Assembly: GCA_003556225.1 (NCBI GenBank)
Contig: PWRN01000020.1
Location: forward strand, 2,436 to 66,435
Origin: Syntrophomonadaceae bacterium
GTDB lineage: Bacteria; Bacillota; Dethiobacteria; DTU022; UBA8154
Direction of reading: 5' to 3'
DNA: 64,000 bases
The notes under the pieces are model-generated. The model had not been told where the DNA came from. It saw only the letters and a list, made by a program, of their open reading frames with translations, and ran no database searches. A program made the position numbers and the translations under genes. Numbering within the stretch: position 1 is the stretch's first letter; every line of letters begins with the position of its first letter. Shown here piece after piece: positions 1-64,000 of the stretch.

Positions 1-584
1 AGTATGATCCCAACAGGTCAGCGCGCATCGCGCTGCTGACTTATGCCGACGGCGAAAAACGCTATATCCTTGCGCCGGTAGGGCTGAAGCCAGGTGCCAC
101 TATCAGTTCAGGCGAAGGGTCTGAAATCCGACCTGGGAACTGCTTAAAACTTCGGAATATCCCTGTTGGATCCCTGGTTCATAATGTTGAAATGAAGCCT
201 GGTAAAGGCGGCCAAATGGTCCGATCGGCCGGCAACGTGGCGCAACTTATGGCCAAGGAAGGAAAATATGCCCACATCAAGCTGCCGTCGGGAGAAGTCC
301 GCCTGATCTTGACGGAATGCAAAGCGACTATCGGTCAGGTTGGCAACGTTGATCATGAAAACCTGAGCATTGGTAAAGCAGGCCGCTCACGATGGCTGGG
401 CTATAGGCCCGTTGTTCGGGGTTCCGCGATGAATCCTGTCGATCATCCCCATGGTGGTGGAGAAGGGAAAGCACCCATAGGACGGAAGAGTCCCATGTCA
501 CCCTGGGGGATGCCCACCCTGGGTTATAAAACCCGGACCAAAAAGAAAAAGTCGGATCAATTTATCGTCCGCAAGCGGAGCTAA
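1..584 (+). CDS. rplB: 50S ribosomal protein L2 (5'-truncated by window edge)
   Basis: YDPNRSARI at window start; [13 protein letters not shown] motif. Confidence 0.98.
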
Positions 585-670
585 TGTCCAAAGCGTTCTC
601 CTGATGGTTAGTGATAGGTTTCCATGGTTATTTACCAGGACCTCGTATTTTGATATAAAGGGGTGATTGA

Positions 671-955
671 GTGGGACGTTCGGTAAAGAAAGGCCCGTTT
701 GTTGACCAGAGATTAAAGGCCAGAATCGACAAGATGAATAAAACGGGAGAAAAACGCGTGATCAAGACCTGGTCCCGTCGTTCTACCATATTCCCGGATA
801 TGGTTGGGCATACGATAGCCGTCCATGATGGACGAAAACATGTCCCCATCTATATTTCCGAGGATATGGTGGGGCATAAACTCGGAGAATTTTCACCAAC
901 GCGCACGTTTCGCGGCCACGGATCTCACACGGAACGGTCGACTTCTCTCAAGTAG
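671..955 (+). CDS. rpsS: 30S ribosomal protein S19
   Basis: [29 protein letters not shown]. Confidence 0.98.
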
Positions 956-1050
956 GTAGCAGGAATGGGCTGCTTGTTGTTGAGGTGTTACGGCCACTTT
1001 CGATGGGTTTCATTATTTACTGCGGTGCATGAGGTAAGGGGGTATAAGAT

Positions 1051-1392
1051 GTGGAAGCAAAAGCACAAGCCCGTTTTATTCGGATAGCTCCCCGCAAAGC
1101 ACGGATCGTGATGGATTTGATCAGGGGAAAAGGCGTTGACGAAGCTCTTTCCATCCTTCGTTTTACACCCAAGAGGGCATCATCCATCATTGAAAAGGTG
1201 TTGAATTCAGCGATAGCTAACGCTGAACACAACTACGAGATGAAGCGTGAGGATCTTTATATCGACAAAGGTTATGTCGATGAAGGACCTACGTTAAGGC
1301 GTTTCAGGCCACGGGCCATGGGAAGAGCTAGCCGTATAAACAAGCGTACCAGTCATATAACCGTTGTTATACGGGAAAGAGAGGAGGATTAA
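1051..1392 (+). CDS. rplV: 50S ribosomal protein L22
   Basis: [25 protein letters not shown]. Confidence 0.98.
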
Positions 1393-1395
1393 TCG

Positions 1396-2088
1396 TTGGG
1401 TCAAAAAATAAGCCCTATCGGTTTTCGTGTCGGTGTGTTTCGAGATTGGGATGCCCGCTGGTATTCCGAGAAAGACTATACCCAGCTGGTTCACGAGGAC
1501 ATCAAACTTCGCCAGCATATTAAGGGTCAATTAAAAAATTCCGGTGTTTCTCGCATTGAAATTGATCGAGCCGCCAACAACGTGCGGGTGAACATTCATA
1601 CATCCAAACCGGGTATGGTTATCGGCAAAGGTGGCTCGGGTGTTGATCAACTTCGCCGCAACCTGGAAAAGCTTACGGGAAAGAAGCTCCACATCAATAT
1701 CATGGAAATAAAAACCCCGGAAATGGATGCCTACCTGGTTGCCGAAAACGTAGCACAGCAGTTAACAAGGAGAATTGCTTTTCGCCGTGCCATGAAACAG
1801 TCGGTTTTCAGAACCATGCGCGCGGGCGCTAAAGGGGTTAAGATCGTCTGTAAAGGTCGCCTTGGAGGCGCCGAAATGGCTCGAACTGAGAGCTATCATG
1901 AAGGAACGGTTCCATTGCAAACACTCCGTGCTGATATCGATTATGGCTTTGTGGAGGCACATACGTCCTATGGTCGAATCGGCGTAAAAGTATGGATTTA
2001 TAAAGGTGAAATCCTTCCTGAAATGAAAAAGGCAAGTGAGCAGGGCCAGGGAGGAGGGAAAGATCATGCTAATGCCCAAAAGAAGTAA
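1396..2088 (+). CDS. rpsC: 30S ribosomal protein S3
   Basis: [32 protein letters not shown]. Confidence 0.98.
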
Positions 2089-2512
2089 ATTTCGTCGACA
2101 CCAACGAGGGCGAATGAAAGGTATATCCAAAGGTGGCACGGAGATCGACTTTGGAGAATACGGGCTGCAGGCGCTGGAACCGAGTTGGGTCACGAGCCAG
2201 CAAATTGAAGCGGCCCGGATTGCCATGACCCGCTATGTTAAGCGGGGTGGGAAAATATGGATCAAAATATTTCCCCACAAACCGGTAACCGAGAAACCGG
2301 CAGAAACTCGGATGGGCAAAGGAAAAGGTTCCCCGGAATACTGGGTTGCCGTGGTGAAGCCGGGAAGAGTCATGTTTGAACTGGCCGGTGTGCCTGAAGA
2401 TACCGCGAGAGAAGCCATGCGCCTGGCGTCCCACAAGCTGCCCGTTAAATGCAAATTTGTGAAAAGAGAAGAAATAGGTGGTGAAGCCCATGAAGGTGAG
2501 CGAGATTCGTGA
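2066..2512 (+). CDS. rplP: 50S ribosomal protein L16
   Basis: MLMPKR start after GGAGG; RMGKGKG motif. Confidence 0.97.
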
Positions 2513-2693
2513 GCTTTCAAACCAGGAGCTTCAGGATAAAATCCGGGAGCTAAAGGAAGAACTGTTTAACCTGCGCTTTCAAATGGTTACCGGCCAACTG
2601 GAAAATACCATGCGGATCCGAGAGGTTCGTAAAACCATTGCCCGCGTAAAAACAGTTCAACGGGAGAGAGAGCTGTCTGCAACCCGAGTTTAA
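2490..2693 (+). CDS. rpmC: 50S ribosomal protein L29
   Basis: [14 protein letters not shown]; operon position. Confidence 0.96.
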
Positions 2694-2716
2694 GATGCCA
2701 GAAAGGAGGCAGCGGT

Positions 2717-2974
2717 TTGGAGAGAAATACACGGAAGGTTCGTATTGGCAAAGTGGTCAGCAACAAAATGGACAAGACCGCCGTGGTTGCCGTGGAGCGA
2801 ATCATGCGGCATCCACTATACGGTAAGAGCTTGCGGAAAACACAAAAATATAAGGTTCACGACACCAACAACGAGTGCCGGGTGGGGGATAAAGTGAAGA
2901 TTATGGAAACACGCCCGCTGAGCAAAGAGAAAAGCTGGCGTTTGATCGAAGTGCTGGAGAAGTCACAGTTGTAG
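2717..2974 (+). CDS. rpsQ: 30S ribosomal protein S17
   Basis: [24 protein letters not shown]. Confidence 0.98.
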
Positions 2975-2997
2975 CCTGAGCGAAAGGAGGGGCCGAA

Positions 2998-3366
2998 GTG
3001 ATCCAGAACCAAACAGTTCTAAATGTCGCCGATAATACGGGGGCCCGAAAGATTATGTGTATCAGGATCCTTGGTGGCTCCAAGCGAAAAGCAGCCAGTG
3101 TTGGCGATATTATTGTCGCCTCGGTTAAAGAAGCAACCCCCGGAGGAGTTGTGAAAAAAGGAAACGTGGTTCGCGCCGTTATTGTCAGGGTTAAAAGAGG
3201 ATACCAGCGAAATGACGGCACCTTCATCCGCTTTGATGAAAATGCGGCGGTAATTATTAATGAACAGAAAGCCCCCAGGGGTACCCGGATCTTTGGCCCG
3301 GTGGCCAGGGAGCTAAGGGAAAAAGAGTTTATGAGAATTGTTTCTCTTGCTCCGGAAGTGATTTGA
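2998..3366 (+). CDS. rplN: 50S ribosomal protein L14
   Basis: [25 protein letters not shown]. Confidence 0.98.
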
Positions 3367-3397
3367 TCAAGGCTGTTTTGTAGAGGAGGTGTGTTTG

Positions 3398-3727
3398 TTG
3401 TCCACACATAAACTTCGGGTTCGCAAAGGCGATCGCGTCCTGATTCTTTCCGGGAAAGATAAGGGGAAAAAGGCAAAAATCATCAGTTCTCTCCCCAGGG
3501 AAAAGAAAGTCCTGGTCGAAGGAATAAATATTATAAAAAAGCACTCCCGCCCCACTCAACGAGTGCCGCAGGGAGGTATCAGGGAGATCGAAGCCCCTAT
3601 TGCATCGAGCAAGGTTATGCTGATTTGTCCCTCCTGCCAGCAGCCGACCCGTATTTTACGCCGGCAGCTTCCTGATGGTAAATCAGTCAGGGCGTGCAAA
3701 AAGTGCAGCGAGAACATTGATAAATAG
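3398..3727 (+). CDS. rplX: 50S ribosomal protein L24
   Basis: KGDRV..LSGKDKGK KOW motif; start chosen from SD spacing. Confidence 0.96.
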   Translation: MSTHKLRVRKGDRVLILSGKDKGKKAKIISSLPREKKVLVEGINIIKKHSRPTQRVPQGGIREIEAPIASSKVMLICPSCQQPTRILRRQLPDGKSVRACKKCSENIDK

Positions 3728-3788
3728 AGTGTGCGAGAAATAGCCAAGGGAGATGCAATGCAGCGCAGGGGAAGGAGGTATATGGAGA

Positions 3789-4331
3789 ATGTCGACCTTA
3801 AGAGAAAAATACTTCGAAGAAGCCCTTCCGGCTTTAATGGAAAAATTCTCTTATCGGAATGCCATGGAGGCTCCGCGACTGGAAAAGATTGTGATCAATA
3901 TGGGGATCGGTGAAGGGAAGGAAAATCCCAAGCTGCTGGATGCCGCCGTGAAAGAGCTTGCCCAGGTTACAGGACAGAGGCCGGTAATTACCAAGGCAAA
4001 AAAATCGGTTGCCAGTTTTAAGCTAAGAGAGGGAATGTCTATCGGTTGTAAAGTAACCCTGCGAGGGAACCGTATGTATGATTTTATGAATAAGCTGATC
4101 AATGTCGCCCTGCCCCGGGTTCGGGATTTTCGAGGAATATCTCCCAAGGCTTTTGATGGCCGCGGGAACTATTCATTAGGATTAAAAGAACAAATTATCT
4201 TTTCGGAGATTGTATATGATGAAGTTGAGAAAATTCAGGGCATGGATATCGCGATTATCACAACAGCAAAAACCGATGAAGAAGCGAAAGAGCTGCTTCG
4301 GCTTTTGGGCATGCCCTTTAGAGCGGCGTGA
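3789..4331 (+). CDS. rplE: 50S ribosomal protein L5
   Basis: [25 protein letters not shown]. Confidence 0.97.
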
Positions 4332-4422
4332 TAGAATGGCAAGCGAATTTTGCCCGATTCAAGAGATGCAATACCCCCTGGAAAGGAGGTGCGACCTGGT
4401 TGCTTGATAACCAGGGATATTT

Positions 4423-4608
4423 GTGGCCAAGAAGTCAATGATAGCCAAAGCAAAGAGGAAGCCCAAGTTTGAAGTGCGCGGATACAACCGCTGTGAGCTT
4501 TGCGGACGTCCGAGAGCCTATATACGCAAGTTTGGAATGTGTCGATTGTGCTTTCGCAAGCTGGCTCACCAGGGTGTGCTTCCGGGTGTAAAAAAGGCCA
4601 GCTGGTAG
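4423..4608 (+). CDS. rpsN: 30S ribosomal protein S14, type Z (zinc-binding)
   Basis: 61 aa; RCELCGRPR...CRLCFR. Confidence 0.97.
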
Positions 4609-4641
4609 CCCTGTGGTAAGAAAGGAGGTTCGTGTTTTATT

Positions 4642-5037
4642 ATGATGACCGATCCCATTGCAGATATGTTAACAAGAGTGCGCAACGCCAACCTGGCCGG
4701 GCATCAAAAGGTTGAGGTTCCTTCTTCCAGGATGAAGGATGCGATTGCCGAAATTTTAAAAGCTGAAGGATATATCAAGAATTTTGAACGGATTTCCAAT
4801 AACGAGCAGGGAATGTTAAAGCTTTATCTCAAGTATGGTCGAGATTCCCAGCGCGCCATTACGGGCATCAAACGCATTAGCAAGCCCGGGTTGAGAGTCT
4901 ATGCGAAAAAAGACGAACTGCCGCGCGTATTGGGCGGTTTGGGGATCGCCATCATTTCTACATCCCAGGGTCTGATGACCGACAAGGAAGCCGGCAAGGC
5001 AGGCCTGGGTGGCGAAGTGATATGCTATGTCTGGTAG
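4642..5037 (+). CDS. rpsH: 30S ribosomal protein S8
   Basis: [27 protein letters not shown]. Confidence 0.98.
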
Positions 5038-5049
5038 GAGGTGGTAATC

Positions 5050-5589
5050 GTGTCACGTATCGGCAAAAATCCCATCCCCATTCCAGAAGGGGTGGAAATT
5101 AAGGTTAAACCGGGCAATTTAGTTACGGTAACAGGGCCCAAGGGTCAACTGCAAAGACAGGTTCCGACTTGCCTGGAGATTGAGATTGCAGAAGGACAAG
5201 CTTCTGTGCTCCGTCCATCGGACCGCAAGGAACATCGGTCCATGCATGGGCTGGGGCGTACATTACTGGCTAATATGGTTACAGGAGTTACGGAGGGGTT
5301 TTCAAAAAACCTGGAACTGGTCGGTGTGGGCTACAGGGCGGCACTCCAGGGAAAGAACCTGGTGCTGAACGTTGGTTATTCACAACCGGTCCAATTAACG
5401 CCGAAGGAAGGTATCGAGATCGAAGTTCCGTCACCGACGAAAGTGGTGGTGAAGGGGATCGACAAGGAAAGCGTTGGAGATACAGCGGCCCGGATTCGGC
5501 GTATCCGTCCTCCCGAGCCCTATAAGGGGAAAGGGATCAAGTACGAACAGGAATACATCAGGCGTAAAGTTGGAAAGGCAGGAAAATAA
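5050..5589 (+). CDS. rplF: 50S ribosomal protein L6
   Basis: [16 protein letters not shown]. Confidence 0.98.
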
Positions 5590-5634
5590 TCCAGTGTGCC
5601 TGATGGCAGTATGGTATGAAGGGGTGAAAATAAG

Positions 5635-6003
5635 GTGGCAAGAACAAATGAGAAACTTCTGGCCAGGAAAAAACGACATCGCCGGGTGCGGCGAAAGGTC
5701 AGTGGCACTGCCGATCGTCCTCGGTTAAACGTCTATCGCAGTTTAAAGCACATCTATGCCCAACTGATCGATGATCAAGCGGGAATAACCCTGGTTTCTG
5801 CGTCATCACTGGAACCGGGTTTACGCAACCAATTATCGCCTTCCGGGAATAGCGCAGCAGCTAAGGTAGTTGGAGAACGCCTGGCAGAACGGGCCAGGGA
5901 AAAGGGGATCGAACAGGTTTTGTTCGATCGCGGCGGCTACCTTTATCATGGAAGAGTAAAAGCCCTGGCCGAAGGGGCCAGAGAAAATGGGCTCAAGTTT
6001 TAA
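5635..6003 (+). CDS. rplR: 50S ribosomal protein L18
   Basis: [21 protein letters not shown]. Confidence 0.98.
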
Positions 6004-6030
6004 ACCATCATGGGGAAAGGAGGGTAAAGC

Positions 6031-6528
6031 TTGCCAAAAGTTGAACCCAAAGGAGAACTCACAGAACGTGTTGTCAAAATCAATCGGGTAGCCAAGGTTG
6101 TCAAAGGCGGTCGCCGTTTTAGTTTCAGCGCACTTGTTGTCGTGGGAGATGAAAGCGGGACGGTAGGAGCTGGCCTGGGTAAAGCCGGCGAAGTGCCCGA
6201 AGCCATTCGCAAGGGAATTGAAGATGCCAAGAAAAAGTTGGTGTTTGTCCCCATGGAAGGGACAACGATCACCCATCCTGTTACGGGACATTTTGGTGCC
6301 GGGCGGGTTTTATTAAAACCGGCATCTGAAGGTACTGGAGTGATTGCCGGTGGACCGGTCCGCGCGGTCCTGGAGTTGGCTGGCGTAAAAGATATTTTAA
6401 CGAAAAACCTGGGTTCTGCAAACGCCTTGAATATGGTAAATGCGACGATTGAAGGCTTAAAAGCACTCAAGACAAAGGAAGATGTCGCCAAGATACGCGG
6501 CAAAGAGGTTGAAGAGCTCAAGGCATAG
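6031..6528 (+). CDS. rpsE: 30S ribosomal protein S5
   Basis: [22 protein letters not shown]. Confidence 0.98.
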
Positions 6529-6542
6529 GGGAGGAGTATGCG

Positions 6543-6725
6543 TTGAAAAAAATTCGAATTAAGCTGGTTAGAAGTCCCCATGGCTGCAAACCATCACAAC
6601 GTTTAACCATAAAAGCACTGGGTTTAAAACGCATTAATCAAACGGTAGAACAACAGGATACACCCCAGGTCCGGGGGATGATTGATCGGATTCAACACCT
6701 GGTAGTCCTGGAAAAAGATGAGTAA
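6543..6725 (+). CDS. rpmD: 50S ribosomal protein L30
   Basis: 60 aa; [15 protein letters not shown]; operon position. Confidence 0.96.
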
Positions 6726-6773
6726 GAGAACCCCTTTCTCGAATATCATACGTAGAGGAGGTGTCGTAAAACG

Positions 6774-7214
6774 ATGCGGTTACATGAATTAAAAGCGTCT
6801 CCAGGATCGAGAACGGTTTCCAAGCGGGTCGGACGCGGTATCGCATCAGGCCAGGGTAAAACAGCGGGTCGCGGACAAAAAGGCCAAAAAGCCCGTTCCG
6901 GGGGAAGCGTTCGCCGTGGTTTTGAAGGAGGCCAGATGCCCTTGTTTCAGCGTCTTCCCAAGCGTGGATTCACGAATAAATTTCGCACGGAATGGACGGT
7001 TGTCAATATCGAAACGCTCAATCGCTTCGAACCGGGAGCCCTTGTTACACCCGATCTCTTAAAAGAACTGGGCATCGTGAAATCTCTTAAAAAAGGTATC
7101 AAAATACTTGGAAAAGGCAATATAGATAAGGAACTAACCGTTCAAGCGCAGAGTTTTAGCGCCCAGGCCAAGGAGAAAATTGAAGCGGCTGGTGGACGGA
7201 CTGAGGTGATTTAA
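6774..7214 (+). CDS. rplO: 50S ribosomal protein L15
   Basis: [20 protein letters not shown]. Confidence 0.98.
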
Positions 7215-7216
7215 CC

Positions 7217-8473
7217 ATGCTCGAAACGGTTCGCAATGCCTGGAAAATAACAGAACTTCGCCAGAGGCTTTTGTTTACCCTGGCGATGCTGGTCATCTTC
7301 CGGATTGGAGCTCACATTCCGGTGCCCGGTATAGACCCTTCCTTGTTATCACAGCTTTTCGAAGAAGGAACCCTGTTTGGTTTTGCCGACATCCTGGCCG
7401 GTGGAGCTTTAAGCAACTTCACGGTATTTGCCATGGGAATTATGCCGTATATTAATGCTACGATTATCATGCAGTTGCTGACTGTCGTTGTCCCCAAGTT
7501 TAAGGAATGGAGCGAAGAAGGTGTTGAAGGTCGAAAGAAAATGATCCAGGTAACACGCTACGGCACGGTTGGATTGGCATTCCTGCAAGCAACCGGGATG
7601 ACATTCAGCATTATCCAACCGGCGATCATGGATCACAGCACGTCTTCCTACCTGGTGATTATTATCACCCTGACAGCTGGAACAGCTTTTTTAATGTGGC
7701 TGGGAGAATTAATTACGGAAAAGGGTATCGGTAACGGGATATCCCTGCTCATCTTTGGCGGAATTATTGCTGGAATGCCCGGGGCGATCGGTCGTACTGC
7801 TGAGCTGGTTCTCATCGGCGAAGTTCGCATCTACATGATCATCCCCATTATTTTGGTGCTGCTGGGGTTGATTATTGGCATTGTTGCCCTGGATGTCGGC
7901 CGACGGCGGATACCCGTGCAGTATGCCAAGCGGGTAGTTGGCCGACGGGTTTATGGTGGTCAAAGTACTCATATTCCCTTAAAAGTAAACCAGGCCGGAG
8001 TTATCCCTGTTATTTTTGCGTCGGCCATCCTGATGTTTCCGGCCACGATTGCGGCTTTCATTAACCATCCCTTTGCTCAAAGAATTGCTTCAGCCATGGA
8101 GTGGGGAACGTTATTAAACACCACACTTTATGCAACCTTTATTGTCTTGTTTACCTTTTTTTATACGGCGATCCAGTTTGATCCCATGAAAATTGCCGGC
8201 GATATAAAAAAATACGGGGGATTTATTCCTGGTTTAAGGCCGGGAAGACCGACAGCAGAATATATTGGTCGTGTCTCGAACAGGTTGACTTTTGTTGGCG
8301 CTTTTGCGCTGGCTTTTATCGCCGTTCTGCCCATGTTGTTACAGGACATATCCCGGGTTGAATTGCTTTTTGGAGGGACAGCCCTGATTATTGTCGTCGG
8401 TGTGGCTTTAGAAACCATGCGACAAATTGAAAGTCAGATGATGATGCGGAACTATGAGGGGTTTATGAAATAA
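7217..8473 (+). CDS. secY: preprotein translocase subunit SecY
   Basis: GIMPYINATII, GIGNGISL, IPGLRPG; multiple TM segments. Confidence 0.98.
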   Translation: MLETVRNAWKITELRQRLLFTLAMLVIFRIGAHIPVPGIDPSLLSQLFEEGTLFGFADILAGGALSNFTVFAMGIMPYINATIIMQLLTVVVPKFKEWSEEGVEGRKKMIQVTRYGTVGLAFLQATGMTFSIIQPAIMDHSTSSYLVIIITLTAGTAFLMWLGELITEKGIGNGISLLIFGGIIAGMPGAIGRTAELVLIGEVRIYMIIPIILVLLGLIIGIVALDVGRRRIPVQYAKRVVGRRVYGGQSTHIPLKVNQAGVIPVIFASAILMFPATIAAFINHPFAQRIASAMEWGTLLNTTLYATFIVLFTFFYTAIQFDPMKIAGDIKKYGGFIPGLRPGRPTAEYIGRVSNRLTFVGAFALAFIAVLPMLLQDISRVELLFGGTALIIVVGVALETMRQIESQMMMRNYEGFMK

Positions 8474-8486
8474 GGAGCCTTGCACC

Positions 8487-9233
8487 TTGATTATACTCAA
8501 ATCGTTGAAAGAAATCGAACTGATGCGGCAGGCTGGAAAAATTGTTTCCGCAACATTGGCAGAATTGGGTGAGGCTATAAGGCCGGGGATCACGACCTTG
8601 GAGCTGGATGCCCTGGCGAGACGCTGCATTAAGAAGTCCGGTGGTAGCCCCGCTTTTCTGGGTTATCACGGCTTTCCTGCCAACATCTGCACGTCGATTA
8701 ACGAAGAAGTTGTACACGGTATACCCAGTCTCAGGCGACTAAAATCGGGAGATATTATTAGCATAGATGTGGGTGTTTGCTACAAGGGTTATTATGGAGA
8801 TGCTACGGTTACGTTTCCCGTGGGAGAAATATCTCAGTTGGCCAAGCAGTTGATCGAAGTAAGCCAAAGCGCTTTATACAAGGGAATCGACCAGGCCTGT
8901 GTGGGGAATCGGCTATATGATATCTCCAATGCTATTCAAGTGACTGCGGAATCTGCCGGTTTTTCCGTGGTGCGCAATTACGTGGGTCATGGAATCGGCA
9001 GCCAGATGCATGAAGAACCACAGGTTCCCAACTTTGGAGCCCCCGGCAAAGGGCCGAAGCTGGAGGCCGGAATGGTTCTAGCCATCGAACCCATGGTGAA
9101 TGCCGGAACCTGGGAAGTGGAAACCCTTCAAGACAGCTGGACTGTGGTAACCAAGGACCGCAAACTCTCGGTTCATTTTGAGCATACGGTGGCTATCCTG
9201 GAAGACGGCCCGGAAATCCTGACTGTTTTGTAG
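8487..9233 (+). CDS. map: type I methionyl aminopeptidase
   Basis: SINEEVVHGIP, GHGIG..MHEEP, HFEHT. Confidence 0.97.
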   Translation: MIILKSLKEIELMRQAGKIVSATLAELGEAIRPGITTLELDALARRCIKKSGGSPAFLGYHGFPANICTSINEEVVHGIPSLRRLKSGDIISIDVGVCYKGYYGDATVTFPVGEISQLAKQLIEVSQSALYKGIDQACVGNRLYDISNAIQVTAESAGFSVVRNYVGHGIGSQMHEEPQVPNFGAPGKGPKLEAGMVLAIEPMVNAGTWEVETLQDSWTVVTKDRKLSVHFEHTVAILEDGPEILTVL

Positions 9234-9245
9234 GGAGGAAGTAAG

Positions 9246-9533
9246 GTGGAACTGGGGCAGCTGATTAAATCCCTGGCGGGACGGGATAAAGGAAAGCACT
9301 ATCTCGTAGTTGGCTTTGAAGGCCGGCGTGTTTTACTATCCGATGGACAGTTTCGGCCGGTAAACCGGCCCAAGAGAAAAAATGTAAAGCATTTGCAACC
9401 TTATCGTTGTATATCACCCGAAATCCAAGCTGAGGCTCAAAATAATGCTCTAAGAGACACAACGATTAGAAATGTACTGAATTCGCTGCTCGCTGCTGGA
9501 AACGGACAGAAAAACAAGGAGAACGGTAGTTAA
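9246..9533 (+). CDS. KOW-domain (L14e-like) RNA-binding protein
   Basis: [22 protein letters not shown]; map-infA position typical of Clostridia. Confidence 0.85.
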
Positions 9534-9592
9534 GTCTGGTTATCTCCGGTTTCCATCATTCCAGCATGGTTAGAAAGGAGGGATGTCAGGAT

Positions 9593-9950
<358 letters not shown>

Positions 9951-10031
9951 AAGAAAACCATTGGTTTTGCCGTCATCTTTAGAAAACGTGATAATTGTAA
10001 CTTTTTTTTAGAGACAAGGAGGTGGATTTGT

Positions 10032-10403
10032 ATGGCCAGGATAGCCGGTACTGACTTGCCCAGAGATAAGCGTGTAGAAGTGGCCCTGACCTATATTTTT
10101 GGGATAGGGCGCTCCCGCGCACAGAAAGCGCTGGAGTGGACCCAGATCAACCCCAGCACCCGGATCCGGGATTTAACAGAAGACGAGATTGGCCGGTTAC
10201 GGGAATTTATTGACAAGAACTATGCCGTGGAGGGCGATCTGAGGCGAGATGTTGCTATGAACGTCAAGCGCCTGATGGAGATCGGTTCTTACCGGGGAAT
10301 TCGTCATCGCCGCGGTCTACCCGTTCGCGGGCAGTCGACGAAGAACAACGCGCGTACTCGCAAGGGCGGCAAGAAAACCGTGGGCATACGCCGGAAAAAG
10401 TAA
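10032..10403 (+). CDS. rpsM: 30S ribosomal protein S13
   Basis: [21 protein letters not shown]. Confidence 0.98.
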
Positions 10404-10495
10404 TGGTTTCCTTGGCTTAGCGGACTTTTGGAGCCACCGCTTAGCGTGACACATAAGTTTATCCAATCAATATGATCAAAGGAGGGAGAGAAAAC

Positions 10496-10891
10496 TTGGC
10501 CAAACGAAAAACCCAGGCCCGGACAAAGCGCCGGGAGCGCAAAAACGTCGAGCAGGGTATAGCGAATATAAAATCCAGTTTTAATAATACGATGATTACC
10601 ATTACAGATCTGAAAGGAAATAACATCGCCTGGTCCAGTGCCGGCATGGTCGGTTTTAAAGGATCTCGCAAATCTACGCCTTTTGCAGCCCAGTTGGCGG
10701 CGGAACAAGCTGCGCGAACTGCCATGGATCACGGGATGAGGCAGGTCGAGGTGGTCGTAAAAGGCCCCGGAGCCGGTCGAGAAGCTGCCATCCGTTCACT
10801 TCAAGCAGCGGGATTGGAAGTAAACATGATCAAGGATGTTACCCCGATTCCCCATAATGGTTGTCGTCCGCCCAAGCGTCGCCGGGTGTAA
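10496..10891 (+). CDS. rpsK: 30S ribosomal protein S11
   Basis: [28 protein letters not shown]. Confidence 0.98.
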
Positions 10892-10924
10892 AAGTTAACA
10901 TTACAGGAGGTGTACTACCCACGT

Positions 10925-11551
10925 ATGGCCAGATACAAGGATGCTGTCTGTCGGCTGTGCCGCCGGGAAGCCGTTAAGCTTTACCTTAAGGGAGACCGCT
11001 GTTTTAGCGAAAAATGTGCGTTTATGCGCAAAGGTTATATCCCTGGCGAGCACGGGCAAAGCAGGCAGAAGGTTTCGGAATACGGCATGCAGTTAAGAGA
11101 AAAACAAAGGGCTCGTCGGATCTACGGAGTGTTGGAAAACCAGTTCCGGCGCTACTTTAAGGAAGCGGACCGTCGTAAGGGGGTAACAGGAGAAATCCTG
11201 CTGCAGATCCTGGAAAGCCGCCTGGATAACATGGTTTATCGCATGGGGTTTGCCCGCTCCAGGGCAGAGGCCAGGCAGTTAATTCGTCACGGGCATTTTG
11301 AAGTGAACGGTCGTAAGGTGGATATCCCCTCATACCAGACCCGTCCGGGAGATATTGTTTCTGTACGAGAAAACCGCAGGAGCCGCAATTTGTTTAGAGA
11401 AATCGCCGACTGGGGTTCTGCCCAAGGAACTGTAGAATGGCTTGAGGTGGATCGGGAAAACATGAGCGGCAAGGTGATCCGTTTCCCGACCCGGGAAGAA
11501 CTGGATGTCCCCATCACGGAACATCTTATAGTCGAGTTTTATTCACGGTAA
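10925..11551 (+). CDS. rpsD: 30S ribosomal protein S4
   Basis: MARY..CRLCRRE, LESRLDN, IVEFYSR. Confidence 0.98.
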
Positions 11552-11584
11552 CCCAACCTCTAACATATGTTAGGAGGGAATGTT

Positions 11585-12529
11585 TTGATTGAGATGGAAA
11601 AACCGAAGATTGAATGGGTAGAGTCAGGCGATAGAAGCTACGGGCGATTTGTTGTTGAACCCCTGGAAAGGGGCTACGGCATTACGCTGGGCAATTCCCT
11701 GCGACGGATCTTATTATCATCCCTTCCGGGAGCAGCTGTTGTCAGCGTAAAAATCGATGGTGTTTTGCACGAGTTTTCAACCATTCCAAATGTTGTAGAA
11801 GACACCCCGGAAATTATCTTAAACCTGAAAGCATTGAGATTGAAGATTCACTCTGATGAACCGCAGCTACTCATTGTTGACGCCGAAGGAGAAGGGGAAG
11901 TCAGGGCCCGGAACATCAAGGCGCCTTCCGATGTGGAAGTCCTGAACCCGGACCTGCTCATTGCCACGTTGGAAGAGGGGGGTCGCCTCTATATGGAGAT
12001 AACAGCCAGTGTAGGCAGGGGATACGTTCCCGCTGAACGCAATAAGACACCGAACCAACCCATTGGCGTTATCCCGATAGACTCACTTTTTACACCCATT
12101 AAAAAAGTGAACTTTACGATCGAAGACACCCGCGTAGGGCAGGTGACGGATTTTGATAAGTTAACCCTGGAAATATGGGCCGACGGCAGCATCCGTCCAG
12201 ATGAGGCTATCAGCTTGGGAGCAAAGATCTTAAGCAAGCACTTAAGTCTTTTTATCAACTTAACCGATAAAGAGCCGGATGTAGATATGCCTGAAGATAC
12301 GGAAGACGAGGACAAAGGGAAGGCTCTGGAGATGACCATAGAAGAGCTGGATCTCTCCGTACGTTCCTATAATTGCCTGAAGCGTGCGGGAATAAACACG
12401 GTTGATGAATTAATCCGAAAATCGGAAGAAGAGATGATGAAGGTTCGCAACCTGGGTAAAAAATCGCTGGAAGAGGTTCAAAACAAGCTGGCAGAGATGG
12501 GCTTAAGCCTTCGAAGTGAAAATGAATAG
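11585..12529 (+). CDS. rpoA: RNA polymerase subunit alpha
   Basis: [30 protein letters not shown]. Confidence 0.98.
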
Positions 12530-12604
12530 ACCTGTGAAGCCTTAGAACGAAAGGGGGTGCAAAGCCGGTTGATCCAGCCAGGCTGGAAGCTGGTTTTTTA
12601 AACC

Positions 12605-12946
12605 ATGAGCTATCGCAAACTTGCCCGTAAAAAAGGTCCCAGGAGGGCGCTATTACGAAATATGGTGACTTCTTTTATTATTGCCGAACGCATTCAAACC
12701 ACGGAGGCCAAGGCGAAGGAAGTCCAACGAGTAGCCGAAAAAATGATTACTCTGGCCAAAAGGGGCAATCTTCACTCCCGCCGGCAGGCCCTATCCTACA
12801 TGCTTGATGAAAGCGCTGTCACCAAGCTGTTTGAGATCATCGGTCCTCGCTATGAAGATCGAAACGGCGGATATACACGCTTGATCAAGGCATCACACCG
12901 CCGGGGAGATGGTGCTCCCATGGTTGTTTTGGAACTGGTGAAGTAG
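12605..12946 (+). CDS. rplQ: 50S ribosomal protein L17
   Basis: [23 protein letters not shown]. Confidence 0.98.
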
Positions 12947-12997
12947 CAGAAAAAGCCGATAAACGGGCAAATTCTCCCGTTTATGTCGGTTTTTCTG
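12947..12997 (+). terminator. intrinsic terminator after rplQ
   Basis: CAGAAAAAGCCGATAAACGGG/CCCGTTTATGTCGGTTTTTCTG long hairpin. Confidence 0.8.
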
Positions 12998-13008
12998 GCA
13001 TTTTTAGG

Positions 13009-13857
13009 GTGGGATCATTTGTGCGCAGTGTACTGCTTGATTTAAAAGATGTGACCTTCGATTATATCCTGGAAAACAAGCAATCGTTACGAGCGGTGAA
13101 CGATCTGTCCTTGCAGGTTGAAGAAGGAGAATATATTGCCTTGATCGGACCGAACGGTTCGGGGAAATCTACACTGGCCCGGCTGCTGAATGCGCTGCTC
13201 ATTCCCCTCTTTGGAGAAATCCAGGTCGATGGTTTCGCTACCAGGGTGGAAGAGCATCGCTGGGAAATAAGACGCCGCGTGGGGATGGTTTTTCAAAACC
13301 CTGACAACCAGATCGTGGCCACGACTGTACAGGAAGATGTGGCATTCGGCTTGGAAAACCTGGGGGTTGAAACGTCGGAGATTCTCCAGCGGATCACGGA
13401 ATCCCTGAACCGGGTTGGATTGAGTGCTTATGCCGAACACGCTCCTCACTTGCTTTCTGGTGGTCAGAAGCAGCGATTGGCTATTGCCGGAGTGATTGCC
13501 ATGCGACCCCGCTGCCTGGTGCTGGATGAACCTACGGCGATGCTGGATCCCCGGGGGCGCAAAGAGGTCCTGGATACCATTCACTCCATGAACCGCCAGG
13601 AGAATATCACGGTTGTGCACATTACCCACTTCATGGAAGAGGCCTTGCAGGCGGACCGCGTCATTGTGATGCACCGTGGGGAAATTGCTGCCATGGGTAA
13701 ACCTGAAACGATTTTTAACGGCAGCATAGATTTGCATCTCCTGGGGCTGGAAGTTCCACCAATACCACGCTTGGCCGAGATGCTGCGGGCGGAAGGGCTA
13801 ACCATTCCCACAGGCATATTAGACACTGATGACCTGGTGAGCTACCTATGTTCATAG
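13009..13857 (+). CDS. ecfA1: ECF transporter ATPase A1
   Basis: GPNGSGKST, FQNPDNQ, LSGGQKQR; conserved position after rplQ. Confidence 0.93.
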   Translation: MGSFVRSVLLDLKDVTFDYILENKQSLRAVNDLSLQVEEGEYIALIGPNGSGKSTLARLLNALLIPLFGEIQVDGFATRVEEHRWEIRRRVGMVFQNPDNQIVATTVQEDVAFGLENLGVETSEILQRITESLNRVGLSAYAEHAPHLLSGGQKQRLAIAGVIAMRPRCLVLDEPTAMLDPRGRKEVLDTIHSMNRQENITVVHITHFMEEALQADRVIVMHRGEIAAMGKPETIFNGSIDLHLLGLEVPPIPRLAEMLRAEGLTIPTGILDTDDLVSYLCS

Positions 13858-14708
13858 AAGTGAAAAACCTTACTCATGTGTATATGCCGGGAACCCCATT
13901 CCAGGTTAACGCGTTAACCGATGTTAGCCTGGACATTGAGCGAGGAGAATTTATTGGTGTAATCGGAGAAACCGGTTCGGGGAAATCAACCCTGGTGCAG
14001 CATTTAAATGGGTTGCTTAAACCCACATCAGGAGAAATCTGGATTGAAGGCAACAATTTGTGGTCCAGCAAAACGGACCTGCGAAGGCTGCGTTCCCGCA
14101 TAGCCCTGCTTTTTCAGTACCCCGAGCACCAGCTCTTCGAAGAGACTGTCTTCAAAGATGTGGCTTTCGGTCCGCGCAACATGGGTGTAGAGGGCAGAGA
14201 GCTGGAGGAACGTGTTCGTTATGGACTGGAATGGGTGGAACTTGATTATCACACCTATAGTCAGCGCTCTCCCTTCAGTTTAAGTGGTGGAGAAAAGAGA
14301 AGAGTGGCCATGGCAGGCATCCTGTCCATGTATCCGGAGGCAATTATTTTAGACGAACCGACAGCAAGCATGGATCCGGTCAGTCGAAAGCACTTTTTGG
14401 CCCGGATCAAGAGACTCCACCAGGAAGGGAAGGTAACCGTTATTTTTGTCACGCACAACATGGAAGATATCGCCCTGCTTGCCGAGAGGCTGTTTGTTTT
14501 CGCCTCGGGGAGGCTTGTGCTGCAGGGCCAACCGGCGGAAATATTTCAGTCGAAAGAAACCCTGGAAGCGATCGGCCTGGGCATTCCTGTATTAACCGAC
14601 TTGATGCAAAAAATTTGCCGGAAGGGTAAGACGATTCGCACCGATATCTTTTCCGTAGAAGATGCTTGCCGTGAGATCATACGTTCGCGCAGGGAAGGGG
14701 TCGGGTAA
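13848..14708 (+). CDS. ecfA2: ECF transporter ATPase A2
   Basis: GETGSGKST, FQYPEHQLFEE, LSGGEKRR. Confidence 0.93.
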   Translation: MFIEVKNLTHVYMPGTPFQVNALTDVSLDIERGEFIGVIGETGSGKSTLVQHLNGLLKPTSGEIWIEGNNLWSSKTDLRRLRSRIALLFQYPEHQLFEETVFKDVAFGPRNMGVEGRELEERVRYGLEWVELDYHTYSQRSPFSLSGGEKRRVAMAGILSMYPEAIILDEPTASMDPVSRKHFLARIKRLHQEGKVTVIFVTHNMEDIALLAERLFVFASGRLVLQGQPAEIFQSKETLEAIGLGIPVLTDLMQKICRKGKTIRTDIFSVEDACREIIRSRREGVG

Positions 14709-14713
14709 AATCC

Positions 14714-15508
14714 ATGAGGAGTTTAACTCTCGGACATTACCTCCCGGGCAACTCGCTTTTGCACCGCATGGACCCCCGCGTCAAACTGGTGAGCCTGCTG
14801 GTTCTCATTATCGCGCTATTCGTGATTGAAACGTTTCTAGGTTTCATGCTGTTCGGTTCTTTTATATTCATGATTTTTCTATCCACCCGGCTTCCTTGGC
14901 GGTATTTTTTTCGCGGTCTGCGCCCTGTTTTTTTAATCGTCTTGATCACCCTGATTTTGCATTTTCTTTTTACAAAAGGGGGGCAGGTTTATGTCCGTTG
15001 GGGGCCGCTGACCGTGGAAGAGGCTGGGATCTACCTGGGCTCGTTTATGACCTTGAGGCTGGTGCTGCTGGTTACGACAACGGTTATGATCACCCTGACG
15101 ACCTCCCCCATTGCTTTTGCCGATGGAATTGAATATTTGCTCCGTCCTTTCCGTCGCATGGGTGTGCCGGGACATGAAATTGCCATGATGATGACTATTG
15201 CGCTGCGCTTTATTCCGACCTTGATGGAGGAGGGGGATAAAATTCGCAAAGCCCAGATGGCCCGGGGAGCAGATTTTGAAACGGGCAATATCTTTCGCCG
15301 TGCCAGAAACCTGGTTCCCTTGCTGGTGCCGTTATTTGTCAGCGCTTTTCGCAGGGCGGATGAACTGGCAGTAGCCATGGAAGCCCGCTGTTACCGTGGG
15401 GGACAAGGCCGTACCCGCTTGAGAGAACTTCAAGCACGCCCACTGGATTATTATGGACTTACAACCGTGACGGCAATCCTGGTGTTTATTATTTTGACAG
15501 GTGTGTAA
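14714..15508 (+). CDS. ecfT: ECF transporter transmembrane component T
   Basis: DPRVK, IALRFIPT, AQMARG and AMEARCY motifs. Confidence 0.93.
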   Translation: MRSLTLGHYLPGNSLLHRMDPRVKLVSLLVLIIALFVIETFLGFMLFGSFIFMIFLSTRLPWRYFFRGLRPVFLIVLITLILHFLFTKGGQVYVRWGPLTVEEAGIYLGSFMTLRLVLLVTTTVMITLTTSPIAFADGIEYLLRPFRRMGVPGHEIAMMMTIALRFIPTLMEEGDKIRKAQMARGADFETGNIFRRARNLVPLLVPLFVSAFRRADELAVAMEARCYRGGQGRTRLRELQARPLDYYGLTTVTAILVFIILTGV

Positions 15509-15512
15509 ACAA

Positions 15513-16280
15513 ATGCTTTGCTCTAAAGACAATGGCATGTTGGAATTGGTAAACTACCGGTTGACACTTTCCTACGAGGGTACAGCGTATAGCGGTTTTC
15601 AAATCCAGAAAAATGCTTTGACCATCCAGGAAGTACTGGAATCATGCCTGAAAAAACTCTTTAATCAACCCATCCGGGTAACCGCTGCCGGTAGAACGGA
15701 TGCCGGCGCCCATGCACGGGGTCAGGTCGTTCATTACTTTGCATCACCGCGTATCCCCGTTGAACGTCTACCCGATGCTTTAAACGGCTTGCTGCCCAAA
15801 GACATCGTCGTCACCGCTTCTTGCCTGGAAAAGAATTCGTTCGATGCACGGAAAAATGCCCTGGGGAAACGCTATCGCTATACCGTTGACAACGGAAAAT
15901 TTCCAGATGTCTTCTGGAGGCGCTATGCCTGGCATCTTCCCGTTAGCCTGGACCTGGAAGAAATGCGATCAGCAGCAGCTTCCCTGGTAGGAGAACACGA
16001 CTTTAAAGGTTTTCAGGCGACTGGTGGTTCTGTAGAGACCACGGTGCGGCGCTTAGATGAAGTATCAATCAAGCGAGAGGGCCAGCTTATCCATTTTTAC
16101 CTGGAAGGAAGCGGTTTTCTTTATAAAATGGTCCGCAATATCGTGGGCACCCTGGTGGATGTCGGGCGGGCCTGCAAGGGGCCCGGGGAAGTACCAGACA
16201 TTATCGAAAGCAGGAACCGGAAAAAGGCTGGTGTAACGGCTCCTGCCTGGGGGCTTTGCCTGGAAGAAGTTTTTTATTGA
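15513..16280 (+). CDS. truA: tRNA pseudouridine(38-40) synthase
   Basis: AGRTDAGAHA, GFLYKMVR; start approximate. Confidence 0.95.
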   Translation: MLCSKDNGMLELVNYRLTLSYEGTAYSGFQIQKNALTIQEVLESCLKKLFNQPIRVTAAGRTDAGAHARGQVVHYFASPRIPVERLPDALNGLLPKDIVVTASCLEKNSFDARKNALGKRYRYTVDNGKFPDVFWRRYAWHLPVSLDLEEMRSAAASLVGEHDFKGFQATGGSVETTVRRLDEVSIKREGQLIHFYLEGSGFLYKMVRNIVGTLVDVGRACKGPGEVPDIIESRNRKKAGVTAPAWGLCLEEVFY

Positions 16281-16297
16281 TCGAAGAAGGGGTCTTC

Positions 16298-16326
16298 TTG
16301 ACGTTGTTCCCCGAATGGTTTAAAAT
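16298..16326 (+). promoter_or_regulatory. sigma-A-type promoter of rplM-rpsI
   Basis: TTGACG-N17-TAAAAT. Confidence 0.65.
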
Positions 16327-16469
16327 ATTCCCTGTGACATCCAAAACGGACAATGCCCCTGGAGATGCAGGGATATGAAGGTCTAATGATTCAAGTCAGA
16401 AAGGAGGTGTGCAGAGTCTGCAATGATGACCCGGGAGATCATGCCCGGGAGCTAGCAGGCCTAATGACG

Positions 16470-16931
16470 ATGCGCACGACATACATGGCGAAAGAAAAAG
16501 ACATTGAACGTAAATGGTACGTGATTGACGCGGCGGGGCAACCGCTGGGAAGGCTGGCCAGCGAAATTGCTCGCCTGCTGCGAGGTAAGCATAAAACAAC
16601 ATACACGCCCCACGTAGACACCGGAGATTACATTGTGGTTGTGAACGCGGATAAAGTGATGCTGACCGGGAAGAAAGCACGACAAAAGATGTATTACCGC
16701 CATTCTGGTTATCCCGGCGGGATCAAGGGTATTCCTTTTGAAGAAATGATGGCAAGGTACCCGGAACGCGTGATTCATCTGGCAGTCCGCCGGATGCTTC
16801 CTTCCAACCGACTCGGTAGGGCCATGCTGAAAAAAATCAAAATCTACACAGGCCCGGAACACCCTCATCAGGCTCAAAAACCTGAAGCCCGGGTATTTAA
16901 CCCTAAAAGAGTTGCCGGGAAAACCGAATAG
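16470..16931 (+). CDS. rplM: 50S ribosomal protein L13
   Basis: [28 protein letters not shown]. Confidence 0.97.
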
Positions 16932-16982
16932 GAGCAGCAAACTAAGGAAATGCAAGAGAAATATAGGAAAGGAGGAAACAGT

Positions 16983-17375
16983 TTGGCTCAGGTACAATTT
17001 TTTGGCACGGGAAGACGAAAAAAATCCATTGCCCGGGTCCGCTTGATCCCCGGAGAAGGTAAAATTACCATTAACAACAAGGATATAGACGATTATTTTG
17101 GACTGGAAACCCTGAAGGTCGACTTGCGACGGCCCCTGGAACTCACCGGCACGAGGGGCAAATTTGATGTGATCGCCAAGGTTGAAGGCGGTGGTGTCAG
17201 CGGCCAGGTCGGCGCCATTCGGCATGGTATTGCGCGGGCACTGCAGTTGGCGGAAGGCGAATATCGGCCGGTTCTGAAAAAAGAAGGGCTGCTGACCCGG
17301 GATTCGCGCATGACAGAGCGGAAAAAGTACGGTCTGAAAAAAGCGCGACGTGCACCCCAATTCTCCAAGAGGTAA
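16983..17375 (+). CDS. rpsI: 30S ribosomal protein S9
   Basis: [25 protein letters not shown]. Confidence 0.98.
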
Positions 17376-17470
17376 TCTTTACCCGCGGTCGTTGACATAC
17401 ACATTGTGGATGCATCATTGCAGAGTAGCGGTTAACAAGTCCGGCCTGTAGATAGAGGTGATTGCGATTG

Positions 17471-17502
17471 AAGCTGGCAGGATAGACTGGTCAGCTTTTT
17501 TT
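17471..17502 (+). terminator. probable terminator after rpsI
   Basis: AAGCTGGCAG..CTGGTCAGCTT followed by T tract. Confidence 0.6.
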
Positions 17503-17585
17503 GCATGTACCTGGAAACGGAGTCGGAGCCAAGGAATTTGCTCAAGAATGCGGTTATCAAGGGGGATTTCGCCAAATCTTAGTAG

Positions 17586-17614
17586 TTGTCAAACCCGAAG
17601 AATTCTATTATAAT
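17586..17614 (+). promoter_or_regulatory. sigma-A-type promoter of the GGGP synthase-like gene
   Basis: TTGTCA-N17-TATAAT. Confidence 0.6.
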
Positions 17615-17630
17615 AAATGAAAAAGGAATT

Positions 17631-18386
17631 ATGAACCCGGAGATGGATAAAATGAGCGTGGCGCAGTACTTAAAGGATAAGCTGAAGCTGGGAACCGTCC
17701 ATATTACCCTGGTGGATCCCTTAAAGCAATCCGCAGAAGCTGCAGGTCGCCTGGCCCAAACAGCACAGGAGGTTGGCAGCGATCTCATTCTGGTTGCGGG
17801 ATTGTCTGGACTCTCACAGACGAACCTCCTGGAGACGGCCCGGCTGATCAAGGAAAAATCCACCATCCCGGTTGTTTATACACCATCTGGCGCTGAGGCG
17901 CTCTGCTTCTCTTTTGACGCCGTGTTTTTCCCCTGCTTTCTTAATTGCAATAACGCCCGCTTTGTCTGCGGCGGCCAATCCCAAGCGTCGGTTATTCTCA
18001 AACGCATGGAAATTGAAACCATTTCCGTCGGTTACCTGATGATTGAACCGGGTATGAAAATCGGTGACGCGAAAGATGTGAATCTGATCACGCGAGATAA
18101 CTACTGGCAAGCTTCCAGTTTTGCCGTAGCTGCTGAGCTTTTCGGGATGCAGTATGTTTATCTGGAAGCGGGTACAAGCGCCGCGCAACCGATCCCGGCC
18201 GGGATGATTCGCGCGATCAAAAAAGAGTTATCCGTGCCCATGATCGTGGGCGGTGGCATCCGCACCGCGGTTGATGCGCGACGGGTGCGGCAGGCTGGAG
18301 CCGACATGGTGGTTACGGGAACCATCATTGAAAATGCAGGTTACCGGGAGCGCCTGCGCTCTATCTTGAGCGCGTTGAAAGACTAA
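17631..18386 (+). CDS. geranylgeranylglyceryl phosphate synthase family protein (group II, archaeal-like, divergent)
   Basis: HITLVDP, GYLMIEPG, YLEAG, IVGGGIR, GADMVVTGT motifs of the GGGPS TIM barrel; start 17631 or 17652. Confidence 0.88.
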   Translation: MNPEMDKMSVAQYLKDKLKLGTVHITLVDPLKQSAEAAGRLAQTAQEVGSDLILVAGLSGLSQTNLLETARLIKEKSTIPVVYTPSGAEALCFSFDAVFFPCFLNCNNARFVCGGQSQASVILKRMEIETISVGYLMIEPGMKIGDAKDVNLITRDNYWQASSFAVAAELFGMQYVYLEAGTSAAQPIPAGMIRAIKKELSVPMIVGGGIRTAVDARRVRQAGADMVVTGTIIENAGYRERLRSILSALKD

Positions 18387-18534
18387 AGATGCTGGCCAGC
18401 ACACGGCATTAATGGACTTACCCGATAGACCGCTTAAGCCCCGGCCCGCCAGGAGGTGCCGGGATATCATTTTAGCCGCACGGGTCTTAATCAAACGGAT
18501 CATCATTCCTGCAGAGAAAGGAGACCGGCTATTG

Positions 18535-19047
18535 ATGAAGAAATGGATTCTGCTCGCCATAGCCCTTTGTTTCATGACCCTGGTAACCGGTTGTGCTGTG
18601 GTTGAAGAACAAGAAGTTGTGGCAGAAATGCGACCCGACCTCTATTGGCAAAAAATCTGGATCGTGGAAGAGCGACAGATCAATATCGAAGTTGAGGGAG
18701 AAGACCCGGAAACGTTGGTGAAAATGGATGTATACGGACGGGTTCGCTATGAAGGGGAAGACCCTGTAAACAGGGTTCGCTTGATTATCAGGAGTCCATT
18801 AACCTTTGATTTCATCGAAGATCATCGTGCCATGAATTATGGGACTGTCTACCCGGGCGACGTGTTGGAATACAACTTGATCCAAAACTATCCCGAGTGG
18901 CAGGAAAGGGTGCCCATCGGGGTCTATAAATATCACATTATTGACGATTTCCGAGACAACGCGTATATCAATATCGCCTGGGAGCAGGACGATGAAAGTC
19001 ACAGTCAGCAGTTTTTCGACTGGAAACCAAAGAGATACGATAAGTAG
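18535..19047 (+). CDS. hypothetical lipoprotein
   Basis: MKKWILLAIALCFMTLVTGC lipobox; SD AAGGAG. Confidence 0.75.
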   Translation: MKKWILLAIALCFMTLVTGCAVVEEQEVVAEMRPDLYWQKIWIVEERQINIEVEGEDPETLVKMDVYGRVRYEGEDPVNRVRLIIRSPLTFDFIEDHRAMNYGTVYPGDVLEYNLIQNYPEWQERVPIGVYKYHIIDDFRDNAYINIAWEQDDESHSQQFFDWKPKRYDK

Positions 19048-19139
19048 AAGCGTGAGCAAAGAGTAAAGAAGGAAAGAAAAACGAATCTTGGAGGCGACGC
19101 CGTGCATGTGCGGCTGTTACCGTCAGATACTTGGTCACG

Positions 19140-19179
19140 AGGCGGGCTGCTTTCTAAACGGAAAAAGCGCCCGCTTTTT
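19140..19179. terminator. hairpin between convergent genes
   Basis: GGCGGGC..GCCCGCTTTTT. Confidence 0.5.
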
Positions 19180-19209
19180 GCGAGGTTTTTTCCGGTTCAG
19201 CCAGGCTAA

Positions 19210-19737
19210 CTAGAGGTAAATGATCATGCCAGCCACGGCGCCCAGGCCGATGAGTAAAAGCGGGTGTATGTTGGTCAGAAAAATCGCTGCGAATCCAGCC
19301 AGGGCGATCAGCACGCTGAATAGATCGATAAATGCGCTTTGCGCGATCACAAATGCGGCCAACCCAATCAACGCGATCACGGCAGGCTGAATACCCTCCA
19401 GGCTTCGTTGGAAATGTAAATTCGTGTAGAAATGCAAAAATAACTTTGCCGCAGGAATGATTAAGAGCAGAGATGGGAAAATGACACCCAGGGTGGCGAC
19501 CGCAGCCCCGGTGAAGCCGGCTACCTGGTAGCCCACAAAAGTGGCGGCATTCACGGCAATGACTCCCGGGGTCATTTCAGCCACGGCGATGATGTTCACG
19601 AATTCAACAGGTTTTAACCACCCATGGATCCGGACGATTTCGTGTTCCATCAGGGCAATCATGGCGTAACCACCGCCGAACCCGAAAAGGCCGATCTTAA
19701 AAAAAGATACATAGAGTTGAACCAGCAGCCAGAACAT
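19210..19737 (-). CDS. short-chain chromate transporter (CHR family)
   Basis: FFKIGLFGFGGGYAM, AEMTPG. Confidence 0.9.
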   Translation of the reverse strand: MFWLLVQLYVSFFKIGLFGFGGGYAMIALMEHEIVRIHGWLKPVEFVNIIAVAEMTPGVIAVNAATFVGYQVAGFTGAAVATLGVIFPSLLLIIPAAKLFLHFYTNLHFQRSLEGIQPAVIALIGLAAFVIAQSAFIDLFSVLIALAGFAAIFLTNIHPLLLIGLGAVAGMIIYL

Positions 19738-19759
19738 TTGTGGGCTACTCCTCCCTGGC

Positions 19760-20341
19760 TCACAAATTAAAACGGGGTCGGATGAAACCGGTTACCCCTC
19801 CGGCGATGATCACCAGGATGGGGTGCACACCGTAGAACAGCAGCACGGCTAGAAAAATGCCAAAGATCAGCAGCAGATCCAACCGGGTGAAGACTCGCCT
19901 GCCGAGCTTGATAGCAGCGGCCGCGATGAGCGCGACAATGATCGGTTTAATGCCTTGAAAGGCGGCCTGCACAACCGGGAGATGCTGGTATTCCCACAAG
20001 ACGGCGGCTACAAGCAGGATAATGAGAAAAGAAGGTAGAATTGTGCCCAGCAGGCCCAGCAAGGCTCCCCGCATCCCCATCAAGCGGTAACCGGTCATCA
20101 GGGAAAAATTAACAGAGATGGGGCCCGGGATAGACTGGGCAACAGCGAGGTTATCAACGAAGGTTTTTTCGTCGATCCATTTTTTCCTCTCAATAATTTC
20201 TGTTTTAATCAAGGGGATCATGGCGTAACCTCCCCCGATGGTGAAGGCGCCAATTTTAAAAAATAGCAAAAAAAAGGGCCAGGCGTGCGGTTGATGGAAA
20301 AGCTGGCTTTGTTTTTCAGGCGGCGGGCTTGGTGGGTTCAA
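19760..20341 (-). CDS. short-chain chromate transporter (CHR family)
   Basis: FFKIGAFTIGGGYAM, AQSIPGP; TTG start after GGAGG. Confidence 0.9.
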   Translation of the reverse strand: MNPPSPPPEKQSQLFHQPHAWPFFLLFFKIGAFTIGGGYAMIPLIKTEIIERKKWIDEKTFVDNLAVAQSIPGPISVNFSLMTGYRLMGMRGALLGLLGTILPSFLIILLVAAVLWEYQHLPVVQAAFQGIKPIIVALIAAAAIKLGRRVFTRLDLLLIFGIFLAVLLFYGVHPILVIIAGGVTGFIRPRFNL

Positions 20342-20562
20342 CGCTTTTTCTCCTCCGTTGAGCTGCTGCTTTATTTTATCACTGCCCCTTTTGATTTGCA
20401 AACAGCCCAGTTTTGCGAAACCCTAGCAGGGAAGATGCTGCGGCATCTCGAAATACTTGCCATGGTGCTCCCCGTGAAGCTGCAGACCTCCGTGAATCGG
20501 TAAGTTGTTCCGCGACAGTTAAGACTAAAGAGAAATTTTGTTTATCTTGAGTAAACCGCTAG

Positions 20563-20670
20563 CCATAGGGGACGGTTCCCTCGTCTGTTACAGGGAGACA
20601 CCTCTAAAAACCAGAAGAATGTCCCCGAAGCCTCCGCTTCGCTTCGGTAACGATGAAACCGTCCCCATGG
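20563..20670. repeat. REP-like extragenic palindromic element
   Basis: CCATAGGGGACGGTTCC ... GAAACCGTCCCCATGG inverted repeat with inner CCGAAGC/GCTTCGG hairpin. Confidence 0.55.
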
Positions 20671-20724
20671 TTCCGCTATTTGCAACGTTTCGCTGTAGGG
20701 TTAAAGGAAGGAGATTACGCAATC

Positions 20725-21666
20725 GTGTCCTCGTATCAAACCCGTGCTGGCGACCGCTTTTGGGAGGGTTTTTGGCAGCTCGCAGACCCCAAGATCTGGA
20801 TCGCTTCCACTGTACCCATGGCCCTGGCCGCTGCCCTTGCTTACGGCCTGGAAGGGAAGTTCAATTTCTTTTGGTTCGCGCTGACCCTGTTGGGGATCTA
20901 CCTCATTGAAATCGGGAAAAATGCCATTAATGAATATGTTGACTACCAGTCGGGTGTCGACCGGTTTGTGACCCCTGACAAGCGAACTCCCTTCAGCGGG
21001 GGTAAAAAGGCCATTGTTCAGGGTAAACTAAACCTGCAGCAGACGGCCTGGATTGCGCTCGTAACCATGCTGGGCGGTTGCCTGGTTGGCCTGGTCATTG
21101 TCCTCTTTCGGGAGCCCGGGGTGTTTTGGATCGGGCTGGCAGGTGCAGCCATGGCCACCTTTTACAGCTTGCCCCCTTTTAAATTTTCTTACCGGGGCCT
21201 GGGAGAATTAGCCGTGGGTATCACATTTGGACCCTTGATCGTTTCCGGCACATACCTGGTGCAGACAGGCGCGATAAATCTCCCGGTGATCCTGGCCTCT
21301 TTTCCCCTGGGATTCTTGATCGCCAATGTGCTGTGGATAAACCAGTATCCCGACGTGGAAGCCGATGCCATGGGGGAAAAATTAAACCTGGTGGTGCGCC
21401 TGGGTAAGAGAAAAAGTGTTCAGGTCTACAAAGGGCTTTTTGCGGCCGCGTATCTCTCGGTGTTGGTTCTTATTTTTGTCACCGGCAATATCCTTTGGGC
21501 GCTGGCTTTTCTCAGCATCCCCTTAGCCGTTCGTGGAATGCGCGTGGCTTCCCGGCATTACGACCATGTCCCCCGCCTGGTGGAGGCAAACCTTAAAACC
21601 ATCCAGGTGTACCAGGTTACCGGAGTTGGCATGGTCTTGGCGGCTTTGCTTCCCCGGTTATGTTGA
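20725..21666 (+). CDS. UbiA-superfamily prenyltransferase, MenA-like
   Basis: NEYVDYQSGVD and NQYPDVEAD..GEKLNLVVRLG Asp-rich motifs; YRGLGE; multi-TM; GTG start after AAGGAG (ORF is open from 20653). Confidence 0.85.
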   Translation: MSSYQTRAGDRFWEGFWQLADPKIWIASTVPMALAAALAYGLEGKFNFFWFALTLLGIYLIEIGKNAINEYVDYQSGVDRFVTPDKRTPFSGGKKAIVQGKLNLQQTAWIALVTMLGGCLVGLVIVLFREPGVFWIGLAGAAMATFYSLPPFKFSYRGLGELAVGITFGPLIVSGTYLVQTGAINLPVILASFPLGFLIANVLWINQYPDVEADAMGEKLNLVVRLGKRKSVQVYKGLFAAAYLSVLVLIFVTGNILWALAFLSIPLAVRGMRVASRHYDHVPRLVEANLKTIQVYQVTGVGMVLAALLPRLC

Positions 21667-21847
21667 TCCAAATTTTTGTTCTGCTGGCGTAAATGATGTT
21701 GAGAGGGAGATAATAGCTAGAAAACAGAGCCTGATCGTTTTTGATAGAGCTTTTCAGGGTTCGACTTTATGCAGGGATTCATGTAAATTATTTTCAATAC
21801 GCAGTCGGCTGCGAGTTTTGGTGACCGAGAGGAGTTGTGCCGTGTTC

Positions 21848-23638
21848 ATGATCCGCTTTGCAGCAAAGTATGAACGAATAAAGGCCGGTGTCCCGTTGTT
21901 ATTGCTGCTATTTTTTTTCTTTTCCGCCCTCCTTCCGGGCTGCTCATCCGAGGTGCCGGGTCCTGGCGAAACGGATGCGTCAAAACAGGAGCCTGAACAA
22001 AACGGTTCGCTGGAAAACCCGGGAAACCTTTGTGAGGCATCTGAAGCAGCGCCAGAACGATCAGCAGAAGAAGAGGAAGAGGCCCGCCGCTTAGAAGAAG
22101 AGGCCCTCCGGGAAGAAGAGGAGCGAAGGCGCCAGGCCCTGGAAGCGGAACGTCGGGAAGCCCTGGGCAAGTATTATGTTCCACTTCCCGGAGAGAAAAG
22201 GGATGTCACCGCGGTAAAGGCTCGCGGCCTCTATGTCACCGGCCACAGCGTTGCCCATTCCCGCTATGATACCATCCTGGAGATGGTGGAATCGACGGAA
22301 TTGAATGCCCTGGTCATTGATGTAAAGGATGATCACGGACATGTTACATATAACAGCGAGCTGGAAATCGTGAAGGAGTTAAACTCCAACCGGTCTCATC
22401 CCATCAAGGATCTAAAAGCCGTGCTGGACGATCTCCATGAGCGGGGCATCTATACGATCGCCCGGGTAGTAGTTTTTAAAGATCCGTACCTGGCCGAAAG
22501 AAGGCCCGATTGGTCTATTACGCGCAATGAGGGTGGTCTCTGGCGCGATCGTAAAGGGGTGGCCTGGGTTGATCCGTATGAGCAAAATGTGTGGGATTAT
22601 ACCGTAGCCGTTTCCCGGGAAGCGGCTTTAGCGGGTTTCCAGGAAATCCAGTTTGATTATGTCCGTTTCCCCGAAAATGCCCACCGGGTAGACGTGGAAG
22701 CCTATTACCCGGCCCAAAATGAACTGGAAAAAGATGAATTAATCCGCGAGTTTTTGATCTATGCCGGTGAAAAATTACAGGACTATGACGTGTTAATTTC
22801 GGCCGACGTATTTGGTGTGATTTCCACCTCCTGGGGGGACAGCGACCGCATTGGGCAGACCTGGGAAGCGGTTTCGCCGTACGTGGATGTGATCTGTCCC
22901 ATGATTTATCCCAGCCATTATGGCCCGGGATACTTCGGCTACAGTGTTCCCGATGCCCACCCGGCAGGAACGGTCCGCAGGGCTCTTCTCGACGCGATCA
23001 AGCGCAATGCCCCACTCCAGTACCCCGCCGTGATTCGCCCCTGGCTCCAGAGTTTCACAGCTTCCTGGATTCGTGGCCACATCCGCTACGGCCCGGCCCA
23101 GATCCGGGAGCAGATCGAAGCAGCCCTGGCGCTGGGGATCGACGAGTACTTGCTCTGGAATGCAGGAAATAATTACCAACCTGCGGCTTTGCTGACCGAA
23201 GAGGAAGCCGCAGCGCTGGCGGAAGAATTGAACCAGTCTCGCTTCCGCAAAGGCCTGGATGCCATCGGCAATACCCCGGAGGAGGCCGTGGAATTGTTTT
23301 TGGAAGCGGTGCGCAAGAGGGACTGGCGGGAGGCCTTTTCCCTTCATGTCACCGGCCCCGAGCTGCATTATCTGAATTACTCGGAGTGGAAGGATTCCTG
23401 GCACAATCGCCCTGCAGCGTACCAGGTAGAACCCCTCGAGGACCGGGAGAAGGCCGTGGAAATTCTCCAGGGCACAGGAGAAACGCTGCAGATTAACCTC
23501 TCGGTCCGGCTGGATGGAGGCGAAGATGAATATCACCTCTCCCATGAACGCTGGGAAGTTCGATTGGAAAATAGTATCTGGCGGGTTAAACCCTCGGAAG
23601 CTTTCATTTCCAAGTTAACCCTTGCTGCAGAAGATTGA
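21848..23638 (+). CDS. putative glycoside hydrolase lipoprotein (DUF4015-like TIM barrel)
   Basis: LLPGC lipobox; NALVIDVKDD, IQFDYVRFP, PMIYPSHY, RPWLQSF. Confidence 0.8.
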   Translation: MIRFAAKYERIKAGVPLLLLLFFFFSALLPGCSSEVPGPGETDASKQEPEQNGSLENPGNLCEASEAAPERSAEEEEEARRLEEEALREEEERRRQALEAERREALGKYYVPLPGEKRDVTAVKARGLYVTGHSVAHSRYDTILEMVESTELNALVIDVKDDHGHVTYNSELEIVKELNSNRSHPIKDLKAVLDDLHERGIYTIARVVVFKDPYLAERRPDWSITRNEGGLWRDRKGVAWVDPYEQNVWDYTVAVSREAALAGFQEIQFDYVRFPENAHRVDVEAYYPAQNELEKDELIREFLIYAGEKLQDYDVLISADVFGVISTSWGDSDRIGQTWEAVSPYVDVICPMIYPSHYGPGYFGYSVPDAHPAGTVRRALLDAIKRNAPLQYPAVIRPWLQSFTASWIRGHIRYGPAQIREQIEAALALGIDEYLLWNAGNNYQPAALLTEEEAAALAEELNQSRFRKGLDAIGNTPEEAVELFLEAVRKRDWREAFSLHVTGPELHYLNYSEWKDSWHNRPAAYQVEPLEDREKAVEILQGTGETLQINLSVRLDGGEDEYHLSHERWEVRLENSIWRVKPSEAFISKLTLAAED

Positions 23639-23737
23639 GCAGGGCTTCGTGGATTCACGGTAGACGGACGTTTTGATCATTCGTAGAGGATAGAGGATAG
23701 CGGCATGGCAGGGCTTGAAACAGCCGGTGATGCCGCT

Positions 23738-24352
23738 TTATTCTTCCAGGGAAAGGTGTTCTTGTTTACGCACAGCTTCGAGAGAGGGAACGCTGTGAAT
23801 CTCAAAGAAGATCGGGCCTGCCGCTTCGATCAGTCCATTTAACATTAACAAGATCAAAGAGATGAGGAGTCCAGAGAAGATCAGAGGCAGGTTGCCCTGT
23901 AGGGCTTGAATAATCTCCATTTCCCCGAACATCCAATCAACCCCGACGATCATCCCCACGCTTCCGCCCACCGAAAACGCCGCGAAGGCGAAGATCATAT
24001 TCGCAACGGCATAAGGAAAGAGCGTTCTTTTTTCGCCAAACGCATGCACCATCCCCGTCACGGTGCCTGCAAAGCCGGCCCAAAAAGGCGCCAGCAAAAA
24101 GACGCCCAGGACAAATTGCAGCACCACCGTGTTAAAATTGATGGCCATGATTCCAAGCACGGCTTTGACATACTCCTTTTGCTCCATGGCTTTAACCAGG
24201 GCTGAAGAGGGTGATCTCCGCAGTTTATCAATGCGCGCATTGTACAGCTGCCGGGCCAGGCGTTGATAGCGAATTTGCCGCTTGCGCACCACGTAAAAGC
24301 CCCAGGTTCCAAAAATCCAGTAGACGAAATAGATCAATACAAAATAGCCCAC
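23738..24352 (-). CDS. membrane protein, possibly SpoIIM/DUF95-like
   Basis: About 5 hydrophobic segments; C-terminal LNGLIEA; SD AGGAGG. Confidence 0.6.
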   Translation of the reverse strand: MGYFVLIYFVYWIFGTWGFYVVRKRQIRYQRLARQLYNARIDKLRRSPSSALVKAMEQKEYVKAVLGIMAINFNTVVLQFVLGVFLLAPFWAGFAGTVTGMVHAFGEKRTLFPYAVANMIFAFAAFSVGGSVGMIVGVDWMFGEMEIIQALQGNLPLIFSGLLISLILLMLNGLIEAAGPIFFEIHSVPSLEAVRKQEHLSLEE

Positions 24353-24439
24353 GGTACGCCCTCCTGCAGATATCGTTAGAATTTACCGCCAGGGATCTTG
24401 CGAGGGGCCTGAAGGGAGCCTGCAAGAAAGAACCTCTAT

Positions 24440-24985
24440 CTAAGAGGCACCGGTGCGGCTGAGAATCTCCCTGTACTCCTGGTCCATGCGGGAAGCAACC
24501 TCCTCAAACTCGCTGTGCCGCTGGAGATTGAAGCCCGCAATCGCCGATCCGGCGATCCCCGCCTGGGCCAGCCTGGATTTCATGGCTTGCCAGCTGCGTT
24601 CTTCCAAGTTCTTCAGCGCTTCCTCTTGCTGCCGAAGGCATTCCCCGTGTAGCTCTTGCGCCCGGGAACAAAATTCTCGCATTTCTTCGTTGTCTCGCAG
24701 GGCCAGGATCACGGCCAGTATTCGCGGGGTATTCTCCAGGTCCATTTCCGACTTCATCGTGCGGATGAATGCATCTGCAGCGGCGGCCCTGTAGCCTTCC
24801 GGGTAGCGCTGCAGGGTGTTCTTGATTTCCTCGGTATCAGTTTGTCGGCGCAGAAAAGACCTTCCCAGGGACACGGCTGCTTTGATATACTGTTCCTGAT
24901 CCATGGAACGGGCATCTTCCCGCGTCCCCTTCATCTTTTGTGCCCTCTCCATGGCAATTTCCGCGGCCGATTTGATTTTTTTCAT
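24440..24985 (-). CDS. conserved hypothetical protein (IKSAxEIAME N-terminus, DUF6657-like)
   Basis: 181 aa helical ORF with SD GGGGAG. Confidence 0.7.
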   Translation of the reverse strand: MKKIKSAAEIAMERAQKMKGTREDARSMDQEQYIKAAVSLGRSFLRRQTDTEEIKNTLQRYPEGYRAAAADAFIRTMKSEMDLENTPRILAVILALRDNEEMREFCSRAQELHGECLRQQEEALKNLEERSWQAMKSRLAQAGIAGSAIAGFNLQRHSEFEEVASRMDQEYREILSRTGAS

Positions 24986-25074
24986 CTTTCACACTCCCCG
25001 GTGATTTATGATATAATATTACTTTAGCGGATCTTTACTGCAGCATTCGCCACTATTTTGCTGAAGGAGGACCT

Positions 25075-25767
25075 ATGATGAAATTGACAGAGAAAATTTA
25101 TTATTACCCCTGGCAAGGACAGGGGAACAACTGCAACACCTATTTCTTTGCCGGACAGAAAAACGTCTTGATTGATCCCGGGCACATCAAAACGGAATTC
25201 GGTGAGCACTGCTTGACGATGCTGGAAAAATCGATGGAAGCGGACGGTTTTTCTTTCGAGGATTTGGATTTGATCCTCTGCACTCACGGCCACCCTGATC
25301 ACTGCGAAGGGGTTTCCGTCCTGAAAGATCGGAAAGATATCCCCACTGCCATGCACCGGGAAGAAGAATCCCACATGCAGCACTTGGCCCAGTTGTTTGA
25401 ACGGATGACAGGGAAGAGCCCCTCGCTGCCTGACATAGATATCTACCTGGATGAAGGTAACCTGGACCTGGGCACCGAAAATCCTGACGCCCTTCAGGTA
25501 TTGACCACGCCCGGTCACTCGCCCGGTTCGTTGAGCTTCTTTTTTCCCACGGAGAAAGCCCTCATTACGGGGGATGCGGTATTCCAGGGGAGTATCGGGC
25601 GCACGGATTTTCAGGGCGGCGACCTGCAGACCCTTGGCCACAGCGTCCACAAGCTTGCTGCCCTCCATGGCGTGGAACTGCTCCTTCCCGGCCACATGGG
25701 AATCGTCAGGGGAGAAGAGGCCGTGCAACGGAACTTTGCCCTGATCCAGCGCATGTTCTTCTCATAA
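25075..25767 (+). CDS. MBL-fold metallo-hydrolase
   Basis: THGHPDH, TPGHSPGS, TGD, PGH. Confidence 0.92.
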   Translation: MMKLTEKIYYYPWQGQGNNCNTYFFAGQKNVLIDPGHIKTEFGEHCLTMLEKSMEADGFSFEDLDLILCTHGHPDHCEGVSVLKDRKDIPTAMHREEESHMQHLAQLFERMTGKSPSLPDIDIYLDEGNLDLGTENPDALQVLTTPGHSPGSLSFFFPTEKALITGDAVFQGSIGRTDFQGGDLQTLGHSVHKLAALHGVELLLPGHMGIVRGEEAVQRNFALIQRMFFS

Positions 25768-25848
25768 AGATCGGGTGGAAAACCCTGGCCCTTTGTCTTA
25801 TCCCGTGCAGGGATGCCTCGAGACCCTGGAGTTCGTTGCTGGAGCCTG

Positions 25849-26784
25849 TTACATCTCCCGCAAGCGCTGCACCCGCTCCTCCGGGGGCGGGTGAGAAGCA
25901 AAAAGCTGGCTCTTTCTCACGCCGCCCTGGCGGCCGGCATGCGCTTCCAGGGCGGGATTGACAATATAAAGGCCTCTCAAAGCTTCCCGGTTGATGGGAC
26001 TGTCCGCCGCCTGCAGCCCCGCGATCTTTTCCAGGGCGCTGGCCAGTCCTTCAGGATAACCGGTAAGCTCTGCTGCGCTGGCGTCTGCCAGGTATTCTCT
26101 TTGCCGTGAAATGGCAAACTTGAGGACCTGGGCGAATATCGGGGCCAGGATGGCCAGGAGGATGACGATCAAGATCACCACAATTTGCCCCTTTCCCTGG
26201 CTCCCCCGGCTTCCCCCCCGGCGCAGGCCCCGCCCGTACCACAGGCTGCGCCGCGCCAGTTCGCTTAAAAGCACGATAGTGCCAGCCAGCACGACGGCCA
26301 CGGTAGCCAGGAGGATATCGTAGTTTTTAATATGGGCAATTTCGTGGGCGATGACCCCTTCCAACTCCAGCCGGTTTAACTTGTTTAAAAGGCCGCGGGT
26401 GACCGCTACAACAGCTTTTTCCGGGTTACGGCCGGCAGCAAATGCATTTGGAATATCCGTTTCCACGATATATGCCCGGGGTGTCGGGATACCGGCCGCG
26501 ATGCTCAATCCTTCCACCGTATGATACAAGTATGGTTCTTGCTCCCGGGTGACAGGCCGTGCGCCGGCCATGGAGGCCACGATCCCCGGCCCCTTAAAAT
26601 AGCTGATCAAAAAGATCACCACGGCCAGCAGACCGACGGCGATAAGTCCTGCCAGCGGGTTGCCCATATAGATCCCCAGGCCGTATCCCACGGCGAGAAA
26701 CAAGAGGGCAAAAGAGAAAAACAGGAAAAACGTGCGCCGGCGGTTTTGTTTGATGTGACCATAAATTGGTACTTGCATCGGCAA
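25849..26784 (-). CDS. htpX: M48 family zinc metalloprotease HtpX
   Basis: PNAFAAG, AHEIAH, SRQREYLAD, ASHPP. Confidence 0.92.
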   Translation of the reverse strand: MPMQVPIYGHIKQNRRRTFFLFFSFALLFLAVGYGLGIYMGNPLAGLIAVGLLAVVIFLISYFKGPGIVASMAGARPVTREQEPYLYHTVEGLSIAAGIPTPRAYIVETDIPNAFAAGRNPEKAVVAVTRGLLNKLNRLELEGVIAHEIAHIKNYDILLATVAVVLAGTIVLLSELARRSLWYGRGLRRGGSRGSQGKGQIVVILIVILLAILAPIFAQVLKFAISRQREYLADASAAELTGYPEGLASALEKIAGLQAADSPINREALRGLYIVNPALEAHAGRQGGVRKSQLFASHPPPEERVQRLREM

Positions 26785-26813
26785 CAGATCCTTTCGGGAC
26801 GTGCACCGGGCTC

Positions 26814-27368
26814 TTAAAAATTCACCTGGACGGACTCCCGTGCCCTTTCTTCCGCTACCTCGAAATAATCACGGGCTTGAAAATTAAATAACCCGGCCAG
26901 CACATTCAAGGGAAAAACCCGGATGCTGGTATTGTAAGCCATGACCGTTCGATTGTAGCGCTGACGGGCGTAGGCGATCTTGTTTTCTATGCCGGAGAGC
27001 TCCTCCTGGAGCAGCAGGAAATTCTGATTCGCTTTTAACTCGGGGTAGCTTTCCGCTACGGCGAAAAGGGTCTTCATTGCGCCCCCCAGCAGGTTTTCCG
27101 CTGCAGCATTTTCTTTAACCGTTTCTGCGCGCATGAAAGCCGTTCTAGCGGCGGTAATCCGCTCCAAAACATCACGTTCATGCTGGAGATACCCCTGAAC
27201 CGTATTGACCAGGTTGGGAACCAGGTCGTAGCGTTTTTGCAGCAAGGTATCGATATTGGCCCACGTACTATCGACCATGTTCCGCCTGGTCACCAGGCGG
27301 TTGTAGCCTGCCACAACGAAGATCAACAGCACGCCGAGAACTGCCAGGGCCAGGTAAAGTCCAGTCAT
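26814..27368 (-). CDS. lemA: LemA family protein
   Basis: N-terminal TM; KRYDLVPNLV, ESYPELKANQNF. Confidence 0.93.
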   Translation of the reverse strand: MTGLYLALAVLGVLLIFVVAGYNRLVTRRNMVDSTWANIDTLLQKRYDLVPNLVNTVQGYLQHERDVLERITAARTAFMRAETVKENAAAENLLGGAMKTLFAVAESYPELKANQNFLLLQEELSGIENKIAYARQRYNRTVMAYNTSIRVFPLNVLAGLFNFQARDYFEVAEERARESVQVNF

Positions 27369-27663
27369 GTTGAAAAACCTCCTACACGAAAAGATGAAAA
27401 CCAGTCTTCGCCAGAATGAACCCCCGGAAAAGCCCCCGGCGTAAGTTTTTGAAATAACCCGGTAGAGTAAACGGAAAGCCCGTTTTAAAAGAAAGCTACT
27501 TCTACCAAACGCCGGTATCGTTCCATAGTTATTATTCTCCAGAAGCCAACGTTATCCTTGTGTTTAAGGGGAAGGATTTTATGAAATCATCCCGAATAAA
27601 AAATTGTAGGCAAGTGGGCAGAACGCCATCTTTGCCATGCTGAACAGGAGGTGGGCCAGGGCG

Positions 27664-28185
27664 ATGAAAACCGTAACGTACCCCTTGAGAAACGCTGTGA
27701 TCGGCATTCTTTCCGACACTCATATCCCGGCCCGGGCGCGAGTGCTGCCTCCACAAATCTTTTCTGTTTTTGCAGGGGTGTCATTAATCCTTCATGCCGG
27801 CGATATTGAGCATGAAAACGTGCTGCTGGAACTGGAAGCCCTCGCGCCGGTTGAAGCCGTGGCCGGTAACATGGATCCCCCCGAACTAAAAACCAGGCTG
27901 GGAATGGCAAAAATTGTATCCTTTTCCGGGGCTTCCCTCGGGTTGTTCCACGGTTACGGCGCTCCTGGCGCTTCCGTGCAGAGAGCTTTGGAACAATTCC
28001 GCAGCCATGATGTGAATGCGGTAGTCTTTGGTCACACGCATGAACCCCGGGTAGAAGAAAGAGTCGGCTTGTTAATCATTAACCCTGGCTCTGTATCCGA
28101 TCCCCGGCGGGGCAGCAAACCTTCCTGCGCGCTGCTGCATCTGGACAACGAAAAGATGCAAGGGGAAATTGTATTTCTAGTCTGA
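27664..28185 (+). CDS. YfcE-family metallophosphoesterase
   Basis: SDTH, HAGD, GNMD, GHTH, NPGS. Confidence 0.92.
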   Translation: MKTVTYPLRNAVIGILSDTHIPARARVLPPQIFSVFAGVSLILHAGDIEHENVLLELEALAPVEAVAGNMDPPELKTRLGMAKIVSFSGASLGLFHGYGAPGASVQRALEQFRSHDVNAVVFGHTHEPRVEERVGLLIINPGSVSDPRRGSKPSCALLHLDNEKMQGEIVFLV

Positions 28186-28411
28186 ATAAACCGCCAGGCC
28201 TGTCCAAACGAGCACAGGTTGCGGGCTCCAGGAGGACGTTTTCCTGCTCCATAACTGGGGTCAATGGAACCAGCAACAGATCAATCCCATCCTTTTACAG
28301 TGCTCACCGCTTTTTTCCCCGGCACGTAGGAATTTCCCGGTCATTTGGAGAATAGATGAAGCACATCTAAATAAACAAAGCACATCTGATGTGGAGAAGG
28401 AGGTTTGCGTC

Positions 28412-30112
28412 GTGGAGCCAAGTCAAGAAGTCCTATGGACAGCACACTATGAGAAGGGGATCAAGCACCACCTGGAATACCCTGAAAAATCTGTTTTCAG
28501 TATTTTAGAACGCACCGTGAAGCGGTATCCCCAGCGGGTAGCGACATATTTTAATGAAGCGAAAATGTCCTATAAAGAACTGCTGATCAATGTTAACAGG
28601 CTGGCAACCGCCCTGGCGGCCCTGGGCGTTGAAAAGGGCGACCGGGTGGGGATTTTATTGCCCAACTGTCCCCAGGCGGTGATCAGTTTTTACGCGGTGA
28701 TGCGGCTGGGAGCCAGTGCGATATTTCTGAATCCTGTGCTGGTGGAACGGGAACTTACCAACAAGATCAATGATTCCGGCATGCGCACACTCATCCTGTT
28801 GGATATGTCCTACCGGAAGATATCCAATATCCGGGAGCGCGTAAACCTGGACACCCTGGTTGTGACGCATATTCACGACTACCTGACCTTCCCCTACAAC
28901 ATCCTTTATCCCTTCCGGCAAAAAGGCGATGCCCGGGCGCCGGAAATTCCCCGTAAAGAAGGCATATATCAATTTACCACCTTGATTAAAGGTGCCCCGC
29001 CGAATCCGCCAGCTGTGACCGTTGATGCCAAGAATGATGTGGCCGTGCTGCAGTATACCGGTGGCGTGACGGGCAAGCCAAAGGCGGCCATGATCACCCA
29101 CTTTAACCTGATGGCCAACCTGATGCAATTCCGGGAGTGGTTCTCCAGCTGTAAAGACGGGGAAGAGCGGGTTCTTGCCCTGGTTCCCTTTGCCCACATC
29201 TATGGGTTAACCTGTGTGATGAATTTCAGCGTATATATCGGTGCGACACTGATTATGCTGCCCCGCTTCCAGGTGAACCAGGTTTTGAAAACCATTAACA
29301 AAAGCCGCCCCACCTTTTTCCCGGGCGTGCCTTCCATGTATTATGCGTTGAGCCATCATCCCGATGTAAAAAAGGCCGAGGTTTCTTCCATTGATTACTG
29401 CATTTGTGGCGCAGCCCCGCTGCCCTTGGAAATCCAGGAGCGTTTTGAGCAGTTAACCGGTGCACGGCTTGTAGAGGGCTTTGGCCTGACGGAAGCCTCA
29501 CCGGTGACCCACTGTAACCCCGTGCGAGGCAGGCGCAAAGTGGGCAGTATTGGACTGCCGGTGCCTGACACCCAGGCCAAGATCGTGGACCTGGAAACCG
29601 GGACCAGGGAGCTGGGCATCGGCGAGATCGGTGAGCTGATCATCTCCGGTCCCCAGGTGATGAAAGGCTATTGGAACTGGCCAGAAGAAACGGAAATCGC
29701 CTTGAAAGACAGCTGGCTCTATACCGGGGATATTGCAGAAATGGACTCCGAGGGGTATTTCTTTATCCTGAACCGCAAAAAAGACATGATTATCTCCGGC
29801 GGGTACAATATTTACCCCAGCGAGGTCGAGGGCGTGATTTCCCGCCATCCCAAGGTGAAAGAGGCCATTGTTGTTGGCATCCCCGATGAATTCCAGGGAG
29901 AAGTCGTCAAGGCTTATATTTTCAGTAAGAATCCCAAGGTGAAAATTTATGATGACGAGCTCAAGGATTACCTGCTGAACAAGTTGGCCCCGTACAAAAT
30001 ACCCAAGGTTTTTGAGATCCGCAAGGATCAACCTCCCAAGAACCTGGATGGCGCCGAACTGCGCCGCTACCTGGTGGAAGAACGGGATAAAGAAAAAGGC
30101 AAAAGCAGCTAA
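28412..30112 (+). CDS. long-chain fatty acid-CoA ligase-like protein (A10 Lys absent)
   Basis: YTGGVTGKPK, EGFGLTE, TGD, RKKDMII..GYNIYP. Confidence 0.9.
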   Translation: MEPSQEVLWTAHYEKGIKHHLEYPEKSVFSILERTVKRYPQRVATYFNEAKMSYKELLINVNRLATALAALGVEKGDRVGILLPNCPQAVISFYAVMRLGASAIFLNPVLVERELTNKINDSGMRTLILLDMSYRKISNIRERVNLDTLVVTHIHDYLTFPYNILYPFRQKGDARAPEIPRKEGIYQFTTLIKGAPPNPPAVTVDAKNDVAVLQYTGGVTGKPKAAMITHFNLMANLMQFREWFSSCKDGEERVLALVPFAHIYGLTCVMNFSVYIGATLIMLPRFQVNQVLKTINKSRPTFFPGVPSMYYALSHHPDVKKAEVSSIDYCICGAAPLPLEIQERFEQLTGARLVEGFGLTEASPVTHCNPVRGRRKVGSIGLPVPDTQAKIVDLETGTRELGIGEIGELIISGPQVMKGYWNWPEETEIALKDSWLYTGDIAEMDSEGYFFILNRKKDMIISGGYNIYPSEVEGVISRHPKVKEAIVVGIPDEFQGEVVKAYIFSKNPKVKIYDDELKDYLLNKLAPYKIPKVFEIRKDQPPKNLDGAELRRYLVEERDKEKGKSS

Positions 30113-30139
30113 GTTTAGGCATGGAGTTGAGTTGCACGT

Positions 30140-30182
30140 AAAAAAACCGGCATGGGGTAAAAACCCATTTGCCGGCTTTTTT
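30140..30182. terminator. bidirectional terminator
   Basis: A-tract CCGGCATGGG/CCCATTTGCCGG T-tract between convergent genes. Confidence 0.75.
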
Positions 30183-30197
30183 CTTATTTGCGTGCTT

Positions 30198-30695
30198 CTA
30201 ACTGCTTGGTTGAGGATCAGGTGGATCAGCAAGTCCGCCACGTTGGGCTTCCAGCTCTTCAAAGCCCCGCAGGACCGACTGCAGGGACTGGATCAGCATC
30301 TGCCTTTCTTCTGCGTCCAGGCGGTCGGCCAGGTTGTTAAAGCGCAAGGTTCGGCGGTCAAAGACCAGGGTGGCCAGCTGTCTACCATACGTTGTTAGAG
30401 AAACCCGCACGACCCGACGGTCTTTTTCGTCGCCTTTGCGCCGCACCAGGTTCAAGTTGACCAACCGGGAGACCAGACGGGTCACGGCGCTCTCCGCCAG
30501 GTAGATCTCCTGCCCAAGTTCTCCCATGGTGAGATTCTCTTTCATGTAGAGCACCAGCAGGGCATTGATTTGACGCGGTGTGATCTCGAGGCCCGTCAGC
30601 TCCCGGGTTTCTTCATTGTTGAGATAATACATCAACTTGGGGAAAATTGTCTGGATCGCTGTGGTAAAGTTTTCGATTTGTTTAAAATCGACCAT
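30198..30695 (-). CDS. MarR family transcriptional regulator (paralogue 1)
   Basis: LTMGEL, SAVTRLV, DEKDRR wing. Confidence 0.92.
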   Translation of the reverse strand: MVDFKQIENFTTAIQTIFPKLMYYLNNEETRELTGLEITPRQINALLVLYMKENLTMGELGQEIYLAESAVTRLVSRLVNLNLVRRKGDEKDRRVVRVSLTTYGRQLATLVFDRRTLRFNNLADRLDAEERQMLIQSLQSVLRGFEELEAQRGGLADPPDPQPSS

Positions 30696-30891
30696 GGCGG
30701 AGCCCCCTTTTCATGATCATAGGTAAAAGGGAAGGCTTTGTCAAGAAACGGAAATTATTTAGAGAAAGCAAAATATTCTTTCAAAAGAGAATTTTGTGCA
30801 TCATAATACTTAACAGGTGAAAAACTTTACCATGTTAAATAATAAAGTTGCAACGCGGCCTTCTTGCACAAGATAATTCAAGGTGTTTTGC

Positions 30892-30955
30892 CGCCACGCT
30901 CGTTCAAACAATTTGAGGAGGCTTTGCTGTAACCCCTACGCACCTTTTAATCCAG
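30892..30955 (+). repeat. dispersed ~64-bp extragenic repeat, copy A
   Basis: 47/64 identical to 62610-62672 by hand alignment. Confidence 0.6.
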
Positions 30956-31321
30956 GCAAATCCGATGTTCAATATGAGCAAGCAGAGAAATGTCAGCGAA
31001 CCCTGACGAAATTTTAAAGACATAAAAAAATTTTAAATAAAGTAGTTTTTTTATTTTTAGAGCAGGAGATCCCCCTGGACGGAGCGAATCTTAGTATAAG
31101 AATATTTTCTTTGGTAAAATATTAACTTTGTGAAATAAGTCTGGTGATGGAGGTGATGGCCCGTATTATTGCAGGTTGTCGATGTCTCAAGTGATGCAAG
31201 TGCTGCACTATTGAGAAAATGTCCTCTACGTAGAAAAGCATACGAATCGGTTCCGCAAAAACCAAGGAAGTATAGACGATGATCGGAAGTAGATTAATCC
31301 GATGGAAAAGGAGGAGGGAGT

Positions 31322-33730
31322 ATGGCTTTTAAAATCCGTAAGGCTGCTGTTCTGGGAGCGGGAACCATGGGAGCTTCCATCGCTGCGCACCTGGCAAACG
31401 TGGGGATCCCCAGCTATCTGCTGGATATCGTTCCCAGAGAACTGACCGACGAAGAAAAAGCTGCCGGATTGACCCTGGAAGATAAGAAAGTCCGGGATCG
31501 CCTGGCAGTTCAATCCATTGAGCGATTGAAGAAAATGCGCCCGGCCCCGTTTTACGACAGTAATGATGTTGTCCTGTTGACACCGGGCAACATGGAGGAT
31601 GACCTGGATAAGCTGGCCGAAGTGGATTGGATCATTGAGGTTGTCGTGGAGAACCTGGAGATTAAGAAAAACCTCTTGGGTCGCATCGAAGAGTACTGGA
31701 AAGAAGGAACCATTGTCAGTACGAACACCTCGGGTATTTCGGTCAATAAGATGGTAGAAGACTGCTCTGACAATTTCAAAAAACATTTTATGGGGACCCA
31801 CTTCTTTAACCCTCCACGCTACATGAAATTGCTGGAAATCATTCCTGGTGAGCAGTCGGACCCGGAAATCCTTTCCTTTATGCAGCGGTTTTGCGAGAAA
31901 GAACTGGGCAAGGGGGTCGTCTTTGCCAAGGACACGCCGAATTTTATCGCCAACCGCATCGGGGTCTACGGCATGGTTGTGACCGCCCGCCTGATGGAGC
32001 AGGAAGGGCTTTCCGTGGAGGAAGTGGATGCCGTGACCGGGCCGGCCATGGGGCGCCCCAAGAGCGCATCTTTCCGCACCCTGGATATGGTCGGGCTGGA
32101 TGTCTTTCTGCACGTGGCGCAAAACGTCCGGGACAACATTTCCGAGGAATGGGAAATCAAGGACTTTGAAATGCCCGCGTTTACGAAGACAATGGCTGAA
32201 AAAGGCTGGCTGGGCGAAAAGACCAAGAGTGGTTTTTACAAGGTGCAGAAAACAGCGGAAGGCAAGGATATCCTGGCACTGGATTACACCACCATGGAGT
32301 ACCGTCCCCGGCAGAAAGCCAAGTTCGGCAGCATTGATGCCACCAGGAACGTCAAAGGCGCGGGGAACAAGGTGAAAACGCTGGTGGAAGGTAAGGACAA
32401 GGGTGCTGTGTTTGCCTGGAAAGTACTCAAACCCGTGCTGGTGTACTCCGCTGTGAAGCTGGGTGAAATCGCCGATGATATCGTTTCCGTGGACCGGGCC
32501 ATGCGCTGGGGCTTCAACTGGGACCTGGGTCCCTTCGAACTGTGGGATGCCCTGGGCGTGCAAGAGGTGGTCGACCGCATGCAGCAGGAAGGAGATACGA
32601 TTCCAGCCGTCGTCCAGGAGTTGCTGGATGCAGGGCATGTATCTTTCTACAAGAAAGAAGACGGCAAAACCCTCTACTACGATTTCCAGGGGAAAAGCTA
32701 CCAGGAACTTCAGCCCCGCCCCGGGGTGATTATCCTGAACGAGCTTCGAGAGCAGAAAAAGGTTGTTAAATCCGTTTCCGGTGCCAGCCTGGTGGACATC
32801 GGCGACAATATCCTCTGCCTGGAATTTCACTCCCCTGCCCAGGCCATCGGGCCGGATGTGGTCGGCATGCTTTTTCGAGCCGTTGAAGAAGTGGAGAAAG
32901 GCTGGGATGGACTGGTCATCGCCAACCAGGGCCGCAACTTCAGCGTCGGCGCCAACCTGATGATGATTCTCATGGAAGCCCAGGCTGATGAATGGGACGA
33001 GATCGATCTGATCGCACACCAACTCCAGCAGTCCCTGCTGCGGATAAAGTACTGCGAAAAGCCTGTCGTGGCTGCGCCCCACGGCATGACCCTGGGGGGG
33101 GGCTACGAGGGGATCGCCCATGCACACCGCATCCGCGCCGCAGCGGAAACATACATGGGCCTGGTGGAGCTGGGTGTCGGTGTGATCCCTGCCGGGGGAG
33201 GTTGCAAGGAAATGGTGCTGCGCAGCGTGGAAAACGTGCAGGATAACAACAACGTCAGCGACCTGCTGCCCTACGTGCGGCGTGCCTTTGAAACCGTGGC
33301 CATGGCCCGGGTTGCGACCAGCGCCAAGGAAGGGTTTGTCTATGGTTACATGCGGCCCCAGGATTCTTTTACCGTGAACGGGGATCGCCACATTTACGAA
33401 GCCAAGAACCTGGTCAAGGCCTTGAACCTGGAAGGTTTCAAGCCGCCTGAACGCAAGAAAATCCGCGTTGTTGGCGAACCCGGATATGCGGCCTTGAAGG
33501 CGGGTATCTACCTGATGAAAGAAGGAAATTACATCTCTGAATATGATGCCTACCTGGGAGATAAGCTGGCCTATGTCTTCAGCGGTGGTCGGTTGCCGGC
33601 CAATACCTGGGTGGATGAGCAGTACCTGCTGGACCTGGAGCGCGAGGCATTCCTGCATCTCTGCGGCCAGCCCAAGACCCAGCAGCGCATGGTGCACATG
33701 CTGAAGACAAATAAACCGTTGAGAAATTAA
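31322..33730 (+). CDS. fadN: 3-hydroxyacyl-CoA dehydrogenase/enoyl-CoA hydratase (FadN-type)
   Basis: GAGTMG, TNTSG, HFFNPPRYM, C-terminal crotonase LGGGYE..GLVELGVG. Confidence 0.92.
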   Translation: MAFKIRKAAVLGAGTMGASIAAHLANVGIPSYLLDIVPRELTDEEKAAGLTLEDKKVRDRLAVQSIERLKKMRPAPFYDSNDVVLLTPGNMEDDLDKLAEVDWIIEVVVENLEIKKNLLGRIEEYWKEGTIVSTNTSGISVNKMVEDCSDNFKKHFMGTHFFNPPRYMKLLEIIPGEQSDPEILSFMQRFCEKELGKGVVFAKDTPNFIANRIGVYGMVVTARLMEQEGLSVEEVDAVTGPAMGRPKSASFRTLDMVGLDVFLHVAQNVRDNISEEWEIKDFEMPAFTKTMAEKGWLGEKTKSGFYKVQKTAEGKDILALDYTTMEYRPRQKAKFGSIDATRNVKGAGNKVKTLVEGKDKGAVFAWKVLKPVLVYSAVKLGEIADDIVSVDRAMRWGFNWDLGPFELWDALGVQEVVDRMQQEGDTIPAVVQELLDAGHVSFYKKEDGKTLYYDFQGKSYQELQPRPGVIILNELREQKKVVKSVSGASLVDIGDNILCLEFHSPAQAIGPDVVGMLFRAVEEVEKGWDGLVIANQGRNFSVGANLMMILMEAQADEWDEIDLIAHQLQQSLLRIKYCEKPVVAAPHGMTLGGGYEGIAHAHRIRAAAETYMGLVELGVGVIPAGGGCKEMVLRSVENVQDNNNVSDLLPYVRRAFETVAMARVATSAKEGFVYGYMRPQDSFTVNGDRHIYEAKNLVKALNLEGFKPPERKKIRVVGEPGYAALKAGIYLMKEGNYISEYDAYLGDKLAYVFSGGRLPANTWVDEQYLLDLEREAFLHLCGQPKTQQRMVHMLKTNKPLRN

Positions 33731-33751
33731 TGACCAAGGAGGGATAACTCA

Positions 33752-34930
33752 ATGCGTGAGGCTGTGATAGTCGCCGCAGTGCGCACCCCCATCGGGCGCG
33801 CCAACAGGGGGACGTTAAAAGACACCAGGCCGGAAGACCTGGCCGCGCTGGTGATCAATGAAAGCATCAAGCGAGCCGACGGTTTGAAGCCCGAGGACGT
33901 CGATGATGTGATCCTGGGCTGTGCCTTCCCGGAAGGTGAACAGGGTATGAACGTGGGCCGGATCGCCTGCCAGCGAGCGGGGCTGCCTTCATCGGTGCCC
34001 GGCTATACCGTTAATCGCTTCTGTTCCTCGGGCTTGCAAAGTATTGCCCTGGCCGCATCGCAGGTTCAGATCGGCGCGGCCGAGATTATCGTGGCAGGTG
34101 GCGTGGAGAGCATGAGCATGGTGCCCATGGGGGGCAACAAGCTGGCTCCGAACCCCTACCTGGCCGATCATTACCCCCAGGCTTATATCAACATGGGGCT
34201 GACAGCGGAAAATGTGGCGGAACGACACCAGGTAAGCCGGGAGGATCAGGACCGCTTTGCCGCCTCCAGCCATCAAAAAGCTGCCAGGGCGATCAAGGAG
34301 GGCAAGTTCAAGGACGAGATTTTACCGGTCCCGGTGAAGCAGCGGGGAGTTGACGGCAAGGGGAGATTTTTTGAGAAAGAAATCATCTTCGACACCGACG
34401 AAGGTGTGCGCCCCGACTCTACTCCGGAGGGATTGAGCAAACTGCGGCCAGCTTTCAAGCAGGGCGGCGTGGTCACTGCGGGGAACTCATCCCAGGTCAA
34501 TGACGGGGCCGCTGCGGTCATCGTCATGTCCAAGGAAAAGGCTGCTGACCTGGGCTTAACGCCCCTGGTTTATTTCAAGAGCTTCGCCGTGGGCGGTGTG
34601 GATCCCGATGTTATGGGGATTGGACCGGTTGTCGCCATTCCCAAGGCATTAAAGCTGGCCGGGCTTAAACAGGAAGAAATCGATGTCTTTGAGCTCAATG
34701 AAGCTTTTGCCGCCCAGGCACTGGCCGTGATCAGGGAATTGGGACTGGATGAGAGCAAGATCAATCTAAACGGCGGCGCCATTGCCCTGGGTCACCCCCT
34801 GGGCTGCACCGGCGCCAAGCTCACGGTGACCCTGATTTATGAAATGATGCGCCAAAACGCCCGGTACGGGGCTGTGTCCATGTGCATCGGTGGTGGCATG
34901 GGTGCAGCGGGGATTTTTGAGCGCAGGTAA
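33752..34930 (+). CDS. fadA: acetyl-CoA C-acyltransferase (thiolase)
   Basis: NRFCSSG, NEAFA, GHPLG, CIGGG. Confidence 0.93.
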
Positions 34931-34967
34931 AAAACGAAAGATGATAGACTGAAAGGAGTGTTGTTTC

Positions 34968-36749
34968 ATGTCCAATGAATTAATTAAGGGCGGGGCCTTT
35001 CTCATCAGCCAGTCCAATGCCGAAGATGTATTTACGCCCGAAGATTTTGATCAGACGCATAAAATGATTGACAGCATGAGCAGGGATTTTGTCCATGACA
35101 AGGTGCTCCCCAGGACCGATGAAATCGAGGCCATGGAAGAAGGCGTGATCGTGAACCTGCTCAAGGAAGCGGGCGAGCTGGGGCTGTTAGGGGTTGATAT
35201 CCCTGAAAAATACGGCGGCGAAGACGGGGATAAAATTTCTACCTTGATCGTGACGGAAAACCTTTCATTAAATGGTTCTTTCGCCACCGCTTTTGGTGCG
35301 CACACGGGAATCGGCACCCTGCCCATCGTGCTCTTTGGAAACGAGGAGCAGAAAGCCAAGTATCTTCCCGGCCTGGCCAGCGGGGAAAAAATCGCGGCCT
35401 ATGCCTTAACGGAACCGGAAGCCGGCTCGGATGCCTTGAACTGTAAAACCCGGGCTATGCTCAGTGAATGTGGGAACTACTACATTTTAAACGGGGCCAA
35501 GCAGTATATCACCAACGCGTCCTGGGCGCACGTGATCGTCACCTACGCCAAGATCGACAACGAAAAGTTTACCGCGTTTATCGTCGACGGGGATAGTCCT
35601 GGCGTCAGCATTGACCCGGAAGAAAAGAAGATGGGCTTGAAGGGCTCTTCTACCTGCAGCGTGATCTTCGAAGACGCCAAGATCCCCGTGGAGAACGTCC
35701 TCTGGGAGATCGGCAAGGGGCACCAGGTGGCCTTTAACATCTTGAATATCGGGCGCTTTAAACTGGGCGCCGGGTGCGCGGGTGCCGGCAAATACGTGCT
35801 GGCCAACGCGGTGGACTATGCGCTGCAGCGCCAGCAGTTTAAGATGCCCATCGCCAAATTCGGCCTGATCAAAGGCAAGGTTGCCGATATGGCGATCCTG
35901 AATTACGTCATGGAAAGCATGCTCTACCGCACTGGCGGCTTGATCGAGGACCTGCTCTCTTCCCTCGACCTGGAAGGGGAGGGCGCCGGCAAGAAGATCG
36001 CCGATGGCATCCAGGAATACGCCATTGAATGTTCCATCAACAAGATCTTCTGCTCCGAGGCCTTTGACTTTATCGCCGACGAAGGGGTACAGATCTACGG
36101 CGGCTACGGTTACAGCATGGAATATCCCATGGAGCGGGCGTACCGCGACAGCCGGATCAACCGTATCTTTGAAGGGACCAACGAGATCAACCGCTTGATC
36201 ATCCCGGCCACATTGATGCGCAAAGCCATGAAAGGTGAAATCGCCCTCATCCAGGCCGCACAAAAACTCCAGGAAGACCTGATGATGCCCATGATGCCCG
36301 AACTGTCCGGCGAGGTCCTGGAGGAACAGGAAAATCTCATTGAAAACATGAAGAAGGTTTTCCTGATGGTCTCCGGCACAGCGGTTCAAAAATTCGGGGA
36401 AGCGATCCAGAAAGAACAGGAAATCCTGGGCCGCATGGCTGATATGGCCATCCTGGTCTTCGCCGCAGAAAGTGCCTACCTGCGCGCCAAGAAAATCGTG
36501 CAGCAAAAAGACGAGACTGCCGCCGAGCTGGCCATCAAGATGACCGAGTGTTTTGTGGCCGAAGCCGTGCCCAAGTTTGACCTCTGGGGTAAAGAAGTGC
36601 TGGCCGCCATGGAAGAAGGCGATACCAGGCGCACCATGCTTTCTGCCTTACGCAAGCTGACCCGCTTCGAGCCCATTAATCTCTACGAGCGCAAGCGCTA
36701 CATTGCCAAAGAAATGTACGAAGCCAAGAAGTACTTTGTCTTGAAGTAA
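34968..36749 (+). CDS. fadE: acyl-CoA dehydrogenase (FadE-type, long form)
   Basis: ALTEPEAGSDA, GGYGY, IFEGTNEINR; fadNAE gene order. Confidence 0.9.
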   Translation: MSNELIKGGAFLISQSNAEDVFTPEDFDQTHKMIDSMSRDFVHDKVLPRTDEIEAMEEGVIVNLLKEAGELGLLGVDIPEKYGGEDGDKISTLIVTENLSLNGSFATAFGAHTGIGTLPIVLFGNEEQKAKYLPGLASGEKIAAYALTEPEAGSDALNCKTRAMLSECGNYYILNGAKQYITNASWAHVIVTYAKIDNEKFTAFIVDGDSPGVSIDPEEKKMGLKGSSTCSVIFEDAKIPVENVLWEIGKGHQVAFNILNIGRFKLGAGCAGAGKYVLANAVDYALQRQQFKMPIAKFGLIKGKVADMAILNYVMESMLYRTGGLIEDLLSSLDLEGEGAGKKIADGIQEYAIECSINKIFCSEAFDFIADEGVQIYGGYGYSMEYPMERAYRDSRINRIFEGTNEINRLIIPATLMRKAMKGEIALIQAAQKLQEDLMMPMMPELSGEVLEEQENLIENMKKVFLMVSGTAVQKFGEAIQKEQEILGRMADMAILVFAAESAYLRAKKIVQQKDETAAELAIKMTECFVAEAVPKFDLWGKEVLAAMEEGDTRRTMLSALRKLTRFEPINLYERKRYIAKEMYEAKKYFVLK

Positions 36750-36836
36750 GCAGGTTTGCCTTTGCTGAAGAGCCCGACTGCATGGGCCGGGCTGCTTCAG
36801 CGGTATGCTGAAAGATGGAAGAGGGGGAGTTGGACA

Positions 36837-37364
36837 TTGGTGAACTACAAGAACAAGGACAACTTCACAACCGCCATTCAAACGATTTTCCCCAAGCTGA
36901 TGCATTACCTGCAGACGGAAGAAAGCCGTGAACTGACCGGCCTGGATATTACGCCGGGGCAGGTGAATGCCCTGCTGGTGCTGTACTTTAATGAAAGCCT
37001 GACGATGGGGGAGCTCAGCCAGGAGCTGTTTTTGGCGGAAAGCGCAGTAACACGTATGGTAAACCGCCTGGTCAAGCTTAACCTGGTTCGCCGCTACGGG
37101 GATGAAAAAGACAGGCGCATCGTCCGGGTTTCCCTGACATCTTTCGGCCGTCAGCTGGCCCGACTGGTTTTTAACCGCCGAACCCACCGCTTTAACAACC
37201 TGGCCGAGCACATTACCCTGGAGGAACGGGAAATGTTGATCATTTCCTTGCAGGCGGTCCTGCGAGTTTTTGAGGAATTAGAGCAGCTTTACCAGCAAAA
37301 GAAAGCCAAGGAAAAAGAAATGCTGGCCCCTCCGTACCCGGAAAACGAGGAAGCCAGGGGCTAG
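36837..37364 (+). CDS. MarR family transcriptional regulator (paralogue 2)
   Basis: Closely similar to 30198-30695; TTG start after GGGGGAG. Confidence 0.92.
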   Translation: MVNYKNKDNFTTAIQTIFPKLMHYLQTEESRELTGLDITPGQVNALLVLYFNESLTMGELSQELFLAESAVTRMVNRLVKLNLVRRYGDEKDRRIVRVSLTSFGRQLARLVFNRRTHRFNNLAEHITLEEREMLIISLQAVLRVFEELEQLYQQKKAKEKEMLAPPYPENEEARG

Positions 37365-37514
37365 TATCGTTGAACATGGCCTAAACTACCATGGCAGTAG
37401 CTTCTTGTATGAACAAAAGGATGATACAATCATTCCAATTTTTGTGCTCCCCCCTGGCTGCAGCAGGAGGGAGTGTTTTTTTGACGAATCTTCTAACCAA
37501 AGGGGGATGAGCAG

Positions 37515-38486
37515 ATGATCAAAGAGTTGGCTCCTCAACTTTATCAAATCGAAGTGCCCCTGCCGAAAAATCCGCTAAAAGCGACCAATTCTTATGTGAT
37601 CAAAACCGCCCAGCGGAATTTGGTTATCGATACAGGCATGTTCCGGGAAGAATGTAAAAGAGTCATGGACAAAGCCCTGGAGAGCCTGGAGATTGATCGC
37701 GAAATGACCGACTTTTTTATTACCCACTTGCATGCTGACCACCTGGGCCTGGCGGGGTATCTTTCCTCGGGCAACTCCCGGGTTTATTTTCATCGGCGGG
37801 ATGCGACTATCCTGGAGGTTCCCAATTTCTGGGAGACGATCTCTCGTCGTGCCCGCCAACTCGGATTTCCTGGCCCAGAGCTGGATCAAGCTATCCGCAC
37901 TCATCCCGGGAAAAAATTTAGCCCTGCGGAAGCCATTCCCTTTGATTTAATCACAGATGGACAGGTGCTTACTTTTGGGGATTACCACCTGGAATGCCTG
38001 CATACCCCCGGACATACCCCCGGTCACACCTGCTTGTATGAGCGCCGAAAGAAAGTATTGTTTTCTGGCGATCATATCCTGGGAGATATCACCCCCAACA
38101 TTTCCACCTGGTTTGTAGAGGAGAATCCCCTGGCACAATACCTGGAAAGCCTGGATCGGGTTTTCTACATGGAAGTGGATCGGGTTTATCCCGGCCACCG
38201 CAGCGTGCTCAAAAATTGTCGGGGTCGGATCCAGGAGCTCTTGCAGCATCACCGCCAGCGGGCGGAAGAAATTCTCTATATTTTGGAGAAAGAGAAAAAA
38301 ACCGCTTACCAGGTGGCTGCGGAGATGAGCTGGGACATTGTATCCGAAAACTGGGAGATGTTTCCCCTGAACCAGAAGTGGTTTGCCATGGGCGAAGCCA
38401 TTGCCCACCTGCGATACCTGGAGGTCCAGGGGCTGCTGGAGAACCGTCTGCTCCAGGATGACACCTTATACTGGCAGCGGCGGTGA
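37515..38486 (+). CDS. MBL-fold metallo-hydrolase
   Basis: THLHADH, TPGHTPGH, SGDHIL, PGH. Confidence 0.92.
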   Translation: MIKELAPQLYQIEVPLPKNPLKATNSYVIKTAQRNLVIDTGMFREECKRVMDKALESLEIDREMTDFFITHLHADHLGLAGYLSSGNSRVYFHRRDATILEVPNFWETISRRARQLGFPGPELDQAIRTHPGKKFSPAEAIPFDLITDGQVLTFGDYHLECLHTPGHTPGHTCLYERRKKVLFSGDHILGDITPNISTWFVEENPLAQYLESLDRVFYMEVDRVYPGHRSVLKNCRGRIQELLQHHRQRAEEILYILEKEKKTAYQVAAEMSWDIVSENWEMFPLNQKWFAMGEAIAHLRYLEVQGLLENRLLQDDTLYWQRR

Positions 38487-38654
38487 AGACGCCCCCGGGA
38501 TGCTGTACCTGTGCGAGATTCCCCTTGATCATGAGTCGCCTGATTTTGACTATGCCCGGGCGTCCTGGATATGTTACAATAGATCAAAAGAGGCAGCAGG
38601 CGAGGCTGCCCGGCCCGCCACCGGAACCATGACCTGGAAAAGGAGGGATTTTCC

Positions 38655-39485
38655 TTGAGTATTGTTGCTTCTGGCATTGCCCCTCACCCGCCGATCATCA
38701 TTCCAGCTATCGGGCGCGGCGAACTGTCCCGGGTAAAAGATACCGTGGATTCCTTGAAACTGTTTTCACGCCAGGTCGCTTTAACAAACCCGGAAACGGT
38801 GATTCTGATCACGCCGCATGGACCCATGCACCGCAATGCCCCGGCAGTTTTGGCCGGCAAGAAATTGGAAGGCGATTTTGCCCAGTTTCGTGCCCCCGAG
38901 ATCCAACTCCACGCGGCAAACGATCTTGAACTGGTTGACGCGATAGAAAAGGAAACAGAAAAAAAGGGCCCTGGCATTCTCCGGTTGGATGAAGAGAAGG
39001 GCCCCGGGGAAGCTTCCACGCTGGACCATGGTATCAGCGTGCCGCTTTACTACTTGCAGGAGGCGGGCACCGGGAAGCAGGTAGTGGCGATTACGTTTGC
39101 CCCGCTCCCCTACGAAGATCTCTTTCGGTTCGGCCAGGCGATGCAAAAAGCCGTGTTGAAAACGGGCCGGAGAGCTGCCGTGGTGGCCAGCGGCGACCTT
39201 TCCCATCGTCTCACGCGCTTTGCCCCGGCCGGCTTCAACCCCCGGGGCCAGGAATTTGACCGGCAGCTGGTCGAGCGCGTGCAGAACTATGATGTCAAAG
39301 GGCTGCTGCACATGGACGAATCCCTGGTGTACGATGCCGGTGAGTGCGGATTGCGCTCCATCATCATCTTGCTGGGCTGCCTGGAAGGGCTGCAGGTGTC
39401 TCCTCGTGTTCTCTCCTACGAAGGGCCATTCGGCGTGGGGTACCTGGTGGCATCCTTTATGCCGCAGCAGAAGGAGGCAACGTAA
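38655..39485 (+). CDS. AmmeMemoRadiSam system LigB/Memo-like protein
   Basis: PHPP, TPH, LDHG, ASGDLSH, ECG, YEGPFGVGY. Confidence 0.88.
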   Translation: MSIVASGIAPHPPIIIPAIGRGELSRVKDTVDSLKLFSRQVALTNPETVILITPHGPMHRNAPAVLAGKKLEGDFAQFRAPEIQLHAANDLELVDAIEKETEKKGPGILRLDEEKGPGEASTLDHGISVPLYYLQEAGTGKQVVAITFAPLPYEDLFRFGQAMQKAVLKTGRRAAVVASGDLSHRLTRFAPAGFNPRGQEFDRQLVERVQNYDVKGLLHMDESLVYDAGECGLRSIIILLGCLEGLQVSPRVLSYEGPFGVGYLVASFMPQQKEAT

Positions 39486-40007
39486 TTGGACGAAGCAAAT
39501 AAACCCCGACATGTTGATATCGCCCGCAAGGCGCTGGAAAAAAAACTCAGAGAAGGTCTTGCGCCCCAGCTTCCCGAAACATTGCCGGCAGACCTATTAA
39601 AACCCGGGGCCGCCTTTGTTTCTTTAAAAAAACGAGGGGCCCTGCGGGGCTGTATTGGCACTGTCCAACCGACACGAAACAGCCTGGCCGAGGAAATTGC
39701 CTACAATGCCCTGAGCGCCGGGTTAAACGACCCGCGTTTTCCGCCCCTGGCTCCTGATGAACTGGATGAGATCACCATCAGCGTGGACGTCCTCACCGAG
39801 CCGGAAAAAATCAATGACCTCTCCCAGCTGGACCCGGCCCGCTACGGTGTGATCGTGCGCAAAGGATTCCGTTCGGGACTTTTACTGCCCGACCTGGAGG
39901 GGATAGATACCGTGGAAAAACAGCTGGCTATCGCCAAGCAGAAGGCGGGCATCGATGAGCAGGAGCCGGTAGAACTCTACCGTTTTGAAGTGCAGCGATA
40001 CGCCTAA
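39486..40007 (+). CDS. AmmeMemoRadiSam system protein A (AMMECR1 domain)
   Basis: LRGCIGT, DPRFPP, GLLLPDLEG. Confidence 0.92.
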   Translation: MDEANKPRHVDIARKALEKKLREGLAPQLPETLPADLLKPGAAFVSLKKRGALRGCIGTVQPTRNSLAEEIAYNALSAGLNDPRFPPLAPDELDEITISVDVLTEPEKINDLSQLDPARYGVIVRKGFRSGLLLPDLEGIDTVEKQLAIAKQKAGIDEQEPVELYRFEVQRYA

Positions 40008-40032
40008 ATCTCAAAAGAAAGGGGCGGCGGCC

Positions 40033-41058
40033 ATGCAGGAAGCCCTCTATTATCGCCGAGAAGGTGACCGCGTCTCTTGTCAACTATGCCCCCAGGAGTG
40101 TCGTCTAAAGGAAGGTCATAAGGGCCTTTGCGGGGTACGGATCGCCAGGGGCGGCCGACTTCTCACCAGCAATTATTATCACTGCGGCGCATTTAATGTT
40201 GATCCCATCGAGAAGAAACCGCTCTATCATTTTTATCCCGGCTGGGACATCATATCCCTGGGAACCATCGGCTGCAATCTGCACTGTCAATTTTGTCAAA
40301 ATTGGAACCTGGCCCATGGTGATCAAGTTTCTGGGCTAGAAGTACTTACCACGGACAAACTGCTGCAAATGCTTCGTAACGGCCCCGCCAAGGGCCAGCT
40401 CGGCATCGCTTATACGTACAACGAACCCACGGTCTGGTATGAGTTTGTCCTGGAAAACTCCCGCCTGGTGGCCGCTGAGGGATACAAGAACGTGCTGGTC
40501 ACCAACGGGATGATTAACCCCGAACCCCTGGCAGAACTTTTACCTTATATTCATGCGATGAACATCGATGTCAAGGCCTTTCATGACGATTTTTACCAGC
40601 GTTACTGCCGCGGCACAAAGGTGCAGCACATCCAACGGACCGTGGAACAAGCTGCAAAGAGCTGCCATGTGGAGCTCACTTACCTGCTTATCTCCACCCT
40701 CAATGACGACGTGACTGAAATTGGCCGCTTCGTGGACTGGGTTGCTACCCTGGACCCGCAGATACCCGTGCACTTCAGCCGATTTTTCCCCGCCCACAGG
40801 CTGGATCTTCCTCCAACATCCATCAAGACCATGATTGAAGCTTACGAGCAAGCAAGAAAACAACTCTCTTATGTTTACTTGGGTAATGTCATGGATAAAG
40901 AACGCAGCAGCACATACTGCCCCAACTGTGGCAACTTGCTGATTGTACGCCGGGGTTACGGTGTAGATAACCCCGGATTGAACGGAAAGAACTGCAACAA
41001 CTGCGGTTATCAGATCCGCCTTGCAGGGCACATGTTTGGCGAGGAAGAACAGCCATAG
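40033..41058 (+). CDS. AmmeMemoRadiSam system radical SAM enzyme
   Basis: DPIEKKPLYHF, CNLHCQFC, YTYNEP. Confidence 0.93.
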   Translation: MQEALYYRREGDRVSCQLCPQECRLKEGHKGLCGVRIARGGRLLTSNYYHCGAFNVDPIEKKPLYHFYPGWDIISLGTIGCNLHCQFCQNWNLAHGDQVSGLEVLTTDKLLQMLRNGPAKGQLGIAYTYNEPTVWYEFVLENSRLVAAEGYKNVLVTNGMINPEPLAELLPYIHAMNIDVKAFHDDFYQRYCRGTKVQHIQRTVEQAAKSCHVELTYLLISTLNDDVTEIGRFVDWVATLDPQIPVHFSRFFPAHRLDLPPTSIKTMIEAYEQARKQLSYVYLGNVMDKERSSTYCPNCGNLLIVRRGYGVDNPGLNGKNCNNCGYQIRLAGHMFGEEEQP

Positions 41059-41313
41059 CCCGGCGCCTGGAAGGCTTCCATAAAATAACCAAAAGAGGTT
41101 TTTCCTGCACCGCCGGACATGCTATCCGCCAGATAACATTGCGCTCTTGGTCGGTTTGCGGGTTTTTTTTCTTCAGCCCTGCTGGCAGGGAGAAAAAGGT
41201 ACGCAAGCTAAAAAATGTTAGGCTGCAAAAAGGTATTTCCACGCTGCAGAGAGAATAAAGTTAGGGAACGACGGGTTGCAGAAGGCTGGGGAACGGGGTG
41301 TTATTCGCAGTAA

Positions 41314-42174
41314 ATGTGGGAACAAATCTGGACTCAGTTTTTGACCACGCTTTCACAATTTCGTCCGGGACTGCGGGACATCATTGATATCACCATTGTC
41401 GCTTATATCTTTTACCGCTTGATCCTGATCATTCGCGGCACCCGGGCTGAACAGCTAGTAAAGGGCCTAATTATCTTGCTCATTGCCATGGTGGTCAGCG
41501 GGGAGCTGGGGCTGGGTACCTTGAACTGGTTGCTGCGCGGCCTCATGACCATGGGTTTGATCGCCATTCCCATCGTATTCCAGCCGGAACTCAGGCGTGC
41601 CCTGGAACACCTGGGCCGGGGGAAAATATTTCAACGAGCTTTCCAGGAATATGATGATGAGCAGTTTCGGGATGTGCTGGAAGAACTGCTTAAAGCCATT
41701 CCTGTCCTGGTCAAAAAAAGGATCGGCGCCTTGATCGTGTTGGAACGGGAAACCGGGCTCAAGGATATCGTTGAAACAGGCATAGAAATCGGCGGTGTCC
41801 TCACTGCAGAATTGATGATTAATATCTTTATGCCGCGCAGCCCCCTCCATGACGGGGCTGTTATTGTCCGGGGGAATGTCGTTGCGGCTGCAGGCTGTTA
41901 TTTGCCTCTCACAGAAAACCCCAACCTCAGCAAGGAACTGGGCACCCGCCACCGGGCTGCCCTCGGTATTACCGAAATTTCCGATGCCGTGGTCATTGTC
42001 GTCTCGGAAGAGACAGGGGTCATTTCCCTGGCTCACGAGGGCAAGCTGACCCGTTACCTGGATGAAAAAACCCTGCGCAGCACCTTGCTGAACCTGTATT
42101 TTACCCCCAAGAGAAAACGGGAAACATCCTTTTGGCCCTGGAGGTCCGGTCAAAAACATGACAGAGAAAACTAA
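41314..42174 (+). CDS. cdaA: diadenylate cyclase CdaA
   Basis: Three N-terminal TMs; FQPELRRAL, PLHDGA, GTRHRAA, SEETG. Confidence 0.95.
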   Translation: MWEQIWTQFLTTLSQFRPGLRDIIDITIVAYIFYRLILIIRGTRAEQLVKGLIILLIAMVVSGELGLGTLNWLLRGLMTMGLIAIPIVFQPELRRALEHLGRGKIFQRAFQEYDDEQFRDVLEELLKAIPVLVKKRIGALIVLERETGLKDIVETGIEIGGVLTAELMINIFMPRSPLHDGAVIVRGNVVAAAGCYLPLTENPNLSKELGTRHRAALGITEISDAVVIVVSEETGVISLAHEGKLTRYLDEKTLRSTLLNLYFTPKRKRETSFWPWRSGQKHDREN

Positions 42175-43084
42175 ATTTACCCAGAAACTAAATTTCATGC
42201 GGGTTCTTTCCATCTTCCTGGCCCTGGTTCTCTGGTTTTACGTGACGGGAGAGCAGCGGCAGGTCCTGGGCTTTGAATTGACGCTAACCTTTCGAGACAT
42301 TCCCGTATCCTGGCGCAACCTGGGAGAAGACCTGATCGTCACGGAAATGACGGAAAGCGTAAGTTTGACCATGCAGGGCATGGAATATGCCTTCGACGGG
42401 CTTACTCCCGCAGATATGGAGGCGTACGTGGATCTCCAGGGCAGGGGTGAAAACCGTCATGAGATCAAAATCAACGCCACGGTTCCCCGGGGGTTAACGG
42501 TGGTCGGCATTCAGCCTCCCCAGGCGATCGTGGTGTTGGACGAGCTGGTCACGGCCCAGGTGAACGTAACACCCCTCTACCGGGGCACTCCCGGTGATGG
42601 GATGATAATCGATGAATCCGATTTCTCCCCCCGGGAAGTATTTGTGCGGGGTCCCCGCCGGCAGGTGGACGAGATCCACCGGGTGGTCTTCAACATGGAC
42701 GTGGAAGGACAAACGAGCTCCCTGAACCAGGAAGTCCGTCTGCATCCCGTGGATAACAGGAACAATATCATCGAAGATGTGACCATCTCACCCCAGGAAG
42801 CCATCGTTTGGGTGGAATTTAAATACCCCCGCCGGGACATTCCTGTGGAGGTGGTGTTAACGGGCCAGGACGATCGCCTGCGCAGCCATACCGTAACCCC
42901 TTCTTCCCTTACCGTAGAAGGACCGCGTTATTTGCTGGATGAAATCTCGACCCTCAAAACCGAGGAAATTGACCTGGCGCAGCATGAAGAAGATGTCAGC
43001 CTGGAAGTGCCCCTGGAGTTCCCCAGCGGGATTCAGCCTGTTGAACATGAAACCGTAAATGTGAGGCTATTCTTTAACAGTTGA
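42158..43084 (+). CDS. cdaR: CdaR/YbbR-domain protein
   Basis: LALVLWFYV anchor, beta-rich YbbR repeats; overlaps cdaA. Confidence 0.88.
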   Translation: MTEKTKFTQKLNFMRVLSIFLALVLWFYVTGEQRQVLGFELTLTFRDIPVSWRNLGEDLIVTEMTESVSLTMQGMEYAFDGLTPADMEAYVDLQGRGENRHEIKINATVPRGLTVVGIQPPQAIVVLDELVTAQVNVTPLYRGTPGDGMIIDESDFSPREVFVRGPRRQVDEIHRVVFNMDVEGQTSSLNQEVRLHPVDNRNNIIEDVTISPQEAIVWVEFKYPRRDIPVEVVLTGQDDRLRSHTVTPSSLTVEGPRYLLDEISTLKTEEIDLAQHEEDVSLEVPLEFPSGIQPVEHETVNVRLFFNS

Positions 43085-43129
43085 TCTCTGTGACTCATAT
43101 TTGACAACAATTAGCGGAGGGACATGACC

Positions 43130-44959
43130 ATGTGTGGAATTGTCGGATATGTTGGCCATCATCAAGCCTATCCCTTGCTCCTGGAAGGGCTCAAAAAGCT
43201 GGAGTACCGGGGATACGACTCCGCCGGGGTGGCCCTCTACTGCCGGACCAACGGCCTGGTGATCACCAAGTCCAAGGGGGAGATCGCCCGCCTGGAAGAA
43301 AAGATCGGTACCGACATTCCTACCGGGCAGGTTGGGATCGGTCATACGCGGTGGGCAACCCACGGTGCACCCTCGGATGAGAACGCGCACCCCCATTATG
43401 CCTGTACCGAGGAATTCGCCCTGGTGCACAACGGGATCATCGAGAATTACATGAGTTTGCGCCGCTGGCTGGAAGGGCAGGGACACCGCTTTTCCTCCCA
43501 GACGGATACCGAGGTGCTGGCCCACCTGGTAGAGCACTATTATAACGGCGATCTTTTGCTTGCCTTGAGAGAGGCTGTTCATCGCGTCGAAGGCTCCTTT
43601 GCCCTGGTTGTCTTGTCTCAACGGGAAAACAACCGCCTGATTTGTGCTCGCAAAGATAGTCCGCTGGTCATTGGCCTGGGTGAAGGCGAAAACTTCATCG
43701 CCTCCGATATGCCGGCGATTCTAAGCCACACCCGCCGCACGTACATACTGGAAGATAATGAAATGGCCGATGTCACCCCGGACTCCGTTGTCGTTTATTC
43801 CCTGGAGGGCGAAATAAGAGAAAAAGAAGTGCACGAGATTACCTGGGACGCTGTCCAGGCGGAGAAAGGTGGCTATTCCCACTTCATGCTCAAAGAGATC
43901 ATGGAGCAGCCCACTGCCCTGCGGGAAACCATGCGGGGGCGCCTCCTGGAGCAGGGACGGGAAATTGACCTGGCCGAGTTGAACCTGGCTTTAGAGGAAG
44001 CAGCAGATATCTCCAAGATCTATATCGTTGCCTGCGGCACGGCGTATCATGCCGGATTGGTGGGAAAGTACTCCATGGAACGATGGCTGCGGATCCCCGT
44101 GGAAGTGGACCTTGCCTCGGAGTTTCGCTATCGCGATCCGCTGCTGGGCGAAAAGACCCTGGTGATTGTGATCAGCCAATCAGGGGAAACGGCCGACACC
44201 CTGGCCGCCCTGCGCCTGGCCCGTTCCAGGGGCAACCCGGTCCTGGCCATCACCAACGTAATGGGTAGTTCCGTGGCCCGCGAGGCTGACCAGGTGATCT
44301 ACACCTGGGCCGGCCCCGAAATAGCCGTAGCCTCCACAAAGGCCTACCTGACCCAACTGCTTACCCTCTACATGCTTACCCTGGGCCTGGCATCAAAACG
44401 CGGCATCGAAAAGGCCCGCATCCAGGAAGCCGGTCAGGCCCTGTACCAACTACCCGGGTTAGTGGAGAGCGTGCTGGCCCGGGAGGAAGAGATTAAGGAC
44501 ATGGCCCGCTACGTGGCCCGCTGGCAGAGCACGTTCTTCATCGGCCGTAACCTGGACCACGCCGTGGCCATGGAAGGCGCGCTCAAGCTCAAGGAAATTT
44601 CCTACATTCACGCCGAGGCGTACGCTTCCGGGGAACTCAAGCACGGCACCCTGGCCCTGGTTGTGCAGGGTATTCCCGTCATTGCTCTGGCCACCCAAAG
44701 CGCTGTACTGGATAAATCCATCAGCAACATCAAGGAAGTGAAAACCCGCGGCGGCTATGTAATCTGCTTCCTGCAGGACGAAAACCAGGACCTGGAAGCC
44801 GAAGTGGACCGGATCTTCTACCTGCCAGCCACCCTGGATTTCATCATGCCCATTTTAACCGTGGTGCCGCTGCAGCTACTGGCTTACCACACCGCAGTGG
44901 AACGCGGCTGCCCTGTCGATAAACCCCGCAACCTGGCCAAAAGCGTGACCGTGGAGTAG
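43130..44959 (+). CDS. glmS: glutamine-fructose-6-phosphate transaminase
   Basis: MCGIVG, GHTRWATHG, SQSGET, PRNLAKSVTVE. Confidence 0.98.
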   Translation: MCGIVGYVGHHQAYPLLLEGLKKLEYRGYDSAGVALYCRTNGLVITKSKGEIARLEEKIGTDIPTGQVGIGHTRWATHGAPSDENAHPHYACTEEFALVHNGIIENYMSLRRWLEGQGHRFSSQTDTEVLAHLVEHYYNGDLLLALREAVHRVEGSFALVVLSQRENNRLICARKDSPLVIGLGEGENFIASDMPAILSHTRRTYILEDNEMADVTPDSVVVYSLEGEIREKEVHEITWDAVQAEKGGYSHFMLKEIMEQPTALRETMRGRLLEQGREIDLAELNLALEEAADISKIYIVACGTAYHAGLVGKYSMERWLRIPVEVDLASEFRYRDPLLGEKTLVIVISQSGETADTLAALRLARSRGNPVLAITNVMGSSVAREADQVIYTWAGPEIAVASTKAYLTQLLTLYMLTLGLASKRGIEKARIQEAGQALYQLPGLVESVLAREEEIKDMARYVARWQSTFFIGRNLDHAVAMEGALKLKEISYIHAEAYASGELKHGTLALVVQGIPVIALATQSAVLDKSISNIKEVKTRGGYVICFLQDENQDLEAEVDRIFYLPATLDFIMPILTVVPLQLLAYHTAVERGCPVDKPRNLAKSVTVE

Positions 44960-44984
44960 GTGCAGTTCACGGGTTTGGCGTTTA

Positions 44985-45065
44985 TGTGGGAAACAAAAAA
45001 TATGGTTAATAAAAAATGAAAGCGTATCATAAATTATTTATACAAGGATGGGAAGATATCCCACA
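44985..45065. mobile_element. possible Tn7-like end remnant at the attTn7 position
   Basis: TGTGGGAAACAAAA begins 25 nt after the glmS stop; abrupt AT-rich shift; no tns genes in window. Confidence 0.35.
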
Positions 45066-45076
45066 ACATCTGGTAT

Positions 45077-45105
45077 ATGTACATCTATTGAAGATGTACA
45101 TTTTT
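45077..45105 (+). terminator. hairpin terminator downstream of glmS
   Basis: ATGTACATCT-ATTGA-AGATGTACAT then TTTT. Confidence 0.6.
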
Positions 45106-45247
45106 ATTGTCTTATGAGGTTAAGGAATTTCTATTGCTAAATCAATTTATGCAAAAAATATTAGCGCTTCTTTGGTTCTAATAATAATCTTTCTTAAATG
45201 AAAGCACTGACCTTGTTATGAGAATAGCTCAGAAAGGAGGTAAGCAG

Positions 45248-45619
45248 GTGTCCGGGAAAATCCGCGCGGGTTTTGCCTTTGGTGTAGGTGTTTCCATGAT
45301 CAGTTTATGGACAATGCTGCTTTTCGCGGGGCAGGTGCCCGAATTGGCAACCCATCCCTATAGTATTGCCTTTCACCTCGCCGCGGAGCTGCTCACGGCC
45401 GTGTTTTTAATTCTTGGCGCCCTGGTGTATTTCCGCAACCCGCCACTGGGTGAAAAGATCTGCTTGATTGCCTTCGGCATGCTTCTTTATACCGTGATTA
45501 ACAGTTCCGGTTACTATGCGCAAAGCGGTGATTGGAGCTTCGTGGCGATGTTTGCTTTATTGTTTATCTTTACCGTGTTTTTCCTGGTTCGCCTGCTCTT
45601 TGGCGGCAAGGGCGCATAA
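45248..45619 (+). CDS. small 4-TM hypothetical membrane protein
   Basis: SD AAGGAGGT before GTG; four hydrophobic segments; FHLAAE, INSSGYYAQ. Confidence 0.75.
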   Translation: MSGKIRAGFAFGVGVSMISLWTMLLFAGQVPELATHPYSIAFHLAAELLTAVFLILGALVYFRNPPLGEKICLIAFGMLLYTVINSSGYYAQSGDWSFVAMFALLFIFTVFFLVRLLFGGKGA

Positions 45620-45710
45620 TTCTGGAGAAAGGCACCTATCCAGCGGATCTATAACCGTTGTTCTTCACATAACAAAAGTTTACGAGCAAGCTCCGGGAAA
45701 TATAAGGAAA

Positions 45711-46334
45711 TCAGGCCTGCGTGGGATTCTTCCTTTCTTGCCCTGCCAGTTTTTCCAGGAGATACCCGATGATGAAGACAGCTATCACGGTGAGCACAAA
45801 GCGTAAGGCCGTGAAGGCAGGTCCCAGGAATTTTAACTCAACCATCAGCTGGGGAAGCTTGGCTGCGGCCCAGATACCGAGGAAGATGGTAATGTTCATC
45901 AGGCGAGCCCCTTTTCTATGCATGGCGGCTGCGATGGGAAAGGCGATATAAATGGGACCCGTGGGAATGGTGCCAAACATAAAGGCGAGAAGTGCACCTT
46001 TGAAACCGGAGCCGCTGCCCATGTGTTTTTGGATAAATGACTTGGGAACCCAGACTTCAAACAACCCCATCAGGATGAAAACCGCCGGGATGATCAAGGC
46101 CATCTCTTGCAAGTAGCTCAGGGAGACATCGTATACGGCCCTGGCCTGGGGTGGGTAGAAGAAATAAATGGCGATGAAGATGGCTGCCATGACTCCCAGG
46201 AGGAAAAGCTCTTTCCTGGAAAACATGGCCCCGGCCGGACCCTGGCCCCGGCCTTGCTCGCCCGGTACAGGACCGGGTTTCGCTTGACCACCGTTTTGTG
46301 GAATTGGCTTGTCCTTCTTGTTATCCCTTTTCAT
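45711..46334 (-). CDS. predicted permease (ArsP/DUF318-like half)
   Basis: GTIPTGPIYIAFPIA; multi-TM. Confidence 0.8.
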   Translation of the reverse strand: MKRDNKKDKPIPQNGGQAKPGPVPGEQGRGQGPAGAMFSRKELFLLGVMAAIFIAIYFFYPPQARAVYDVSLSYLQEMALIIPAVFILMGLFEVWVPKSFIQKHMGSGSGFKGALLAFMFGTIPTGPIYIAFPIAAAMHRKGARLMNITIFLGIWAAAKLPQLMVELKFLGPAFTALRFVLTVIAVFIIGYLLEKLAGQERKNPTQA

Positions 46335-46810
46335 GTGAGCATCACTCCCATCAGCAAGCTGATGCCCAGGGCAAAGACAAAGCTCAGCCCGTTGCGCAGT
46401 AACGTATATTTGACCCCCAGTTCCCTGATTTCAATGGGTGCCGTAATCGTTCCTACCATGGTCAAGGTAGTAATGAAAGTGGCAATGGTGGCTACGGTGG
46501 CCCCGGAACGCAGCAGGGAGGAAGCCAGCGGGATAGAAATGATGTTGGGGATCAAGGTAATGGCACCGACCACGGCAGCCAGAAGAGTTCCTTGAAACCC
46601 TGCATCGGTCCCCAGGTATTGTTTGATGGTTTGTGGGGGCACGAAACCCAGCAACAGCCCCACCAGGCCGATAATGAGCAGCAGGCTAGGCGTCATTTTG
46701 ATCAGAATCCGGCTTCCCACGAACAGGGCCTTCTTGGTCTTGCCCCTGTCTTTAGAGAGGGAGGCGGCCAACCCGGCGAAAAGAAACGCATAGATCAAGA
46801 CCAGTTCCAC
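46331..46810 (-). CDS. predicted permease (ArsP/DUF318-like half)
   Basis: GAITLIPNIISIPLA; ATGA overlap with partner gene. Confidence 0.8.
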   Translation of the reverse strand: MELVLIYAFLFAGLAASLSKDRGKTKKALFVGSRILIKMTPSLLLIIGLVGLLLGFVPPQTIKQYLGTDAGFQGTLLAAVVGAITLIPNIISIPLASSLLRSGATVATIATFITTLTMVGTITAPIEIRELGVKYTLLRNGLSFVFALGISLLMGVMLT

Positions 46811-46839
46811 GGGTAACACCTCTTTTCTTGCCTTGCTTA

Positions 46840-46857
46840 TGAATGAGCATTCATTCA
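46840..46857. promoter_or_regulatory. putative TetR operator, copy 2
   Basis: TGAATGA-GCAT-TCATTCA upstream of the permeases. Confidence 0.75.
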
Positions 46858-46901
46858 CATTGACCCGGCTTTTAACCCCTGGCAGGCCTGAATTGGCCCG
46901 T

Positions 46902-47501
46902 CTAGTGCTGTGGGTTGTGCAGACCCTGCCATAAGAGAAGGGCGATCTCTTCAGCGGCGGCGTCCAACAGCGTGGAAGACCCCTTTTCCTCCACCTCCAG
47001 CAGGTAGCGAGCCATTAATGCTTCAATGGAACCCATAATCGCTGGAGCAATAACGTGGAGTTTGCAGGAACGAAGTGCTCCACTTTCCATGCCCTTCCGT
47101 AAAATGTCCGCGATAAAGTAGGGCATTCCTTCGAATTGATGGATTCCTTCAAAGTAACAACTTTTTGGCATGCCTTTTTCCCGGAGGAGCACCAGGAACA
47201 CATCTGGATTTTTTTTTACTTCTTCGAAGTGCATGGAAAGGATGCGCTTGATCGTTTCCAGGGGATGAAGATCTTCTTGTTTCAATTTTTCAAAGTATGC
47301 TTTTCGTTTATGATATTCTTGCTGAAAGATGAAATCCAAGATGTCATTTTTATTAAGAAAATAATTGTATACCGTGCCTACCGCTACCCCCGCAGAAGAG
47401 GCGATTTTATCCACGGTGGCGTTATGGAATCCTTCCCGGGCGATGACTTTGATTGCCGCCCGCGCGACGAGATCTTTTTTGTCTTGCACGCGTTTTTGCA
47501 T
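46902..47501 (-). CDS. TetR/AcrR family transcriptional regulator
   Basis: GFHNATVDKIASSAGVAVGTVYNYF.NK HTH. Confidence 0.93.
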   Translation of the reverse strand: MQKRVQDKKDLVARAAIKVIAREGFHNATVDKIASSAGVAVGTVYNYFLNKNDILDFIFQQEYHKRKAYFEKLKQEDLHPLETIKRILSMHFEEVKKNPDVFLVLLREKGMPKSCYFEGIHQFEGMPYFIADILRKGMESGALRSCKLHVIAPAIMGSIEALMARYLLEVEEKGSSTLLDAAAEEIALLLWQGLHNPQH

Positions 47502-47530
47502 CGTGAACCTCCATTTCAAAGCCGTAGTAA

Positions 47531-47578
47531 TGAATGAACGCTCATTCATATTATACCGCGATGGTGTGCATTTGTCAA
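47531..47578 (-). promoter_or_regulatory. tetR promoter plus operator copy 1
   Basis: Minus-strand TTGACA-N17-TATAAT (47578-47550) abutting TGAATGA-ACGC-TCATTCA (47531-47548). Confidence 0.8.
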
Positions 47579-47904
47579 TGGTTGAAAAAATTCTTGCGTT
47601 AAAAATAAATTTGCACAAGGAGTTTGTTGCACGAAGAGGTTGTCACGCAACGAGTTTGTGTAAAAAAACGTAGCTGCAGAAAAAAATGTTCAGCAAGTGA
47701 AGCAAAAATTACTGGTGCAGGAAGGAAGTAGCGCTGTTATGGAGAATAATAAGATATATGAGATGTAATTTATCCAGTTCAAACCAGCCAGGATTTTCGT
47801 CTCTCTACAGCACGCTGCGTGCGATTTCAGCGCCAGTCGTGAAAGAACTTGAGCTTTTTCCACGAAGAAACTGCGTGCTAAACCGATGCAAGGGAGGTGG
47901 AACA

Positions 47905-48225
47905 GTGAGTTTGATCAATGTAAATGAGTTGCCGTCGTTTATCAACACAAGAGGAATCGAAACGAGAAAAGTTCTGCAGCGGCCTGAAATCAGTATGATC
48001 AACCTGGAGTTAAAACCCGGGGAGAAGATTGAATCTCATAAGGTCGATGTTCACGTCACATTTGTTGTGTTACGGGGTTCCGGTAGAATCAAGATCGGGG
48101 AACAGGTTTTTGAGGTGGTTCCCCATTATGTCGTGTTATGCGAACCCGGTATGCCCATGGAGTTGATCGGGGGAGAAGAGGGAATGTCATTTTTAAATAT
48201 AAAGACACCAAACCCGGCGGCTTAA
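47905..48225 (+). CDS. cupin domain protein
   Basis: LKPGEKIESH..VLRGSG; GTG after GGAGGTG. Confidence 0.8.
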   Translation: MSLINVNELPSFINTRGIETRKVLQRPEISMINLELKPGEKIESHKVDVHVTFVVLRGSGRIKIGEQVFEVVPHYVVLCEPGMPMELIGGEEGMSFLNIKTPNPAA

Positions 48226-48364
48226 CACTTATTCCCATACCGCGAACGGTGATATGCTGCATAAGCACGCCGTGCGATGACCGTAAAGTATTTGGCGTGC
48301 AGCTTCCAAGGCCCCTTGCTTTGATGGCGAGGTCACCAATTTGCTGTACAGGAGGTTTTCAAAA

Positions 48365-49381
48365 ATGAAACTGGAAGGCAACTGCCAGACAACGGCCATG
48401 GGCATTTTGCCCCATACCGACGTGGATCGGGCTTTAGAGCTCGCCCTTTCCGTGGACATCCCTTTTTGGCCCCAGCTTCCCCGGGTGAACTTTTTTGAAG
48501 ACATGTACGCCCAGATATCCGAACACTTCCCGGGGCTTACCGTCGATGTCGAGAACAGGGATATTCATTTTTCCCTGGAGAAGTTCTATGTAGACATGGA
48601 GGCGTTGCTGGAGCATTGGGAGGATGAAACTTTTTTCCGCCTTTCTCCTGAATACTCCGTGGTGTTTCACCGCTTCTTGGAAAAGGATCTTTCCGCTTAC
48701 TCCTACATTCGCGGGCAGAGCATCGGGCCGGTCAGCTACGGCCTTAAAATACTCGATGAAAATAAGAAATCTATGATCTACCACGAAGAGGTGCGGCAGA
48801 TCCTCTTCGACTTTGTGGCCAAGAAGCTGCAGGCCCAGTACGGGGAGATGAAGGAAAAGCACCCCGGTGCCTTTGTCTGGGTTGACGAGCCGGGGCTGGA
48901 AATGGTCTTTATGGCGTTTACAGGCTATCCCAGCGACAAAGCGGAAAAAGACTACCGGGAGTTCCTGGAAAAATTCCCCGGCCCCAAGGGCGTTCATCTC
49001 TGCGGCAATCCGGACTGGTCCTTTTTGTTGAAGATGGATTTGGATGTCTTGTCCATCGATGCCCTGGCCTGGGGTCATATCTTCTCCCGTTACAAGGAGG
49101 AGATCAAGGACTTCTTGGACCGGGGAGGGATCATTTCCTGGGGTATTACCCCAACCCTCACGGAGGAGTATGAGAAAGAGTCCATCAAGTCCATGATTTC
49201 CCGGTTGGAAGAAAACTGGGAATACATGGGGAAATTCGGAGTCACGCGCCAGCAGATTCTCCAGCAGTCCTGGTTCGCTCCGGCCCGGTGTTGCCTGGTT
49301 AACCAGGATGGAGAAAAAACCGTGGAGAAATCTTATGAACTGCTGCAGCAAGTCGCCGAACATTTCAAGGGTTTTCTCTAG
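48365..49381 (+). CDS. single-barrel cobalamin-independent methionine synthase-like protein (core MetE/Mes-like)
   Basis: PFWPQLP, GQSIGP, DEP, GVHLCG, ISWGITPT, PARCC. Confidence 0.7.
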   Translation: MKLEGNCQTTAMGILPHTDVDRALELALSVDIPFWPQLPRVNFFEDMYAQISEHFPGLTVDVENRDIHFSLEKFYVDMEALLEHWEDETFFRLSPEYSVVFHRFLEKDLSAYSYIRGQSIGPVSYGLKILDENKKSMIYHEEVRQILFDFVAKKLQAQYGEMKEKHPGAFVWVDEPGLEMVFMAFTGYPSDKAEKDYREFLEKFPGPKGVHLCGNPDWSFLLKMDLDVLSIDALAWGHIFSRYKEEIKDFLDRGGIISWGITPTLTEEYEKESIKSMISRLEENWEYMGKFGVTRQQILQQSWFAPARCCLVNQDGEKTVEKSYELLQQVAEHFKGFL

Positions 49382-49546
49382 AACCTCAGCGCACACCTTT
49401 TTACTGGCCCCGGCCGCCTTGGTTGGGGGCCAGCCGCCCTGTCTGCAGCCGCTCGCTTTTGCATAACTTTAGAAGAGTTTTTGTGGGGACAGGCGGTAAA
49501 ACAAGGGTTTAGGCCTGAGTAAGCCTGATCACCAGGGAATCTTTTA

Positions 49547-49575
49547 TTGACACCCCTTGGGGGCCAAGCTATAGT
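49547..49575 (+). promoter_or_regulatory. sigma-A-type promoter
   Basis: TTGACA-N17-TATAGT. Confidence 0.55.
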
Positions 49576-49770
49576 ATAAATTAGACACCTGTGGGAGCTT
49601 AAAATAGACGGCCATGCAGTATTGTCAGCTTCCGCTTGCCGTTTGCCTGTTTGCAGGGCAACAAGAGATGATTTACTCGGCAAGCTTGATCACGAACAAA
49701 AAATCTTGTGGATAGAGAATTCTCCCGGGTGTAGATTGACCAAAACAAACAACGAAGAGGAGGAAGAGAC

Positions 49771-50061
49771 GTGAGTGAAAAAGAACTTTACCGGAAAAAG
49801 TTAGAGGCCCAGTTAAATGAGTGGAAAGCTGAAATTGATCAGCTGAAGGCGAAAGCACAGGGCGCTGATGCCGATGCGAAACTAAAAATGAACGAGCAGG
49901 TTAAAGAACTGGAAGGGAAGTTAAAAGAAGGAGAAAAAATGCTTTCAGAAGTTGCAGAGTCCAGTGATGAGGCCTGGGAATCCATCAAAGATGGCTTTGA
50001 ATCTTCCTGGGGAACATTGAAATCTGCTTTTCGTGATGCCGCTTCGAAATTCAAGAGTTAA
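49771..50061 (+). CDS. small coiled-coil stress-type protein
   Basis: Charged helical 96 aa, AWESIKDGFESSW; SD GAGGAGG. Confidence 0.8.
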   Translation: MSEKELYRKKLEAQLNEWKAEIDQLKAKAQGADADAKLKMNEQVKELEGKLKEGEKMLSEVAESSDEAWESIKDGFESSWGTLKSAFRDAASKFKS

Positions 50062-50372
50062 CATATCTGTCGAGCGCATCCTCACATTGGTTTTACGCAG
50101 CTAAGTGCTCCCTGACATCAATTAAGATAAAAATACATGGAAAACGAAGCATTGCCATAGCGAAACGATCAAGGGCTTAATTTAGAAAAATACGTCATTG
50201 CAATGATGTTTTTGAGCACTGAGGTGTTGTTTCCTGCAGATTTTTAGGGCATGGATCATCTGAGCAAGTATCCAGGCCCTACCTTTGTTTATTTGGGATG
50301 GTATCCGCTGAGGGGCCGTCAGCGACCTGACTGCTGTAGATCATGACCCTTGATGATGAAGGAGGGCGAAGG

Positions 50373-52190
50373 TTGAGCCTGGATATCGTGCTGGTACTGT
50401 TCATTCTGCTGGCGGTAATCCTGCTTTTTATCACAGGATGGGTACGGCTGGATATTGTGCCTTTCCTGGTGCCTCTCGCCTTGATTGGCGCGAATCTTGT
50501 CAGCCCCGCAGAGGTATTTGTCGGTTTCAGCAGCGCCGCGGTGATCACCGTTGCCTCACTTTTCGTGATCAGCGCCGGCCTGGTGCGCAGTGGTGTCGTC
50601 AACCGTGTCGCTGATTTCTTAAGGCATATCACAGGTGAAAGCCCGTTTCGTCTTCTCCTGGCCAGCACGGCCCTGCCGGGTATTTTTGCCGGATTCATCG
50701 TTGTAACCGCCACGGTGTTTTTCTTTGTCCCCACGGTTATGCGCATTGCCCTGCACAGCAATGTGCCCCGGAGCAGGCTGCTCCTTCCCATGGCCGCAGC
50801 CTGTCTCCTGGGGGCAAATCTGACGATTATCGGTGCTTCCCATAACCTGGTGGTAGACAGCTTGCTCCGGGCTTCCACGGGAGCAGGTTTTTCTTTCTTT
50901 GAGCTACTGCCCTTAGGGGTATTTCTGTTGGGCGCCGCCGTGGTCTACAATATTGCGCTTGGTTCACGGTTACTTCCTGTGGGAGAAGATGCCACGACAA
51001 ACAAAAGTGCGGACCCTGGAGACAGCCTTGTGAGAGCTTATCACCTGCATGACCGGATGTGGGAACTTTGGGTGAAAAAGAAGACCGCCGCTGAGGGCAA
51101 ATCTTTGCGCGAGATGGGCCTGGGAGAACGTTACGGTTTAAGCCTGATCACTATTGTCAGGGCGCAGGAAGAACTGTCTGCAGAGTCCATCGAGCAGCCC
51201 TTGCAGGCAGATGATGTGCTGCTGGTCCTGGGCCGGGAAGAGAAAATTAATGCCCTGGCCGAGCAGGAAGGCCTTTTCGTGGCCGGGTACCCCCGGGAGC
51301 AGGTGGCATTTCCCCTGAGCACCGCTGAACTGGTGGAACTGGTTGTCCCTCCCCGCTCGCCGGTGATTGGAAAAACGCTGCGTGAGCTGAATTTTCGAGA
51401 GAAAACCGGGTTAAGCGGCATTGCTCTCTGGCGCAACGGGAGGCCCTGGCGCACGGATGTGGGCAGCCAACCGATCCAGGAGGGGGATGGGCTGCTGCTG
51501 TTTGGAAGCCGCAGCAATACACGCAGTTTTAAACCCGGGGATTCGTTTCGCTGGCTGCATGCGCCCAGGGAAGAGGAAGCGCCCCAGGAACTCTGGCACC
51601 TGGGGCCTTATGCTGCCTTGATCCTTATCCTGGTGATTGTCAGCGCCGCCCTGGGATGGCTTCCCATTGCCGTGGCCGCCTTAAGCGGTGCTGCCGGGAT
51701 GCTCCTGCTAAATATCCTTACCCCTCAACAGGCCTACGAGGTGGTGGAATGGCGGACGGTGATCCTGATCGGCTGTCTCTATCCCCTGGGCCTTGCCCTG
51801 GAGAACAGCGGCGCTTCCGCCCTGCTGGCCAAGTTCCTGCTGGATACCCTGGGATCTTTCGGGCCCACGGGTGTCCTGTTGGGGGTCGCCTTTTTCTCCA
51901 TGCTCCTGACCCAGCCGCTGCACAATGTTGCAGCTGCCGTGGTCATGACCCCGGTTGCATTTGATGTCGCGCAGGCCCTGGGCGCGAATCCAAAAGCCTT
52001 TGCTGCTGCGGTGATTGCCGGCGTTTCAGCGGCTTTTCTTATGCCGATAGGTCACCCGGCGCCTTTGCTGGTGCAGCACCTGGGCAATTACAAGCCGCAG
52101 GATTATCTGCGGTTTGGACTCGGATTATGCCTCGTCGTCCTGGCGATCATTGCCCTGATCGTCCCGCGAATTTGGCCCTTTGGTCTTTAA
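50373..52190 (+). CDS. SLC13/DASS family permease with two TrkA-C domains
   Basis: GFSSAAV, LTIIGASHNL, soluble GKSLRE and GKTLRE repeats, FLMPIGH. Confidence 0.88.
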   Translation: MSLDIVLVLFILLAVILLFITGWVRLDIVPFLVPLALIGANLVSPAEVFVGFSSAAVITVASLFVISAGLVRSGVVNRVADFLRHITGESPFRLLLASTALPGIFAGFIVVTATVFFFVPTVMRIALHSNVPRSRLLLPMAAACLLGANLTIIGASHNLVVDSLLRASTGAGFSFFELLPLGVFLLGAAVVYNIALGSRLLPVGEDATTNKSADPGDSLVRAYHLHDRMWELWVKKKTAAEGKSLREMGLGERYGLSLITIVRAQEELSAESIEQPLQADDVLLVLGREEKINALAEQEGLFVAGYPREQVAFPLSTAELVELVVPPRSPVIGKTLRELNFREKTGLSGIALWRNGRPWRTDVGSQPIQEGDGLLLFGSRSNTRSFKPGDSFRWLHAPREEEAPQELWHLGPYAALILILVIVSAALGWLPIAVAALSGAAGMLLLNILTPQQAYEVVEWRTVILIGCLYPLGLALENSGASALLAKFLLDTLGSFGPTGVLLGVAFFSMLLTQPLHNVAAAVVMTPVAFDVAQALGANPKAFAAAVIAGVSAAFLMPIGHPAPLLVQHLGNYKPQDYLRFGLGLCLVVLAIIALIVPRIWPFGL

Positions 52191-52287
52191 GTGTGGAGAT
52201 CTAACCTGTGGGATGAACCCGTGTTACTCTGAGCCGGTTTGTTTTGCTGACTGCTGACTGCATGGAGAAGAAACAGGAGGTTTATAA

Positions 52288-53187
52288 ATGTCCCATGAAG
52301 ATGATATACAAGCCCTGACACGTTTGATGGCAGATTTCACGGCTTTCATTGGTAAACGCCTTCCCGATGACGTGGTCGCGAAACTGCAGGCGCTGAGGGA
52401 CCAAGAGCAAAAGGACCTCTCCAAAGTGGTCTATGACTCCATGTTCGAAAATCTGGCGCAAGCCATTGCCCTGAACCGGCCTGCCTGCCAGGATACAGGG
52501 GTGATCAATTATTTCATCAAGGCGGGGGCCAATTTTCCCTACCTGGCCCGGCTGCAGAATATCCTGGTGCAGGCTGTAAAAACGGCCACCGTGGAAGCTC
52601 CCTTGCGGCACAACGCCGTGGAAATCTTTGAGGAGATCAACACGGGGGACAATACCGGTGAGCGGGCGCCGTTTATTCACTGGGATATCATCAATGACGG
52701 CGATGAAGTAGAAATAGAAGTCTACATGGCGGGGGGTGGATGCAGCCTCCCGGGTAGGGCGATTACATTGATGCCTTCGGCGGGTTATGAGGGGGTCGTG
52801 GATTTTGTATTTGACACCATTGTTAACTGGGGCATTAACGCCTGCCCTCCCCTGCTGGTGGGAGTGGGGATCGCAGGATCGGTTGAAAATGCGGCGCTCC
52901 TGTCCAAGAAGGCCATCTTACGCCCGATCGGTTCCTCCCACCCCAACCTAAAAGGTGCCGCCCTGGAGAAGCGCCTGGAGCAGGGTTTAAATGAACTGGG
53001 TCTGGGACCCCAGGGTCTCTCGGGAAGCGCTACGGTTTTGGGTGTGCACATTGAATCTGCGGCCCGGCACCCCTCCACCATTTCCGCGGCGATTAATATT
53101 GGCTGCTGGGCCCATCGGCGAGGCACTATACGAATCAAAGGGGACTTATCGCATGAAATCATTTCCCACCGGGAGGTAGCGCTGTGA
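52288..53187 (+). CDS. ttdA: L(+)-tartrate dehydratase subunit alpha
   Basis: [30 protein letters not shown]. Confidence 0.88.
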
Positions 53188-53789
53188 AAAAAATCCTGAA
53201 CACCCCCATTAAAGCTGAGGATCTCGCAGGGATCCAGATCGGAGACGTGATCTATCTCACCGGACACCTGGTCACATGTCGCGACGTGGCCCACCGCAGG
53301 CTAATCGAGCGGGGTATGGAGCTGCCCGTCGATCTCCGCGGCCTGGCGATATTCCACGCCGGACCTATTGTCAAAAAAGATCATGAAAGGTACGTCATGG
53401 TTTCCATCGGCCCTACGACCAGCATGCGGATGGAAAAGTTCGAAAAGGAGTTTATCGCCAGAACCGGGGTGAAAGTCGTGATCGGAAAAGGTGGAATGGG
53501 GCCCAGGACAGCCGAAGCATGTAAGGAACACCAGGCGATTCACTGCGTGTTTCCGGGAGGCTGCGCGGTACTGGCGGCCACGGAAGTGGAGGAAATTGAA
53601 GGGGTGGAATGGATGGAACTGGGCATGCCGGAATCCCTCTGGATCTGCAGGGTAAAAGAGTTCGGTCCTTTGATCGTTTCCATCGACACGGCAGGGAACA
53701 ACCTCTTCGAGATCAATAAAGAAGTCTTCCGTGAGCGCAAAGATCGCATCGTCGCAGAGATCTCTCGCGAAGTGGGCTTTATTCAATAG
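53184..53789 (+). CDS. ttdB: L(+)-tartrate dehydratase subunit beta
   Basis: [30 protein letters not shown]. Confidence 0.88.
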
Positions 53790-53867
53790 TGGGAACCTGG
53801 CCCGCTCCGGCATGTTCGTTTGCGATTCATGCAGCCGATTTCTTGCCGGGCGGACACGCTTTTCTTA

Positions 53868-53930
53868 ACAACAACCCACCCTGTCCAGGTTGAAAGAACG
53901 TCGCATCAGACCTGGAGGGTTGGGTTGTTT
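53868..53930 (+). terminator. long hairpin after ttdB
   Basis: AACAACCCACCC.TCCAGGT / ACCTGGAGGGTTGGGTTGTT. Confidence 0.6.
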
Positions 53931-54171
53931 GCATTCAAGCACATGAGTAGAGTCAGAAGAGCCCTATTGAGAGAAAGATTCTCAATTTCATACTAAATGA
54001 AAATATCACGGCGTAAACTGTTCCTCAAGGGCAAAAATGGGGATCAATTTTATTTGACAAATGCTCAATAAATATACTATGATCAATTTGGACATAAGAC
54101 CATAACTGTGCGGCCGGCAAATGTGTGCAAAATCTTTCTTGATCATGTGATAGAAAGGGGTATCAGCCGGG

Positions 54172-54981
54172 ATGAGTTCAGAGAAACCGTCATCAGAAAA
54201 AGGAAAGAAGGAAATTCCAAAAGTAATGCGTTTCGACATTAAACATGTTATCGCTGTGATGAGTGGAAAGGGTGGCGTGGGTAAATCCTCGATTACCGCC
54301 CTGCTGGCTGTTGGCGCACGCAAGCAGGGTTTCAGCAGCGGGGTGCTGGATGCGGATATAACCGGGCCAAGTATTCCCAAGATGTTTGGATTGAAAAAAT
54401 ATGACCATGGGCAGCGATTTGCCCCGGCGGAAAGTTCACTGGGGATCAAAATCATGTCCCTGAACTTGCTGCTTTTAAATGAGGATGACCCGGTGATCTG
54501 GAGAGGTCCGCTCATCGGCAGAGCAGTCGGACAATTCTGGGGAGATGTTGATTGGGGAGACCTGGACTATCTGTTTATTGATTTGCCTCCAGGAACAGCA
54601 GATGCTCCGTTAACTGTCATGCAGACCATCCCTTTAGATGGTCTGGTGATCGTGAGTTCACCCCAGGGTTTAGCCGTAATGGTTGTGAAAAAAGCGCTGA
54701 AGATGGCGCGATCGATGAATGTTCCGGTCCTGGGCCTGGTGGAAAACATGAGCTATTTTGCCTGCCCGCAATGTCAGGCCAAGGTGGAAATATTCGGTTC
54801 TTTAAAAGGAGAAAAGGTCGCCAGGGCCACAGGCGTGCCTTACCTGGGAAACCTTCCCCTGGATCCAAACCTGGCAGGTTGCTGTGACAGCGGCAGGATA
54901 GAAAGCTACAACAGCGACCTTTTTCTCAAGCTGTTAAACTGCCAGCAGCAGATAAAGGGAAAGGAAAACGTGATCCCATAG
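54172..54981 (+). CDS. Mrp/NBP35 (ApbC) Fe-S carrier ATPase
   Basis: SGKGGVGKS, DADITGPS, DLPPGT, ENMS..CPQC. Confidence 0.93.
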   Translation: MSSEKPSSEKGKKEIPKVMRFDIKHVIAVMSGKGGVGKSSITALLAVGARKQGFSSGVLDADITGPSIPKMFGLKKYDHGQRFAPAESSLGIKIMSLNLLLLNEDDPVIWRGPLIGRAVGQFWGDVDWGDLDYLFIDLPPGTADAPLTVMQTIPLDGLVIVSSPQGLAVMVVKKALKMARSMNVPVLGLVENMSYFACPQCQAKVEIFGSLKGEKVARATGVPYLGNLPLDPNLAGCCDSGRIESYNSDLFLKLLNCQQQIKGKENVIP

Positions 54982-55105
54982 CCTTTACCCGCGGTTCAAC
55001 GCGATAGGTTTACCTCCAACCTGCCCTGTCCCTGTCCCTGTTCATGTATCCAACTTTCTAAAAATCTGATTCAGGCGATTTAATCAGAGAAAGGAGGGAA
55101 TGACA

Positions 55106-55405
55106 GTGCCAAGAGGTAGATACTGGTATGGTCCTGGTTTCTGGAAACGAGACACAAACTGGGTGCCTGGAAGCGGTGGTTTCCGAGGCGGTGCGTATTA
55201 CCGCGGAGGCCCGGGCACGTTTCGCCCGCATGGTTGGGGCTGGGGCCCATGTTACTGGTTTCATGGCGGATATGCCGTTTTCCCGCCCGTCATGTATGAT
55301 CTGGAAACCAACGAAGCCGATGATTTGAAGGATCAAGCTAACGCAATCAAGGCTGAAAAGCAAAAAATAGAAAGCAGGCTGGCTGAACTGGAAGAAAAGC
55401 AGTAG
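55106..55405 (+). CDS. Gly/Arg/aromatic-rich DUF5320-like protein
   Basis: PRG..GPG N-terminus, Gly-rich middle, C-terminal coiled coil; typical Mrp neighbour. Confidence 0.7.
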   Translation: MPRGRYWYGPGFWKRDTNWVPGSGGFRGGAYYRGGPGTFRPHGWGWGPCYWFHGGYAVFPPVMYDLETNEADDLKDQANAIKAEKQKIESRLAELEEKQ

Positions 55406-55442
55406 AATCAGTCACCATCATCCAGCGGCAAAGCAGGCAGTT

Positions 55443-55473
55443 GAGGGTGTCCTAAACACCCTTTCTTTTTTTT
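55443..55473 (+). terminator. intrinsic terminator
   Basis: AGGGTGT/ACACCCT then T tract. Confidence 0.65.
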
Positions 55474-55597
55474 AGTATGACGTACATTTGTTTTCGGGAA
55501 CCGCCGTGATTGCATTCCTGAAAGCTCTGCAGGAGAAGGATGTTGTCGCGTCGAAAAATCAAAAGGCCAGCAACAAGATGCAAAGGTCGGTGGGACA

Positions 55598-56134
55598 ATG
55601 CTGAAAGATTCATTGGAAGTGCTGTTTAGAAAACATGGATTTGATGATTATCGCTGGATCCGCGCGGACCAGATCCAGGTTGCCCATTGGGTGCGGTTTA
55701 AATGCATGTTCGGATGTTCCAGCTACGGGAAAAAAGGGACTTGCCCTCCCCAGGTCCCTGCGGTAGAAGAGTGCCGCGCTTTTTTTGCTGATTACAAGAA
55801 AGCGGTCCTTTTTCACCTGGCGAAAGCGGTGGAGAAGCCGGAGGATCGCGTCCCGTGGAGCAAGGAGATCAGCCGGCACTTAATCCAATTGGAAAGGGAG
55901 GTGTTCTGGTCCGGTTATCATAAGGCTTTCATGCTTTTTATGGACGAGTGCCGTTTTTGTGAAGCATGTACGGGTACCCGGGAAAGCTGTGTGAACAAAG
56001 AAGACGCACGGCCTGGCCCGGAATCCCTGGCTGTGGATGTTTTTGCTACAGCCCGCAGCGCCGGTTATCCCCTCGAGGTGCTGCGTCACTACGATCAAAC
56101 CATGAACCGCTACGCCATCCTCCTGGTGGAGTAG
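55598..56134 (+). CDS. DUF2284 Cys-rich metal-binding protein
   Basis: VRFKCMFGC..YG...CPP, CRFCEAC, ARPGPESLAVDV. Confidence 0.85.
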   Translation: MLKDSLEVLFRKHGFDDYRWIRADQIQVAHWVRFKCMFGCSSYGKKGTCPPQVPAVEECRAFFADYKKAVLFHLAKAVEKPEDRVPWSKEISRHLIQLEREVFWSGYHKAFMLFMDECRFCEACTGTRESCVNKEDARPGPESLAVDVFATARSAGYPLEVLRHYDQTMNRYAILLVE

Positions 56135-56398
56135 ACGTTTTGTCACAATAGCCCATGGCTTTGCTTATTGTTGCAATTCCGGCGCTTCTCTTGGACAAGA
56201 AACTTTTGTAGAAATCATCAAAATGATTGAACAATTTTTACAATCTGCAAGGAGATTGCGTAATGTTTCTTGAATATAAGTTTATAAAGAAATTTCTAAT
56301 ACCATTTAACCAAGGAATAAGAAGATTGCTTGAGTTTAGATCCTAAAAGGCGGCCGAAACGTGTTTGGGGACTTTCTGCGAAGGAGGCTGCTGGGACG

Positions 56399-56708
56399 AT
56401 GAAAGTCGAATGACGTGGAGATCATGGCGTGATCACCCTTCCACAGGAAGTGAATCTCATCAATGTCTCAGAGTTCAAGCAGGCAGTCCAATCGCTTAGC
56501 GACCAGGCATGCAACCCAATATATGTTGATTGCTCTCAGCTCAAAATGATAGACAGCGCCGGTCTTGGCAGCTTTGTGCTTTGCCAAAAGCAGCTGAAGA
56601 AGCAAGGCGGTGAACTGAGGCTTGCCAACGTGTAACGTGTATCATGAATATGTCAAACACCTCTTTGATATGATCGATTTAAAGAGGGTTATTAAGATTG
56701 AAGAATGA
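56399..56708 (+). pseudogene. STAS domain anti-sigma-factor antagonist pseudogene
   Basis: IDSAGLG motif; in-frame TGA at codon 5 and 7-bp duplication AACGTGT at 56627-56640. Confidence 0.85.
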
Positions 56709-56798
56709 TCCCCGTAAGAATGACCCCTGCGAGAGATAAGAAAGCAGTTTTCCAGGACCCGGGTAGTTGCAGCGGGTTAACACAGGAGAAGAAGGAGG

Positions 56799-57320
56799 AT
56801 GATCCTGTTGCCGGAACAACTAACACTCTGGCCTGGTGATGAACAAAAACCGCCAGGCGTGGATAAACGCCTTCACGTGCTCAAACGGCTTGAGATTGCC
56901 CCGTTCATTCCCCACGAAGTTTTTGCACGCTATTACCAGGATACCGGAAGACCGCCATATCCCCTGGAGTCCATGCTTCTGGCTTTGCTCGCACAGGAGC
57001 TGTTTAAAATTCCTACCACGGAACTGCTCATAACCGTGCTGCGTATCTCCCCACTTTTATGCCGCTGTTGCGGTTTTCACAAAAGCATACCCGATGAATC
57101 GACCTTTCGCCGCTTTAAGCAACGACTGGGACCTGGTGTAGCCGAGCAGCTCCTGGATAAAGCATGCCAGGAAGCCCATCGTTTGCTGGAGCAGGAGCTT
57201 TCTGTTCCTCCCCTACCCGCCGCGGTGCGTTTTCGGCGTTTCCACCAGGAAAGGGAAAATGGCGCTGTTGGCGTGCAACCACAGATTACGTATATCATGG
57301 GAACACGAGAAGAAGGCTAA
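56799..57320 (+). mobile_element. truncated transposase (DUF772-type N-terminal domain, IS5/IS1182-like), no DDE domain
   Basis: GRPPYPLESML, CGF..IPDESTFRRF; ends at 173 aa. Confidence 0.75.
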
Positions 57321-57355
57321 AAAAAGACGCGAAAACCACTGTAAGGGAGAGTAAT

Positions 57356-58024
57356 ATGTGCGGGCGGTTTTCCTTTTTTGATTTTTTAGGTTTTCAGATG
57401 CGATTTAGCTTGCAAATTCCCGCTTTGATCCAGCCACGGTACAATATTGCTCCTTCGCAAGAGATCCTGGCTATTGTTAACCCCAACCTTGAGGGCTACC
57501 AAACCGCTTTTTTCAAATGGGGTCTTATCCCTTACTGGTCAAAAGACGGCTCTTCGGCCAGAAAGATGATCAATGCCCGGGCAGAAACCGTGGATCAAAA
57601 GCCCAGCTTTAAGCAAAGTTTTCAAAAAAGAAGGTGCCTGATTCCGGCTGACGGTTTTTTTGAATGGGAAAAACAGGAAATTGGGAAGAAACCTTACAGG
57701 ATCGTTTTGAAAAATCGTGAAGTGTTTGCCTTTGCCGGCTTGTGGGATGCCTGGACTGATCCCTCAGGGCAGACGGTGCATTCCTGCACCATCATCACGA
57801 CTTCTGCCAATTCGCTGCTTGCAGCCATCCACCTTCGCATGCCGGTCATTCTCGCCAAAGAGGCAGAAGAAGCCTGGCTTCACCCCGAAACCGATCAGCT
57901 TACCCTGAAAAACCTCCTCTTGCCTTATCCGGCAGCATTGATGGAAAGTTATGAAGTATCCGTGCGCGTAAATTCTCCCCGCAATGACGACCCGAGCATC
58001 ATTGAACCTCTGCGTACTCCTTGA
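57356..58024 (+). CDS. SRAP family abasic-site processing protein (YedK/HMCES-like)
   Basis: MCGRF with catalytic Cys2; INARAET, GFFEW, IHLRMP. Confidence 0.95.
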   Translation: MCGRFSFFDFLGFQMRFSLQIPALIQPRYNIAPSQEILAIVNPNLEGYQTAFFKWGLIPYWSKDGSSARKMINARAETVDQKPSFKQSFQKRRCLIPADGFFEWEKQEIGKKPYRIVLKNREVFAFAGLWDAWTDPSGQTVHSCTIITTSANSLLAAIHLRMPVILAKEAEEAWLHPETDQLTLKNLLLPYPAALMESYEVSVRVNSPRNDDPSIIEPLRTP

Positions 58025-58085
58025 TGGGAATTTCTGATTCCTTTCGCTTTGCTGACCAGGGGTAACCAAAGAAGAGGTGGCAGCG

Positions 58086-59147
58086 ATGAGGATCATTTTC
58101 GTCCCTTCAAGTTTACAACCTGCACACAAAGAGAATCGAGCCCCGACCCCGTTTTCCTGCAGCGAGAAACAAGCCTGCCCTGTTTCCTTGAGATGCCAGC
58201 CTGGGCCAATCCCTGCTGGGCAACCCCTGTTTTTTTCCGCCGCCGTTCTTTTTAGCTTCTTTTTCATGTTCTTCTTTTTCATCGCCGGCTGCACACCTGC
58301 GTTCGAAGAAAGAGGACGGGTTATCGAAAAAGAAGATCATGGTTTTCCCCTGGTTGCCGTAGACTACGCGGGCAGAAAGATCCGTTTTGAAACACCTCCT
58401 GAAAGTTTTATATCCACCCATCCAGCCAACACGGAAATTCTTTTTGCCCTGGGACTGGGCCATAAGGTCAAGGCCGTGACCACCTACTGCGATTACCCCC
58501 CGGAAATAGAAGAACAGCGGCTGGCCTGGGGAGAATGGGATCAGGAAAGGCTGGGTGAAATGGTTCCAGCTTTGCTTCTCGCAGGAGAGAGGCAGGTACT
58601 CATGGCGGATTTCGCCGCCATGATTCCTGGCCTTTCCAGCTTCATGCTGGCTCCCAAAGACTATGACGAAGTTGTCGAAGCTATTCTCCTGGTAGGTGAG
58701 ATCGCGGACAGCGAAGGGTCAGCTGCCGAAATAGCTGCGAGGATGAAAGAAAAAAAGGATCAAATCCGCCGATGCGCCGCAAGGGTTCAACCCGCGGAGC
58801 AGCCCACCGTTCTGGTTTTGGCCCTCTTTGAAGAGATCATGGCTGCCGGAGAAAATACATTGGCAAACGAACTGATTGATCTGGCTGGCGGGATCAATGC
58901 TGCTGCCACGGGGGAAGGGTTTTATGCGCTGGGGGAAAATGAGCTTTTAAGCCTGGATCCGGAAATAATCATCTTTCTTACTCCCTGGGAAGACTACTTT
59001 GCTGCACGAAACTGGCGTCATGACTTAAAGGCTTTTCAAAATAACCGGATTTATTCCCTGGAAGGAGCCCTTGTTCTCAGGCCCGGTCCCAGGTTGGCCC
59101 AGGGGTTGGAAGCGATCTTTGAGTGCCTCCACGGTGTCGAGTTTTAA
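58086..59147 (+). CDS. helical-backbone ABC substrate-binding lipoprotein (BtuF/cobalamin-like)
   Basis: FIAGC lipobox; PANTEILFALG, YCDYPPE, RPGPRL; start uncertain. Confidence 0.82.
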   Translation: MRIIFVPSSLQPAHKENRAPTPFSCSEKQACPVSLRCQPGPIPAGQPLFFSAAVLFSFFFMFFFFIAGCTPAFEERGRVIEKEDHGFPLVAVDYAGRKIRFETPPESFISTHPANTEILFALGLGHKVKAVTTYCDYPPEIEEQRLAWGEWDQERLGEMVPALLLAGERQVLMADFAAMIPGLSSFMLAPKDYDEVVEAILLVGEIADSEGSAAEIAARMKEKKDQIRRCAARVQPAEQPTVLVLALFEEIMAAGENTLANELIDLAGGINAAATGEGFYALGENELLSLDPEIIIFLTPWEDYFAARNWRHDLKAFQNNRIYSLEGALVLRPGPRLAQGLEAIFECLHGVEF

Positions 59148-59176
59148 AGACTGGGTAAATAAAACTTACTATCTAG

Positions 59177-59205
59177 TTGACATAATTATGAGTAAATGCT
59201 ATACT
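59177..59205 (+). promoter_or_regulatory. sigma-A-type promoter of cooS
   Basis: TTGACA-N17-TATACT with extended TG. Confidence 0.7.
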
Positions 59206-59286
59206 ATCAGGTAGTAACGCTTATCCCTTTCTTTCGTAAACCTGGAGTTCTAAAATTTAATAACACGAGGAGGTTAAGATATTACT

Positions 59287-61257
59287 ATGGCTGAGAAAAA
59301 GAAAGAGAAAGATCGCAACCGTACGATAGACCCCGCTGCGTTGGAAGTATTGGCCAAGACAGAGGGCAACGGAGTAGAGTCGGTCTACGACCGATATTTG
59401 AACATGCAGCCCCAGTGCAACTACGGCAACGCCGGGGTTTGCTGCACTATCTGTATCCAGGGGCCCTGCCGCATCACCAAGAAAGCGTCCAAGGGCATCT
59501 GCGGTGCGGCCGGCTACACCATTGTGGCCCGCAACCTGGTTCGTTCTGTGCTGGGCGGAACTTCTGCTCACTCTGACCACGGTCTGCACACCACCCTGGC
59601 ATTAAGTGAGGTGGCCGAAGGTCATGCAAAGGATTACGGCATCACGGACCCGGAGAAGTTGAAAAGGGTGGCCGAGCGCATGGAGATCAGTACCGAGGGA
59701 CGTTCTGACCAGGAGATTCTAAAAGACCTGGTAAGCCTGGCCCTGGAGGATTTCAGCCGCATCAACGGCAAATACAACGCCTGGTTGGAAAAGACCGTCG
59801 TTCCTGAGCGCATTGAAAAATTCATAGAATGTAACATCATGCCCTACAGCATCCACCGCACTATCGCCGAATCCATGGCCCAGACGCACATGGGCATGGA
59901 CGCCGACCCGGTCAACCTGGTCTTCCAGGCCTTGAAAGCAGCCCTGTGCGACTATACCGGTATGCACATCGCTACCGACCTTTCCGACATTCTCTTCGGC
60001 ACTCCGTCCCCCAGTGTCAGCGAAGCGAACATGGGGGTATTGGAAGAAAACATGGTCAACATTGCCCTGCACGGCCACAACCCCATCTTGAGCGAGATGG
60101 TCGTCAAGGCCGCCCGGGAGATGCAAGACGAAGCCAAGGCTGTCGGTGCCGAAGGCATCAAATGCGTGGGCATCTGCTGCACCGGCAACGAGGTGCTCAT
60201 GCGGCAGGGCGTTGCCCCGCTGACCAACTTTTTGTCCCAGGAACTGGCCATCATGACCGGCGCCGTGGACGCCATGGTTGTCGACATCCAGTGCATCATG
60301 CCCGGCATCCAGTCTGTAGCGGAATGCTACCACACCAAGATCATCACCACCATTCCCAACGCCAAGATCCCCAGTTCATACTACATTGATTTCGATGAAA
60401 AAAGGGCCATGGAAAAAGCCAGAGAAATCGTCATGGTTGCCGTAGAAAACTTCAAAGAGCGTGACCCATCAAAAGTGAGCATACCCCAGATCAAAAACAA
60501 GCTTATTGCCGGTTTCAGCCTGGAGGCGTTTGAAGAACTTCTAGCTTCCGTGAACCCCGATGAGCCTTACAAGGTCATCACCGACGCCGTTGAGCAAGGT
60601 GAACTGGAGGGTCTGGTCCTTTTTGCCGGCTGCAACAACCTGAAAGTCCCGCATGACGAAAGTCACTATACCATCGCCGTAGAGCTGGCTAAAAACAATA
60701 TCTTGCCTGTGGCGACCGGGTGTGCCGCAGGAACCTATGCCAAGCTCGGTCTGCTCAACAGCGATGCTGTGGAAAAGTATGCCGGAGACGGGCTGAAGGC
60801 GTTCATCAACCGCTTGAACGAAGCCAACAAGGAGAAGCTGAAAGGTGAAAAGCTGCCGCTCATTTTCCACATGGGCTCCTGCGTGGACAACACCCGGGCC
60901 TACGACCTGATGACTGCCCTGGCCCGCCAGTGGAAAGTAGACACACCAAAGGTGCCCTACGCCGCCAGCGCCCCGGAAGCCATGAGTGAAAAGGCTGTTT
61001 CCATCGGCAGCTGGTGCGTCACCCTGGGTATGCCCGTCCACGTCGGCGTGGTTCCGCCCATCCCGGGCAGTCCCCTGGTCGACGGGATCGCCCTGCAGAT
61101 CGCTCAAGATGTCTATGGCGGCTACTTCATGTGGGAAGAAGACCCCAAGGAAGCTTCCCGCAAACTTCTCGAAGCCATCAAAGAGAGAACCTGGAAACTC
61201 CGCGTGCACAAAATGGCTGCAGAGAAATACGAAACGGACCTTTCCACTACCTGGTAA
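59287..61257 (+). CDS. cooS: anaerobic Ni-CO dehydrogenase catalytic subunit (AcsA-like)
   Basis: QPQC..G.CC..C..GPC, HGHNP, ICCTGNE, DIQC, GCNN, TGC, GSCVDN, SEKA. Confidence 0.96.
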   Translation: MAEKKKEKDRNRTIDPAALEVLAKTEGNGVESVYDRYLNMQPQCNYGNAGVCCTICIQGPCRITKKASKGICGAAGYTIVARNLVRSVLGGTSAHSDHGLHTTLALSEVAEGHAKDYGITDPEKLKRVAERMEISTEGRSDQEILKDLVSLALEDFSRINGKYNAWLEKTVVPERIEKFIECNIMPYSIHRTIAESMAQTHMGMDADPVNLVFQALKAALCDYTGMHIATDLSDILFGTPSPSVSEANMGVLEENMVNIALHGHNPILSEMVVKAAREMQDEAKAVGAEGIKCVGICCTGNEVLMRQGVAPLTNFLSQELAIMTGAVDAMVVDIQCIMPGIQSVAECYHTKIITTIPNAKIPSSYYIDFDEKRAMEKAREIVMVAVENFKERDPSKVSIPQIKNKLIAGFSLEAFEELLASVNPDEPYKVITDAVEQGELEGLVLFAGCNNLKVPHDESHYTIAVELAKNNILPVATGCAAGTYAKLGLLNSDAVEKYAGDGLKAFINRLNEANKEKLKGEKLPLIFHMGSCVDNTRAYDLMTALARQWKVDTPKVPYAASAPEAMSEKAVSIGSWCVTLGMPVHVGVVPPIPGSPLVDGIALQIAQDVYGGYFMWEEDPKEASRKLLEAIKERTWKLRVHKMAAEKYETDLSTTW

Positions 61258-61287
61258 GAGACGTCAACAGAGCATAAGCGCGGACAA

Positions 61288-61328
61288 AGGAGAAACGGGC
61301 CTTATTAACAACGGCCCGTTTCTTTTTT
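61288..61328 (+). terminator. intrinsic terminator after cooS
   Basis: AGAAACGGGCC/GGCCCGTTTCT then T tract. Confidence 0.8.
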
Positions 61329-61347
61329 CCTTTTATTCCATTTTCCC

Positions 61348-61399
61348 TTGACAGCGGAAGAAGGAGGTTTTATAATCATTGTTATACCCCATAGGGTAT
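61348..61399 (+). promoter_or_regulatory. sigma-A promoter with CsoR-family operator
   Basis: TTGACA-N17-TATAAT followed by ATACCC-CATA-GGGTAT (61384-61399). Confidence 0.8.
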
Positions 61400-61543
61400 G
61401 TGGGTTGTCCAAGAAGAAAATGGAGTTGATTTCAACGCGCCTGGTCTTGCACTGCAGTCTTATGATCAGTGTCGGGCAGCATAAAGAGCAATCAGGTTGG
61501 TTTGTGGTAGATCGAAATTATTATCTAGAAGGAGGGGGTCTTG

Positions 61544-62314
61544 ATGCGCAGCAGCACAAGTTCCGCGTCGTTGCCCGTGAAAACAAACAGGTCTTTTTCG
61601 CCTGTGCGGCGTTATGCCTGGATCTTCACCATCCTGGTGGGTCTGGGAGGACAGTTTGTTCCATCGCTCGGATTATTGGTGCCCTTTATTATGGCCGCCC
61701 TGGTGGGCACGAGCTTATTCAAGGGGAAATATTGGTGCGGGAACATTTGTCCCCACGGCAGTTTTTTCGATAACCTGCTTCAGCCCATCAGCCGCCAGGT
61801 AAAAATCCCGGAATTTCTTCGTTCGCGGCCGGTAGTCGGAGCAGTCCTGCTATTTTTTATCTACAACATGGCGAGCAGGTTTTGGAGTATTTATGGGACG
61901 ATGGGGGCTGACCCGTTGTATGAAAGATTGGGTTTTCTCTTCGCCAACACCTATCTCATGGTGCTGCTTATCGGGGGCTTGCTGGCGGTGGTTGTGAATC
62001 CCCGGACCTGGTGTGTCTTTTGCCCCATGGGGACCATGCAGGAAATGTTTTACAAGTTCGGCAGGCTGCTTGGCATCAATCACAAAACCGATCAAAGGGT
62101 TTCCCTTGTGTACCCTGAAAAATGCCGCTCCTGCGGTAAATGCAGCCTTGTTTGCCCCGTTCAGCTGGAACCCCACCTGAACCTGTCCACGACCAACCAG
62201 CTTGAAGATGAGAGGTGTATCCGCTGCAGTACATGCACCAGGAACTGCCCGGCTGGCCTCCTGCACATGGTTGCCGCAGATGAGAACGCAGACCAGAAAG
62301 CGGGGTGTGCCTAG
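61544..62314 (+). CDS. membrane-bound 4Fe-4S binding protein
   Basis: WCGNICPHG and WCVFCPMG plus two CxxCxxCxxxCP motifs; TM segments. Confidence 0.9.
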   Translation: MRSSTSSASLPVKTNRSFSPVRRYAWIFTILVGLGGQFVPSLGLLVPFIMAALVGTSLFKGKYWCGNICPHGSFFDNLLQPISRQVKIPEFLRSRPVVGAVLLFFIYNMASRFWSIYGTMGADPLYERLGFLFANTYLMVLLIGGLLAVVVNPRTWCVFCPMGTMQEMFYKFGRLLGINHKTDQRVSLVYPEKCRSCGKCSLVCPVQLEPHLNLSTTNQLEDERCIRCSTCTRNCPAGLLHMVAADENADQKAGCA

Positions 62315-62590
62315 ATGCAAGTTTCCGAGGATAAGAAAAAGGAGGTTTTGCACAGGCTTTCCCGCATGGAAGGGCAAGTGAGGGCTGTCCGTCGCATGAT
62401 CGAGGAAGGGGAGGACTGTGAAAAAATTGCGACTCAGCTCAGCGCGGTGCACTCCGCGTTGGAAGGGGCAACCAAGCTGGTTGTCGCCGGGTTTTTCCGC
62501 GAATGTATGCTGGAGAGCCTGGAAAAAGGGGAAAACCAGGAAGAAGCCATTAACCGGTTCGTTTCGCTACTGCTCAAGACGAGAATGTAA
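62315..62590 (+). CDS. CsoR/RcnR family regulator (x-C-x-C, CstR-like)
   Basis: RLSRMEGQVRAV..MIEE..DC..IATQLSAV; Cys35 and Cys64. Confidence 0.9.
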   Translation: MQVSEDKKKEVLHRLSRMEGQVRAVRRMIEEGEDCEKIATQLSAVHSALEGATKLVVAGFFRECMLESLEKGENQEEAINRFVSLLLKTRM

Positions 62591-62609
62591 TCTGCTTCAA
62601 AAACGCCCT

Positions 62610-62672
62610 CGCTACGCTCGCTCGAACAGCTTGACACGGCTTGCCGAAACACCTGCGCGCCTTTTGGTTCAG
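62610..62672 (+). repeat. dispersed ~64-bp extragenic repeat, copy B
   Basis: Aligns to 30892-30955. Confidence 0.6.
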
Positions 62673-63072
62673 AATAATCCCTTACTCGCTGGGAGAAAGT
62701 TGGGAAACGGGAGCGAGCCCGGGTTACACATCGTCGCCCTGTTCAATGTTTTCTGCCTGTAATGCCAGAACAAGCGGGTGGAAAACCATTTTTTTATGCG
62801 GGGTTTCTGTTGTTGGAAATCGCGAGAACGTGATATAATTGTTCTAATCATAAAGGCGGCGATCAAATGGAATCAACATCGCTGCTTTATGCCTGCTTTT
62901 TGCGGGAGCATCCGTGAGGCACCTAAGTAAGGGATATCAATGCTACAAGCAGGGCAGGTTTGCCGCGTTGCCGTCTTAAAGCGTAAAGAAACCCTGGATG
63001 CACAACGGAGTGCCTGGCGAAAAGCTTGATCGAAGCGTAGAGGTTGATACTTGAAGGGAGTGTCTCGCTCGC

Positions 63073-64000
63073 ATGAAGAAAAAAGCCATGATCGTCTTCT
63101 TTTGCCTTTTACTGGTGTTAATTCTCGCCTTTTCCGGCTGTGGTAGACCAGTAGTTCGCGACGATGACGTGGACCGGCCCCCGGAGGTCGGGGATGACTG
63201 GCCCGGCTCTGTCACGATGGGAACAGCCCTGGCCGGGGGGGTATATTTTTTCTACGGCACCGGGACCGGCAGCTTAATCGACGAACTGGTCGGTATGCCT
63301 GTCTATATCGAACAAACCGGGGGGCCGGCGGATAACATGCGCCTGGTCCACCAGGGCACCCTCGATCTGGGCATGATCACCATGGGCATCGGGTACCAGG
63401 CCTGGGAAGGCCAGCAAGGAACAGCCTTCGAAGGGGATGAGCAGCGAAACGTGCGGGCCATGTTCCCCATGTACAGCACCTATTCCCACTGGTGGGCCCA
63501 TAAAGATGATGGCATCACTTCTATGCGTGACCTGGCAGGAAAGCGGGTTGGCGTGGGCCCGACCGGGGGAACACCGGGGACCTATCATCCCCTCATTCTT
63601 GAGGCCCTGGGCATCGAGGCTGAGCCGGTATGGGGTTCCTTGAGCGACCTGGTTGCAAGCCACCTGGAAGGACAGCTTGATGCCAACAGCTTTGCTGCGG
63701 GGCTTCCTGTCGGCGGTCTCTTGAGCTATGCGTCAAACGTCGGTTTTGATCACATCGTCATGCTGCCCATCGATGGTCCTGACCGGACGGCGGTGTTGGA
63801 AGCATTTCCTTTCTGGGAGCCAGCCACTATCCCGGCGGATGCGTACGACTTCCTGGATGAAGACCTGGAAACCATCTCTGTCTTTAACTGGGCGATTTGC
63901 CATAAAGACCTCCCCGAAGACCTGGTTTATCAAATGGTGGATGCCGTTATGACCAACCATAACCGGATGATGAACATTCATGACGCGGCCCGGGAGACCG
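63073..64000 (+). CDS. TAXI family TRAP transporter solute-binding lipoprotein (3'-truncated)
   Basis: MKKKA..LAFSGC lipobox; GTALAGGVYF, TGGPADN, DLAGKRVGVG; runs off window. Confidence 0.88.
   Translation, partial: MKKKAMIVFFCLLLVLILAFSGCGRPVVRDDDVDRPPEVGDDWPGSVTMGTALAGGVYFFYGTGTGSLIDELVGMPVYIEQTGGPADNMRLVHQGTLDLGMITMGIGYQAWEGQQGTAFEGDEQRNVRAMFPMYSTYSHWWAHKDDGITSMRDLAGKRVGVGPTGGTPGTYHPLILEALGIEAEPVWGSLSDLVASHLEGQLDANSFAAGLPVGGLLSYASNVGFDHIVMLPIDGPDRTAVLEAFPFWEPATIPADAYDFLDEDLETISVFNWAICHKDLPEDLVYQMVDAVMTNHNRMMNIHDAARET

Follow-up and report, generated by a model that had tools for sequence, protein, structure and literature searches.

The DNA that we analysed (the window, 64,000 nucleotides) comes from a soda-lake bacterium of the class Dethiobacteria, phylum Bacillota. 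It encodes a group II (archaeal-type) homologue of GGGP synthase, not a Bacillales PcrB. Judging from its sequence, the protein is probably (roughly 60%) an active prenyl-glycerol-phosphate ether synthase that gives a mono-ether lipid and whose substrate contacts have shifted. In archaeal lipids, GGGP synthase makes the first isoprenoid ether bond and determines the stereochemistry of the backbone, and bacterial copies bear on the 'lipid divide'. Parts of two earlier studies attribute the bacterial group II enzymes to Bacteroidetes and the FCB group and put Firmicutes in group I (PMC7888582, PMC6431249). Here, a group II enzyme belongs to the core genes of an entire Bacillota class, with the rest of the archaeal pathway not found. 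Also, one family in this class has rewritten residues that are invariant in 79 named archaeal sequences, under strong purifying selection.

An ORF scan gives an uninterrupted reading frame from 17586 to 18386 on the plus strand. Its translation contains every motif quoted by an earlier sequence-only reading of this DNA (HITLVDP, AGLS, TPS, DAVFFPCFLNC, GYLMIEPGM, IGDAK, YLEAGTS, VGGGIR, and VTGT). The TTG at 17586 belongs to the -35 hexamer and is thereby excluded as a start codon. We predict that the true start is most likely the ATG at 17652 because homologue lengths, orthologue starts, stop codons in relatives, and the spacing of the GGAG agree (Table 1). Specifically, a length of 244 amino acids is shared by 107 of the 120 closest homologues; 30 extracted orthologues start at the residue equivalent to M8 of the 251-amino-acid reading; and four relatives have a stop codon within the part that aligns to residues 1-7. 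(Residue numbers throughout are those of the 251-amino-acid reading.)

Table 1. Features in and around the GGGP synthase homologue, in window coordinates.
Feature	Position	Strand	Details
Hairpin, then U-run	17463..17505	+	3' of rpsI, whose stop is at 17375; probable terminator of rplM-rpsI
Sigma-70-like promoter, TTGTCA-N17-TATAAT	17586..17614	+	11/12 consensus positions; consensus match only
In-frame alternative ATG	17631	+	Would give 251 aa (P0001)
Ribosome-binding site GGAG	17639..17642	+	9 nt 5' of ATG 17652; direct reading of the sequence
Group II GGGP-synthase homologue, most likely CDS	17652..18386	+	244 aa + stop
A56-G57-L58 codons	17796..17804	+	C-terminal end of beta2, replacing G-G-S; alignment to 4mm1, conservation table, AF2 model
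T84-P85-S86 codons	17880..17888	+	End of beta3, replacing F-P-G; alignment to 4mm1, conservation table, AF2 model
Y177-L-E179-A-G-T182-S183 codons	18159..18179	+	beta6 and beta-alpha6 phosphate loop (consensus YLEAGSG); Tyr and Glu retained, S-G changed to T-S
Small predicted lipoprotein, lipobox LVTGC	18532..19047	+	146 nt downstream; outside known families

The gene may have its own promoter, as had been claimed: the promoter-like match is present, and the hairpin and U-run that stand between rpsI and the gene fit this claim. The hairpin has a dG of -20.9 kcal/mol (z of -3.77), and 0 of 200 shuffles were equally stable. (A simple terminator scan missed it.) The number of promoter-like sites in the 2.4-kb region, 3 versus 1.9 +/- 1.4 in shuffles, is by itself unremarkable. 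An Rfam search of 16000-21000 (E <= 0.1) returned zero matches, so no riboswitch or leader was found there. Contigs from a metatranscriptome library cover the gene, with the same breaks and similar depth as the DNA contigs of the same sample, so transcription cannot be read from that library.

Several lines of evidence place the protein in group II. The Pfam family for PcrB (PF01884) matches at 136 bits (cut-off 23.9) across profile positions 8-223 of 226, which greatly exceeds what chance would give. Among narrower models, the protein passes TIGR01769, the NCBIfam GGGP equivalog (177.6 bits, cut-off 161.55), scores 61 bits with TIGR04146 (A. fulgidus type), and reaches only 52 bits with NF003197, the group I HepGP synthase model (cut-off 260). 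Sequence matches in the PDB were strongest for 6jo3, 4mm1, and 6nke (E of 1e-48 to 1e-45), followed by 4jej (6e-30) and the group I enzymes (2e-12 to 4e-10, with PcrB 3vzx at 2e-12). The AF2 model (pLDDT 89.4, pTM 0.89) has a helix at residues 10-20 and then eight beta-alpha units, which is the (beta-alpha)8 barrel with the extra N-terminal helix of the superfamily. Foldseek gave TM scores of 0.91-0.95 to MtGGGPS, 0.92-0.94 to Ta/TvGGGPS, 0.85 to the Flavobacterium johnsoniae enzyme (4JEJ), 0.80 to MoeO5, and 0.76 to PcrB. Finally, part of a review (PMC9385802) describes the phosphate loop of beta-alpha8 as having Thr in group II and Asn in group I; this protein has V228-T-G-T231, with T231 mapped by motif. 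Profile scores, PDB E-values, and Foldseek thus bear out the sequence-only reading's choice of group II over PcrB, and a check for clustering with ordinary bacterial PcrB found none. The best reading of the gene product is a soluble prenyltransferase with a (beta-alpha)8 barrel that belongs to the group II GGGPS lineage.

The gene is widespread in the order. At E <= 1e-15 it was found in 58 of 61 genomes (54 full-length and 4 clipped by contig ends), and the three genomes without a match are 69-84% complete. A check for second copies found a single copy per genome across the order. The sister clade, which includes the cultured Dethiobacter alkaliphilus, also carries the gene, so it is not absent from relatives; it was not found in 291 other sampled genomes of the phylum. 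In 8 of 10 context loci from the window's family, rplM-rpsI is directly upstream, and it lies within 2 kb in 5 of 9 loci from the order's other families. Quick trees with SH-aLRT support track the taxonomy, with values of 98-99 for the family, 99-100 for the order, and 95-96 for the class. This is not a recent or stray transfer. The gene is also under strong purifying selection and not in neutral decay: of 12 pairs, the 8 with unsaturated dS gave NG86 dN/dS values of 0.024-0.054, and dN is 0.0165 and dS 0.399 between the window and a congener.

The nearest relative outside Dethiobacteria (43% identity) lies in a Thermoplasmata/Methanomassiliicoccales cluster, and the 'EPGM' segment is common to Thermoplasmata-type sequences. 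The resemblance to Thermoplasmata enzymes noted in the sequence-only reading holds by similarity. The sequence-only reading had also proposed transfer from an archaeon. This is possible, but if the source was archaeal, then the transfer was ancient and predates the class, and the tree does not single out a donor. We propose a single entry of the gene into the ancestor of Dethiobacteria, probably from an archaeon, after which it would have been passed down vertically as a single-copy core gene.

The small lipoprotein gene downstream is possibly co-transcribed with the GGGPS gene; the terminator scan found no terminator-like site in the gap between them. Its product had no match in a Pfam search, and its Atlas matches were unnamed Bacillota clusters only. 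This neighbour is specific to the window's family: it is present in 8 of 10 family context loci and 0 of 9 from the order's other families, and it is missing at the Dethiobacter-clade locus (L119). Because a lipoprotein gene adjoins, we considered Bacillus-type lipoprotein acetylation. We rejected this idea because LhaT (DUF1405, PF07187), which acts with PcrB and YvoF (from a generic acetyltransferase family) in the acetyl-carrier pathway of Bacillus, was found in 0 of 61 genomes; a control search found LhaT in B. subtilis.

We then turn to the active site, where much of the catalytic machinery is in place. D29, Y135, Y177, E179, G207-G209, and T229-G-T231 are all present. D29 aligns to D25 of MtGGGPS (4mm1), and the Tyr/Tyr/Glu trio was mapped to the review's residues by motif (the review's numbering differed from that of the aligned chain). 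Among 28 members of the window's family, D29, Y177, the GGG loop, and the TGT loop are in 28/28, so the C-terminal phosphate-binding motifs are kept, as the sequence-only reading stated. E179 is kept in 24/28 and is Asp in the other 4. Y135 is kept in 25/28, and is Leu or Val in the other three; it is Tyr in 200/204 reference sequences. This loss argues, at the level of sequence, for a changed constraint at the glycerol-phosphate site.

Five other positions have been replaced. G56, S58, F84, S182, and G183 are invariant in 79/79 named archaeal sequences, and the 204 references keep them in 199, 191, 193, 194, and 193 cases, respectively. The window protein has A, L, T, T, and S, so that the near-invariant G-G-S, F-P-G, and S-G of group II read A-G-L, T-P-S, and T-S. 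Replacements at these positions are carried by 27-28 of the 28 family members, and the order's other families keep four of the five in 8-9 of 9. In the AF2 model, each of the five falls either at a strand's C-terminal end or within a beta-alpha loop, which places them on the catalytic face. The substitutions that had been listed from the sequence do hit near-invariant positions, and the remodelling is real. It was not one event, however, and has class- or order-, family-, and genus-level layers. At the level of the class or order, the aromatic hexamer anchor is lost (the VGxVG change) and S182N is found; across the family, GGS is changed to xG[LVIM], F84 to S/T, and G183 to S/N/K; and PCFLNC is limited to the window's own genus. 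Within the family, residue 58 is always hydrophobic (19 L, 3 V, 3 I, and 3 M; n=28) and residue 84 is S in 25, T in 2, and A in 1. Both positions are conserved in their new state, which is a new constraint and not a loss.

Two proposed metal contacts are affected. The Ser of G-G-S corresponds to S54 of MtGGGPS, a possible ligand for Mg2+/diphosphate according to part of the review (PMC9385802). The acidic residue after Asp-Pro (position 31) is D/E in 94 of 128 representatives and is missing in 120/120 close homologues. With Ser58 and this acid lost, Asp29 is the sole proposed metal ligand that remains. The aromatic (or His) hexamer anchor of helix alpha5' is absent as well: D146 aligns with W141 of 4mm1, and among the 120 closest homologues 117 carry E or D at this position. 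The anchor is likewise missing from dimeric group II enzymes, as described in parts of PMC9385802 and PMC7888582, so its loss is compatible with group II membership. Since the anchor is Asp/Glu, the enzyme is probably a dimer.

The rest of an archaeol-type pathway was sought in the 61 genomes of the order. (The window's own genome is 90.6% complete, so single absences from it are soft.) A profile search found an EgsA-type G1P dehydrogenase over the cut-off in 0/61. The three best matches to the EgsA model in relatives (110-123 bits) are GldA glycerol dehydrogenases, and of the six Fe-ADH_2 matches in the own genome, four are generic iron alcohol dehydrogenases and the others are AroB and PurE. 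An AraM/EgsA-like enzyme was not found in these genomes, and neither was a source of G1P. DGGGPS-like UbiA proteins occur in 3/61, with 0/32 in the window's family. The own genome yielded no match for G1P dehydrogenase, DGGGP synthase, or CarS, and its only UbiA is MenA-like. These results lend no support to the archaeol-type pathway that had been suggested from the sequence.

How might the enzyme work? We infer its activity, substrates, and product, as well as its oligomeric state. Asp29 would hold a polyprenyl diphosphate with bound Mg2+ at the top of the barrel, where it would be ionised. (The own genome encodes an FPP synthase and a long-chain-type prenyl diphosphate synthase, which could supply the donor.) Glycerol phosphate would be held by the phosphate loops of beta-alpha6, 7, and 8, and its hydroxyl, polarised by Glu179 with Tyr135 and Tyr177, would attack C1 of the prenyl group to form the ether bond. 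Contacts to both substrates appear to be rearranged in the window's family. Ser58, with its hydroxyl at the end of beta2, is lost and a hydroxyl may be gained at the neighbouring end of beta3 (Phe84 to Ser/Thr), and the polar residue of the beta-alpha6 loop would be shifted by one place (S-G to hydrophobic-S/N/K). This relocation of the hydroxyl is predicted from how such barrels are generally built and from the model's secondary structure. We read the changes as retuning of the active site, not decay. Because our searches turned up no G1P dehydrogenase, CarS, or general DGGGP synthase that we could recognise, the product would most likely be a mono-prenyl glyceryl phosphate. It may be a minor or carrier-type lipid, like the product of PcrB in Bacillus (a carrier lipid in B. 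subtilis, according to part of PMC12345273), and is probably not an archaeol-type bilayer lipid. The analogy to Bacillus is incomplete, as LhaT, the user of the carrier lipid in Bacillus, was found in 0/61 genomes.

A rearranged active site could instead signify changed chemistry, with another phosphorylated acceptor and/or a prenyl donor of another length in place of G1P and GGPP. We consider this unlikely, but not greatly so. The acceptor could be sn-glycerol 3-phosphate or a non-glycerol phospho-alcohol or acid; the precedent is MoeO5, a superfamily member that uses 3-phosphoglycerate and superposes at TM 0.80. Replacement of five archaea-invariant positions on the catalytic face throughout a family whose neighbours keep four of them, the new conservation of residues 58 and 84, and the loss of Tyr135 in 3/28 members all favour a switch. 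But neither the catalytic Glu and Tyr nor two of the three phosphate loops have changed, and the polar groups one position away fit compensation equally well. The failure to find a G1P dehydrogenase in 61 genomes also points to another acceptor. However, the order's other families are canonical and equally without one, so the missing G1P source does not track the remodelling. Similarly, the long-chain-type synthase in the own genome might suggest a longer prenyl donor, but we rejected this tie because the synthase is not family-specific (19/32 in the family versus 13/19 in the largest other family).

A more specific version, which we regard as doubtful, is that one uncultured soda-lake family of Dethiobacteria converted a vertically inherited GGGP synthase to a new substrate pair. 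The result might be an ether synthase that acts on bacterial sn-glycerol 3-phosphate, or an enzyme for another phospho-acceptor and a longer prenyl donor. The route might have been to move two polar contacts, from Ser58 to Ser/Thr84 and from Ser182 to Ser/Asn/Lys183. If this is true, then it is a datable natural case in which the gatekeeper of the 'lipid divide', whether for stereochemistry or for substrate, was re-specified by about five substitutions, with the canonical sister enzymes of the order and of D. alkaliphilus as built-in controls. If the enzyme is an ordinary GGGPS, then the finding merely adds one lineage to a known phenomenon.

It is improbable that a canonical GGGP synthase opens an archaeal-type diether pathway here, with a nearby UbiA-family protein (20653-21666) performing the second prenylation. 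This UbiA gene is the only one in the genome and is 2.3 kb downstream of the GGGPS gene, and UbiA genes are 1-3 kb from the GGGPS gene in G005, G018, G024, and G029. But its product scores best with MenA models (135 bits; 106 bits with TIGR00751, cut-off 102), matches human UBIAD1 in the PDB (6e-16), and reaches only 33 bits with the DGGGPS-like model. On these MenA-like scores and the counter-evidence below, we rejected a DGGGPS role for it as our main reading. Neither menaquinone route was found, which favours the diether reading (MenD was over the cut-off in 0/61 genomes, and PF02621 reached only 26-36 bits in 5/61, with none in the own genome). On the other hand, the MenA-like UbiA adjoins a long-chain prenyl diphosphate synthase in four relatives, in the fashion of a quinone operon. 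The own genome does have a gene of the geranylgeranyl-reductase family (220 bits), but CarS and G1P dehydrogenase had no match there. The three genomes with DGGGPS-like UbiA are from another family of the order (in G057, it is 1 kb from a reductase-family gene), and the window's family has none. Also, any UbiA at all is found in only 34/61 genomes, and in 0/7 of one family, versus 58/61 for GGGPS.

That the protein is a non-catalytic ligand-binding or structural relic, a pseudo-enzyme option already raised by the sequence-only reading, is very improbable: the loss of Ser58 (a proposed metal/diphosphate ligand) and of the acid at position 31, the altered S-G of the phosphate loop, and the searches for CarS, EgsA, LhaT, and DGGGPS that found no partner pathway would all suit it, but Asp29, Tyr135, Tyr177, and Glu179 are kept (Glu179 or Asp in 28/28), as are the GGG and TGT loops, positions 58 and 84, although changed, are again conserved, and dN/dS of about 0.02-0.05 indicates constraint, though not catalysis as such.

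The remodelled family, its canonical sister families, and a cultured relative make a compact set for finding the residues that fix substrate choice. It also opens the question of what a stand-alone prenyl-glycerol ether does in bacteria.

How does the protein compare with known systems? Our archaeal group IIa comparators were from Thermoplasma acidophilum (6JO3), T. volcanium (6NKE), and Methanothermobacter thermautotrophicus (4MM1). These share 36-40% identity with the window protein over the full length (E~1e-48, TM 0.91-0.95, rmsd 1.6-1.8 A). They have in common the barrel, the Asp of beta1, the Tyr of beta5, the Y-x-E of beta6, and the GGG and V-T-G-T loops; like the dimeric Thermoplasmatales enzymes, the window protein lacks the aromatic anchor. 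It differs from them at G56, S58, F84, S182, and G183, and in its bacterial host, whose genome (90.6% complete) had no G1P dehydrogenase, CarS, or DGGGP synthase that we could find.

Group IIb enzymes of FCB bacteria, such as Flavobacterium johnsoniae (4JEJ) and Ca. Cloacimonetes (Villanueva et al. 2020, PMC7852524), are another comparison. As in our case, a group II enzyme is found in a bacterium; the genomes lack egsA/araM, according to part of that study; and a dimer is probable. But 4JEJ is much less similar to the window protein than the archaeal enzymes are (E 6e-30, TM 0.85), and FCB genomes usually pair the enzyme with DGGGPS, whereas a DGGGPS-like gene is present here in 3/61 genomes. 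In the trees, Dethiobacteria fall outside the only other unnamed clade (7-11 rows), and their separation from group IIb is tentative. Two members of that clade match both MtGGGPS and FjGGGPS in a PDB search.

PcrB, the group Ib heptaprenylglyceryl phosphate synthase of Bacillales, shares the superfamily, the fold (TM 0.76), and a Bacillota host with the window protein. The two are in different paralogue groups (E 2e-12; the window protein reaches 52 bits with NF003197, cut-off 260). Part of PMC12345273 describes PcrB as working without a diether pathway, with a mono-ether product that is a carrier lipid, and this is the functional model that we favour here. In Bacillus, AraM makes G1P and LhaT uses the product; neither was found in the Dethiobacteria order (n=61).

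A cultured comparison is Dethiobacter alkaliphilus, whose homologue (P0284) appears with the Firmicutes GGGPS in the supplement of Coleman et al. 2019 (PMC6431249). It falls in the same class-level clade (SH-aLRT 95-96), is 41% identical, and has Glu at the anchor position. P0284 keeps the canonical GGS, FPG, and SG; the window's family is remodelled.

The protein belongs to group II (the archaeal type) of the PcrB/GGGPS-family barrels. It matches the Pfam PcrB/GGGPS family (136 bits) and passes the GGGP equivalog model from NCBIfam (TIGR01769; 177.6 bits versus a cut-off of 161.55), and the heptaprenylglyceryl-phosphate synthase model for Bacillales gives 52 bits. The sequence-only reading was thus right to place it in group II rather than with PcrB, and all of the motifs that it quoted are found in the translated frame. 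GGGPS from Thermoplasma and Methanothermobacter are matched at E values of 1e-48 to 1e-45, the Flavobacterium enzyme at 6e-30, and Bacillus PcrB at 2e-12. Bacterial group II GGGPS are already known. In the open-access papers that we searched, we found no description of a group II enzyme in Dethiobacteria or of the family-level remodelling. The sole printed trace was the accession of the Dethiobacter alkaliphilus protein in the supplementary list of Firmicutes GGGPS from Coleman et al. 2019 (PMC6431249), who in their main text assign Firmicutes to the other paralogue.

The TTG at 17586 opens a promoter-like site and is therefore not the start codon. Several observations from sequence comparison point to the ATG at 17652, which would give a product of 244 amino acids. 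This is the length of 107 of the 120 closest database homologues; the first residue of 30 orthologues that we extracted from related genomes matches Met8 of the 251-residue reading (whose numbering we use); and in four relatives, a stop codon lies inside the stretch aligned to residues 1-7. That the gene has its own promoter, as had been claimed, is plausible because a hairpin and U-run separate the site from rpsI, but the site itself is only a match to the consensus. Between 16000 and 21000, the window has no match to any Rfam family.

Features of the GGGPS gene, its neighbours, and a reductase gene elsewhere in the genome (window coordinates unless a contig is named)
Feature	Position	Strand	Detail
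Stable hairpin, then U-run	17463-17505		Between rpsI (stop at 17375) and promoter; dG -20.9 kcal/mol, z -3.77
Promoter-like site TTGTCA-N17-TATAAT	17586-17614	+	11 of 12 consensus positions
Open frame of GGGPS homologue	17586-18386	+	Translated frame
GGAG	9 nt before ATG 17652	+	Sequence reading
Small lipoprotein without known family	18532-19047	+	Immediately downstream of GGGPS gene
Split chromate-transporter (ChrA) pair	19210-20401	-	Adjoins GGGPS gene
UbiA-family gene, MenA/UBIAD1-like	20653-21666	+	Sole UbiA-family gene of the genome
DUF4015 putative glycosyl hydrolase	21533-23638	+	
Geranylgeranyl-reductase-family flavoprotein	G000:C44:863-2029 (L165), short contig of the window's genome		TIGR02032, 220 bits versus cut-off of 158.8

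Within the order, 58 of 61 genomes have a GGGPS match at E <= 1e-15 (54 full-length and 4 truncated where a contig stops); completeness is 69-84% for the three genomes that lack a match. We also sampled 301 genomes evenly from across the phylum. Nine of them have a match at this threshold: 8 from the order, the window's genome among them, and one of the two genomes of a sister family in the same class. None was found in the other 291 genomes of the sample. The sources of close homologues (60-97% identity) include Dethiobacteria bacterium, Dethiobacter sp., and Bacillota bacterium, and these proteins already carry automatic names in public databases. The homologue from the cultured D. alkaliphilus falls in the sister Dethiobacter clade. 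The stretch is present nearly whole in metagenomes from soda lakes, salt lakes, and alkaline sediments, from several studies.

We built two quick maximum-likelihood trees with SH-aLRT supports and no outgroup. (The first had 99 rows. For the second, with 65 rows, 13 long or oddly composed representatives were dropped, archaeal and order rows were thinned, and three Dethiobacter-clade proteins were added.) Across the two trees, the supports were 98-99 for the clade of the window's family, 99-100 for the order, and 95-96 for the order with the Dethiobacter clade. At greater depth, the first tree is a polytomy, and the second puts the class clade among sequences from Thermoplasmatota at low supports (82-88). 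Outside the clade, identity drops to 43% for the nearest relatives in a library that was clustered at 50% identity. The closest is a member of a Thermoplasmata/Methanomassiliicoccales cluster, and the best 80 loci found with this relative in species genomes are all archaeal. Vertical descent within the class is supported by the retained gene order: ecfA-ecfA-ecfT-truA-rplM-rpsI lies immediately upstream in 8 of the 10 context loci from the family, and in 5 of the 9 loci from other families, rplM-rpsI is no more than 2 kb away. Our conclusion is that the gene was acquired once, long ago, and that this preceded the diversification of the class. Two findings make an archaeal source probable: nearly all of the group is archaeal, and no copy turned up in the remaining genomes sampled from the phylum. 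The proposed archaeon-to-bacterium transfer is therefore probable as to origin, but it is old.

The lipoprotein gene occupies this downstream position in 8 of the family's 10 context loci, compared with 0 of the 9 loci from other families. Its appearance there goes along with the remodelling of the active site. Beyond the window, the ChrA pair adjoins the GGGPS gene in several genomes from its family, one genome of another family, and a Dethiobacter-clade genome (G160, locus L119). This adjacency, which has no obvious functional link, is kept across the class and adds to the support for vertical descent. The DUF4015 frame has a long in-frame upstream stretch that is rich in Glu, Arg, and Ala, and its true start is probably further downstream because it overlaps the end of the UbiA gene.

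We compared the protein to 204 reference group II sequences (79 named archaeal sequences and 125 representatives), as well as to 28 other members of its family, 9 from other families of the order, and a Dethiobacter-clade genome. It differs at eight of the 40 positions that are conserved in at least 80% of the references. The changes behind the earlier claim of a remodelled active site are there, but they split into three layers. At the level of the class or order, Ala95 is replaced by Phe or Leu, and Ser182 by Asn in the other families of the order. Also, the aromatic anchor of the hexamer (Trp141 in MtGGGPS, the Methanothermobacter enzyme) aligns with Asp146 and is Glu or Asp in 117 of 120 close homologues, and the acidic residue after Asp-Pro is gone in all 120. 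The family layer comprises Gly56, Ser58, Phe84, and Gly183 (and Ser182). Each is invariant in all 79 archaeal sequences and is retained in 0-1 of the 28 family members, and all except Ser182 are retained in 8-9 of the 9 sequences from other families. Within the family, position 58 is Leu (19), Val (3), Ile (3), or Met (3); position 84 is Ser (25), Thr (2), or Ala (1); position 183 is Ser (14), Asn (11), Lys (2), or Gly (1); and position 182 is a mixture of Leu, Ile, Thr, Pro, and Val. Of the 120 closest homologues, 27 have the full family signature at positions 56, 58, 84, and 183; 67 have the canonical residue at each of these, and 26 have a mixture. The genus layer (S102C and L103F, plus Pro101 and Cys106, or "PCFLNC") is found only in the window's protein and its congener.

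In the AlphaFold2 model, the changed residues are at the C-terminal ends of beta2 (52-56) and beta3 (81-84) and in the beta-alpha6 loop (180-189), and positions 56, 58, 84, 182, and 183 lie on the predicted catalytic face. According to de Kok and Driessen (PMC9385802), Asp25 of MtGGGPS, and possibly also Glu27/Glu28 and Ser54, bind Mg2+-diphosphate; a trio of Tyr, Tyr, and Glu places G1P and polarises it; and the beta-alpha6 (Ser, Gly), beta-alpha7 (Gly, Gly), and beta-alpha8 loops bind the phosphate. Asp25 aligns with Asp29 and Ser54 with Leu58; we mapped the trio and the loops by motif. All 28 family members retain Asp29, Tyr177, GGG, and TGT. Position 179 is Glu in 24 and Asp in the other 4, and Tyr135 is kept in 25, with Leu or Val in 3. 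(The near-invariant Tyr135 is replaced by Leu or Val in genus g7 of the family (loci L028, L033, and L036). In the two context loci from this genus (L121 and L124), the GGGPS gene no longer follows rpsI.)

Our preferred reading, to which we give a probability of roughly 60%, is that this is a candidate active prenyl-glycerol-phosphate ether synthase whose substrate contacts are rearranged in the family and whose product would be a mono-ether, not the start of archaeol. The main alternative is that the enzyme has genuinely switched to a different acceptor or donor. The replaced serine of the putative diphosphate site could be read that way, and the retained trio and GGG and TGT motifs speak against it; we consider such a change rather unlikely.

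The sequence-only reading had called for a search for G1P dehydrogenase, DGGGP synthase, CarS, and a second GGGPS copy. (Absences mean not found in the genomes searched, and the window's genome is incomplete.) First, no protein from the 61 genomes is over the cut-off of the EgsA (G1P dehydrogenase) model. The three best matches to this model were rejected because they are GldA, and the six Fe-ADH_2 matches in the window's genome are four generic iron alcohol dehydrogenases, AroB, and PurE. Second, CarS was not found in the window's genome (1.81 Mb in 108 contigs, rated 90.6% complete), where GGGPS is single copy. Third, a DGGGPS-like UbiA is present in just 3 of the 61 genomes, none from the window's family. 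These belong to another family of the order: G057 (contig C49; loci L144/L180), G054 (C10; L143/L181), and G049 (C25). Their DGGGPS-like UbiA score 197-207 bits with NF009523, which is under the cut-off of 269, and in G057, a geranylgeranyl-reductase-family gene lies about 1 kb away from it. The GGGPS orthologues of these genomes share 58-61% identity with that of the window, and G057's is among the nine sequences with canonical residues. Judging from these genes, the three genomes may make real diether lipids.

For the window's genome, a canonical diether pathway using the neighbouring UbiA is unlikely. The nearby gene and the reductase-family flavoprotein are what it would draw on, and against it stand the MenA-like character of this UbiA and the missing partners. 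The reductase family is patchy in the order (over the cut-off in 12 of 61 genomes), and a UbiA occurs in 34 of 61, with 25 of the 32 from the window's family, 7 of 19 from a second family, and none of 7 from a third. The window's UbiA looks like an orphan quinone-type prenyltransferase. Neither the classical (MenD) nor the futalosine (MqnA/D) route to menaquinone turned up in the window's genome: MenD is over the cut-off in 0 of the 61 genomes, MqnA/D-type matches are weak (26-36 bits, in 5 of 61), and no UbiE/MenG is over the cut-off in the window's genome. This genome does have FPP synthase and a long-chain-type prenyl diphosphate synthase; the latter is in 38 of 61 genomes and adjoins the MenA-like UbiA in four relatives.

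Nor did we find neutral decay. We calculated NG86 dN/dS for twelve pairs, of which four are saturated for dS and eight give values of 0.024-0.054. There are no internal stops in the 244-residue frame among the orthologues, and positions 58 and 84 are conserved in new states within the family. This pattern agrees with a functional shift or with a rearrangement that was compensated, rather than with relaxation. A non-catalytic protein, which the substitutions at invariant positions might suggest, is very improbable beside this constraint. Under the preferred reading of an active mono-ether synthase, we hypothesize from the model that polar groups moved rather than being lost: the hydroxyl at the tip of beta2 would have been exchanged for one at the tip of its neighbour beta3, and in the phosphate loop, the polar residue would have shifted by one place.

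The same gap in the source of G1P is seen in Ca. Cloacimonetes, for which the use of G3P through enzyme promiscuity was suggested (Villanueva et al., PMC7852524). In B. subtilis, LhaT takes the product of PcrB as its substrate (PMC12345273); LhaT was found in 0 of the 61 genomes. The predicted fold is that of the archaeal enzymes. The AlphaFold2 model (from a 100-sequence alignment; pLDDT of 89.4) has eight beta-alpha units, and it superposes on MtGGGPS and the Thermoplasma enzymes with TM scores of 0.91-0.95, versus 0.85 for the Flavobacterium enzyme, 0.80 for MoeO5, and about 0.76 for PcrB.
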